A stretch of DNA of 64,000 nt. Source: Octopus vulgaris. Lineage: Eukaryota. The notes below the pieces were generated by a model. The model was given only the letters and a program-made list of their open reading frames with translations. It did not search any database and was not told where the DNA came from. A program made the translations under genes and the position numbers. How positions within the stretch are numbered: the first letter of the stretch is position 1; each line of letters starts with the position of its first letter. The stretch lies in the NCBI GenBank assembly GCA_951406725.2, contig OX597814.1:184016001-184080000 (forward strand), read 5' to 3'. Shown piece by piece: positions 1 through 64,000 of the stretch.

Positions 1-11
1 CTAAAGTAAAA

Positions 12-415
12 GGCGGCGAACTGGCAGAATCGTTAGCATGCCGGGCGAAATGCTTAGCGGTATTTCGTCTGTCTTTATGTTCTGAGTTCAAATTCCGCTG
101 AGGTCGACTTTGCCTTTCATCCTTTCGGGGTCGATAAATTGAATACCAGTTACGCACTGGGTCGATATAATCGACTTGATCTGTCAGTCTGTCCTTGTTT
201 GTCCTCACTGTGTTTAACCCCTTGTGGGTAGTAAAAAATAGGTATTTCTTCTGCCGCTATGTTCTGAGTTCAGATTCCGCCGAGGTCGACTTTGCCTTTC
301 ATCATTTCGGGGTCGATTAAATAAGTACCAGTTATGCACTGGGATCAATATAATCGACTTAATCCGAATCCGTTTGTCTGTCCTTTTTTTCCCCTGTGGG
401 TAGTACAGAAATAGG
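12..415 (+). mobile_element. SINE family A (tRNA-derived), head plus two tandem body units
   Basis: A-box-like TGGCAGAATCG, B-box GAGTTCAAATTCC, body GAGGTCGACTTTGCCTTTCATCCTTTCGGGGTCGATAAATT; body repeated from ~241; many further copies in the window. Confidence 0.85.
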
Positions 416-954
416 ATAACTAAAATAAGAAATAATAATTCACAGCGGTTCATTTAATGTGCCGAATCCGTTAGAAATACAACGAGCATATAAGAAGTGC
501 CACTGACGAATATCATATGACAAGAATGTGCTAAGCTTTAGAATCAAAAATGGATAACAAATTAGAGACTACCTATTAAAGATGCAATTAAAATTTCTAA
601 TGCGTATCTAATGCTCTTTTTTATTATGTATGATTAATAAATTCTGTTATGAAGTAGTTATGATTATCAAGTGATGTAACATGAAATAGATGGAATTCGA
701 AATTCTTAATGAACACATGTCACATCGGAGCAACAATAGCAATTTCAAAAGGAGTAAATTTCACTTAAAAGAAACCTAAATTCTAATTAGCAACCAAATG
801 TATCTTAACAGAGGAAATGAGCTGGGAAGACTCTATCAGTGGGAGAATACTGTGCTATGATAGAATGATGAAAAAAGAAAGCAACAATAAACCGTCCCCC
901 TCTCCAAGATATATTTTAATTGCACGTTGTCATATACATCATATACATAGTAAA

Positions 955-1342
955 AGCGGCGAGCTGGCAGAAACGTTAGCACGCCGGGCGATATGCTTAG
1001 TGGTATTTCGTCTGCCGCTACGTTCTGACTTCAATCCTTTCGGGGTCGATAAATTAAAGTACCAGTTACGCACTGGAGTCAGTATAATCGACTTAATCCG
1101 TTTGTCTGTCCTTGTTTGTCCTCTCTGTTTAGCCCCTTGTGCATAGTAAAGAAATAGGTATTTCGTCTGCCGCTACGTTCTGAGTTCAAATTCCGCCGAG
1201 GTCGACTTTGCCTTTCATCATTTCGGGGTCGATTAAATTAAGTACCAGTTACGCACTGGGGTCGATATAATCGACTTAATCCGTTTGTCTGTCCTTGTTT
1301 GTCCCCTCAGTGTTTAGCTCCTTGTAGGTAATAAAGAAATAG
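955..1342 (+). mobile_element. SINE family A, dimeric
   Basis: Same head and body; second unit starts after GTAAAGAAATAGG at ~1158. Confidence 0.85.
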
Positions 1343-1948
1343 ATATACATAGTAAAGAAACTAGTTACCTCCCTTGTATGGTTCATAGCTCGGCTCGTAA
1401 TGATCTTAGATTGAACTAGAAAGACATTACTTAAAAAAGACGTTCGTTTGAAAACTACTAATCTTGAATTATACAAAGACAGGAAAACGGGAAGCGTTAC
1501 CCAAAGGCAGTAATGTGTTTTATTTGTATGAGACAATAAATAACAATCAGTACTTTTCCTTGCGAAAGTTAAGATAGAACATTGCATTAGATTTGTCATA
1601 AAATGCAATGTATATGATGAAGAATAGTGGGTCAAAAACCCAAGGCAAGTTCACTTTATTGACATTATGATTTTTGATTATTCATCTTATATTAGATGAA
1701 TATATATGTCTCGCAACCCTCTTTTCACAATAGCCATTTCACTTTCAATGGCATGTACTCACATACAGTTATGAATACTCTGTGAAGTTCTTATTTAGCC
1801 GTGAGGTTTTACAGTTTTAAGCGCGTAATGTTCCTTTTAGTGTAGAAATTTATTTGTGGTGTAACCTAAATTAACTACTTCTAAACTAACCCATTGAACT
1901 TGCTTAGAGATTACTGCTTGATTTATATATAAGTTTAGGCAAGAAATG

Positions 1949-2361
1949 AGATCTTTTCGGTTTGAACGGCAGTTTTTTAAAATAATTTCCACGTAACTAA
2001 ACACTTTTAAACTTCGTATACTGGTAGAATGTGTTAATAAAACATCTTTTTCTCTTGGCTTTATTGAGAAAATTCTATAGTTTGTAAGATGTTTGTTGGT
2101 TTTTTTCTTCAATTTCTGCAATTTCAACCAATCAATGACGTCTATTTGAGGTGAAAACATTCTGTGCCCTATGAATATGTCCCTCGTTTAAGAAACAGAT
2201 TGGGTTTATTTACACTTCTGAAGAAAAAAGATACCCTTCTCCCCACCCCTAACCCTAACCCTAAAACAGAAATGCAATAGATCGATACTAGGGTCATAAT
2301 TATGGGTGACAATTTCATATGACACCGCTAGAAAAAACTGCCGTTCAAACCGAAAAGATCC
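1949..2361. mobile_element. MITE with ~28-bp TIRs and 8-bp TSD (Merlin-like or hAT-like)
   Basis: TIR GATCTTTTCGGTTTGAACGGCAGTTTTT / AAAAACTGCCGTTCAAACCGAAAAGATCC; TSD AAGAAATG at 1941-1948 and 2362-2369; internal CCCTAA repeats; second copy at 30200. Confidence 0.9.
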
Positions 2362-3304
2362 AAGAAATGTTTGTAGCGAACCAAACCTATTCTGCCAACA
2401 ACTTTGTTGAAGAGCAAAGTCATTACCATGGGGATTTGAACTCAGAACATAAAAGAATGTTGCAAATATCCATATCGTTCTGTACTCTATGCCTGTCTGT
2501 CTGTCTCTCTCTCTGCTGTCTCTGTTGTCCGCTTGCTCTAAAGTTTATTCCTAAGTTAATAAGATTCTCGGATAACATAAAACATTGTTATTGTACAAAA
2601 TTTGCATATAGTCACGTATATTACGTTAACAGGAATATCACATTCGCTTCATATGTAGCAGAAATATATCTAAATACATTCTTACACATTCACAGAAAGG
2701 TTATGTTATTTTCACCATTTAACTTTGTATTAACTATTTATTGAGTGAACTCTTTGCAAATGTGTTACGTGAAAATATGTACATACATTTGGTATCATGG
2801 AATCACTGGCAATTGTAAGGTAACTTAAAACTCTAATCAGATTCTATGGTAGCAATGGGAAATATAACGTTTTGCTAGAAACATCAATAGACTGTGTAGC
2901 TTATGATACAAACAGAGTGTTTGAAGTATATTAATGTCAACTAACTCTGGAGAGAAAAATTGAAATACCAAAACAGTCTTTTGAAGGCACAACAGAAGCT
3001 GCATATTTATCACTCTAAGCCTTTCCATTGTGAATTTGATGAATATATCTAACTATCTATTCCTTATTGGTTTACAGAAATGCTTTGAACAAATTCATAA
3101 CAGTCGTGGGATCCAACGTTTTCTTGAAGAAATAAAAGAAATAAATGTTGTCTTAGAAAGTCATCGATAAAATGTTTGCATGATTGCCGAGATACATTCC
3201 TTTAAAATTACCATCATGAGATTAAGAAAAAAAACAAAAAAAAAACAAATAGGGCATTAATAATTTTCCGAAATTTGATCATCAAACATAATTTCTTTAC
3301 ATGC

Positions 3305-3492
3305 TTTTTTTACATTATTTACATGATTTACATTTGACAGCTATTTGTCCTCATCTTGTTTGTTGTTAACATAATGTTTCGGTTCATATACCCTCCAGGC
3401 TTCATCAGGTGCCTTGGGGAAATTTCGAACCTGGGTTCTCATTCCTAAGATATTTTTCGATGTTGTTGTTGTTGTTGTTATTATTATTATTA

Positions 3493-3553
<61 letters not shown>

Positions 3554-3630
3554 CCAGGTCACTGCCTGGAATGGAACTCGGAAACTTAGGTTCAGTAACC
3601 CGCGCTCTTAACTACTAAGCCATATGTCCA
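3305..3630 (-). mobile_element. tRNA-headed short retroelement with internal (TAA)n and a degenerate hammerhead-like 3' part
   Basis: Minus strand reads TGGCTTAGTAGTTAAGAGCG...GAGTTCCATTCC (A/B boxes), then (AAT)n, then CTGATGA...GAAAC; partial inverted copy at 3631-3728. Confidence 0.6.
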
Positions 3631-3728
3631 CGGGCATATGGCGAGTTCGATTCCAGGCAGTGACCTGAATAATAATGATGATAATAATAATAATAACATC
3701 GAAATATACCTTAGGAATGAGAACCCAG
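3631..3728 (+). repeat. Internally deleted inverted copy of the 3305-3630 element
   Basis: GAGTTCGATTCCAGGCAGTGACCTG(AAT)n...CATCGAAATATACCTTAGGAATGAGAACCCAG matches the reverse complement of ~3430-3580. Confidence 0.8.
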
Positions 3729-3734
3729 ATCATA

Positions 3735-3966
3735 TATATGTATATGTATATATATGTGTGTGTTTGTGTCTGTGTTGGTTCACCCAACATCGCTTGACAA
3801 CCGATGGTGGTATGTTTACGTCCCCGTAACTTAGCAGTTCGGCAAAGAGACCGATAGAATAAGTACTAGGCTTACAAAGAATAAGTCCTGGGTTCGATTT
3901 GTTCGACTAAAAGCTGTGCTCCAGCATAGGCACAGTCAAATGACTGAAACAATTAAGAGTAAAAGA
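3735..3966 (+). mobile_element. SINE family B, 3' half
   Basis: CATCGCTTGACAACCGATGG...CAGTCAAATGACTGAAACAA shared with full copies. Confidence 0.8.
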
Positions 3967-5443
3967 ACATCATATTTTGAGAACGTATTTCTTAGAGTCG
4001 TAGAGTATTTTCTTACAGGATATTTATCTGATATTTCACTTCACTGCCGTATCTAGATTATACTGATGGAGCAGAACATTGCCGTAAGTGTAGCGATAGA
4101 AGGAAAACTTAGACCTCTGCAACCTGAAGTAGCGTTTAGAGTTAGTGCCTTCTTTTGTAGGGGAAAATAACGTTAAATATTCATGCTCTCATATATTTAT
4201 TTGTTCACACGCCTTCTTTTCTATCAAAATATTTCTCGTAAACTAGTAAACTGCATATATACTAGTCCTATTATTCTACAGTGGCCAACAACAGCCGTGT
4301 GCTTGCTTGATTTGGCGCTAATCTATATGGAACGGCAGTATATAGGAAAAAGACCCCTTAGAAGACTCAATGTTTTCACATTAACACCATTAGCATGAAT
4401 AAGGCTTCAGCATGTCTGTGCAAAGGCTTCATAAAGTTTCTCAGGGAGTTTCAGTTGTATGACAGGCATTATATGGACTTTATTAATGCGTTACATCTTC
4501 AAATATAGTTTGAGCCATTGATCCAAGTTTTACATAGAATATTTTCTCGGTTACTGGATATGGACAGTGGATATGGACATTTTTTGGATAGGGTGTTACT
4601 CAGAGTACATATGATTATTTTAACTTAAACTTATAGATATGGTTTTTGTTATTGGAAGCTGAAGGCTTCATTTCCTCTTTGAAATAAAAACCTGTAGAAA
4701 TTCGTATTTGTGAGCAATTAAGAAGTGATTTAAATGAAGCTATCATAATTAACAAATAGCTGGTTGGATTAAAATTAATTTTTTAGAGAAGTGATGTTGA
4801 GTAAATTAATTGTTTTCCAAACTATTTTGGATACATATGATTATCTTAGCTGTCTCTATCATTTTAACTTTAAAAGAATAATAGGTGTGAAAGACAGTTA
4901 AAAACATGAAGAATGATAACAGTCGTATTGAATTTTTTAATGCGGCCTATGATCTTTGTGTGCAGCAGAAGCCTCACTGCACAGTCTAAATAATGTAGAC
5001 TTATTCCAGTTTAGATCTCACTTGAGATCAGGAGAGATTCAGTAATAAATCAAAGCTGAAGCATTTTCTGGTTTTCAAAAAGTAATACAGATGCAGTTTT
5101 AGTGATGCTATGTACTTAAAGTAGCAAAGGAAGATCATAAAAGATCATAGGATCAAACATTTGTGTGCTTCGGCTTTCAATGTCCAAGAATAGAGAAGGC
5201 GAGATATGATAATATTTCTTTCATATGAGAGATAATTGCCATGTAACTTTTCATGGTTTATTCAAAGTCTCTGTCCGTAGATATAGTGAAAACATCACGT
5301 AAACAGTCTACTTTGTATGTGAATGATATCAGTCTGCGGATATTGACCCATATCTGGCCCAAATATTCTACCAGTTTTACGTTAAAACTAATCAGATAGA
5401 ACCTCTCCCACTTATCTTACAATACCATGCTAAAACATAAAAA

Positions 5444-5607
5444 CAGGAGCAGGAGTGGCTGTGTGATAAGTAGCTTGCTTACCAACCACATGGTTCCGGG
5501 TTCATTCCCACTGCGTGGCACCTTCGGCAAGTGTCTTCTACTATAGCCTCGGGCCGACCAAAGCCTTGTGAGTCGATTTGGTCGACAAAAACTGAAAGAA
5601 GCCTGTC

Positions 5608-5697
<90 letters not shown>

Positions 5698-5912
5698 ATG
5701 TTTGTGTGTCTGTGTTTGTCCCCCCAACATCGCTTGACAACCGATGGTGGTGTGTTTATGTCCCAGTAAGTTAGCAGTTTTGCAAAAGAGACCGATAGAA
5801 TAAGTACTAGGCTTACAAAGAATAAGTCCTGGGGTCGATTTGCTTGATTAAAGGCGGTGCTCCTCCATGGCCGCAGTCAAATGACTGAAATAAGTAAAAG
5901 AGTAAAAGAGAG
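5444..5912 (+). mobile_element. SINE family B (tRNA head, CORE-like domain, internal (TA)n(TG)n)
   Basis: GGAGTGGCTGTGTG head, GGCACCTT(G/C)GGCAAGTGTCTT CORE-like segment, GTAAAAGA tail repeats; about 10 copies in the window. Confidence 0.85.
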
Positions 5913-6011
5913 TAAACACACCATTGAAATCTTGAAGTCATGAGATAATGCGAGATTAATTCAAAATAGTATGAATGAATGAACAATACGTTTGTCAAAG
6001 AGATATGAAAG

Positions 6012-6200
6012 CTAAAGAGTTAAAAAGAAGTGAAGTGTGGCATCATCTGCATATAAGTGAATATTGGTAGAACCGACTGAAAGTAGGCCCCTCATGAACA
6101 TCAAAGTAAACAGAATAAAGTTAGAAAAGATTTTCATCTGTAGAGGTTGCGATTGTGTGGTCTGACAGGATGTAAGTGAAGCTGCATTCAAGTTGCAGAT
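6012..6200 (-). pseudogene. Non-LTR retrotransposon reverse transcriptase fragment (CR1/Jockey-like)
   Basis: Translation ...FILFTLMFMRGLLSVGSTNIHLYADDATLH contains the YADD motif in RT context. Confidence 0.65.
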
Positions 6201-6249
6201 AAAGTCTTTTTGGCTCTCTATTAACAGCGTCACTAAATATATAATGATA

Positions 6250-6564
6250 AACGATAAACGTCGCCCTTTTCAAGCCTAGCCAGGTTCATGGGCCCGGTTT
6301 GCCGGTTTCTCTGGCGTATGTGTTCCCCACCACCCCAGCTGACCGGGACGTCAGTCCATCGCAGCGTTCCTCAAGAAACAGGAAGAGAAAGTTAGAGAAG
6401 GTTGTGGCGAAAGAGTACAACAGGGGTCGCCACCACCCCTGCCGGAGCCTCATGGGGCTTTTAGCTGTTTTCGCTCAATAAACACAAACAACGCCCAGTC
6501 TGGGAATCGAAACCGCCGCGATCCTCCGACGCGAGTCCGCTGCTCTAACCATTGCGCCTCCACA
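6250..6564 (-). mobile_element. SINE family C (tRNA-Arg-like head) with 15-bp TSD
   Basis: Reverse complement of the copy at 54986; TSD AAATATATAATGATA at 6235-6249 and 6565-6579. Confidence 0.9.
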
Positions 6565-7116
6565 AAATATATAATGATACGACTTCCTAAATATATTCAC
6601 AACTTACGCTACGTTGGCGCTCCAGTAATTAATACTGTACCTTCAAAATTGTATTATATGTAATTCACAATCGTGGTTTATAAATTAATACTAACCTTCT
6701 GTTACACTCGTTCAGTTGTTTAAAAAGGGAAGGTAAACGGTTTCTGACAAGTCGGAAGAGAGTCGAAGTTAGCCTGTTCGATTCTTGCCGCAAAATTGTC
6801 AAAAAGCCCATGGCGTACATTCACATGTGAGAAAACATTTATCTGTATACAATTACACATGTACACACGCGTGTGCGCGCACACAAGCAAGCATATAAGC
6901 TTGTGCTCGTTCTTTACAGACGAAAGAGTACACATGCAATACGTACAGACATCATATTTACTGAGACAGCTTCTATTTCCATCATATATGAGTGTGTGTA
7001 TACATATATACATATATACATATGTAAGAATTTTTGCTGTAATGAGATTAAAAAAAGCCAAGGCTGTATAGATATTAGAGCATTTATAGATGGGTCTTAG
7101 AGTTGTTTCCAGGATA

Positions 7117-7414
7117 TCTTTATATATAAAAGTGAACTTGTGTGTCTGTCTCCTACGATTTAGATTCCTAACTACTCCCACATTTTGCGGTGTAGTTTAA
7201 CCAAAGCGGGTATCTTATAGTCGTGATTCATATCGAGCCCTTCTGGGTATTAGCGCGCGTCTACGATGAGTCTACGATTTAAAAAAAAATTTACCATAAT
7301 TTTTTCCCATTTTTAATGCATTTTTTTGCTATTATATAAGGGAAGTAACTCTCTAAAGATGCTTATATAGTTATTTACCTTACAAACCCGAGCAACGCCG
7401 GGCGATACTGCTAG
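7117..7414 (+). mobile_element. Non-autonomous Helitron (~300 bp)
   Basis: 5' TCTTTATATATAAAAG after an A; subterminal hairpin CCCGAGCAACGCCGGG; 3' CTAG followed by T; no TSD. Confidence 0.8.
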
Positions 7415-7599
7415 TTAATTAATAAAATCCTTTCATCGGAGACGGTGTGAGAGGAAAGTTAAGTCATAGTTAGTTTAGATGTGATACAAAATAGAGAGTG
7501 GGGTGGAGAAAAGAAAATAGATGCAAGATATAGTTAGTTTAGATATACATATATATATGTGCGTGCGTCGGTAAGGATGTATACCTTTGCAAACACACG

Positions 7600-7770
<171 letters not shown>

Positions 7771-8149
7771 GTGTGCGTGCGCGAGTGTATGTAGCCATAT
7801 GTTACAATAAGTTATGTACCTTGTACTACGTCTTGCATTCGATGCCTTTTCTGAATATTTAAATATTTGTCTTTGCTTGTGTAAATGTGCTTCACTTGTA
7901 GGAGATGTATCGTTATTTTCATTACAGCGTTTTTTGTTATTTTCGCGTGCTTTATCAGTACAATCTCGTGCATCTCTCGATGATTTAAGTACGTGCTGTG
8001 TGCCTAGGATATATAATTTTTTTCTTTTTTGGGGTGGGTGGTATATGATCTTGGATTGAATGTACTATTGCTAATATGTATGTAATGTGTGTTGTATTTG
8101 AAAATATTTGCGTTTGGTTACATTTGTCAACATATGTTTTCTCATTTGT

Positions 8150-8201
8150 CTGCACCTCTTCTTTTTATTCAGAAGACATTTGCAAATTATCATCATCATC
8201 C

Positions 8202-8253
<52 letters not shown>

Positions 8254-8353
8254 CATTATTATTATTATTATCATCATTATTATTATCATCATCATCATCA
8301 TTATTATTACCTCTTCTTTTTATTCAGAAGACATATGCAAATTATCATCATCC

Positions 8354-8447
<94 letters not shown>

Positions 8448-8475
8448 TATTATTATTATCATCATTATCATCATT

Positions 8476-8507
<32 letters not shown>

Positions 8508-8508
8508 A

Positions 8509-8565
<57 letters not shown>
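8150..8565. repeat. (TTA)/(TCA) microsatellite containing a duplicated ~45-bp unique motif
   Basis: CCTCTTCTTTTATTCAGAAGACAT(T/A)TGCAAATTATCATCATC at ~8155 and ~8310. Confidence 0.9.
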
Positions 8566-8744
8566 TTATTGCTACGAAACGCATCGGACGTGTTTTGGAA
8601 CGCTCCAAGTCCAGTTCATAATACTTATTTACGCCAGGATTTGAGTCCTTGTTCAATGACTATTTTATTCCAAGTTGTGAATAGAAACACCAGGAACCAA
8701 ACAATTTCGGTGGGCGTTAAATTTAATTGAACCAAATACAACTC

Positions 8745-9990
8745 CACAAGATGGCGGAGCGCATCTTGAAAGAGTTGAGAAAAAAAAAATCCTCCTACCA
8801 ATATGGTAATGGGTGAAGACTTCCATCCTCTTCCCTCCGTTACGGGCAACAATACATGGGAAGGGGAGGAGGAGAAAAACAAGAGTGTCGTGGTTCAAAG
8901 TCCAGCCAACCAGTGACAACAATACTAGCAAAAACACCAACAGCCGTAGAAATGACAACAGCAGCAGCCACAAAAGTGACGGCAGCCGCAGCAGTAGTAG
9001 TAATGATAGCAACAACAATCACAAAAAAGGCAGCAACGGCAGCGGCAGTAGCGATAGCAACAATAACAACAACGAGAGCAAAAGTGACACCAATACCAAT
9101 AACATCGATAAGAACAACAACAGAAACAAAAACGAGAAAAATACCAATAATAAAAATACGTTCGCAGCAGTAGCAGAGGAAAACGAACAACGCTTTTCCG
9201 TAGACCTCACAAATAGGGAGCAGATGCTGCCAGAAGCGTGGGAACTAATAAAACAAGAGAAGACGTGGGCCAACCTGACAATCCCATCAGAGGCAATTGA
9301 AGCAGTGGAGATGCTTTTCAGATGCATCTCAGCAGACACCAAAATAACGAGCGGCTTTGATAACCCAAGTAGATAATGAGGTGGCGTTGAGGTGCATTAG
9401 AAATGACATCGAATACATAGCGAGTGGCAAACAATACGGCACCATTTCAATGACCCCCTGCAAAACCAGCCAAGTCATCATGTAGCTCTCCCTCATGGAG
9501 AAACGTATAGCCCATGTCCGCATTCCTAGAATCCCACCAGGACTAGATATTTGGTGGCTTCTGGGATGCGTAATTTTGGAGGGGCTGGGTACTGTTCCGA
9601 TAAAGGTGACAACAACTGCCGGGGAAGACTGGTCCAAAGGTGACCTGGAGATATTTCTCCAGATCAGACCCGAAAACATAGGAAAACTTCTGGGCCACGT
9701 CCGTCTCCAGAACGGTTATGTGATACATATCACGACTGAGAGCAAAAGACATTGTTGTTTCGCTCCTGGAGAAACGACTCATTTACGAACTCGCTACCCT
9801 AACTGTTATAAAGTGCACGGGATGAAAGGCGTCCACTGCTGCCTACACCGGGACAAGAACCACAAACGACACCAGCACCGGCAAAGCCACCAGCAACAAC
9901 ACCAAAGAAATTAACCACCCTAGGAGGAAACAAGAAAAGCTGTCCCACCTCCTCACACCAAACAAAAATACACACATAAACAAGAGGCAA
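8745..9990 (+). pseudogene. Decayed gag-like ORF1 of a non-LTR retrotransposon
   Basis: N/S-rich linker, TFAAVA motif, degenerate zinc knuckle CFAPGETTHLRTRYP at ~9755-9800; interrupted by stops and frameshifts. Confidence 0.5.
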
Positions 9991-10014
9991 TAGTCACCCA
10001 GTTTTAATGGTCGG

Positions 10015-10525
10015 CCTATGAATGGAACTGGGAAAGAGCAGAAGGACAGTTTCATATATCTGGGAACTTGGATAAAATCAGATGGAAGGTCAGATAAAGA
10101 CATCAAGTGTGGAACTGGATTAGCAATGAAGACTTTTATGGATATGAGGAGCATTTTTTGTGCAAAGAGAATTGGAATGGAAGTCAAGAAAAGACTATTG
10201 AAGTGCTACATCTGGTCGGTGCTAACTTAAAGATGTGAGTCTTGGACGATAAGCAAAGTCATGGAGAAGAGACTCAAAGCTGCAGAAATGTGGCTTTATA
10301 AAAAGATTCCTTAGACTTTCGTGGGTACAGAAGGTTACGAATGTGGAAGTGTTGAAGAAGATGAACGTGAAGATACAGTTGATGGATACTGTCAGAGAGA
10401 GACAGTGGAGAATTGTTGGTCATTTTCTCAGATAGGATGACGGAATGGAGCGGTGCATCGTGGAGACTGAGTTGGTGGGAAGGAAAGCGAGAGGAAGGCA
10501 GAGAAAGATATTCGACTGAATGAAG
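10015..10525 (+). pseudogene. RTE-clade LINE, 3' RT fragment
   Basis: SFIYLGTWIKSDGRSDKDIK...KKRLLKCYIWSVLT*RCESWT...RLKAAEMW is typical of the RTE/BovB C-terminus. Confidence 0.85.
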
Positions 10526-10539
10526 AAGAGAATAATCTT

Positions 10540-11580
10540 GCATAGGATTTCTAGTTGAAGTTTCAATGGATTTGAGGTCAATGCTCCGATCACCACTGGT
10601 ATCACTTTTACATTACACTCTCGCATTCCATGCAGTCTTGCCGTTTTCACTTTCAATTCGGAGTACTTGGTGATTTTTTCAACCACTTTACTTACAACAT
10701 TCATGTCATTTGGTATGGCTACATCAATGATCTGACAGTATTTGTCTCTCTTACTCAATATGACAATATCCGGCCGACAATGTTCGATTACACGATCCGT
10801 CTGAAAATCATAGTTCTAAAGTACCTTTACTTTTCCATCCTTCTGCATAACTTTACTCGGAACATGCTCATACCAGTTCTCTGTTACTTCATATTGGTAT
10901 TTACCGCAAAAGTGGGTCACATTTTCCACACTCTTTCCACAGAGTATGCATTTTTAGGTGTCAGAAGTTTATAGACGTTATACTTCACTGACTTGGTAGT
11001 GAGAGCCTTGTCTTGTGCAGCAATGATCAGGCTTTCGGTGGTACGTTTGAAATCACCTCGCTGAAGTTATGCCCACTGTGCTGTATTATCCTTAACGTCC
11101 TGTATATTCCTTTCAAACTGTCCATGCATTCTCATTTCAAGAAAGTCTTCTTTTCTCTTCTCCTCAGCTCTTTTCTTATACTCTTCCTTGCCCATCATTT
11201 CATCTGCATTTACACCCATATCTTTGGCGACATATTGCAGCAGGTCTTCATCACTATTTATCAAATACTTACTCCTGATACAAATTAGTCTTCTGCCACC
11301 AGTCTTTATTTTCATATACAGCATGTTTACATTTGCTCTAGGGTGTAGTGCCTCATGCAGCGTCATGAACTTTCTCATCCTTCTATCCAGTGTTGATATT
11401 TCCTCCATAGTCCATTTGATGATGGACCCACTATATCTGACCACCGCAACTGCCTAGATATTCATTGCGGTAATCAAACTTTTGGCATTCAGGTGGGATT
11501 TCAACACCATCTTCATCCCTTTTTGATATGCCTCGCTGACTTTGATTTTCATTTCAGGGAGACAAGGACACAGAAAGATA
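10540..11580 (-). pseudogene. R4/Dong-clade LINE remnant (RT C-terminus plus restriction-like endonuclease)
   Basis: VRYSGSIIKW...LDRRMRK...LHPRANV...GGRRL; MHGQF; RPDIVI...IIDVAIP...KITKYSEL...IPVVIGAL (PD-D..K RLE motif). Confidence 0.85.
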
Positions 11581-11619
11581 TTATTATTAGTTGTTGTTGT
11601 TGTTGTTATTATTATTATT

Positions 11620-11652
<33 letters not shown>

Positions 11653-13173
11653 ATCATCTCTTCAATGAAGATATTCGCAGACAATATGTGTATATACATT
11701 CACATATCTGTTCTTTGTGAAAATTATATTAACATATGTAGACGCATTTGTGTATTCTGTCTGTGTTTTATATGCCTCTGCACTTTATAATGCAGCTCAT
11801 TGTTCTGTAGGTGTTGTTGGTCATGTCAGTTAGTGTATGTCAGCTATTATAAAATAATATTTATTGCATCTTTCTCACACATTCCTGTGTTGCATATCCC
11901 GAAGCTAACTCCGAGATGAAGAAATAGATAGAATTATGTAAAACTCAATGGAGAAGGGAAGTAAGAACCGGAGAATTAAACAGAAAAAAAGGACAGATAT
12001 ATACAAAAGTGCGTAAATTCGAGTGTATTTGTTGGTGGATGAGTGTATTAGGAAAGAAATATGAGATAGAAGATCGGCGAGAAAAAGAAAAGGGATGTCA
12101 CGCAATTGTAGGGAAAGTAAAAGGGAACCAGGAAAGAGAAGTGAGTACCAAAGGCATAGTGTGAGAGAGAAAAGAGAAACAGAGATGAATATATGGATAC
12201 GAAGAGAGGGAGAGAGAGAAAGGCAGATAGTAAAACGATTGACTTCACAACGCTTTCTGTATTGGAAAACCATCGAAAACCTCTTCTTTCTGTTTGTACT
12301 TTAAACACCGGTACGGAAGACTCGTCATTTCATTGATGTAACGTTTGTCGTTGCATTTTAACCCACAGTTAACCCAAACCAAGTTGATCAATGTTCAAAT
12401 GCTTTTATGCCAATATCATTCATCTTTCCCGTGATTAATGTGCACAATATGTTCATTTTAACGACTGCATTACCCAATCTTTTTGAAGACGGAAGAATAG
12501 GTTTGAGGATGATTTGTCTTCTATTTCTAGCAGGATAAGCAATTACATTAAGCAATTACATCGTTTGTTGGTTCACTCGTGGAGGAGGAACATTAGATTA
12601 GAGTAAACGGGAAGAGTAGGAACTAAATTTCTATCGTCTCCAGCTTTTAAAACTATATTAACAAGTGAAATATTTCAAGATAAGTACTAAATCCCGTTCG
12701 CATTTTCTGGTTGATTTAAATATGTAAACATAGATGTAATGGTGAGATAAGTGAAACTCGACTCAATAAAATGATAAACATGGTGTTGTTACTTAATTTT
12801 TAGTCTGCAAACGAAATCATTATTGTTAATCCAATCGTAGTAATATATCTAGATCATAGATGTGAAGAGTATCAAAACATCACGTTTTCTTTATTATACA
12901 TTGTACAAGATCGACTCCGTTCTTAGGTTGATTAACGGAGACATTTTCGTATCTTATGTATAAATGGTGTTGCTTTATCTTCTTGAACTTACTGCCGAAT
13001 GAAATCTTCTCACAGCAACTATTAATACGTAGCTGAACCGGACCAAAGAAGATATGTAAGTTATCGACCAACACAGCCTATCCCCACCCAAATGATACAA
13101 AGTATCTACAAGTGTCGATATGTATCGAGAATTTTGCGACTCTGTAAGATACCTGTAACGAAATTCTTACATT

Positions 13174-13174
<1 letters not shown>

Positions 13175-13268
<94 letters not shown>
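13175..13268. repeat. (TG)n microsatellite
   Basis: Direct inspection. Confidence 0.95.
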
Positions 13269-13407
13269 ATCTTCTTCCGTACAAGCTTGCTGAACATTAT
13301 TCATACTTACGATTCTCTCTCTCTGCTTACAGTAATGAACTATATTCATATAGTTATTCAAAGCAGTAATAGTAGTAGCGATGTGTTGAGAGGGATTCTT
13401 TGGGGGT

Positions 13408-13471
<64 letters not shown>

Positions 13472-13705
13472 CAGTAATAACTTCATACCTATGGGATCGT
13501 CAGATGTTGAAAATCATTTTGCTCACTGTGGTACTTCAGCTCAATAAGAGCAAATTTGTCGCAACAAATTTTATAACTGGACCTTGTACGCAGTGTGATA
13601 ATACATTATTTAGATTTTCTATCCTGTCCAAGTCGATATACTGAAACCATCGTCCATTTCAACGGTAGATAGTCTTCCCGATGATAATTCATAATTACTG
13701 AATTA

Positions 13706-13815
13706 CTCCGAGGCTATAGTAGAAGAAACTGGCGCAAAGTGCCACATAGTGGGACTGAACCCGGAACCATGTGGTTGGTAAGTAAGCTACTTACCACATA
13801 GCCACTCCTGCGCCT
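13706..13815 (-). mobile_element. SINE family B, 5' fragment
   Basis: Reverse complement of the family B head (CCACTCCTGCGCCT). Confidence 0.8.
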
Positions 13816-14199
13816 AATTGAAAATATATAAGTGAAATGCATGCAATTATACTATGTTGGAATACATTAACCAAGAATTGTCACACGGATCACAAAGCTA
13901 GAGTCCAAACGGATGATGACATAATCTTTCCTTATATCCTTTCACACCATACTCATAATTCCTATTAATAGTCGATAATTAATATCTACTATCACTTGGA
14001 TATATATTTCACTAATAGGCTTAAGTGGGATATTCAAGCCATTTATTTATTGAATATTTTAAAATGTTGCAGATGTATAATTTGGATAATTATTAGATTT
14101 CTGCTTCCCTCTTGTACACATACTCGTCAAAACTACACAGAAATCTTTAGTTTGCGTACAAGAATTTGATGATGTAATCTAATCTAATTGAGAGCTTAC

Positions 14200-14990
14200 T
14201 TGTGAATTAGTGATTCTAAGTGGATCTCTAACATAGGAGGTAAAGATATATTTGATTAACATAAGTAAATTAAAGCTCAAGGTTTCCAGCATGAAGGGCC
14301 AAAATTTAATAAATCCACAAAGTTTTAGTTTTGTCTTGTTTTTTCTAATTCTGCTCGAATTTCTCGCGTTGTCTTCTATTCTAATGTTGTTTCGCCCATT
14401 ATCCATCAATGTATAAGGTGAATTTGATACAAGTGCCATTGAATGCGATTTCGATGACAGTAGTAGATTCGTGCGAAGTCGGTTCTTCAATATTTTATTC
14501 CTGAACATCACCCTGTTCTCATATTACGCTCACGTATAACCAAATTAAAATTTCCTCCTACACCACGGAGAATTTCCTGCAACGACTGATCTGTTTTCAT
14601 CAGTGTAACCTAAATTCTTCCAGATCAAATCCTAAGAGCATAAATTGGATTTTCATCAACTGAAGCCGTTGCTCATTATATTACTAGCTAAAATTCGATG
14701 ATCTTGTGATTATGCATTGTACTCCTACAGAAATTAATCCTTCTCGATCATACATCAAATTTACTGTAAATTCTTTGTAATTAATCTTCAACCAGCAGTT
14801 CTATAACTTTCGTAACCAAAACATCAACTACATATCCATTTAAGATCAAGTTTGTGCAATCATTATCTGTAGGGTTCTTGCAAAGGTTCTTGCAAAGTTC
14901 ATTCAATTTCTCATAATTAATAATTGGACCTAGCTATTAGAATTGAAACAATATTTGTAGCATTTCCTTGTAAAAAAGTGCCCCTTATGA
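14200..14990 (-). pseudogene. Highly decayed CR1/L2-like RT fragment
   Basis: Faint motif remnants in the expected order on the minus strand (NFARTF resembling DFAKAF; RTNLL resembling RPNLEY). Confidence 0.3.
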
Positions 14991-14997
14991 TGACTGC

Positions 14998-15417
14998 ATT
15001 TATTTCTTTATTGCCCACAAGGGGCTAAACATAGAGGGAACAAACAAGGACAGACAAAGGGACTAAATCGATTTCATCGACCCAAGTGCGTAACTGGTAC
15101 TTAATTTATCGACTCCGAAAGGATGAAAGGCAAAGTCGACCTCGGCGGAATTTGAACTCAGAACGTAACGGCAGACGAAATACCTATTTCTTTACTACCC
15201 ACAAGGAGCTAAACACAGAGAGGACAAACAAGGACAGACAAACGGATTAAATCGATTACATCGACCCCAGTGCGTAACTGGTACTTAATTTATCGACCTC
15301 GAAAGGATGAAAAGCAAAGTCGACCTTGGCGGAATTTGAATTCAGAACGCAGCGGCTGACGAAATACGGCTACGCATTTCATCCGGCCTGCTAACGTTTC
15401 TGCCAGCTCGCCGCCTT
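14998..15417 (-). mobile_element. SINE family A, dimeric
   Basis: Two ~183-bp body units plus head (TGCCAGCTCGCCGCC). Confidence 0.9.
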
Positions 15418-15479
15418 CATTTTTTTAATGATGACTACATTGGCATATGTCATATGTTGTTTCATTTTTTTTTTGTTCT

Positions 15480-15830
15480 ATACTAATGTCCATTCTTTAC
15501 TTGGCAGTCGTATATCAAGGTGGTTGACTAAGTCGGCCAGCTCTTCTTTAATACCAGTCCATCAATATCGTCTGCATATCTTAAGTTTTTCATGTTGTTT
15601 CCTCCAGTGACGACACTGCTTCAAAATCATTGCTCATGCATCGCTCGAGGAAAATGTTGAAAAGAGTTGGGAATATGAGGCATCCTCGGCGGACTCATGT
15701 TTTGAAACCATCAATCATTTGTAGCTACTGCACTGGTGGATAGCCTCGGTCATGTTCTGCACCAACTTAAGTGTTTCCCTGTTGCTACGCGTAGACCATT
15801 ATGGTAGTGAAACAACTTCCTGAAATGTAT
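15480..15830 (-). pseudogene. RTE-like reverse transcriptase fragment
   Basis: Minus translation VRRGCLIFPTLFNIFLE ... NLRYADDIDG (RT motifs B and C). Confidence 0.8.
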
Positions 15831-16858
15831 GAAGACATGTTGTAATTCTGCTTGAACCTAAAGTCATTACTCATAGAGGAAGCAAAAGTAGATCTGCTCT
15901 GTAATACTTATAACTTTGCGCAAGTTCTAAAGCTTTCACTAAGGTTTCTGTCCATTCAGAATGACTCTGATCATCGTCATGCAAACATTGTTTATTTGGA
16001 TAACTGTAGGATAACTCTGGCTCAGCTGGAGACTGGGGCCAACAAAAGCTACATTCAAAGATTGTTTGAACCTCCAAGATAACTTATTACCGTATTGCTG
16101 CAGAAAAGATCACATGAGACAGTTAAAAGATGCAGAAGCAGTTACGGTCTTTATATGTACTATCATAGGCTGAGAGTCAGTAGAGTGAAACCCATCTAAA
16201 TATCTGACTCACAAAGGAAAACCAGATCATCCTTCAATTTTATCACAAACCTGAACAAAAAGACGAACCTCTCTCAAGCTGCTATCATAAAAAGATCTTT
16301 TTTCATCAACCACAATGCAGACCCACCAGAACGTATGACGAAAATAATAGACGTCACGAACAATACAGCAAGCCATGTGACGAATTTTGTCTCTAACGAC
16401 GTTACCTTTTGCATGAGCAACTATGCAATTAAATATTTAGCTGACGAACATGCTGCTATCAGCCTAATATAATAAATGTTTAACGCAGAATCATATTGCT
16501 GATATCAAAAAGGACGGATATCAATGACCGCTCCTTAAAATCATTTGACAATCACCTAACCATGCACATGCCCAATGAAAGGGTGCTTAACATATTTACA
16601 TACACTGGCTATTGCTCCATTTCTGTTATGTGAAAGTCGCCGATGATTGAGGTAGAGTAACTTTAACCCTACGTAATATCACTTAGATACAAGGAAATAA
16701 TCTGTTATGCTTTAAAAAAAAATCAACTGTGTTCATGTGTGCATATGTATGTGTACGTGTGTGTGTGCTCGGGTGTGTGAAGTGTATGTGCGTGCGTATT
16801 CACGCCATGTCTATAGATGAAGTTCACATATTCAGAAGTATAATGTATCTACAAAGTC

Positions 16859-16891
<33 letters not shown>

Positions 16892-17018
16892 TTCATTTTA
16901 TATAAATTTATATAAATAATGATAAGATCGTTATTTAAAATACCGATGTCATCAGGTGGCCTGCATGGGAATAAAAACATCAAAGGTAATAATTATTATT
17001 AAAATTATAATTAAATAC

Positions 17019-17226
17019 ATCTAAGAGATACCACCATGCTAGATATAGCAGCCAAAACCTGACTCTAAAACCACATTAAATGTTCATACAGCACCAGGAG
17101 AGAAGACAAAGAGACAAAATAAACTAGCAAATAAACTGTTTTCCCACCTGGTGCTGTATGAACATTTAATATGGTTTTAGAGTCAAGTTTTGGCTGCTAT
17201 ATCTAGCATGGTGTTATCTCTTAGAT
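17019..17226. repeat. Inverted repeat with 80-bp arms and a 48-bp spacer, between (TA)n tracts
   Basis: 17019-17098 is the near-perfect reverse complement of 17147-17226. Confidence 0.9.
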
Positions 17227-17516
17227 ACCATAAATTATAATTATATATATATATATATATATATATTCCTCCAGAAACGTATGTGGATAGATATCTATTT
17301 ACACCCACGATATATTTATAGTTACACGTGTGAATGTTGACATACAATATCCTCTTTGGTCTTTACTATTAATAAAATCTGTAATAAAATAAAATCCGAT
17401 AGATGGGATTTACACCCTGTTTAGACAAGTTATATATGTATGTATGTATATGTATATATGTATATATATATATATATATATATGCATATTATATATGTGT
17501 GTGTATATACATATAT

Positions 17517-17558
<42 letters not shown>

Positions 17559-19195
17559 GTATGTTTGCATGTGTATGTAGATATGATTATGTAGAAATAT
17601 GTGTTTGTGTATGTATATGTATACGATAATTAAACAATATATTTCAAGAACTATGTGAACACAGCCAAATCGAATGTCTTTTCCAATAAAAAGAAGATAA
17701 ATCATGACAGTCAGTATGATATTACAGCAGGTGTTCTGTTTGATAAAACACTGACATACCGATGGATAAAGATATTTATCAAGCTACAAGAAGATTATTG
17801 AGGTTTAAATACAGTGTGGGGGTTCATGAACTTAAATTATGACTCCTGTTCTGGTTGTAAATAAGAAAGAATTGAACTGATTAGGTCACTACTATAGAGG
17901 CCACAATGGAAGTATCAGTAAATACGTTAAGCCAAACTTCAACTGGTGTACTATATGATTCACATGACTGAAACTTGTTTGAGAATTGCGTGCTTTTGTG
18001 GGCATGTGTATCTATACGTGTGTGTATGTGTATTTATATGTCTGTGGTATCTACGATAGTTTTGAAAACATAATATAGTTTTGCATTCAACATCACAACT
18101 GTCAGAATCCGATCGATATGAAAAATAGTCTGTTCTTTTTATATTTATTCTTAATCTATAAGTAGTGCTGTCGATTTGAAATTCTTCTGGGTTGTTTGAT
18201 ATACCTCTAATAATTACTATGCCTCGCCAATTAATTTTTTTTCTAATATTCCTCTCCACGAGTTAAATTGTGGACCTACGAGTTAATGTAGACCTACTTC
18301 GAGACAGTGAGGAGTTACATACAGAGTAATGTGTCCTTGACATACTAGTGTTAGGAAATGGGTGAATATGAGTGTGTGTATATGTATATATCTATTCAGA
18401 TTGTACGACTTATTATTTACCATCTTTTGAAGTTGTATTTGCGTGTTACCCTCTTCTTTTAAACCGATGTTCCAAATTTTTTATCCGTTAATGAAAAGCA
18501 TAACATTTTCTATTACTAATTAGCGAATGTATTCTAAAGCAGCTGATGTCGTCCTACCTTAAGAGAGCGATGAGCCAGGTCTGAATGTTGTGCAGCAAGT
18601 TCATTCTTTGCAGGATCTATCAACCGCATTTCGATGTTTACAAGAATATTTATATCTGTATTGTTCAATATCTCCAAGGACCAGAATTGATGCCTGCTTA
18701 TCCAGTTCGACATTCTACACGTCAATTTCCAAAATCCTTAGAATTCAGAAAGAAATACAATACCATAAAGAAAAAAATATCAAATAATATATGGAAATAA
18801 GTGTCTGTTTCAAAAATAGTTCTAAATGGGTGAGAAACTAAGAAGAATCATTTTACATCGTCATGGGAAGGTAAAACAGTGGAGAAGAATTTATCATATA
18901 CTCTATGTAAACGAAAAACAAATACAGGAATCTCGGCATAGAAGACTTTGAGGCATCATTAAGCACAACTGGCTGTACGTTAGACAAGTTTAGAAATGTC
19001 TTTGTCAAAATTGTCGTCACTGTAAAAAAAAAAACATAATTAGCGCATTTTATTTTAGAAACAAAACCAACAATTCTGAAAGGAGAAAATAAGGAAATAT
19101 CATCGTCCCCAGTTCTTGACTGGTACTTTCCCCTTATCAAACCCTGCGGGTGGGAAGTTGTTTTCAGTGGAATTTCGACTCAGAATGTACAGAGT

Positions 19196-19348
19196 AGGCA
19201 CAGGAGTGGCTGTGTGGTACCTTGGGTGTCTTCTACTATAGCCTCGGGCCGACCAAAACCTTGTGAGTGGATTTTGTAGACGGAAACTGAAAGAAGCCCG
19301 TCATATATATATATATAAGAAGCCCGTCGTATATATATACATATATAT

Positions 19349-19385
<37 letters not shown>

Positions 19386-19595
19386 TGTGTCTGTGTTTGT
19401 TCCCGCAGCATCGCTTGACAACCGATGCTGGTGTGTTTACATCCTCTTAATCTAGCGGTTCAGCAAAAGAGACCAATAGAATAAGCACTAGGCTTACAAA
19501 GAATAAGTCCTGGGGTCGATTTGCTCGACTAAAGGCGTTACTCCAGCATGGCCGATGTCAAATGACTGAAACAAGTAAAAGAGCAAAAGAGTAAG
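19196..19595 (+). mobile_element. SINE family B with a deletion in the head
   Basis: Match to family B with internal (TA)/(TG). Confidence 0.85.
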
Positions 19596-20074
19596 AATAA
19601 TTATTGGACGGCATTAATTCCAAGGTTCTAATCATTCTTTTCTATATTTATTAGACTTTATGGTTTTGAAAAAATCTGAACGAGAATCTAGCGTACATAA
19701 AGACTGTAACGCCTACTAAATATAGTTTTTAGATAAATAATACAGTGATACAAAATATTTAATATCTCTTCATGTGCAGTAACTTTTAAAAAAGATGCTA
19801 TTATTTAGAACTACGTATTTGTAAGAAGCGAGCTTACAAAATAATATTGGCTTTAATTTGACAAATGGACAGAGAAACAAACACATGAAAAGAACACTAT
19901 CTGTTTTAATAATAAGTACAGTAATGTTTGCATACTGAATATGATTTCCTTTGTTCAAACTAGAAGTTCGAAATATAATACTGTCTGTATGGTTGCATGT
20001 GTGTGTGCGTGTGTATGTGTGTGTGTGAGTGTATGTTTGTGTTTGTACGGCATTAGATCTCTGAGTATCAATAT

Positions 20075-20320
<246 letters not shown>

Positions 20321-20847
20321 GAATAAGAATAAAAATCTATTCTATTGTTATTTAATTTCGTTTCGTCTTTCATCACCGGGAAATTTCAATTCACAACTAA
20401 TCATAATTTGTAAGAAACAAATGAGGGCTGCGGGGGAAAAATATATATAGTTCTCTTCACCTCCTTTATTCAACACCTATCAGTAAATCAAATCCACCCC
20501 CGTCAGCGTTGTTGTTGAATTTTGTTGAATTACAAAGTTGTTGAATCACAATAGCTCTTGACCTTGAGAAATTTTGGCAAAAGTTTCCTTCCTCAAGAGA
20601 CTTTCAAAGCACTTGGCAATATCTTGCTGAAATATTAAAAGCTTGGCAGTACATCATATTCATCGCGGTGGGGGTAGGACTGGAAATTGATTCAATTTTC
20701 TATTCCAAGAGAATCAGGTCGACCTAAAATGTTAATAATGCTTGTTGTAACAGAATTTCTACTTTGCCAGGCCGGCAAATTAATGCAGTATTTCGACGAT
20801 ATCGTAGTATTATGATAATGCTAGAAATAGTAATATTAATCGTACTG

Positions 20848-20879
<32 letters not shown>

Positions 20880-21023
20880 TGTAGTGGTAATAGTAGAGTT
20901 CATTTTAGTTGTGGAAGTAATTAGTACTCGTAGGAGAAGAAGTAGCAGATATCAAACAAGCCATTACTATTACTTGTAGTACTACTGCTGCTGCTACACC
21001 TGTTACTACTGCTGCTATTGCTG

Positions 21024-21075
<52 letters not shown>

Positions 21076-21134
21076 AATTACTACTACTACTAGTAATAAT
21101 AATAATAGTAATGATGATGATAATGATTTAAAAT

Positions 21135-21312
21135 TTTGCCACAATGTCAGCCAATTTGTGGTAGGGGATGTGTCGATTATATCGACCTCAGTGCTCAGCT
21201 GGTACTTAATTTATCGACTCCGAAAGGATGAAAGGCAAAGTCGACCTCGGCAGAATTTGAACTAAGAATGTAGCGACGGGTGAAACAGCGCTAAGCATCT
21301 AACCCGGCGTGC
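21135..21312 (-). mobile_element. SINE family A variant, truncated at the adjacent 540-bp repeat
   Basis: GGTACTTAATTTATCGACTCCGAAAGGATGAAAGGCAAAGTCGACCTCGGC. Confidence 0.8.
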
Positions 21313-21850
21313 CAGGCAGTAGCTCTCATGTCTCCTGATCTTAACTGATGGAAGTCTTATCAGGTACAGTGTTTTGTCTTGGTATAAAAGATGGACAACA
21401 GCAAATATTCTGTTCAATGCCACAGATTTGCTTGTCAGTAGTTTGACCTTAATCAGCTGAGCATGTCCCTTAGTGGTTACTGATATGTGCATCTCTGATC
21501 ATGAGCAGAAGGAATGGGGGAGCATCACTGCCATGTGTTGAGAAGAATTCTTTGGATTTTGAATAATTCACCTCTAGAAACATGGGTGTTTCGTTCAACA
21601 TCCTTAAACAATCCTTATTCAGGGACATTTTGAGCGGGATGGGATACTCATCCTGATGAAAATTGTAACTGGGCCCCACATGCAAGGTCATTCGCTGTTT
21701 ATCTTTATATGAGGTCACCATGTCGCGCACATATGGTTGTGATGCATGTGCCTGGTGTAGCCTTATCGGATGTGTAGTCATGATGGGTATACTGGGCTTC
21801 GTATATTTCACTCCAGAGTTACTTTGATGGTATGCAGGTATGTCTCACTC
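21312..21850. mobile_element. ~540-bp interspersed repeat ending in (AAT)n, copy 1
   Basis: Colinear high similarity to 23991-24546. Confidence 0.85.
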
Positions 21851-21984
<134 letters not shown>

Positions 21985-22189
21985 CAAATTTTGGCACTAT
22001 GCAAGCAATTTCGGGTGAGTGGTTAAGTCGATTTTATTGACCTAGTGTTCAACTGGTACTTATCTTATCGACCCCGAAATCATTGAAGGCAAAGTTGTAT
22101 TCGGCGGGAGTTGAACTTAGAAAGTCAACCTACGGAACCTGTATCGTATGATATTTTCTCTGACACTCAAATTTCAAAGAAATGATAAC

Positions 22190-22683
22190 GCTAAATATAA
22201 GTAGTGTGTCAAACGCTTCAAATGATGTCGCCGAAATCAAAGAATACTTGAAACAAAAGTACGTCGCTAAACCACAAAGAATCGGTCGTTATAAAAGGTG
22301 GATATAATTCTTTGAATTGCAGCCCCCAAGGATTTTATGAAGAATTAAGTATAATCGGAGCAAATCAATGCAGAACAAACAGTAACAGAAATGGAATAAT
22401 TCTTGTTGGGGAAGCATGGACAGCAAAGAAGATTGATTGTTCAAAACAACTAGCAGAGCGTCTGAAAAAGTTAGCAGAGGCATAACAACAAATAAAGTAG
22501 TCCAGATACAGCAAAAGATAAAAGAAGACTAAGTAACATCACGCCATTATGAGTTTAAATTTCCTTGGTTAAAAGAATTTAACAGGGCAGTGTTGCTTAA
22601 TAACATGCGGACGGAGTTGGAAACAATACTTGTATCTCTCAAAAGAAAAACAAAAATCAATCCCCATAAAAAATTATTCGTGC

Positions 22684-22685
<2 letters not shown>
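22190..22685 (+). pseudogene. R4/Dong-like ORF fragment (region N-terminal to RT)
   Basis: EYLKQKYVAKPQRIGRYKR resembles the LKQ..AK.QR..RY motif of R4-clade ORFs; followed by (AAT)n. Confidence 0.45.
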
Positions 22686-22763
<78 letters not shown>

Positions 22764-22875
22764 TTGAGTTTGGTTTAATGGCCTACCAATGTATACTATG
22801 AGTTTCTTTGCCCTAGGAGTCGGGAAGACACTCGGCAAGAAATGGAAGCAAATTTGAAAGAAGAAAAAAAAAGTA
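22764..22875 (+). mobile_element. Short retroelement 3' end embedded in (AAT)n; duplicated at 25155
   Basis: ATTGAGTTTGGTT..CCCTAGGAGTCGGGAAGACACTCGGCAAGAAATGGAAGCAAATTTGAAAG then (AAT)n at both loci. Confidence 0.75.
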
Positions 22876-23805
22876 ATAATAATAATAATAATAATAATAA
22901 TGATAATAATAGTAATAATAATAATAATGATAATAATAATAATAATACAAGGAATAGTTGAAGAGTTAAAATGTTTAGATACTAGTCATCATATCATACT
23001 TCCTGTTTCCCTGGGCTTTGGGGCGGAAAACCTTATTGTACGTTTATTTCAATTTATGAAGATGTCAAAAAATAATCAACAGATCAACCGATATATATTC
23101 ATCAGAACTCTCGACCTGTTTTGCCATTGTATATGGACTATACATTTTTGTGTAATAGCTCGTGGAAGCATCATCCTAATGTACAGTAAATACATCAATT
23201 ACAAGGAGTCCATCGCTCAGTGGTCATGTTCGACCAAAGGAAATTCCTCGCACTAAACATTGTCTATTATTCTCTTACGACAAGCCTAGCTATTTTCTAA
23301 TACATCAGCAATGGCTTTAGAATATTGTTGACCCAAAGATCAACAAAACCCGAACTATTTTTTCTTCGTTATTCCAGAAATGCATGGTTTCGTTGTACAG
23401 TGACACTAAACATTGTTTATGTAGACAGTTTTGACTTGTTAGAGATTCCTATCTACTTTATACATACATGCCAGTTATATATTATTAGTCGCGTAGCATC
23501 AGTTTTTTTCTTGTAAGAACAGCAATCAAGTAACATATTGCTTTTTCTTTCTTTTTTGGCGTTGTGTTTCAGAGACGTTGTTCTGCAATTCTTCGTTCAC
23601 TTTTGTGTTTCTCATTCCCTTCCTCCTTCAGCCGTATCGTTTGATTTACAAGAACTGAGGTCAATAATTCAGATTACTCTGGGAACATGATAGTTACCTT
23701 ATAATTCTTTGCAAGGAACACGGTAGGAAAAAAAATTAAGGCTGATAACGAAAGTAAAAACAAAAACATCTTACTCCTTTACTTACTGCTACTTCTGCTA
23801 CTGTC

Positions 23806-23855
<50 letters not shown>

Positions 23856-23860
23856 TAAAA

Positions 23861-23892
<32 letters not shown>

Positions 23893-23990
23893 AATAATAA
23901 TAATAATAATAAAAATGATGATGATGATGATGATGATGATAATAATAATAATAACAACAACAACAATAATAATAATAATAATAATAATAA

Positions 23991-24546
23991 ATGCCCTGAT
24001 GCAGTACCAGGCAGTGGCTCTCGTGGCTTCTGATCTTAACTGATTGGAAGTGTTATCATGTACATTGTTTTGTCTTGGTATAAAAGATGGGCTACAGCAA
24101 ATATTCTGCTCAATACCACAGATTTGCTTGTCAGTTGTTTGACCTTAACCAGTTGAGCATGTCCCTTAGTGGCTGACAATATGTGCATCTCTGATCACGA
24201 GCAGAAGTAGTGGGGGAGCATCATAGCCATGTGTTGAGAGGGATTCTTTGCGGTTTGAATAATTCACCTCTGGAAACATGGGTGGTTCTTTCAACATCCT
24301 TAAACAACCCTTATTCAGGGACCTTTTGAGCGGGATGGGTTACTCAACCTGAAGAAAATTCTAACTGGGCCCCACCTGCAAGGTCATGTGCTGTTTATCT
24401 TGATATGAGATCACCATGTCGCGCACATATGGTTGTGATGCATGTGCCTAGTGTACCCTTATCAGACGGGTAGTCATGATGGGTATATTGGGCTTCGTAT
24501 ATTTTACCCCAGTGTCACTTTGATGGCATGCACTGCTCTCTCACTC
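23991..24546. mobile_element. ~550-bp interspersed repeat inserted in (AAT)n, copy 2
   Basis: Flanked by (AAT)n on both sides; homologous to 21312-21850. Confidence 0.85.
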
Positions 24547-24648
<102 letters not shown>

Positions 24649-24683
24649 AAGAAGAAGAAGAAGAAGAAGAAGAAGAAGAAGAA

Positions 24684-25010
24684 ATGGAGAAACTTTCAAA
24701 ATACAAAGACCTGGAAATAGAGGTAACTAGAATGTGGAATCTAAAAACAGAAGCAATTCCTATCATAGTAGGTGCATTAGGTATGATAAAAACATATTCA
24801 GACAAATACATAATAAAAACACCAGGACTTACAAACACATATAACATACAGAAAATTGCACTACTAGGCACTGCACACATCCTACGCAGAACACTTTCAA
24901 TACAGGAACCATCAGAGCATCACAACAAATCACAGCACATACATATCCAAGGCACAGAGAGCTGCGCTCGGTAGTGAAGTGAAAGCACGCTATAAAAATA
25001 TAACTACTGA
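24684..25010 (+). pseudogene. R4/Dong LINE 3' end (RLE C-terminus plus 3' UTR) in a microsatellite
   Basis: EKLSKYKDLEIEVTRMWNLKTEAIPIIVGALG...IQKIALLGTAHILRRTL; flanked by (AAG)n and (AAT)n. Confidence 0.9.
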
Positions 25011-25031
25011 ATAATAATAATAATAATAATG

Positions 25032-25111
<80 letters not shown>

Positions 25112-25154
25112 TAATTTTAATTTTAATTTAACTTAAAAAAAAAAATGAACGAAC

Positions 25155-25261
25155 TATTGAGTTTGGTTAATGGCCTACCAATGTATACTATGAGTTTCTT
25201 TGCCCTAGGAGTCGGGAAGACACTCGGCAAGAAATGGAAGCAAATTTGAAAGAAGAAAAAA

Positions 25262-25265
<4 letters not shown>
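25155..25265 (+). mobile_element. Second copy of the 22764-22875 element end
   Basis: Near-identical sequence followed by (AAT)n. Confidence 0.75.
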
Positions 25266-25313
<48 letters not shown>

Positions 25314-26049
25314 TAATAATAATAGTAGTAATAATAATGATAATAATAATAATAATAATAGTAGTAATAATAATAATAATAATAATAATGATATGTGCAA
25401 AATAAAACAAGAAGAGAAAATTAGAAAGAAAAACACTAACTCTACCCATTAAATCTAACATGACCTCTGATGTTATTAAAACAAAAGAAATAGCTTAATA
25501 AAAATAGCTTAATAGAAATAGCTTAATAAAACAAAAGAAATAGCTTAATTCCTTCTTTTGCTTGTGACATGCTCAATCGTTCCTATAATGTTACCTTTTA
25601 ACATTTCTAACGGGGTTAAAAGATCCGAAAGAGATACTATAATTTTCCATTGGCGGCAGCGGGTTTTGAATCTTAATAATAATGGCAGATTCTTAAAAAA
25701 CTTATGATCATCATCCCGATTAGTTCGAGTGTCCAGCACCATTACCGCTATCGCTATTGTGGGGATCGCCATCTTTTTTTCCACGGCATCAGTCTCACCT
25801 CGTGACAAAGTACTTGTTTTACGATTGGACCGCTTTTCCTTTTCTGATCGCTCGACCCGAGTCCATCAAGAGATAAACACCATCATCATCGTCATCATCA
25901 TTGTCGTCGTCATCGTCACCATCCTCCTCCTCCTCCTCATCATCATCATCATCATCACCACCACCATCCTCATCATCACCCTCATCATCATTTTTTCAAC
26001 TCAAAGTTTGCTGTGGTGGTAGTGGAAGTGTTCCTCGTTTTGATGGAAG

Positions 26050-26885
26050 GCTCAGAAACAGCGAAATTCCCTTAAAATGACGAAGCCAAGAAGACCTCCA
26101 GAGCAAATTTAAGGAGTGACGAACTTGTACTCATACCCATTACTCTTGGGCGTAGGGTTGTAAAAATAAAAATTGTCGGAGCCAATAAAAATTTGCGGCA
26201 ATCTTCTTCAGTCAGTAGGTGTTCAACTTAGAGAAGAAAACTAATATTCTGCAGGTCCAGAGGTTACAGAAACATGAATGCTCAGGGTCATGGAATGGAG
26301 ATGTTAATCCAAACGAATTGTCATAGCATGGAATCCATCCCAGATCTGATCAGTGTACACAACGGCAGAAAGCGTTACGTCGCCGTTGGGTGCATATGGT
26401 CGACGTGTCACTTGTGTGGTAAAGCGAATCATCCCAGAGCTTTCTCTGTACAGCCAAACGTAGATACGTATACCGTCGCTTCTTTTGACACCATCAAGAC
26501 AATCGCAACAAGACCAGCACCAAACAACAGAAACAACAACATCAATGACAACAACTGTAAAACCAGAACCGCGAAAAAAGTAGTAATAGTTACAACAGCA
26601 ACGACACCAGATGCACCAGATGCAGCACCTACAAGACTGGAAAATGTACTTACAGCAATACGAGCTGGAAATAACAGCAACAAACATAATAGGAAATACT
26701 CTGTATCAAAAAGAGTAGCAACAACATCAGCATATAACTCCCACAATAGCAACAACTATATCAACGACAGAACAATAGCAAAACCTCTGCAAGACAAGCC
26801 TCTCTTCCATTTACGCCTCACAAACATGTCGTGTGGCGTGGGTGATTGTGAGGAACCTATAAGCAACACTATAAAAAGAAAATAA
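26050..26885 (+). pseudogene. Decayed L1/Tx1-like ORF1 with zinc knuckle
   Basis: MESIPDLISVHNGRKRYVAVG...TCHLCGKANH (CX2CX4H) followed by N/T-rich low complexity. Confidence 0.55.
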
Positions 26886-27349
26886 AAGAAATATATACAT
26901 GCCAACCAAAAAAAGCTGGAAGATGTGAACAAATGGAGTAGGTGGCTTTAAGAAACGATGCACCAACACGTCTTCCAACAGTATTATCAACACAACTTTC
27001 CCCATTATTACCACAGATGCTCTCACAAGCACCATCATCATAAGCAAAAGCACAGACGCCAAATACACACAAAACCAAATAAACACTAATGCTAGAAGTC
27101 AGAATTCTCTAATATGAACAAACATGTCATTAACCACACAACCACAAACGCAAGAAAAATCAACAAAAAGCAAAAAAACGCAAGGAATCACGTACAGCAA
27201 AATGCATCACATTAACGAATAACATTAACACACACATAGAAACTATTTAAATATGGCAACAACATACATACAACATTTAAATATATCTCTTCTAAATGTA
27301 CTCATTCGTGAACTACTACTGGAGATGTTGAGGGGCACTCCACGCAAAC

Positions 27350-27497
27350 TAGGATGTTTAGCGGCATTTCGCCCATCTTTATGTTCCGAGTTCAAATTCC
27401 AGTGAGGTCGACTTTGCTTTTCATCCTTTCCGGGTCGATAAAATAAATACTAGTAGAGCAATGGAATCAATGTATTCCCCTTCTCTAAAATTGGTGG
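27350..27497 (+). mobile_element. SINE family A variant interrupted by the foldback element
   Basis: Body match; its tail resumes at 28205 (TCTTGTGCCAA). Confidence 0.75.
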
Positions 27498-28196
27498 GGA
27501 TCTTTACCTTTTGACCTACAGATTTAAAAAATATTTTTTTGTAACTAAACACTTTCAAACTTGGGACACTGGTAGAATGTGTCATATAAAACATCTTTTA
27601 CTTTTAGCATTTTTGAGAAAAACGTATATTTACGAAATTATTTCACGTTAAAGTTCTCGTATTTCGGTAATTTCAACCAATCAATGACACGTATTCAGTT
27701 GAATGAAACTATTGCTGTTGTTTGTCAACAAGAACTTCCGGCGGTGTATATTTCGTTTGTCACTGTTATTGATGACATCGTTCGTGCTTTTGTACTGGTT
27801 TTAAGGTTTTAGGGTTAGAGTGTTAGGGTTAGTGTTTTAGGGTTACCCTAACCCTAAAACACTAACCCTAACACTCTAACCCTAAAACCTTAAAACCAGT
27901 ACAAAAGCACGAACGATGTCATCAATAACAGTGACAAACGAAAAATACACCGCCGATAGTTGTTGTTGACAAACAACAGTAGTAATTTTATTCAGCTGAA
28001 TACACGTCATTGATTGGTTGAAATTACCGAAATACGAAAAATTTAACGTGAAATAACTTCTTAAATATAAGTTTTTCTCAAAATTCCTAAGAGTAAAAGA
28101 TGTTTTATATGACACATTCTACCAGTGTCCAAAGTTTGAAAGTGTTTAGTTAAAGAAAATTATTTTTTAAATTTGTATGTCAAAAGGTAAAAATCC
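27498..28196. mobile_element. 699-bp palindromic (foldback) MITE with 8-bp TSD and a telomere-like centre
   Basis: Arms are reverse complements over nearly the full length; termini GGAT..ATCC; TSD ATTGGTGG at 27490-27497 and 28197-28204; centre of GGGTTA/TAACCC repeats. Confidence 0.93.
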
Positions 28197-28244
28197 ATTG
28201 GTGGTCTTGTGCCAACGTTTGAAGACATTATTTTAATTATCATT

Positions 28245-28685
28245 AAAGCAGAGAGTTGGCAGAATCGTAAGCATGCCTGGCAAATGCTTAGAGGAATTTC
28301 GTTCAGTTTTACGTTGAGATAGATTTCCGCCGTGGTAGACTTTGCCTTTCATCTTTTCGCAGTCGGTAAAATGTGCCAGTTGGGCGCTGTATCGATGTAA
28401 TCGACATACCCTTCTTCAAACTCTTAGGCTTTGTTCCTATAGAAGAAAGGATTATTACACTTACTAAGGTGGCGAACTGGCCGAATCATTAACATATCGG
28501 ACAAAATGGTTAGCGACATTTCGTCCGTCTTTACATTCTGAGTTCAAATTCCGCACAGATCGACTTTGCATTTCATCCTTCGGGGACAATGAAATAGGTA
28601 CAAGTGGAACACTGGAGTCGCTGTCATCGACTCATCCTCTTCCCTCCAAATTTCATGCTTTGTGTCTATAGTAGAAAGGATTATT
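28245..28685 (+). mobile_element. Two diverged SINE family A copies in tandem
   Basis: Heads at ~28250 and ~28468; shared tail CTATAG(A/T)AGAAAGGATTATT. Confidence 0.75.
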
Positions 28686-30199
28686 GTTGTTTTTGTTGTT
28701 GCTGTGGTTAGGGTTGGTCGATTAGCAGAACTGATCAAGTAAATTCGATGAAATACGTACCAGTTAAATATTTAGGCCAATTTAATCGAATAACACCCAA
28801 TCCACATTTGCTGTCTTCTACCTAAATTAGAAACTGTACTATTATTTTTACGGCGAATGGCAAAATAACAGAGTTCGTGACATAGTCTGTTTGAAACATA
28901 TTTTTCCTATCTATCAATTCGTCCATTTTTGTACAATTACACATTCACAGATAAATGCTCTTTACAATTTCAATTACGACCACTATCTTCTCGTTTCTGC
29001 TTGTCTGTTGTACTTTTATATAAGACAATCTTTTCAGGTTTAGATTACAATCTGGCGCCAGCTTGTTTGGCATTGCATGGATCATTGACTTCATATAAAA
29101 GAGAAGAAATCTAGTCTTTAGTTTTTGCAAGAAAAAGTATGGTATCACTATTATGATCGGCGTGTCCAGTAAGGTATCAGTAATAAGTTAACCTGTTTAA
29201 AGTTAGTCGCTACAACATTGGTTTGATACTGACACCTTGTAACAGATTTGATTATGAGATTTGAAAAGAATATTGTTGTAAGCCATTGAAATTCACTGAC
29301 ATTAAAGATAAAGATCTGGCAATATTTCCTCATCATAAAGTTTAAATAGAGAAATATAATACAAATACAGAAGCAAAACATGAAAAGGTACGAGAAAAAA
29401 AATAAAAGAGAAATATGAAAAGCCACATTAGAAAATTACAAAGAAAACAAAAGCTGAAGAGGAAACATAGCATGAGATATATTTGTTTGTTAGAATTGAT
29501 CAAATGGAGAGATAATGAATGAAAGGAAAGAAACTAAAAGTGTGTGTCCTTCTGCAGAAACAATAGATAATTCCACTTCATCACTCACATTACTTCAGGT
29601 CTCAAGTAATCATATCAGTAATGTAATTATTAATGAAAATCAACAATGGTACACACACCAACACGGATACACACAAATTTAAATAAATTTATTATTGAGT
29701 GGGTGTTGTGTTGCATCATGCATCTGTCCTTAGCCCGCCTAGAGTTTATAATGAAATTTGTAAACATAATTATTTAAAATTTGTACACGGTAAAGTTCTG
29801 AGTATATTTTTAAAAAACGAAAACTTTATTCAAAATAGGTGTTCCAGGTTCGAATAGCGAAAATGAAGGCTATTTGTTATTATTTAATATTGTAATCTAT
29901 TCTCTTTTAGGAAATTCAATTTTATCTCTGTAGACTGCCTAAGGACTTTGACTTGGCTTTCTGTTGATGTTCGGCATTTGTTTTCCTTACTGCTCAGGTC
30001 TTTGCTATTATTAATTTCAACATTGAACATGAAAACCTAAAACCAAAGCATTTCCAGTCATCTCCTGTCAGTTTCTAGGTGCAACTAAGAAAATATTATC
30101 TAATGCATTATTTAATTATTTCATGGTCTAGGGATGATGTGAGTCAGATGTGATTGCAATTTCCACGATGTTCAGCGACTCCATAGGTATTTCGTCATT

Positions 30200-30601
30200 G
30201 GATCTTTTCGGTTTGAACGGCAGATTTTAACATAATTTCTAGGTAACTAAAAAATTTTAAACTTCGTATACTGATAGAATGAGTTTATAAAACATCTTTT
30301 TCTCTTTACTTTATTGAGAAAATTCTATACTTTGTAAGATATTTGTTGTTTTTTTCTTCAATTTCTGCAATTTCAACCAATCAAATACGTCTATTGAGGT
30401 AAAAACATTCTGTGCTGTATGAATATGTTTCTCGTTTAAGAAACAGGTTGGGTTTATTTACATTTGTGAAGAAAAAAAAAGATACCCTTCCCCCCACCCC
30501 TAACCCTAAAAGAGATTGAAATGCAATAGGGTCATAATTATGGGTGAAATTTCATATGACACCGCTAGAAAAAAAAACTGCCGTTCAAACCGAAAAGATC
30601 C
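30200..30601. mobile_element. MITE, second copy of the 1949-2361 family
   Basis: TIR GGATCTTTTCGGTTTGAACGGCAG; TSD TCGTCATT at 30192-30199 and 30602-30609. Confidence 0.92.
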
Positions 30602-31261
30602 TCGTCATTCGTTAAACACTGTAAGATTTATTTGAATTACTCAAATTATTAAACACATTACATACCGTTTAAAATCTGGGTAAAGGAATCTATGTTTGTG
30701 TTCAGACTGATACGGCGGGTTAGTATAAAGAAGCACTGTAAAATTGAGTCTAATTCATCAAACTTTAAAAAAAAAATCACGTCTGTGAGAAAACTTCTTG
30801 TGTTATGACAGCTATGACGTGGTAAACAGGACGTATATAAGTTCACCCAAAATTACAGCCGCCCTTGACCTTGTTAGTCAACGCGTGCGTGCATGCAGAC
30901 GTCTTTACGAAAGCAGAACGGACGTACTTTTATTTTTATTAATCTCACAAACACGAATATGTGAAAAATCAATCAATCGATACGTCAAAATCTGAATTTT
31001 AAAAACCAATGACAAGGTCACTAAAACGTACAGCAAATTCGCCTGAACGTACAGCACATCAAAATTTTGGCCAAAACATACAGTTTTTTTTACGAACGTA
31101 CAGTTATTGGAAGCGCTGACCAACAAATGTTTCCTGGTTCTTTGCTCTGAGTACAGCTCAACGCCATGTTACTTTCATATCTCATCCACCAAAACATCTT
31201 CCACGTATTTATTCATCAACTGCGTCTTCTTTCAGTTTGTTAATCTATAAGTGGAGGCTTA

Positions 31262-31697
31262 TATTTCGCCTGTCGTTACGTTCTGAGTTCAAATTCCGCC
31301 GAGGTCGACTTTGCCTTTCATCCTTTCGGAGTCGATAAATTAAGTACCAGTAACGCACTGGGGTCGACATAATCGACTTAATCCGTTTGTCTGTCCTTGC
31401 TTGTCCTCTCTGTGTTTAGCCCCTTGTGGGTAGTAAAAAAATAGGTATTTTGTCTGTCTCTTTAAAGGCGGCGAGTTGGCAGAAACGTTAGCGCGTCGGG
31501 CGAAATACTTAGCGGTATTTCGCCTGTCGTTACGTTCTGAATTCAAATTCCGCCGAGGTCGACTTTGCCTTTCATCCTTTCGGAGTCGATAAATTAAGTA
31601 CCAGTAACGCACTGGGGTCGATATAATCGACTTAATCCGTCTGTCTGTCCTTGTTTGTCCCCTCTGTGTTTAACCCCTTGTGGGTAGTAAAGAAATA
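31262..31697 (+). mobile_element. SINE family A, headless unit followed by a full unit
   Basis: Two near-identical bodies; head GGCGGCGAGTTGGCAGAAACG at ~31467. Confidence 0.85.
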
Positions 31698-31853
31698 TAT
31701 AAGTGTAGGCTTATCTATGTAGCTAAGAAGTTTGTTTCACCACCACGTAATTTTGTATTAAGTCTCGCTACACGACACTTGAGGCAAATGTCATAATATT
31801 CTATTATAACCTCTGGCTAATTAAAATCTTATGAGTAAATTTCATTAAGGAAA

Positions 31854-31901
<48 letters not shown>

Positions 31902-32337
31902 TGTGTGTGTGCAGTTTTGTGACCGCCTCATCACTTGAAAACTACTGTTGGTTTGTTTATGTCTCCCTCTAGCCAGACTTAAAACAAGCTCTTGGATAAA
32001 TTTTTTCGACGAAGCTCCTCTAGGCAGTACCTCAGAATGGCGACATTCCACTGATTGAAACAAATAATACAACAAAAGAATAAATAAGTTTCCAAAAGAG
32101 TAAGGGGTAGCAGGTGGGGTGGCGAAGTTAATATTGAGAAAATATACCTTGCAGTCTATGTTTACTTTCGTTAACATTCTGAGCTGAAGCCATACCAATG
32201 AATGACTAAGACAATATGCTCTGAGCATGAAGTTTCAGACAGAATACAAACTATTAAATAAAGTTATATAAGTGGACATAACAGATTTGTATGCTTGCAT
32301 CACCGAATATCGTGTAGGCCAGATTGCAGTTTTTGTT

Positions 32338-32560
32338 ACTGTTGTTTAGCCCCAGGTCAGCCTTGGTCGAACAGAGCTATGATCAAAGGCATTCCAGCCG
32401 TGAATACCCCGTCTATTTTTTTATGCATAGGACATTCAGGAATATATTATCCAACGTGTTAATTTATAAGGCGGTGGCGTATTGTTTTTCTTTGAAGGGT
32501 AGAGGGTATTCAGCTGCGATTTCTTGCAGGAGTACTACCAAGTATATTGCACACTCATTG
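32338..32560 (+). mobile_element. Old interspersed repeat (diverged relatives near 12.35k, 23.2k, 30.0k and 35.8k)
   Basis: TTTAGCCCCAGGTCAGCC...GATCAAAGGCATTCCAGC...GCTGCGATTTCTTGCAGG; similar blocks seen at the other loci. Confidence 0.5.
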
Positions 32561-33020
32561 GCACACGCACGCAAAGTTGATTGTTACAGTGTGTTACAGG
32601 AAACGATTTGTTTATTATCACTAGTAGGCTGAGTTGAGATTTTGAGATCGTCTTCATTGACTGTTACACATACATACGCACTCACGCACACACGCACACA
32701 CACACAGACACACACATACACACACACGCACATCATTACGTTCTTCTTTACGTTCTGAGTTCAGATTCAGTTGTGGTAGACTTTAGCTTTTATCCCTTTC
32801 GGGGTAGATAAAAGAAATACCAGTTGAGTTGAGTACTAGGGTCAATGGAATCGATTTATCGCTACCCCCGAAATGGCCTTGTGCCAAAATTTGAAAACAT
32901 AAGGCGGCAAGTTGCTAGAATCTTTAGCACACCAGGCAAAATGCTTAGCAGCATTTCGTCTGTCTTTATGTTCTGAGTTTAAATGCTACTGAGGTCGATA
33001 TATATATGTATGTATGTATG

Positions 33021-33088
<68 letters not shown>

Positions 33089-33127
33089 GTGTGTGTGTGT
33101 GTGTGTGTATGTTCCTTTTCTGTGTTC

Positions 33128-33163
33128 CTTTCTGTAGAAGAGCGTAGGCTCGAAACGTTAAAG
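33128..33163 (+). ncRNA. Minimal hammerhead-ribozyme-like motif (variant core CUGUAGA)
   Basis: CTTT-CTGTAGA-A-GAGC gtag GCTC-GAAA-CG-TT-AAAG. Confidence 0.5.
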
Positions 33164-33334
33164 ACTTTGTCACTTAGTGAGCATTATACTAATACATCTG
33201 TATGTTGTCTACATCACCTGTCTTCATCTTTTGTTTTTTGTGAATTTTAGCTATATATATATACGTGACCGCGCGCTTCTCATTGGCGATTTTTTCCCTC
33301 CGTCTTCCCTTCCTTGGATCTTTCCTTTTCCTAT

Positions 33335-33369
33335 GTTTCTGACGAAGAGCTCCGCTCGAAACGTTAAAT
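33335..33369 (+). ncRNA. Minimal type I hammerhead ribozyme (Penelope/retrozyme-type)
   Basis: GTTT-CTGACGA-A-GAGC tcc GCTC-GAAA-CG-TT-AAAT: canonical CUGANGA/GAAA core, stems I and II, palindromic AACGTT stem III. Confidence 0.65.
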
Positions 33370-34144
33370 CCTCCTTCTTTCTTTCCTTTCCTGAGCGTCC
33401 AATAACACTATACTTGTTCCACGTCCTCGTGTTGTTGTGTTTTCTCTTTGTGTTTTCGTGTTTAGATTAACTATATATATATATGTTATACTAATTATCT
33501 TTTTTTAATAATTTTGATATATATTTAAAATAATATAAATTAATTAATCTTATGTATTGGCTTAAGTTTTTCATTGTATGATTTGCCTAATAGTGGTTTT
33601 ATCTCTAATTTAATATAATATAATATTTTACTATAAAATTGGATTCAATCCTAAATCTGGTTTTTCCCTGTAAGTTTGGATTTATTCCCTAATATTTTAT
33701 ATATATATATATATATATACATATATATAAGGAAGGCTTCTTTCAGTTTCCGTCTACCAAACACCAGCAAGATGCTTTGTTCAATCCCGGGCTATAGTAT
33801 AAAACCCTTACAGAAAGTGCCACATTAACAATATCCCATAATATAATGTATCTAAATAACGATAAAAAGATACAGAAACATGTTAACGACACACAGAGTC
33901 AAGTTGCGAACTTTTATGCTACCGATTAATATGCTAAAAATAGCAACCTAACCCGGTTAAATCATTCAATAAGGAAACATTAGTCCATATAGTCTTAGAT
34001 ATAAAAAATAGTTACGAGTAGAATGGAAACACCAATAGACATTGAGTATTTTTGACCGTAGTGTGCACTCAATACAATAAATGCTTGTGAGACCCATCGT
34101 ACGCATACGGATTTTCGCTCAGAAATGGATAAAAAGTGCTGCTG

Positions 34145-34194
<50 letters not shown>

Positions 34195-34266
34195 GTTCAA
34201 ATATACAAAAGAAGGTGAAGGAACAAGTATGTGTTTTACTTTGATACACGAGAAAAATAGAGACGT

Positions 34267-34302
34267 CTTTGACGTTTCGAGCCTACGCTCTTCGACAGAA
34301 AG
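34267..34302 (-). ncRNA. Minimal hammerhead-like motif (core CUGUCGA, GUC site)
   Basis: Minus strand CTTT-CTGTCGA-A-GAGC gtag GCTC-GAAA-CG-TC-AAAG. Confidence 0.55.
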
Positions 34303-34364
34303 GAATGACAAGAAATAAAATGGAGAGAGAGAAAAAAAACATGTCGGGATTGATGGTTCCACAT

Positions 34365-34421
<57 letters not shown>

Positions 34422-34719
34422 CACCACCACCACCACTGCTGCTGCTGATTGTCATGATAATGATGCTAATGGTTTCTAATATTTTCTGCTTGATATTGAT
34501 TTCTAATACGATAACAATGATTTTTAAAAAAAATATATTATATTTTTTTCTAAATAAATGATAATTAAACATATGGAATGAAATAAAAGCAAAAAAAAAA
34601 TCGAAATAATTTTGGAAGCAGCAAAAAATTAAAAAAATACTTGAAAATTTCAAAATGTAATGTACATTAAATGGGAATACCATGCATGATATGCAGCATG
34701 TGTGCAACAGTTAGTTCAA

Positions 34720-34970
34720 ATGTCATTGCAATGAGCAGCTAATATCTTCTGTAATTAATGGCGTTATAATGATTGACAGCAAAATTTTATTGTTAGATAT
34801 ATTTTTATTAAGAAGGATTTTTTCTGAATACATGATTACTCTTTCGAGTTAATCAGGAATTAAAATGCAAATCGGCGGCTGATAAATCATTTAATGATGT
34901 AAATTAAGGGAAATAAATAGTTATTAAATCCCCCCTTTTTTTGTTTATTAATTTGCATATTTTCAATGTT
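34720..34970. promoter_or_regulatory. Candidate developmental enhancer (homeodomain/POU motif cluster)
   Basis: TAATTAATGG; TGATTGACAG (Pbx-Meis) at 34770; ATGCAAAT at 34865; TGATAAATCA at 34880; ATTTGCAT at 34951; all in non-repetitive DNA. Confidence 0.35.
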
Positions 34971-35210
34971 TTATATGCTTCACGTTTCTGCGGACATTAT
35001 AATGTCTTATATAGGCAACCACCCAGGAAAAGGAAAAGCACTTGTTTGTGGGTGAGAGCGTGAAAATTTGGTTAAATGAATACAAATAGTTGATTGGTAC
35101 GCCATGTTTTATTGAGTCTAGCGCGATGAAAGCAGAATTCTGGCCTAGCAGACGGTGAAATGTAAACAGGAGTCAACAACTACAGTAAGCTATATTATAT
35201 GATTGGGGTT

Positions 35211-35410
35211 AAGGCGGTGAGCCTATAGAATCTCTAGCATGCTGGGCAAAATGCCTAGCGACATTTCGTTCGTCTTCACGTGCAAGGGTTCAAATTCCGC
35301 CGGGGTCGACTTTAATAAAATAAGTACCAGATGAGCACTGGGAGTCGATTTAATCGATTAATCCCCTCACCCCGAAATTACTGGCATTGTGCCAAAATAT
35401 GAAACCAATT
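35211..35410 (+). mobile_element. SINE family A variant
   Basis: Head, GGGTTCAAATTCCGCC and TGTGCCAAAAT tail. Confidence 0.7.
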
Positions 35411-35411
35411 A

Positions 35412-35640
35412 CAGGTATGGGCAACCATTTTCAATGAATGGGCCGCATGAGACAAGACTCGTCTCGGGCCGCGCTACTGAAAATATTCAAGGTAATTTAT
35501 CGGTAGGCTTGCGATTCAGAAAGTCACTAGGGCCTCTGATTGTCTCGTATAACCAATCATTTGGCTGCGTACCGATTCTCTCGTATAAATCTTACCCCGA
35601 GAGGTATTTCCAATCACAATTATTATAAGTATAGCCGGGC
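35412..35640 (+). mobile_element. Possible 5' end of a hAT/Charlie-like non-autonomous element
   Basis: Starts CAGGTATGGGCAACC with repeated GGGCCGC; no matching right TIR found. Confidence 0.3.
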
Positions 35641-36064
35641 ACTTTGTTCATTGCTTTAGCGATTCTTTCATCCTATTAATGACTCCAAACATAGATACAT
35701 GACTTTCTACAATCTTTTTTGATCAGGAAGTGACATCATCTAAATATTTCACTGTATGTATTCAGTTAAGTTAAAATGTTTTATATCCTGGTATTGGATA
35801 TATGTTTTTATTTTAAGACAGTAGTGTGTATATTTAAGAGAATTCATCTGCTCTTTGTAGCATGTCAAGCGACTACGTAGAGACAGGTTGGTTCGAAAAC
35901 ATAACATATTTTTGCTGTAGTTGTTGGTATTAACGAATCATACGAATTCCTTGCATTACATGAAAATCTATAAATGAAAATCCTTCAATCAGTAGTATTT
36001 TAAATTTTGGGGGAATACGTTAACTAGTTTCAGATCTTCATTATGTAAAGGGACTTGAATGATG

Positions 36065-36354
36065 GTGGAGGCACATGGCCTAGCGGTTAGAGCAGCGGAC
36101 TCGCGGGTTCGAATCTCAGACCGGGCGATGTGTGTGTTTATGAGCGAAACACCTGAGCTACACGCGGCAACGGCAGAAGGTAAAGGCGAACTTCTGCTGA
36201 CTCTTTCGCCACAACTTTCTCTAACTCTTTCCTCCTACATCTTGCAGCTCACTTGCGACGGACCGGTGTCCCGTCCAGGTGGGGAACCTATACGCGAAGG
36301 AAACCGGGAAACCGGACCTAATGAGCCAGGCATGGCTCGAGAAGGAACAAACAA
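36065..36354 (+). mobile_element. SINE family C with 12-bp TSD
   Basis: TSD ACTTGAATGATG at 36053-36064 and 36355-36366. Confidence 0.9.
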
Positions 36355-36937
36355 ACTTGAATGATGACATGTAAATCCGTGAGAAAAGGTGAAGCTGTAT
36401 GAGAGTCAACAATTGAATGATCTAAAAATGTTCAGTGTGAGGGTCTCTTTTAGAACTTAGTGAGGGAGGGAAAGAATATTCATGATTTAAAAGCTTTCTG
36501 AAGTTACCCTCAACTTAATGGTTGTTACAGAGTAAACTGCGCTAAAAGTAGTTCAATCTAATTAGGTTGTGCTGTTAAATCAGATGATATTTAAAATCTA
36601 ACGCTCGGGAAATTAGGTCTCAAAGAGCTGGAACAAATATACAAGTTATCTCGTCTGAGGCTCTTACAGTTCTGACAGTTCACCATCTAGGACTGGTAGT
36701 TTATTTTATCGATACTGAAAGGATTAAAAATAAAGCTGAGGTCGGTGAGATTTTAATTCGGAACGTAAAGGGATGTAAGAAATCCCGCAAGACAGTTTCT
36801 CCTACTACCTCACGACTATGTTAATTCATTGGCCATAAAGGATTTGGAATGGGGTTATGGGGAACAAGGAACAAAATCAACGGAAGGATGGAAAGAACAT
36901 CACTTCAAATTGAAGATTAGCGAAATATTGGATTCAC

Positions 36938-37356
36938 ATTTTGGCAAGAGGTCAGCAGTTTCGGGGTAGAGGTAAGTCGATTATATTGACCATAATATTC
37001 AAATAGTACTTACTTTATCAAACTCGGAAGGAAGAAAGGCAAAGCTGACTTCTGCGGAATTTGAACTCAGAACGTAAAGATAGACGAAATGCCACTATAC
37101 ATTTTTCCCGGCGTACTAAAGATTCTGTCAGCTCACTGACTTCAGAAGGATTTGCATATTTGCTTCAAATTTAGGCACAAGGCCAGCAGTTTTATAGGAA
37201 GGAGGATGTCGATCACATCGACACCAGTCTTCGACTGGTACTTATTTTACCGACTCTGAAAGGATGAAAGGCAAAGTCGACCTCAATGGAATTCGAACTC
37301 TGAACACAAAGTCAGAGAAAATGTTGCTAAGTATTTTAGTCAGCGCGCTAACGATT
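36938..37356 (-). mobile_element. Two SINE family A variant copies
   Basis: GGAAGAAAGGCAAAG / GGATGAAAGGCAAAGTCGAC bodies. Confidence 0.75.
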
Positions 37357-37357
37357 C

Positions 37358-37958
37358 TTATTTCTTTATTGCCCACAAGGGGCTAAACATGGAGGGGACA
37401 AACAAGAACAGAAAAAGGGACTAAGTCGATTACATTGACCCCAGTGCGTAAGTGGTACTTAATTTATCGACCCTGAGAGGAGGAAAGGCACAGTCGACAT
37501 CGGCGGAATTTGAACTCAGAACGTAACGGCAGACGAAATACCTATTTTTTTACTACAAACAAGGGGCTAAACACAGAGAGGACAAACAAGGACAGCCGAA
37601 CGGATTAAGTCGATTATATCGACCCCAGTACGTAACTGGTACTAATTTAATCGACTCCGAATGGATGAAAGGCAAAGTCGACCTTGGCGGAATTTGAACT
37701 CAGAACGTAGCGGTAGACGAAATACCCATTTCTTTACTGCACACAAGGGGCTAAACACATAGAGGAGAAACATGGACAGACAAACAGATTAAGTCGATTA
37801 TATCGACTCCAGTGCGTAACTGGTACTTAATTTATCGACCTGAAAGGATGAAAAGCAAAGTTGACCACGGCGGAACTTGAACTCAGAACGTAGCGGCAGA
37901 CGAAATACGGCTACGCATTTCGTCCGGCGTGCTAACGTTTCTGCCGGATCACTGCCTT
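37358..37958 (-). mobile_element. SINE family A trimer (three ~183-bp units, one head)
   Basis: Units begin at ~37359, ~37539 and ~37722; head ends at ~37957. Confidence 0.9.
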
Positions 37959-39809
37959 ACATTACCATAATATCGAAGAATCAAATCTTTTTTCCTGATT
38001 TCTACCGTCCTAGTTCCTTAAACTCCGCCTTAAAACGTCTTCTGAAAAATCTCTTCCTTCCATAAAAATCTATCTTGATATTGTTTGCAACCCTATATTC
38101 TTCAAGACAATACCGGCCTACGTCCACCGCATCGATCTCTTCAGCTGAATCAAGACGTTGCAAAGGTCACTAGCATTGCAGCTTCTACTCCTGCTTGTGA
38201 AACATAAACAGTGTACTGACCCCATTCACTTAGACGTACGCTCCACCCTTTAGTATATAATATGAATATGATTACTGATGTATCACAAACCAACAATCAA
38301 AAGGCCATACCGCCACCACCATACACTTCAGCCTACATTAAAATACACTGTAAAGCCGACTACTTCACATTCAGATGTATTTATACTTGAATACGTGAAA
38401 TAAAGACAAATATGTATTTATCTATTTCTCGCCATTGGTGCCAGAAAATAGTCAATTGTTTGACCTTTCTCTGATGACCTTTACTTAACCCTGCTGACTT
38501 TTATCCAGGAAATCCGGTACCTATTCCCGTCACTTAGGTAAACTGAAGCAATGTAAAAAGAATGTGTTTTTGCTGAGAAATGACTTTGAAATTGCAACCA
38601 CACATACACACACGCACACAAACACACACATATATATTCATATATACGTACACTCATACACACATATACATATATACATACATAGATTCATAAAAGCATG
38701 CATTCATGCAAACAAACATGCTTACGTGTGTGCATGCATACATATCTACATACACGAATATATATATATATATATATATAATATTATATATATATACATA
38801 TATATATTTAAAATTTATATTGCATACATGCGCATATATACAAACAAAAACTATTGGATATTCTGGCGGTTTCGAGGAGGAGCGTGCAACTAACTGATTT
38901 ACTTAATTTTTTTAATAATAAAGCAAGTGGCTGAGTATGCCCTAGAGACCTGTGCCCGTAACATAATTACCCCAAGCAAGCCCAGCGCGGCACATAATGT
39001 GACATGACTGACCGTTAGAATTATAGGTACAGTCGATTCAGTTAGTGTTTGATTCATGCTCGATTTTACTCAGATGCTGTCAGGAGATCCGCAGGTAATG
39101 TAGAAGTCAGAAGGTACCATGTCGAGGAACCGAAACCGAGATTTTATTATTGCAAAGTGAAATTCTTAACATCTCAGTCATACATGCATAGAACATTATA
39201 TTCATCTCTACAGAGACTCACACACATGCATACATATATGCATGCATATATATGTGTGCGTGTTTGTGGAATACACTTACAAACATACGTACGTATGAGT
39301 TGGGTTTATATATAGCTATATTTCTATACATACATGCATCTATGCATAATGTCTTTAATATATATATATATATACTCTTATAATCTTACAAACAGATACA
39401 CATCACATAGGTGTACTTATCCAAAATTAGATTTGTATCTGTCTAATAACGAACTGCATCACTGTCATCCGAAAGGTTGTGAGCTTGCATCCCGTATTTG
39501 AACTTTATACTGTATCATATATGCGGAAAGGCTTAAAACCACACGGCTGAAAATATCTAACTAGAATAGTTGTACTCTAAACGCTTAACTACATGATTAT
39601 GTATTGGATAATGGCGAATGATTATATTTAAATAATTCATGATTATTTTACAGAAACTGAATTTAAGCCCCATATTAGATAGGAGAAAACAACAGTTACT
39701 AATTTCAGTGTTCCGAGGTGGATTAGTATGTTGTCCCTAACTCAATATTGCCGCTAAGCATTTTCGACCAAATTCAGCTTTACGTATAGATTTTCAATTT
39801 ACGTAATAA

Positions 39810-40015
39810 TTCTTTCTACTATAGGCACATGGCCAGAAATTTTGGTGACGGAGCTAATAACCTCAGTGCTCAACTGGTAATTATTTTATTGACCCCGAAA
39901 GGATTAAAGGCAATGCCAACCTCCGCAGAATTTGAACTCAAGATGTAAAGACAAACGAAATGCCGCTAAGTATTATGTTCGGTACGTTAACGATTCTGCC
40001 AGCTCGGTGCCTTCA
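39810..40015 (-). mobile_element. SINE family A variant
   Basis: GACCCCGAAAGGATTAAAGGCAA...TTCTGCCAGCTCG. Confidence 0.7.
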
Positions 40016-40617
40016 AAATGCTTATTAATAATGGCACATACATATCTATCACACACCAAACACATCATATGTAACCTTAAAAATATGCACATACTGATGT
40101 ACTCGTGCGCTACAAATATGACGATATTTGAAAAGAAATGAGACTTTTATCTTATTAACGCATCAGCTTCACATATAATGCGTATATTTCATTTCTATGT
40201 AGACTTGCTACAGAACGTGGAAGTTTATATACCAAAAGTGACATATTTTGTCAATAGTCAATGTACTATACTATATACACTTAAATTATATACACATATA
40301 TATTATTATATTATATACATAAATAATATAACATTATGATATCCTATATGCAAGGCTAACTTGGTGAAATATCGGTGCATTAGAATGCACAAATTCTTTT
40401 CAATATAGTTTCACTAAAAATATTTGCTATGATGAATATCACGAATTGCCACAAAAATTTATATCACAAATTTCCCGTATATATCTACTTTCAGTACACA
40501 TATATACGTATATATTTTTTTGAAGGCATCTTATATTATTGAACATAATTTAGAAGTTCCTTCGTCGAGTCTTTTTATAAACATTGCTGGAACGATATAG
40601 CTTTGCTACTTTTGTCA

Positions 40618-40749
<132 letters not shown>

Positions 40750-40939
40750 CAGATTATTCTATTTATTAGAGAATAAAAATTCCGGCGTCACAGGGATTAA
40801 AATAAAATGAATTATTCTCGATAAGGAAATATATGTTATTTAGAGATAGAAATCCCCAAGCAATTCATCAAATCCTAATATACATCACACCATATCATAG
40901 AATTTTATTTTAATACTTACTAATCTGTTTTAAATTTCG

Positions 40940-41116
40940 CTTCTACACATGTTTCATGAGGTGCGTTTAACGTTTCTTAGACACTCCGTCTTTTACAGGA
41001 ATATATAATAACTGCAACCCCAATCCTGACGATTGGGGTTGCAGTTAAGACATATTCCTGTAAAAGACTGAGTATCTAAAGAACGTTAAAGGCACTTCAT
41101 GAAACACGTGTAGAAG
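40940..41116. repeat. Long imperfect hairpin (86-bp arms, 5-nt loop)
   Basis: ...TAACTGCAACCCCAATC ctgac GATTGGGGTTGCAGTTA...; complementarity extends to CTTCTACAC / GTGTAGAAG. Confidence 0.9.
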
Positions 41117-41431
41117 AGGTATGTTCTCTCACTGAACTACATGATAAGGAAATATAGATGAATATTTTATATATGTATATATGTACGTATTTATATATTC
41201 ATATACAACAATGTTTATTATTGAAGATTATAGTACATATATATACCCGCTTCCCTTCCAGAAACTTCGCTATGACAGCAGTTGTAATTGCAGCAGTTAC
41301 AGGCATTCATATATCTATGATTGTTCATAGATGCATAGAAAGACGCACAAATACGCTGAACACACACGCCTATACATATACAGATATTTTATTTACACAC
41401 GCACACACACACACATACATACATACATACA

Positions 41432-41463
<32 letters not shown>

Positions 41464-41501
41464 CATACATACATACATACATACATACATACATACATAC
41501 A

Positions 41502-41532
<31 letters not shown>

Positions 41533-42034
41533 TTATATTTTACGTTGGTTGGTTTCAGTGACTACACCGTGACCATAATGTCATTTTACAATAGTAATAA
41601 AAACTGTATAATATAACACACCAAGAAACATAAAAATTTAACCAAGTGTGATATATACTAGTCTTTCTCTTATTGAGTCTTGATTATTTCCCTTGTGTAT
41701 ACGTATACCTATGTAACAAGCGTAAATATGCCCGTTTATTTTGGGGTGTGTCTTTATCTATGTGCAAACGTGATTTTGTGTGGTCTTGAATATTATTTTC
41801 TCTGTGTATATATGATATTGCATTTATATGTAATACACATATGTTCTTTGCGCGTGAATATATGTATTGGGGAATGTGTGTGTGTGTGTAACTTGAATTG
41901 CTCTATTCGGATTTGTATGTTTGTTAACCACTGCGTGTCTTCGTGTGAACTTTTGTATGTGCGCGTGTGAATGTGTTTTGAGAGTTTGTATGTATACTTA
42001 TCATTCTTTACGTGTCTGTTGCGAATAAATGTGT

Positions 42035-42552
<518 letters not shown>

Positions 42553-43127
42553 TACGCTTCTGTTTCAACGTCAATGCCTTAATTGATATATGGCAAGCCG
42601 TCTCAGTAATACATATTGCAATTTGCAGTTTCAGACATGACACATTAAAAAACGAAATTAGACGTCATTATGTACAATAACCTTCCTTGGACTTCCTCTG
42701 CCATTGTATTTCTCACTGACTGTTTCGCACTGTCTCTTTATTTCTGAAAATCAGTCTCTCTATCTGTCTGATTGTCTTCCCCAATCCCCAACTCTCTCCC
42801 TGTGGTTCTCTATCAACGTTTTTCTACTCTCATGACAACGCCCATGATATTTCTGGAATTTTCCTTTTACATTATTATAATTTGTTTTTTTTTTTGCTCA
42901 TATAATTTCTGTTTCCTCTTAAATTTATTTAGGTGTGTGTATGTGTCTGAGCATGCGCTCACGCAAGTGCGTCTTCTCTTTGGGGCAGTTGCTTCGACGG
43001 TAAGACTGCTGGACGCTATTAGTAAAAATGATGGTATCCAAGTTCGCATCTAGCCCAAGAAAATGCAGAACTTACACATGAGTCGTAATGAATAATTCGC
43101 TACACAAGCACAAATTTAGTTCCATGT

Positions 43128-43291
43128 AGGCGCAGGAGTGGCTGTGTGGTATGTAGCTTGCTTACCAACCACATGGTTCCGTGTTCAGTCCCACTGCGTG
43201 GCACCTTAGGGCAAGTGTCTTCTACTATAGCCTCAGGCCGACCAAAGCCTTGTGAGTGGATTTGGTAGACGGAAACTGGAAGAAGCCCGTC

Positions 43292-43327
<36 letters not shown>

Positions 43328-43801
43328 AATTAATAAATAAAACATATGCATATATACATACATATATGTACGTACCTACCTCTACATGTATATATACACG
43401 CATATATGGGTACAGGACACCAAAAAAAAACGTCGAACACAATGAGAAACGAAAACATAAACAAAAACCAAGGAACTGGACATTTTTCTTAAACAACAAA
43501 AAAATAGAGTACAGGACAAATAACGCAAGGAAAATTCCCCTTCTTCAGTCGCGATGGTTTCATCTACTCTGTGTTTCGAAGGTGGTATGTGTGTATATGT
43601 TTGTGTGTCTGTATTTGTCCCCCCCCTACCATTGCTTGACAACCGATGGTGATGTGTTTACGTCCTCGTAACTTAGTCGTTCAGCAAAAGAGATAGAATA
43701 AGTACTAGGCTTACAAAGAATAAGTCCTGGGGTCGATTTGCTTGACTAAAGGCGTTGCTCCAACATGGCCGCAGTCAAATGACTGAAACAAGTAAAAGAG
43801 T
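43128..43801 (+). mobile_element. SINE family B with a nested insertion in its internal microsatellite
   Basis: 5' half 43128-43320; insert ~43400-43585 (homologous to 45410-45555); 3' half from ~43590. Confidence 0.85.
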
Positions 43802-44224
43802 ACCTCACAAAACTCGCACGTTCTAAGCAAGAAAAGTGAAGCTGATAAAGAAATTTCAAAATTAAAATAGCTAAAACGATTTTTATAAGCACATAAGTTT
43901 CTGAGTTCGCTCCGAGTACAAGCAAACCAAAACTTGTACGTGTGATTCTCGTACACATACTATTCTACGCTGACATACATATATATATATAGAGAGAGAT
44001 TTTAATATAGATTACACAAAGCTTGATATTATTTAACAAAGATTACGAGATTTATTAACCGAAAATAAAACAAAAACATTTCCAACAACAAAATAGATTT
44101 TGCCAGTGTCTGACATCTGATTCTGACTTAAAGTAATCCCAAAGCTGCTACAAAGACGAACGTCTACAAAGCTAGCAGATGTGTCTGTGTGTATGTGTGT
44201 GTGTGTGTGTGTATCAGTGCATAT

Positions 44225-44770
<546 letters not shown>

Positions 44771-44959
44771 TTATATACATACATACACATACACACACAC
44801 GCACATATATATATACACACACACATAGAAACATACATACACACATGCATATATACGTACTTACACGTGTGTGTGTTTGTGTGTGTGTGTGTGTGTGTAT
44901 GTGTGTGTTTATGTCTGCTGTCTGACTTATTATTTTTAGCGTTCATTGTTCTACCGAAC

Positions 44960-45280
44960 AACGAACGTTGTCCTGGTGGACGCCGGCTGTCCTGTAGAAT
45001 GTAAACATGTAGTACAATTATCGACTATCAGCAGCCTGCCTAGTGATCTTCTATTTGGTAGTGTTACAGCAACCGTCATGAGAGTCTCTAAATTTTGGAA
45101 AGTCATTTACTCAGTAATCATTCTGGAGCTCATTTCACCACTTTATATCGCACAGGCGTTTGTTTACGTTCTAGATCCCTCTCCAGAAAGAATGACCCTG
45201 GATTCTGCTGGGGAGCAGCTTTCACAACCTTCATGGTGTGGTCATTCATATTCCCATACACATCTTGTGGTTTTTACGAC
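44960..45280 (-). pseudogene. Possible pogo/Tigger transposase remnant
   Basis: Minus translation fragments VYGNMNDHTMK...NP...TPVRY and RLLIVDNC resemble Tigger DDE motifs. Confidence 0.3.
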
Positions 45281-45409
45281 AAATAACCAAAATATAAATA
45301 TATATAAATACACACATATACACACACACATATACATACACATATATACATACATATATGATATACACATACATATATGTACATATCTACATATGTATAT
45401 ATACATGCA

Positions 45410-45555
45410 TATATGGGTACAGGACATCAAAAAAAAAAACGTTGAACACAATGAAAAACGAAAATATAAAAACCAAAACATAGAAAACGAACTTTTTTTC
45501 GAACAACGAAAAAAATAGAGAAACGAGACATGCAGCATAAAGAATATTCCCCTTC
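45410..45555. mobile_element. Short repeat inserted in TA-rich microsatellite (Penelope-like)
   Basis: CATATATGGGTACAGGACA...GAACACAATGA...ATTCCCCTTC shared with 43400-43550. Confidence 0.6.
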
Positions 45556-45641
45556 ATATATATATATATATATATATATATACAAAATTTAAAGGAATGT
45601 CCACTATATATATACATATATATATATATACATACATATAT

Positions 45642-45890
45642 AGCAAGGCACTTTATTTCTCGTTGATCCTGTTAACTCAGTTGCAGAAATGTGTCACAAC
45701 GGCACTGGTGCCAAGCTGTATCGGCCTTTGCCTTTCCCTTGAATGACATCGGTGACATGGAGAGGGAAGTCTGGTATGCATGGGCGACTGCTGTCCTTCC
45801 ATCAACATTCTTCCCGGGTTTATGCCTAGGACGAGATCTTTCTAGAAGCAATCCATGGTCATTCATGACCGAATGAGGACTTTACCCTAC
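45642..45890 (+). mobile_element. 5'-truncated SINE-like element
   Basis: GCAAGGCACTTTATTTC central-domain-like start; GC-richer body between microsatellites. Confidence 0.45.
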
Positions 45891-45928
45891 ACACACGCAC
45901 GCACACACACATACATGCACACACGCAT

Positions 45929-45995
<67 letters not shown>

Positions 45996-46559
45996 TACAT
46001 GTACACAAAAAGACACACACACACATATGTTTGTATGTATGCATGTAAATAGATACACACATTTATATTAAGCGTGAGAGCAAGACGCTTGTTTTGTCAG
46101 AAGTGCGTTATGAATTTTTGTATGTTCAATGGCAGAGACTCTTTAGAGAGCTAATAAATGTCTCTGTTGTGCATTTTGATCTTTGTTTAAAACTTAGAAG
46201 AGTGAGTGACTATATTCTGCTATGTTATATAAACCATGTAATAATAATTATTTGAAAGCGATGAAGGCAATATTTTTGGCTAATATTTGCACGTCTTTGC
46301 AAAATTTCTCAGTAGGTTGTCTTTTCTATGGATTCAGGCCACACGTGGAACACTTAACTAGATAATTCACATTCTCCACTGCCTATGCTGGCAGAAGAAT
46401 ATACATACATGCATATATGCATCTATGCATTTAAGTATGTTCACATACACACACACAGACTTTGATTCTTGTTTCTATGCTATCCTGGACTCTCTGTTAC
46501 TATTAGTGACAATTGAATCTTTCCTTTTTGATTTTATATTGCGTCTAGCCACATTCGTG

Positions 46560-46985
<426 letters not shown>

Positions 46986-46994
46986 AACAACAAC

Positions 46995-47070
<76 letters not shown>

Positions 47071-47975
47071 CGTATATATATATACACACACAAACACCGA
47101 CAAAAATACGTATACACACACATATATGCATGTATGTGAATATATGTATGTAGATGCTGTGATAAATGCACATTTATATAAGTGGATTGAAATTGAGAAC
47201 AGAGACCGTTGGTTCGGCAACTCGGAAAACGTATCGAACTAACTGCAAGGCATTCAACATTGAAACAATTTCCCCGGATTTAGCTCTACTTAACGCCGTA
47301 GTAGCCAGAAGAAGCGATTTAAAAATTCGTCTCAGTGCAGATAAATGTGTACTAATTTTCGTACTGGAGCTATTTTGGCAAACTTGACACGAAATCTGAA
47401 CAAAGAAAAAACAAAATTGCTTTATGGAAGAATATTTATGCTTCAAACATTATGAAACACAGGAAATACATCTAGAGTTTTCGGTAACAATTTTTGAATA
47501 TATAAATATTCATACAGTGTAGGTCTGACATTTTGAACACGTATGAAGTTTGCACTGCTAAAGGCTGCCGGCATTTCACTATTTAACTTTTGATGTGCTT
47601 TTATTTGGAATGGTTACCATCGACAAGTTAGTTAGATGTAGCTGTCAACTAATACAAAAATATATTCTTTAACTTATTTTGGCACGTTTATCGACCTTTC
47701 CCTCCTTACTTTGAGATATCTGAAGACATTTTACAAGCGCTGTTTCATGAAATATTGCTTGTATTTTAATTCAAATTAATGTGAAGTGTCACTTGTAAAA
47801 TTTGTGTGTATGTGCGCGCGCGTGTATGTGTTTGTGTGTGTACGTGCGTGTATTTGTATGTGAGTGAGTATGTGTGTGTGAGTTTGTGTGTAGGGGATTG
47901 TTAATGAATCTCTTCAAGAATTCCAGGAATACATAATGTATTTCTTGTCTATGTATACCGATCTCTTCATATATA

Positions 47976-48910
47976 CGAGGTGGTATCAAAACGTTCCCGA
48001 ACTAGTTATGTTTGATAAAAATATAACTTATTTACCTAAATTTTAACATCGTCTCCTTCAGAATAGTCACCTTCCGCAGTAATATACTGGTCTCGGCGTC
48101 CCTGCCACTTTTGGAATCCAGCCTGGAAGTCGATTTCTGTTAGCGAGTCTCAGTGTCCCTGCCACTTTCGGAATCTTGTCCGGAATTCGTTTACCGGACC
48201 AGCGAGTCGAGGATATTCTACGATTCATTCTGGATTTCCATATAGGTGCTGAAACTACAATATTTGAGCTGCATTTTATTCTTGGAATAGAGACGGAAGC
48301 CCGCTGGTGGTAGATCTGGCAAATAGGAAGGGGTGCTGAAGTGATACCATGTTGGTTTTGGAGAGAAATACACAAGTGAAGCGAGCTCGGTGAAAAATCC
48401 AATTATTTGCGCCCCGCAGATCCGGCTGCTTTCGCCGAATGTCCTCTCTCAAACGTTTCAAAACATCGCAGTAGCACTCTCGATGGTCGGTCTGGCCCTA
48501 GGAAACGAATTCTCGATTGCCGGGACTGACGCTCCTGGCATGTCTTCCAGATTGCTTATCGTCTTCCAGGGACGTTCTTTCGCCTTCGAAGCGCCCGTAC
48601 TATTCGAAACGTTGCGTGCGACCCATTGCCTCGACGCCGTAAGCTTACCGAAACATGCTCAGTGTCTCTGTAGCAGACTTTCCAAGTTTAACGCGAAACT
48701 TCACATTGGCACTTTGTTTCTGTCCATGACAAAATCGCAGACTACAACATACACGTGATTACAAAAACACAAATTTCACAACTTGCGAAATAAAGACAGC
48801 GATATCACTCGGCACACTGCCTCACAAAATTCACTGCTAGCTCTCACTGGTACGCAACCGTGTGCTGCTATCTGTTGGCGTGCTACAGAACTAGTCCAGG
48901 AATATGAGTT
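47976..48910 (-). mobile_element. Internally deleted mariner transposon
   Basis: TA|CGAGGTGGTATCAAAACGTTCCCGAACTAGT TIR; minus translation KFRVKLGKSATETLSM..AYG..SLEDD..SGR (HTH), KRLREDIRRK.P...W and a frameshifted HP...PDL region. Confidence 0.85.
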
Positions 48911-49010
48911 TGACATTAAAATCAGCTTGATAGAAATAACTTGTGGTCAGCGGCATATATTTGAGAAAATGTAACGGGGAAGATAACATTTGTTGTTCAC
49001 AGCCACTCCT

Positions 49011-49430
49011 AGGCGTAGGAGTGGCTGAGTGGTAAGTAGCTTGCTTACGAACCACATGGTTCCGGGTTCAGTCCCACTGCGTGGCACCTTGGGCAGATGT
49101 CTTCTACTACAGCCTCGGACCGACAAAAGCCTTGCGAGTGGCTTTGGTAAACGGAAACTGAAAGAAGCCTGTCGTATATATGTATGTATATATATATATA
49201 TAAATATATATGTGTGTGTGTGTGTGTTTGTGTGTCTGTGTTTGACCCCCACCATCGCTTGACAACCGATGTTGGTGTGTTTACGTCCATGTAGCCTAGC
49301 GGTTCGGCAAAAGAGACCGATAGTATAAGTACTAGGCTTACAAAGAATAAGTCTTGGGGTCGATTTGCGCGACTAAAGGTGGTGCTCCAGCATGGCCACA
49401 GTCAAATGACTGAAACAAGTAAAAGAGTAA
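49011..49430 (+). mobile_element. SINE family B, full length
   Basis: Family match. Confidence 0.9.
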
Positions 49431-51214
49431 TTATAGTTTGCAGATACCTAAAAAGAAGAGTTGAAAAGGAACAAAATTAATTTAAAGATGTAAATATCAA
49501 AGCTATATACTGCTAAGTTATAATGCATTAATTCCTTGTATATAAACTGGATAAATTTGTCGAGGAGCGATATTGCAATTTAAAAATTCACATCATCTGC
49601 ATCCACCGACTCTGAGACTTTTAATGGCTCTTCCATTCTTTAATTATGCCAGGGTCATTTAATCCGTCTTTACGTTCTTAGTTCAAATTCCACCGCGGTA
49701 GACTTTTGCTCTTCATTTCGAGGTTGAGAATAAGTACCAGCTCAACACTGAAGTCGATGTAATTGATTCAACCCCTACCCCGATGGTTGCTGACTTTGTG
49801 CCAGACCAATATGTGTGCGCGTGTGTGTGTGTGTGTGCGCGCGCGTGCATGTGTGTTCTTGTGTGTGTGTATGTGTGTGTGTGAGCGTGTGTCCATGTGT
49901 GCGTGTGTATCACGATGATTATAACCATCAGTATCTTCACCATCGTAAATTAACTTCCGACTTGAATTCACACACACACACGCACACACACACACACACA
50001 CACATACACACACACACACACATATTCCAGCGCACGTGTGTGTGTGTATGTATGTATGCTGCGAAGGATCAGTGTTGCAATGGTGTATGAACGCGGCGAT
50101 GAATATGTAAATGTGTATATTAACCATTTATGGGTCAAAATATTTGACAGGCAAAATTATTGGATTTGCGAATAAGATACTTTAGATACAAAATTATTAT
50201 CAATTCTGGTAAATAAATCCATGTCTGGACGCACACAAGTAAGTATTCACGTGGTTAGGTTAATTCGTCTGTTTCTCTGTGAAGCAAAAAATGTCAACCT
50301 TAAACTGTGTTGCCTGAATCTCCGTTAAGTCCGACCGACGTACTATGACCTCTGGGTGACACATCATCTCTTAGAAGGGGCTTCATGAGTTGTAACTCGC
50401 GACACTTCAGCGACAGCTTAGAAATTTTAACCATCCTTCAGTGGTTCGCTTCGTTCGTCTCAATGATTATATAGTTTATTTATTTATTTCAAACCTTATT
50501 TATGACTGGATCAGAACACCATCTCATTGGCTTCACGAAAAGCTAATTTACAGGGAAGAGCGGGAAGTGAGTATAAAGACACGCGTGTTAAAGGTGGTGC
50601 GTGTGGTTGGATGTTTTAGCACGACTGCAATGTAGTCAGCCCTATATCGAATGTATTTAGCCGCTGCCGTTTTTGTTGGCGTTTTTTTTTTTTCTTCTAG
50701 GGATGTTTTTTTATTTATCCTCCTCCCTTGCGATGAAAAAATGCGAAAGGACTCCAACTAAATAAATATATAAATAGATGAATAGATGAATGAATGAACA
50801 AAATAATGAATAAATAAATAAACAAACAAACAAGCTATTAGAAGCTTGGTCAGATGATGTAAATGGAACGATATAGAAAGTAATGGAAGCTGAGAAGGGG
50901 ACAAATATAAAGATGCAGGTTTTTTGTTTTCGATTTATTTGTGTTTGTTTTGTTTTCGGAGTTATAAGCACCAATGGAAGAGAGAATCGTGAGTCACATC
51001 GAGGGAGATAAAATAAAAATAAAAAAATGAAGAAACTATGTAATGAAACTGGAAGAAAAAAATATATGCGAATGTAAAGAAAATATGATGTGAGCTGACA
51101 ACTAAAGTTTGTAGAAGAGAGAAAGTTAGTGCGTGTGTTTGTTTCTTAGGCACATGCTACACACTCACACATGCATAGATGTATATAGACATAAATTCAT
51201 ACATACGTACATAG

Positions 51215-51215
51215 C

Positions 51216-51277
<62 letters not shown>

Positions 51278-51302
51278 TATACATATATATATACATATAT
51301 AT

Positions 51303-51365
<63 letters not shown>

Positions 51366-51404
51366 CATATATATATATACATATATATACATATATATAT
51401 ACAC

Positions 51405-51478
<74 letters not shown>

Positions 51479-51494
51479 ATACATATATATATAT

Positions 51495-51540
<46 letters not shown>
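51215..51540. repeat. Imperfect (TA)n microsatellite
   Basis: Direct inspection. Confidence 0.95.
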
Positions 51541-51542
<2 letters not shown>

Positions 51543-52756
51543 AAAGTATGCAAGTTAGAGTGAATGTGCGTATAAAAAGTTTTCAGAAGACTAGAGTGTG
51601 TAAAAGAATCTAAGCGAAACGACTTTTTATAGGAGTTTAGTAATAAAAGAGGGAAACTGGAATATGGGGGAAAAGCGTCGAGCCTGAATAAATATTTCTC
51701 AGGCATGTTCATTTTTGAATGTACCTAAGATTTTTCTCAACTGGACTGGTGTAACCAACTGTCTGTCTGTCGCCATCAGAAGAGAAAAGGAACAAATTAT
51801 ATATAAATATAGACTGGTAGTTTATGAAGCTTTTTACGTAGTTCCGTGATTCTTGATATGTGTCAATCAACTCTTAAGAATCCATTAGAGAATGTCAACA
51901 TAGTCTAATTGGTTTAAGTTCTCAGCCCCCACTTTCAATTTCAAGATAGCATTCTGATCTGCTTCCTTGCCTTTTAGTTACGTATGATTTGAAACATACA
52001 CACTCACACACACGTACAAATACTCTCCATCTCTCCCTCATTCTCTCACTCCCATACACAAACATATATATACACATACTACTTCCCTCATTGACATAGA
52101 CAGTAGCAAAAACATATTCACACACACGAAGGCACTCACAAGTTCTGTGACCTGCATCCTTACGCTTTATTTCTTTTCTCTTTTCGTGTATAATATAATT
52201 ACAAACGTTTCCATACACACTAGCATGCACACGCGATCATGCATACATATATATATTCTTACACAAGAAAATACACACGTATATTTGCAAACGTACAGAA
52301 ACCCACGATTGCCCTCATACACAGAAAAACAGTCTGTGATCTCCTTCATTATTTTTATTTGTGCATGATTTGAAACTCTCTCTCTCTCTCTTTATCTCAC
52401 TCTCTCTTTATCTCTCGCTCTTTCTCTTCATCTCCCTCTCTTTCTCTCTTTATCTCTCTCTCTCTCTTCCTCCCACGCATACATATTCAGACAAAGAAAT
52501 ATGTGAGTGGCTACGTAAGACATAACTTACTTTCTCTATATCTATAATTTCCATACCGAGTGACTGTTGTCTCTTAACTTTGTCATCAAAGCTCCCATCA
52601 TTAACATCATGCAATAAGGAAATAAGGATGGCAAATTTTTGCAGATTGAATCCTCTCCGTCGGTTGCCCTAATACGCATATGCCTGTCAAGATATATCAA
52701 GCAGTCCCTACAATCGTAAAAGAAACAATAATACCTCGGGCTATATATACATATAC

Positions 52757-52805
<49 letters not shown>

Positions 52806-52860
52806 GTGTGTGTGTATAAATAAATACATATATATACACACATGTATATATATATATAAT

Positions 52861-52915
<55 letters not shown>

Positions 52916-52920
52916 ATACA

Positions 52921-53028
<108 letters not shown>

Positions 53029-53923
53029 TGTATTTATTTATGTATATGCGCATGTATGTATCACAATCTTCAACGTGCATGGTTTATATGAAGTAAAATG
53101 CCAAATAGATGTTTCAAAGTGTACGAATACTCGAAGTGAAATGCGGAAATAAGACCTTTAAGAAACTGTGTTCTGCCGATAAGTTTTATTTCAGATACAA
53201 AACACCATATCGAAAAGGAATTCATTTGTCATATGTGAAATGACGTGGCTTTGCTAATTTCTTCAACATCGATGTTTAGAAATTGATAAATATGGACAAT
53301 AGAATTCAGAGATCTTGGTTGGAATAATAATGACAAGAACACTTGGAGGCTAAAGAAAGAAAAACAAACGTTGTAGTTTTAAAATGAGTCGTCAATGGCT
53401 GAATTGTATTGGGATCACTTGAGCTGCTAAACTTGGCAGCGAAATTTCTCTCCGGCCGCCTTTTAACTCTTTCATTAACTTTCATTACCAGTCTATTTTT
53501 TGGGGGGAATATTATGACTGAAACCCTTTTGTGTTGAGATATGTCAAGGTTATAGAAACGGCGTGACTTGCAGAAAATGCAATTCTATTCTTTTGGTAGA
53601 TAATATCATAACTGGAACATCCATGAAATTCAATTTCGGAACGAAAGGATTGAATTAGCAAGGACTGACTTTAGATGTGTATCGCGAAACACAAAGGAGG
53701 TGTTCGCAAGGAGAATGCTTTTGGTATAAGGGATGTTCAATTTTTGCTGAACTGGGACTAAACAGCAAGAAGAAGAAGAAGAAGAAGAAGAAGAAGAAGA
53801 AGAAGAAGAAGAAGAAGAAGAACAACAACAACAACAAGAACAAGAACAACAACAACAACAACAACAACAGTAGTAGCAGCAACAACAATCCCAACAACGG
53901 CGAATACGACGACAACAACATCA

Positions 53924-54120
53924 GTGGAGGCGCAATGGCCCAGTGGTTAGGGCAGCGGACTCGCTGTCGTAAAAACGCGGTTTGTTTCGATTCCCAGACC
54001 GGGCATTGTGGGTGTTTATTGAGCAAAAACACCTAAGCTCCACGAGTTCCGGCGGGGGTGGAGAGTGGTGAATCCCGCTGTACACTTTCACCACAACTTT
54101 CTCTCACTCTTTCTTCCTAC
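53924..54120 (+). mobile_element. SINE family C 5' part joined to a different 3' sequence
   Basis: Matches family C up to CAACTTTCTCTCACTCTTTCTTCCT, then diverges. Confidence 0.8.
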
Positions 54121-54415
54121 TTCTGTCACAAAGCAGAGGAACCATGGTGCAACCCACTATGGTGTGGTAAACTTTCAGACCCTAATCTAGATTGCGAATC
54201 CTCTGTACCCCAGGATGGTTCAGCTGTCCACCCGTTAAAAGCCACCGCTTACGGAATGAAGATAACAACGTAGCTTTCTCGCCCGTGCAACCGCCAGTCT
54301 ATCGCGTGTGGTGGGTGGATCTTCGAGTTGCCACACGCATTCTTATTAGATTAGAGTAGGCTCGAATTAGAGATTATTCTTTGTGGTTAATGGCGTGAGT
54401 CCTGATTGGAAGAAA

Positions 54416-54449
<34 letters not shown>

Positions 54450-54985
54450 AGAAGAAGAAGAAGAAGAAGAAGAAGAAGAAGAAGAGGAAGTAGAGGAAGA
54501 AGAAGAAGAAGAAGACAATAACAACAATCGTGTCCTCAACACTCAATAAATTAATCCTAGTTTGGGTTAATTTATTTCCATTAAAAACATCAATATCATA
54601 AGACTCGATCTTCTTCCATTAAAATTAAAGATGTCGCACAAATGTAAGGAACCAGTTGAAATATATGTGCGACGGCCAGCAGAGTTGCGGGTAGACGTCT
54701 TTTCTTACTGTGTCTATTTTGACAGTTCAAATACTCTTAGGATCATATTTTTATCTAACGTTGATGTATAATTAAATATGAGAACAGCAGGTGATGTAGA
54801 TTTATTAACTGTGTGTCTCATTACGAAAATTGCTGTCTCTTCATCCAATTAACGAATAAAACGAATATAGCGCTTTAACAGGAAAGATTTTAGATATGAA
54901 TTCATGGCGTAAAAAGGCAAAAGCGACACAAGATAGGCAAGATGCACAACATTTTAATATTTCAAGATTTCTATCATTTGCAGTG

Positions 54986-55508
54986 TGTGGAGGCGCAATG
55001 GCCCAGTGGTTAGGGCAGCGGACTCGCGGTCGGAGGATCGCGGTTTCGATTCTCAGACCGGGCGTTGTGTGTGTTTACTGAGCGAAAACACCTAAAGCTC
55101 CTCAATGCTACGGCAGGGGGTGGTGGCGACCCCTGTTGTACTCTTTCGCCCCAACTTTCTCTCACTCTTTCTTCCTGTTTCTTGAGTAACGCTGCGATGG
55201 AATGGCGTCCCGTGCAGCTGGGGGGAACACATACCCTATAGAAACTGGGAAACCGAGCCCATGAGCCTGGCTAGGCTTGAAAAAAGGCGAAAGAGGGAGT
55301 AAGGTACCCATTAGTATGATCTTTTGCAATTCACTTATTTTGAAACTGCCACAACTTTCTCTCTCTCTTTCTTCCTGTTTCTTGAGTAACGCTGCGATGG
55401 ACTGGCATCTCGTCCAACTGGGGGGAACATATACGCCATAGAAAATGGTAAACCGGGCCTATCAGCCTGGCTAAGCTTGAAAGGAATGCGCGCATAAATA
55501 AATAAAAA
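54986..55508 (+). mobile_element. Composite SINE family C insertion (full copy, spacer, second 3' half) within one TSD
   Basis: TSD ATCATTTGCAGTG at 54973-54985 and 55509-55521. Confidence 0.85.
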
Positions 55509-55600
55509 ATCATTTGCAGTGGACAAAACAAATCATGAAAATTTATAACATAAGCTGAGACAATACATTTCCGTACCAGATTCTTTATTTTGCTTTACAG

Positions 55601-55646
55601 TCCCGAAAAAGAAAAAGGGTCCCTCAGATCCTAAAGCAATGAAATG
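55601..55646 (+). other. Candidate short host exon
   Basis: Strong acceptor TTCTTTATTTTGCTTTACAG, donor TG|GTAATT, one open frame PKKKKGPSDPKAMK. Confidence 0.35.
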
Positions 55647-56469
55647 GTAATTAGTCATATACCGTGTTTAATTCAATCTAAAATATCACTTCTTTTCAAA
55701 ATTGTCCTTATGTACCCAGTCAATAAATTCCTTATCAGCTGTCGTACTTCATTTGTCACAAACACATTCCGGATGTGGCTAAGCAACATTTATTTTCTCT
55801 TTCTTAATATGCATAGCACATTGTGCTTCCATCATATGCCACTCAGGAACCGTATTAGTGCACATCGATCTGTACATATGACAGGAGGATTTTTAAACAG
55901 TCAGACAATTACATAATAAACGCAACATATTTCATAAGCGATAGCACAAATATTTTCCATCCATGTCTCTTTTATGCTGAGCAGTGCAATTGTGAAAACC
56001 TAGATAACATATCTATGTATGATAAGAATTATAAGCACATGTTGTATGAGTCATAAAAGATATTTGATATTTGAGTCGCTAAGAATACATCTCTATGCGA
56101 AAATACTCATCAGTTTGACGAAGGTTCATGCAATATGGTGATAAATAACGGGTTTCTATCTAATAAACCTGACAACTTGATGCACATGAATCACAACAGA
56201 AGACATGTCGAGTTAGATACATTCTTACGTAAGTTATTTATGAAATATCTGAGGTTCGTGGAGAATAGTGACGGAATAAAGAGACACAAATCATCTTTCC
56301 AATTTGAGGAAAAACAGATTATGCTTACAACCAGCACATTACTCAATGGCTTATCCACAATACCAAGGAGAATTGTTTTTATGAGGGATGCGCGTTCAAA
56401 AAGCATGCACACTCATATAAACACCTACCTCACAGAAATACGCGCGCGCACATACACAGACACATATAT

Positions 56470-56584
<115 letters not shown>

Positions 56585-56611
56585 ATATATATAGTTTCTT
56601 CTTCTTAAACC

Positions 56612-56887
56612 TTTTTGCCCCTTGTGGAGCATAGGACCGGTTTCCCCATTTCCTTGACGTATAGATATCCACCTGGATGGGACGCCAGTCCGTCGCAGGT
56701 GAGCAGCAAGATGCAGGTGGAAAGAGTGAAAGAAAGTTTGGTGGAAGAGTCAGCAGAAGTTCACCATTACCTTCTGCCGGAGCCGCGTGGAGCTTAGGTG
56801 TTTCGCTCACACATCGCCCAGTCTGAGATTCGAACCCGCGATCCCTGGACCGCGAGTCCGCTGCTTTAAGTACTAGGTCATGTGCCT

Positions 56888-56891
<4 letters not shown>
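56612..56891 (-). mobile_element. SINE family C
   Basis: Reverse-complement match. Confidence 0.85.
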
Positions 56892-56920
<29 letters not shown>

Positions 56921-56998
56921 CATATATACAATATATATTATATGCATGCATATATGCAATATATATGTATGTATAATATAATATATATGTATAAATAT

Positions 56999-57029
<31 letters not shown>

Positions 57030-57070
57030 TTGTGTTAAAGTTTCAAACTGGAAAAAATATATTTCTTTAG

Positions 57071-57164
57071 AAAGATCTGTTACTTCTTCACCTGACGAGT
57101 TGTCGGAGTAATGAATTGAGACTACATCACTTCCGAAAATATGGAGTTCCAGAGAAGTGCGCAG
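57071..57164 (+). other. Candidate host exon
   Basis: TTTCTTTAG acceptor, consensus CAG|GTAAGT donor, one open frame KDLLLLHLTSCRSNELRLHHFRKYGVPEKCA. Confidence 0.3.
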
Positions 57165-59310
57165 GTAAGTTAAAACGACATAGACTGCGGGGTTTGATGT
57201 TCTGTATTCTTGATTATTGATTAGAATAACGTAAATTATAATGTGTTAGAAGTGTATTTCAAAGACAATTAGAAATACCAGAATATTTAAAACACCTATA
57301 GAAAGTACAAAAGTGATGACTAGAATATTTAGATTTTGGAAATTTGAATTTAGCGACTTAAAAAATTACATCTCGCTCTTGTATTTATAATGAAATTTAG
57401 TTTTAAGAGCTATTGTTTATTTACTTGTTGTTAACTGTACAATGATAAATTCTGTAAATAATTAAATTTTATAATGAGATTAAAGTTATGACAAGAAAGA
57501 CAGTATGATATGGAAAGTAAATATTGTATAAAATATCGAATCAGATGACATAAGAGAGTGAGAAAATGCGATAATAAAAATCAATATCTTATCTAAGAGG
57601 ACAACTATATGGAACTTAATAAAGCAGTTAATGAAATATGAGAAACTGGAACGAGTGCATGAGTTTTAAGTATAATATATAAATCAAATTAAAAGTAAAA
57701 TTTCATTAAAAATATTTAACTGTAGTGTTGATTGATAAATTAGTGACGTTTATATTACTCTTAGAACTTTTCAGTTAATATATGACTAGATAGATGATTA
57801 AGATTTTAGCTTGTGGAGAGAAGAAATTTTGTTTGAATACTTTAATATTATAATTTAAATTGGTGAGAAACTAGGCAGTTCAGTACAATTTTAATGTCAG
57901 TCATATGAAAATTAACATATACCATGTATTTTGGAAACTGGTTAATTATTGGAAATATGTTTCTAAACATTGAAGACAAATTTCTTTTAGCAAATGAATA
58001 TTAAAGCTTCATATTCTAATCACATATGCCTAATGAACTTCATTTATTATGAGAAGTATATCCGCTTTATATATTTTTAATAATTTTAGGGTATTTTTAA
58101 TACTGTTGTGTGGACGCCTCCAGACGACGAACTAGGCTAGCCCAATACGTAGATATAGACGGAGAAGTTTAAACGTCGAGCGTAGACCAGAGTAGAGTAG
58201 CTGTTGGACAGAAGACGAGAACAGAGTAGTAGCGGTGAGAGTAGAGTTGAGTAGAAGGCATCCGAACGTGCGACATAAGAAATACATATGTGCTAATGAC
58301 AGTTAAAGTGTGAAACTATAATAATTATTTAGGCAGTTTACTTATATATAGGTATGTGCTCACATAATATAAACAAAAATATAGACAAACTTAGGTTATA
58401 ACTGAGATTTGAAGGCAAGAAGGCATGGCTCTGTGGAATGTAGTTTTAAAGGGGTTATACACGTTTAAGAGCGACACGTAAAATTGTTGTCATATGACTT
58501 TACATCGATGTTAGATTTGGCAAGTGAAAAGAGGTAAGAAAAATATGGTGTACAGATAGAATATAAATTAAAAGTTCTTATGGGAGGGTAGTATTAGGAC
58601 GTAGAGTGGTCAAATAAATTTCATATCGTAGAATAAAACTCCCGTGTTGTGCTGGGGTATGATATTGCATTTTCTGGTAAGAGATGAAATGCTACGGAAA
58701 GAAATATAGAAAAATACTCAACATTTTTTTCACTATTTTTGAAAGTGAAAATTTTCAAATCCTTTTAGATTTCTTTTAATAAACATTCGCATATAGCATT
58801 ATCTTGTATTAAGAGTTTTGTTAACTAGCATGAAATCTATTGAAACAAAAATAAACTTATCTAGAAGAAGCATATAATTTTCTCTTTAAATTACTACTGC
58901 AAGTATGTTTTGTGTAAAAGAGAGGCCATTTTAATCGGATATTAAGAACTAAATCTTTCTTCAATGATAAACAGAAATTAGCAAAGACATCAATTTTTCA
59001 TGTAATTTTAATGTGTTCGCTTCTAATTAAGCATCACCACGAATTTGAAGATGAAATATTTCTGCCAATTAATAATATAAAATTCAAAATATATATAAAT
59101 ATATTTCAGTGTGAATTAAAAACCAAAAACAAACAAAGAAGTGAAGTGCATATATAGAGAATAATTTGAATGACTGCAATACCAAGTATAGCCATAAATA
59201 TTGTTACAAATTTTCTCCTTTAATTTTTTCATAGGTTTTTGCACCTAAAATATTAATAACCTTCTCCATTGAATTTCAGGACTAACTGATCTAATTTTCA
59301 AATTGAAAAA

Positions 59311-59730
59311 TTGGATAGTGTCAAAGAAAACCGTATGACTGTTGTTGGTCTTCACAAGGCAGCTCACAGTGCGTCTACTATTTTCAAACGACTTGAACCG
59401 CTTGTGTATCGCATGATAAGGAGATTAGCAGATGATCAGACTATCGATGATGTTCCAAGGGAAGGTCGTCCTTCCACTGTGAGGACTCCCAAGGTCAAAG
59501 CTGTTGGAGCCATAATTCGAAGGAATCTTCTGAGGAAACAAAAAAATCATGGTTAGAGGGATGGAAATTTCACCCAGATCGATATCTAGGTTAATCAGAA
59601 TCGCGTGCCTATCATCGACGTACAGGACATTGACAGCAAAGTGACAGGATCCAAAGAGCTTCTTCTTCGGTACGCAGGTGGTGCTCATAAAACATCCTTT
59701 TCACGGATGAGAAAATTTTAACCGTAGAAT
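59311..59730 (+). pseudogene. maT/DD37D (Tc1-mariner superfamily) transposase remnant
   Basis: DVPREGRPSTVRTPK..AV...IRRN.LRKQK and, downstream, ILFTDEKILTVE (first catalytic Asp). Confidence 0.75.
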
Positions 59731-61569
59731 ATATAATATCTAGATTTAAAGTGGTATTATCTCTACCATTACATAAAGTAGCTCTTACCCATCAATAGAC
59801 AGAAAATTATAAGTTCTTACAATTTTCATATAAAAGAATTATAATGCTATAAAGAATCACGACTAATCACGCTTACATTTACTAATCCAATCAGCAACAT
59901 TCGATTTGAAATTGTAATAATCTTATAAGCGAACTGCACTATGACCGAATAACTATATGTATAAAAATCTCATGTCAATTGTCAATAACAGTTTGGATAA
60001 AAATTCAACTTACGTGAATGATATACCGCGTTTAAACTTCTAATATAAATTAAAATGAAATTAATCCCAGATTTAAAAACCGAAACTCCAAACGAAGCAA
60101 ATTTGTTCTGAATAATGTGTTTTCTTGTACTGCATGGGACTAAGTTATATAGTACTGTAGAATCTGACCCTAAAATGCCTGATTTATTTTCTATTCTCAT
60201 TGCCGAAAACAAAGTGAGACATTACATAAATATACATTCTTAACATGTAGATTTATTATTAACTGTTTAGTCGTGAACATTTCTTTCGGATTATACAACC
60301 TATAATACATAATGGTTTATCCAGTTATAACCATGAGGCTCACTTCACAGCGGATTCCAGATAAACTTAAGCATGTAAAATGTACAAACAAAACCAGAAT
60401 AACTAAAATAAAAGAAGAACTGTCTAATCCAATCCATCATTCAGCTTATCTGTAGTTACATCGCTGGCTAAAATGTTATTTTATTAAATATGTCTCATCA
60501 TAAAATAATTATTTCAAGATATGTAACAAAAATTATATTAAAATCGCATACTCGGCTAAATCTAATTTGAATAAAATTTAGCTAACTCTATCCAGTTTAA
60601 ACTTCATGGTCCTATACCCTAACCTAAATTATTGAGAATTAAACCGTAAATGTCAAATACAAGGAATTCTATATCGTGCAAAGGTAGACACTAACAGCAT
60701 ATATACACATATATTCGCTTCGCTGGTAATCTCTTCAAATTTAGACATCATAACTATTCTTACAATTTCAGCAACGAGAATGAGATCAACAGTGTATTGG
60801 GACACATTCAACCTAAGAAACGTTTCCCAAATTTTTCCTTCATATCATGAAATGATATATATATAATTAATATAAAATTAATAATTATTATTGGCTTTCA
60901 GCTTTCTTTAACAAGCTAATTATACTTTATAATAATTGCAAAACGCACAATATACATTAACAACATACTTCTTATTATATTAAGTGTGACTTCTTAAAAC
61001 ACATAATGCGATTACAATTTGAAATTTCAGAAATATTTTTTCTTTTTAAAAGTCAACATTTAATCGTCTTCTTTTTCTAAAATTTAGTACAAAAAGGTCT
61101 TTTAATCAAGCAATCTACTAAACACGTACTATTTGATTATTAGTTAGCAATTTTCATAATATTCATATTAATCATATGGGTATCTTGCCACACTTTCTAA
61201 TATTGAATTATTTCTCTGAAGCTTTTATGGAAACCTCAATACTAACCACACATCGAAATATTAATCTTTAATCAACCTGTATATTATCTGACAAGTTTTT
61301 TATAGAAAATTCTTAGAAAATACAAATCTCACTAATGGTTTAAAATTGGTTTAAAATTTCTAATGGAATATTTTTCAATGAAATGTTTTAATGAACGATT
61401 AACTCGTTCTTAGAAATTCTGCTACAAAATAGACCACCTGTGATAAGAATTCAAAAGAAATTTATTGAATTGATGTTGAGTGAGATTAATGATATAGTTA
61501 GTACAAAAAAATGGGCAATACTATAAAAGTATTCTATAGTGTTCATAATATAGAAAAAATGTTGGTGGA

Positions 61570-61850
61570 GTGTTGTAGTCAAAACCTCTATGAAATACAA
61601 AGAAAACTGACCAGACATAGAGACATGGGACATAGAAAAGAAAGTCTTCATGGTAGCAGATATCAGTTGTCGAGAAGACATTAGCATTATGAATATTAAC
61701 AGGAACAAAGAAAGGGCCTACATCTATGCCAAACTAGAAACCCCTTCCGCAATACGTCTTTCAATTTCCTTCTGTAATTATTGGGATATTTATCTAATTA
61801 AATCATTGTTCAAATACTGGTCTGGAAACTGATGACAGATTGGAATCAAT
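61570..61850 (+). pseudogene. Decayed restriction-like endonuclease region of an R4/NeSL-type LINE
   Basis: N*PDIETWDIEKKVFMVADISCRED...KERAYIYAKL resembles the NRPD..D...K..Y..L RLE motif. Confidence 0.5.
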
Positions 61851-61859
61851 TGGAATTGT

Positions 61860-62080
61860 TTGTCCTCCTAGCATTGTTTGACAACCGATGCTGGTGTGTT
61901 TGCGTCCCCGTCACTTAGCGGTTCGGCAAAAGAGACCGATAGAATAAGTACTGGGCTTACAAAGAATAAGTCCCGGGGTGGATTTGCTCGACAAAAGGCG
62001 GTGCTCCAGCATGGCCGCAGTCAAATGACTGAAACAAGTAAAAGAATAAAAGAAAAGAATAAAAGAATAAAAGAATAAAG
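61860..62080 (+). mobile_element. SINE family B, 3' half
   Basis: Family match with (AATAAAAG)n tail. Confidence 0.85.
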
Positions 62081-63607
62081 TTAGACCCGTATACAAGTTC
62101 TTCATTTTCAAAGGCCACAAAAATGTTTCAGAAAAAATCGTCTTTGTTCGGGTTCATAAGAAACTGAGTTTCACAAAGAAAAGATCTAGTGACGACTATA
62201 ACCTATTAAGAAATTTATGATAATACGTAAAATATTCCATAATTTTTTATCTGTTGGTAAATACTTATACACATGTGTAAGCACACAAACATAGAAATCC
62301 ACTCAGGCAATTACATGCATGCACGCATATAATTTGCAAGGACGTACGTGACTACATAACTGTCGAGTTTTAGTTCTCTATAATTTTGGTTTCATAATTT
62401 TAGCTATAATTTTTCGTTCGTGACTTCTTTATCGGAGGACTTAATTATGGCAACTAAGTACCTCAGTACCAACCTCAACAAGACAGAGTTTCACAAAACC
62501 AAAAAAGAATATGGTTAATTAGACAATAATAATTATAAGTGACGTCATTAATTGAACATTAAATGCATTTGGAATATTCTTGAGGTTAAGCCTGTTGAGT
62601 ACATGTACACGTAAACGTATGAATGTTTACACATACATAAGTCAATACACAGATCCACACATTTGATATGCATTCATTGAAGCACACGTCTACAAATACA
62701 TCCGTCAATGCATACATAGCCACACATACAAATGTACATACATATATACAGACAGACTACAAGCATAATCATTAAGTACAAATTGCTTTAGGAAAAGTTT
62801 TTCCATTCATTACATCGAAACATTTCTGAGAATTTCCCAAGAATATTAACTTTCAACATTCTCATATGCGACAGTTCTGTAGATTGAATGACCCAATACT
62901 AGGATTGCTAACGACCACTTTAGTTGCTAAGTGCGTCTGTTAAATTTACCTCTCTTTATATATCCTCGTCTCTCACTTTCCCTTTCTTTGTTGGTTTTCC
63001 TCCTCCTCTCCCTCTCTGTCTCTGTCTGTATGTCTCTCTCTCTCTCTCTCCCCCTCTCTCGTGCATGATCTATTTCAGCATACTTCCATCATTATTCATG
63101 AATTTCTTCCTCTCAGCTCCTACTTTCTTTACCCCATTTTTCTTTTTCTTCTGTTTCCTCCACTTCTCTCACTTTATTATCTACTGCAGTCTTTTAACTT
63201 TCACTCCATTTCTCTTAATTATTTCGACTACGTCTTTCAAATACTCTCTATGCATTTAGTTCTTACAATATATGCTTCACTTGTGCATTAGATCTGTACG
63301 TTCATCTGTCTGCCTATCCAATAATTTTGCTTATTTTACTTCATATGTTTGTGTACGTGCATAAAGCATGTGCATGGACAGTGTTGACAAGAAGTTCACT
63401 GCCAGTGCAAACAACATTAAAAATAAACTGTCACTCTGGAACATGCCTATTTATTATTTAATTCTGTTTGTAATAACAGGTGTTGTTTTAGTAGTTGTCA
63501 GTGATAACTGTGAGGACTATGATGTGGTCAGACTTTAAGTAACATTCACCATCGTAGCTGGTAGTTTTGCAAGGTGTAGTGATTCTATCATCCATAAATG
63601 TGGGACG

Positions 63608-63985
63608 ATGAAAAACGTAGTTAAAGTGATGAATTACATAAAATCGCATTCCCTATGGTGCTGACTTTTTACATCCCTACGTGAAACTATGGATTATTAT
63701 TTTAAGTGTTTACTACTTTATACAGAAGTGCGATGGCCCTCGAAAGGGAAAGTGCTCTCTCGATTTATCTCTATGCGAACTGAAATATGTTTCTTCGATG
63801 CTGAAAATTCGGATTTGAATTTCTTAACGATGATAATTGGTGGTTGGAAGTAGTATTTCTTTTTCAGAAGTTGAACGTTTTAAATTTGAGTCTGCAAGGA
63901 GCTATCGAAAATATTACAATTACAGGCAAATTAGAGTCTTTCATTGACAAGTTAGAACTGTGGGTAAGGAAAGTTAAAACTCGCA
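63608..63985 (+). pseudogene. hAT (Buster/Charlie) transposase remnant
   Basis: VVKVMNYIKS...LF..L...LLLYTEVRWPSKGKVLSRF...EI; FQKLNVLNLSLQG...FIDKLELW; has an in-frame stop and deletions. Confidence 0.85.
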
Positions 63986-64000
63986 GCTTGATTGCTTCCC

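What the first reader, a model, noticed from the sequence alone, without database searches (positions are those of the whole stretch)
33100..34330. Three minimal hammerhead-ribozyme motifs in short microsatellite-flanked elements
Seen: three motifs within 1.2 kb (33128+, 33335+, 34267-) share the layout stem I - CUGNNGA - A - GAGC loop GCUC - GAAA - CG - UH - stem I'. Each sits in a 150-250 bp unit bounded by simple repeats such as (TA)n or (CTA)n. The stem II loops differ (gtag vs tcc) while pairing is kept, and stem I varies compatibly (CTTT/AAAG vs GTTT/AAAT). Known: minimal type I hammerheads with a palindromic stem III mark Penelope-like pLTRs and non-LTR retrozymes and can cleave as dimers. 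Inference: a family of non-autonomous ribozyme-bearing retroelements. Two copies share a non-canonical U at core position 6, which could be a lineage-specific variant rather than decay.
Basis: partly seen in the sequence, partly recalled or inferred. Interest (0 to 1): 0.72.

Follow-up and report, generated by a model that had tools for sequence, protein, structure and literature searches.

The report
Penelope stubs with altered hammerhead core
The three motifs are short end-pieces of two abundant Penelope-type jumping-gene families that carry a known small RNA motif of the self-cutting hammerhead kind; the youngest intact members of both families have one normally fixed core letter changed, which likely slows the cutting but did not stop them from spreading.

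Summary
The three motifs are real (3 descriptor hits in the window, 0 in 100 shuffles). They are not a non-autonomous family. They are 140-210 bp end-pieces of two protein-coding Penelope-like element (PLE) families of Neptune type (RT, linker Zn-finger, GIY-YIG), inserted in microsatellites. The genome holds 32,737 exact cores.

U6 is not decay: 17,924 copies carry it, as do all 25 motifs beside young family-A elements (99.0-99.9% identical; six with an unbroken ORF). New here: the young intact branch of family B (copy 2's family) carries U4C (9,522 non-U4 copies). Both changes hit the CUGA turn, where published mutants cut poorly, while C3, G5, G8, A9, GAAA and the non-G cut base stay constrained.

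Best reading: attenuated, probably protein-assisted dimer ribozymes; about 99% of young copies derive from RNA uncut (or rejoined) at the site. Support for cutting is thin: one U6 snRNA copy joined exactly at a C4-type cut site, and a weak, confounded excess of junctions in family A. Cleavage is untested.

Minimal PLE hammerheads are published; I found no U6 core in print, but could not read Lunse 2017. This scan noted U6/U4C cores before, in this and other genomes.

The parts
33110..33251 (+). Copy 1: end-piece of PLE family A (U6 core, GUAG loop), 5' end about 22 nt before C3
   Evidence: 88-91% identical to family-A ends; relatives with the same U6A7 core lie behind a GIY-YIG domain in L157 and L162; 5' end
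33128..33163 (+). Minimal hammerhead 1: C3 at 33132, U6 at 33135, predicted cut after U17 at 33159
33265..33472 (+). Copy 2: end-piece of PLE family B (canonical U4/A6 core, UCC loop), inserted at the (TA)n tail of copy 1; 5' end about 74 nt before C3
   Evidence: 90-95% identical to family-B ends; L184 has this end 1.8 kb behind a PLE endonuclease
33335..33369 (+). Minimal hammerhead 2: C3 at 33339, A6 at 33342, predicted cut after U17 at 33365
34194..34365 (-). Copy 3: end-piece of an old family-A subfamily (U6C7 core) between (CTA)n and (TAC)n arrays
   Evidence: 39 other matches at 78-87%; 28 of 29 inspected have U6; groups with endonuclease-bearing L074, L076, L175 in the end tree
34267..34302 (-). 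Minimal hammerhead 3: C3 at 34298, U6 at 34295, predicted cut after C17 at 34271
32998..33112 (.). (TA)n and (TG)n arrays: insertion target of copy 1
   Evidence: 68 of 85 sampled copies are followed by (TA)3+ at 70-150 nt downstream
34145..34194 (.). (CTA)n array at the 3' end of copy 3
34365..34412 (.). (TAC)n array at the 5' end of copy 3

Best explanation
The three units are end-pieces of two protein-coding Penelope-like retrotransposon families whose terminal repeats carry a minimal hammerhead motif, and the family-wide U6 (family A) and C4 (young family B) core changes likely leave a slow, probably protein-assisted ribozyme rather than a dead one. Shown: parentage, fixed 3' ends about 100-110 nt behind the motif, (TA)n targets, U6 and C4 in both repeats of young intact elements, constraint on the other core positions. 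Inferred: a transcript starts about 60-95 nt before the core; the element's protein nicks a microsatellite and starts reverse transcription inside the RNA behind the motif; copying the short front of an uncut transcript gives the stubs, copying from the downstream repeat gives longer copies; two motifs would pair through the ACGU palindrome and cut only rarely. Slow cutting is tolerated because a cut at this site would separate the priming region from the rest of the template.
For: Parentage: 963-aa unbroken ORF in 6 of 15 family-A loci and 944-945 aa in 3 of 18 family-B loci; RVT_1 E 3.8e-8, GIY-YIG E 0.0054, below cut-off; motif at both ends 4.5 kb (A) or 5.9-6.2 kb (B) apart. U6 fixed: 17,924 vs 309 A6 with the 4-nt loop; 28 of 29 motifs behind endonuclease-selected loci; A6 tetraloop copies mostly scatter inside the U6 clade with positions 4, 6, 7 masked (low support). 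C4: 9,522 non-U4 copies, in both repeats of L178, L179, L189, which are 98.9-99.7% identical. Constraint: 32,737 of 36,537 keep C3, G5, G8 and A9 together; G at the cut base in 429 of 32,737 while A, U and C alternate between subfamilies; position 7 takes all four bases; stem I C-G/G-C swap; the two ORFs are only 68% identical. Uncut template: 35 of 3,128 young tails lack U16.1. 5' ends pile up at -60 to -100 in 42 of 53 triloop copies and at -40 to -100 in 39 of 65 tetraloop copies. One U6 snRNA copy joins a C4-type tail exactly at position 1.1; no joins 0-30 or about 31-91 nt upstream of a core. PMC11167929: a PLE hammerhead cuts only with the protein, is dispensable for insertion, and RT starts internally.
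Against: No cleavage assay exists for these motifs. Every single mutant of the CUGA turn had low activity in a mutational scan (PMC9901934, passages). The U6 snRNA join is 1 of 489 U6 ends, has TT microhomology, and concerns the C4 branch; none was found for the U6-core family. Junctions at the cut site in family A (22 of 30 inspected, of 35) exceed a control site (11-12 of 24) only about twofold, are confounded by TA microhomology, and the control's denominator was not counted. A small family-B sub-lineage carries G17 and one element carries U3C4 in both repeats, which suggests looser selection. The hammerhead fold is not the minimum-energy monomer fold for any copy. The 5' pile-up in family A may partly reflect distant references.
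Confidence: 0.55

Rival explanations
1. Same parentage, but the motif no longer cuts. It is kept as a fold or dimer contact that the element's protein recognises, and U6 and C4 are neutral losses of catalysis.
For: Both young intact lineages lost a U-turn base independently. About 99% of young tails come from uncut RNA. G17 and U3C4 sub-lineages exist. Cleavage was not needed for insertion in PMC11167929.
Against: G17 is avoided (1.3%) although the base changes freely among A, U and C; C3, G5, G8, A9 and GAAA show no large lineage-wide change; one U6 snRNA join at the exact site of a C4-type tail.
Confidence: 0.3
2. U6 and C4 are compensated variants that cut efficiently in the cell, through protein help, dimer contacts or another metal ion, and processing is a normal step of the life cycle.
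For: The natural A6C variant cuts well in Mn2+ (PMC7151607); a viroid U4C variant stays infectious (PMC3088659, passage). The lineages reached 18,000 and 9,500 copies.
Against: Cut-derived insertions are at most about 1% of young family-A tails. No compensating second change accompanies U6 or C4 in the core.
Confidence: 0.12
3. One reading: a separate non-autonomous, retrozyme-like family of 150-250 bp elements.
For: Most copies are short and their 5' ends cluster. None of 29 close relatives of copy 3 has an ORF upstream within 1.5 kb, so an old stub lineage amplifying on its own is not excluded for copy 3.
Against: The short units are collinear with the ends of full-length coding elements of the same subfamilies. 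No tandem arrays of the unit in the window; only 7 of 85 loci have a second motif within 1.5 kb. The three copies come from two families.
Confidence: 0.03

Closest known systems
Minimal type I hammerheads (min-HHR) in pLTRs of metazoan PLEs (Cervera and De la Pena 2014, PMC4209133; parts 1-2 of 4 of the main text and parts 1-2 of 3 of the supplement read)
   Same: Extra base between 9 and 10.1, G10.1-C11.1 pair, palindromic 15.2-16.2, short stem I, U-rich 5' flank, mostly solo truncated copies. The Acropora digitifera Neptune motif in their Fig. S3 has nearly the same layout, with a 4-bp stem II.
   Different: All 56 motifs in Fig. S3 have U4 and A6 (their descriptor imposes the catalytic boxes, so other cores would mostly be missed); no cephalopod is listed. 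Here U6 and C4 are the majority states and mark the youngest intact families.
Neptune/Nematis-type EN+ Penelope-like elements (Craig et al. 2021, 10.1101/2021.04.23.441226; passages read)
   Same: Single ORF, RT then CX2-5CxxC linker then GIY-YIG with CCHH, DKG motif, tandem and inverted insertions, microsatellite targets, hammerhead in pLTR.
   Different: Long low-complexity 3' UTRs (C/U-rich in A, CA-rich in B); non-canonical hammerhead cores. No reference tree was built, so Neptune vs Nematis is not settled.
Poseidon element PAc of Anolis (Frangieh et al. 2024, PMC11167929; parts 1-2 of 4 read)
   Same: Element end lies downstream of the hammerhead; AT-rich targets; insertions retain the uncut motif.
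   Different: PAc's motif overlaps the ORF start and its cleavage was shown with protein; here the ATG lies about 730 nt further on, the core is variant and nothing was assayed.
Natural core variants A6C (phage Bcep176) and U4C (viroid) (PMC3088659 section 8 and passages; PMC7151607 parts 1-2 of 4)
   Same: Same positions of the CUGA turn; low but detectable activity reported.
   Different: Those are rare single RNAs with a real stem III; here A6U and U4C are fixed in thousands of copies of minimal motifs. A6U itself was not assayed in any paper I read.
Metazoan non-LTR retrozymes (PMC7229834, passages; 10.64898/2026.07.22.740005, part 1 of 5)
   Same: Short type I hammerhead-bearing repeats linked to PLEs.
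   Different: Retrozymes are non-coding tandem repeats of 150-450 bp with canonical motifs; these units are solo ends of coding elements.

Membership tests
PLE minimal hammerhead (min-HHR) | Core CUGANGA-H ... GAAAN-palindrome-NUH | tested here: not met
   Met in copy 2; copies 1 and 3 have U6 and young family B has C4. All other positions match the published consensus.
PLE minimal hammerhead (min-HHR) | Unpaired base between 9 and 10.1; G10.1-C11.1; palindromic 15.2-16.2; no stem III | tested here: met
   against PMC4209133
PLE minimal hammerhead (min-HHR) | Stems I and II supported by compensatory change | tested here: inconclusive
   96% of cells pair; 3 of 8 pairs have double changes, but they reflect few events: one A/B swap in stem I and one outlying copy (L224) in stem II; the rows were hand-picked and share the search pattern
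PLE minimal hammerhead (min-HHR) | Located in both pLTRs of a PLE | tested here: met
PLE minimal hammerhead (min-HHR) | Self-cleavage, as a dimer | not testable with these tools
   only indirect genomic traces
EN+ Penelope-like element (parents) | Single ORF with RT and C-terminal GIY-YIG bearing CCHH | tested here: met
   GIY-YIG Pfam score below cut-off but the motifs are in the sequence
EN+ Penelope-like element (parents) | pLTRs formed by tandem or partial-tandem insertion, inverted 5' pieces | tested here: met
Neptune clade | CX2-5CxxC linker before the endonuclease; microsatellite targeting | tested here: met
   the linker is shared with Nematis
Neptune clade | RT phylogeny with named references | not tested
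   homologue search gave no clade names
Non-LTR retrozyme | Non-coding tandem repeats with a hammerhead in each unit | tested here: not met
   solo units collinear with coding elements
Non-LTR retrozyme | Abundant circular RNA | not testable with these tools
   only assembled contigs were offered

The most novel reading that the evidence does not exclude
Successful Penelope-like elements are selected to throttle their own ribozyme: two sister lineages in one genome independently weakened the CUGA turn (A6U, U4C) while keeping the catalytic G8 and G12, the stems and a non-G cut base, giving a ribozyme that stays off during priming and is switched on only by the element's protein or by dimer formation.
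Probability: 0.25. Interest if true: 0.65.

Novelty: new variant of a known kind. Interest (0 to 1): 0.38.

Why it matters
What PLE hammerheads do is an open question. This genome offers a natural series, with canonical, U6 and C4 cores in closely related coding families of different ages, to test whether cutting is needed, tolerated or selected against. It also shows that searches requiring CUGANGA would miss about 85% of the cores counted here (about 28,000 of 32,737). The three window copies themselves are ordinary, decayed insertions.

Tried and rejected
Rfam: no hammerhead model matches. RNA evidence: no RNA holder listed; the eight runs laid were contigs of uncertain kind, so ends, circles and expression could not be read; they only show the same variant positions under four organism labels. 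U6 snRNA joins to the U6-core family: 1 match, not a U6 copy; control 2. Stem II covariation within the main families: 1,079 copies with 10.2 changed, mostly uncompensated in the first 100 listed. First 5'-end analysis used some short copies as references and was redone. Folding: the hammerhead is not the lowest-energy monomer and co-folding gave other pairings; uninformative for such small motifs. Chance clustering: three copies in 1.2 kb is unlikely under uniform spacing (about 1e-4), but nesting in each other's (TA)n tails occurs elsewhere (L123, L149). A splice-acceptor role for UAG in the U6A7 core was dropped, since position 7 takes all four bases. Lunse et al. 2017 was not held; it describes about this class of variants and may already list U6. 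Supplements of the bioRxiv papers are closed, and those of PMC9901934 were listed but not read. Print searches for a U6 core; none showed one.

Full report
Observation. The three motifs are present as described, with cores at 33132-33159 (+), 33339-33365 (+) and 34271-34298 (-). A generic descriptor (4-bp stem I, CUGNNGA, 4-bp stem II, GAAA, UH) finds exactly these three in the window and none in 100 dinucleotide shuffles. Rfam finds no hammerhead. Outside the motif the three units align poorly, the first sign that they are not one family.

Abundance. The host genome is 2.80 Gb in 227 contigs; earlier scan notes call it an octopus, which I did not test. An exact pattern with U4 has 23,215 matches and the reversed control none. 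Of these 17,924 have U6, 309 have A6 with a 4-nt loop, 4,406 have A6 with a 3-nt loop, and 576 remain for C6/G6 by subtraction. A further 9,522 have a base other than U at position 4, nearly all C4 with the 3-nt loop in the 100 listed. Canonical cores are thus about 4,700 of 32,737.

Parentage, family A (copies 1 and 3). Copies share a fixed 3' end about 100-110 nt behind the motif, followed by (TA)n in 68 of 85 sampled, and extend upstream to different lengths. Long copies run through a pyrimidine-rich UTR into an RT-endonuclease frame. A protein search gave many near-identical matches. I fetched 15 loci chosen for long open frames: all 25 distinct motifs in them have U6; nine analysed have the motif at both ends 4.47-4.57 kb apart and are 99.0-99.9% identical; six have an unbroken 963-residue frame from Met to the endonuclease end, with DKG, YIDD, a CX4CxxC linker and GIY-YIG/CCHH motifs. 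Pfam gives RVT_1 (E 3.8e-8) and a sub-threshold GIY-YIG; relatives at 43-59% occur in corals, snails and urchins, without clade names. By the features in Craig et al. (passages) this is a Neptune/Nematis-type PLE. In 36 loci chosen by the protein and not the motif, 29 had a motif downstream: 28 U6, one C6; seven had none. Copy 1 is 88-91% identical to family-A ends. Copy 3 belongs to an old subfamily (78-87%) with U6 in 28 of 29 inspected; none of these has an ORF upstream within 1.5 kb, but its clade includes endonuclease-bearing copies. With positions 4, 6 and 7 masked, most A6 copies with the GUAG-type loop scatter inside the U6 clade, as back-mutations would; support values are modest.

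Parentage, family B (copy 2). One family-B copy kept an ORF fragment. Using it as query I fetched 18 loci: L184 has copy 2's end 1.8 kb behind an endonuclease. The young branch is a 6.1-6.2 kb element, 98.9-99.7% identical among three copies, with an unbroken 944-945 residue frame in 3 of 18 loci, 68% identical to family A's protein. Its motif has C4 in both repeats. So both young, intact lineages that I examined carry a variant CUGA turn. Contigs from public runs agree: in the family-A motif only position 7 differed in 5% or more of depth under four organism labels, and C4 was the majority at copy 2's position 4 in four runs; these are contigs of uncertain kind and say nothing on expression.

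Is the motif still constrained? With positions 3-9 free there are 36,537 matches, so about 10% differ at any of C3, G5, G8, A9, in line with decay after insertion. With G12-U16.1 free there are 43,767; 24 of the first 100 differ and 19 of those by CpG transitions alone (my count). G at the cut base occurs in 429 of 32,737 while A, U and C alternate among subfamilies; that G17 blocks cleavage is established knowledge, recalled. Position 7 and loop II vary freely. On 25 hand-picked motifs 96% of cells pair and the outer stem I pair swaps C-G for G-C between families, but this is few events, and stem II is almost invariant, with mostly uncompensated changes among 1,079 variants. Against strict constraint, a small sub-lineage has G17 and one element has U3C4 in both repeats.

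How the stubs arise. 5' ends of motif-selected copies pile up 60-100 nt before C3 in 42 of 53 triloop copies and 40-100 nt before it in 39 of 65 tetraloop copies (an earlier run with contaminated references was discarded). Copies 2 and 3 fall in this zone; copy 1 is shorter. A transcription start there, with reverse transcription starting behind the motif, explains it; this idea came from an earlier scan note (e1-8023305) and fits the internal initiation and uncut template shown for the Anolis element (PMC11167929). An RT stall is not excluded. Of 3,128 young family-A tails, only 35 lack U16.1, so about 99% derive from RNA uncut or rejoined at the site. Three copies within 1.2 kb reflect shared targets: copy 2 sits in copy 1's (TA)n tail, as in L123 and L149.

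Does it cut? Of the 35, 22 of 30 inspected begin at the cut site, against 11-12 of 24 at a control site 25 nt downstream: a twofold excess, confounded by TA microhomology. Among 489 U6 3' ends one is joined to these elements within about 120 positions searched, exactly at position 1.1, and its tail matches the C4 subfamily at 96%. None was found for family A. One case with TT microhomology is a hint only.

Comparison with print. Cervera and De la Pena describe this motif class, with low in vitro activity as dimers; all 56 motifs in their alignment have U4 and A6, as their descriptor largely imposed. Natural A6C and U4C variants are known as rare, weakly active RNAs, and single mutants of the CUGA turn were all low in a mutational scan. 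A recent repeat annotation of Octopus vulgaris lists active Penelope families and does not mention ribozymes (passages). My searches showed no U6 core, but Lunse et al. 2017 could not be read. This scan has already noted U6 and U4C cores in this and other genomes (unchecked AI notes), which suggests recurrence but is not independent support.

Verdict. Real motifs, known kind, wrong family label, right about U6. The added value is that two sister coding lineages each fixed a U-turn change while the rest of the catalytic layout stayed constrained. Most likely an attenuated, protein-assisted ribozyme (0.55), otherwise a non-cutting structural relic (0.30). Interest 0.38.

Noticed in passing
L320 / L321 (G000:C24:3771175): Near full-length U6 snRNA copy joined exactly at the predicted cut site of a family-B tail of the C4 subfamily, ending in (TA)n.
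   Followed up: yes
L178, L179, L189 (6.1-6.2 kb elements): Young intact family-B branch with U4C core, a U-U mismatch in stem I and a 2.9 kb CA-rich 3' UTR.
   Followed up: yes
L288-L317: Many dispersed U6 snRNA copies are fused at their 3' end to short SINE-like repeats; a tandem cluster of U6 genes lies at G000:C1:139.42 Mb.
   Followed up: no
L101:2297-2306 and L184:7655-7670: Both families have an ATG-bearing motif (CGCCATG or CAAAATG) about 75 nt before the core, where short copies begin, followed by a very short open frame; a resemblance to a YY1 site is recalled, not tested.
   Followed up: partly
L108, L130, L131: Small family-B sub-lineage with G at the cut base; L187 has U3C4 in both repeats.
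   Followed up: partly
L224, L107, L110, L127, L128, L088: Further minimal-hammerhead families with canonical cores, one with a doubly compensated stem II; parents not sought.
   Followed up: no
window 15001-15367 and 37360-37908: Two and three tandem copies of a 184-bp repeat of one family, SINE-like by recall.
   Followed up: no
L031:8325-9890 (-) and L042:6856-8511 (-): Long open frames of other LINE-type reverse transcriptases near PLE stubs.
   Followed up: no
L032:6955-6985, L015/L016, L042: Inverted 5' pieces and head-to-head stub pairs typical of PLE insertions.
   Followed up: partly
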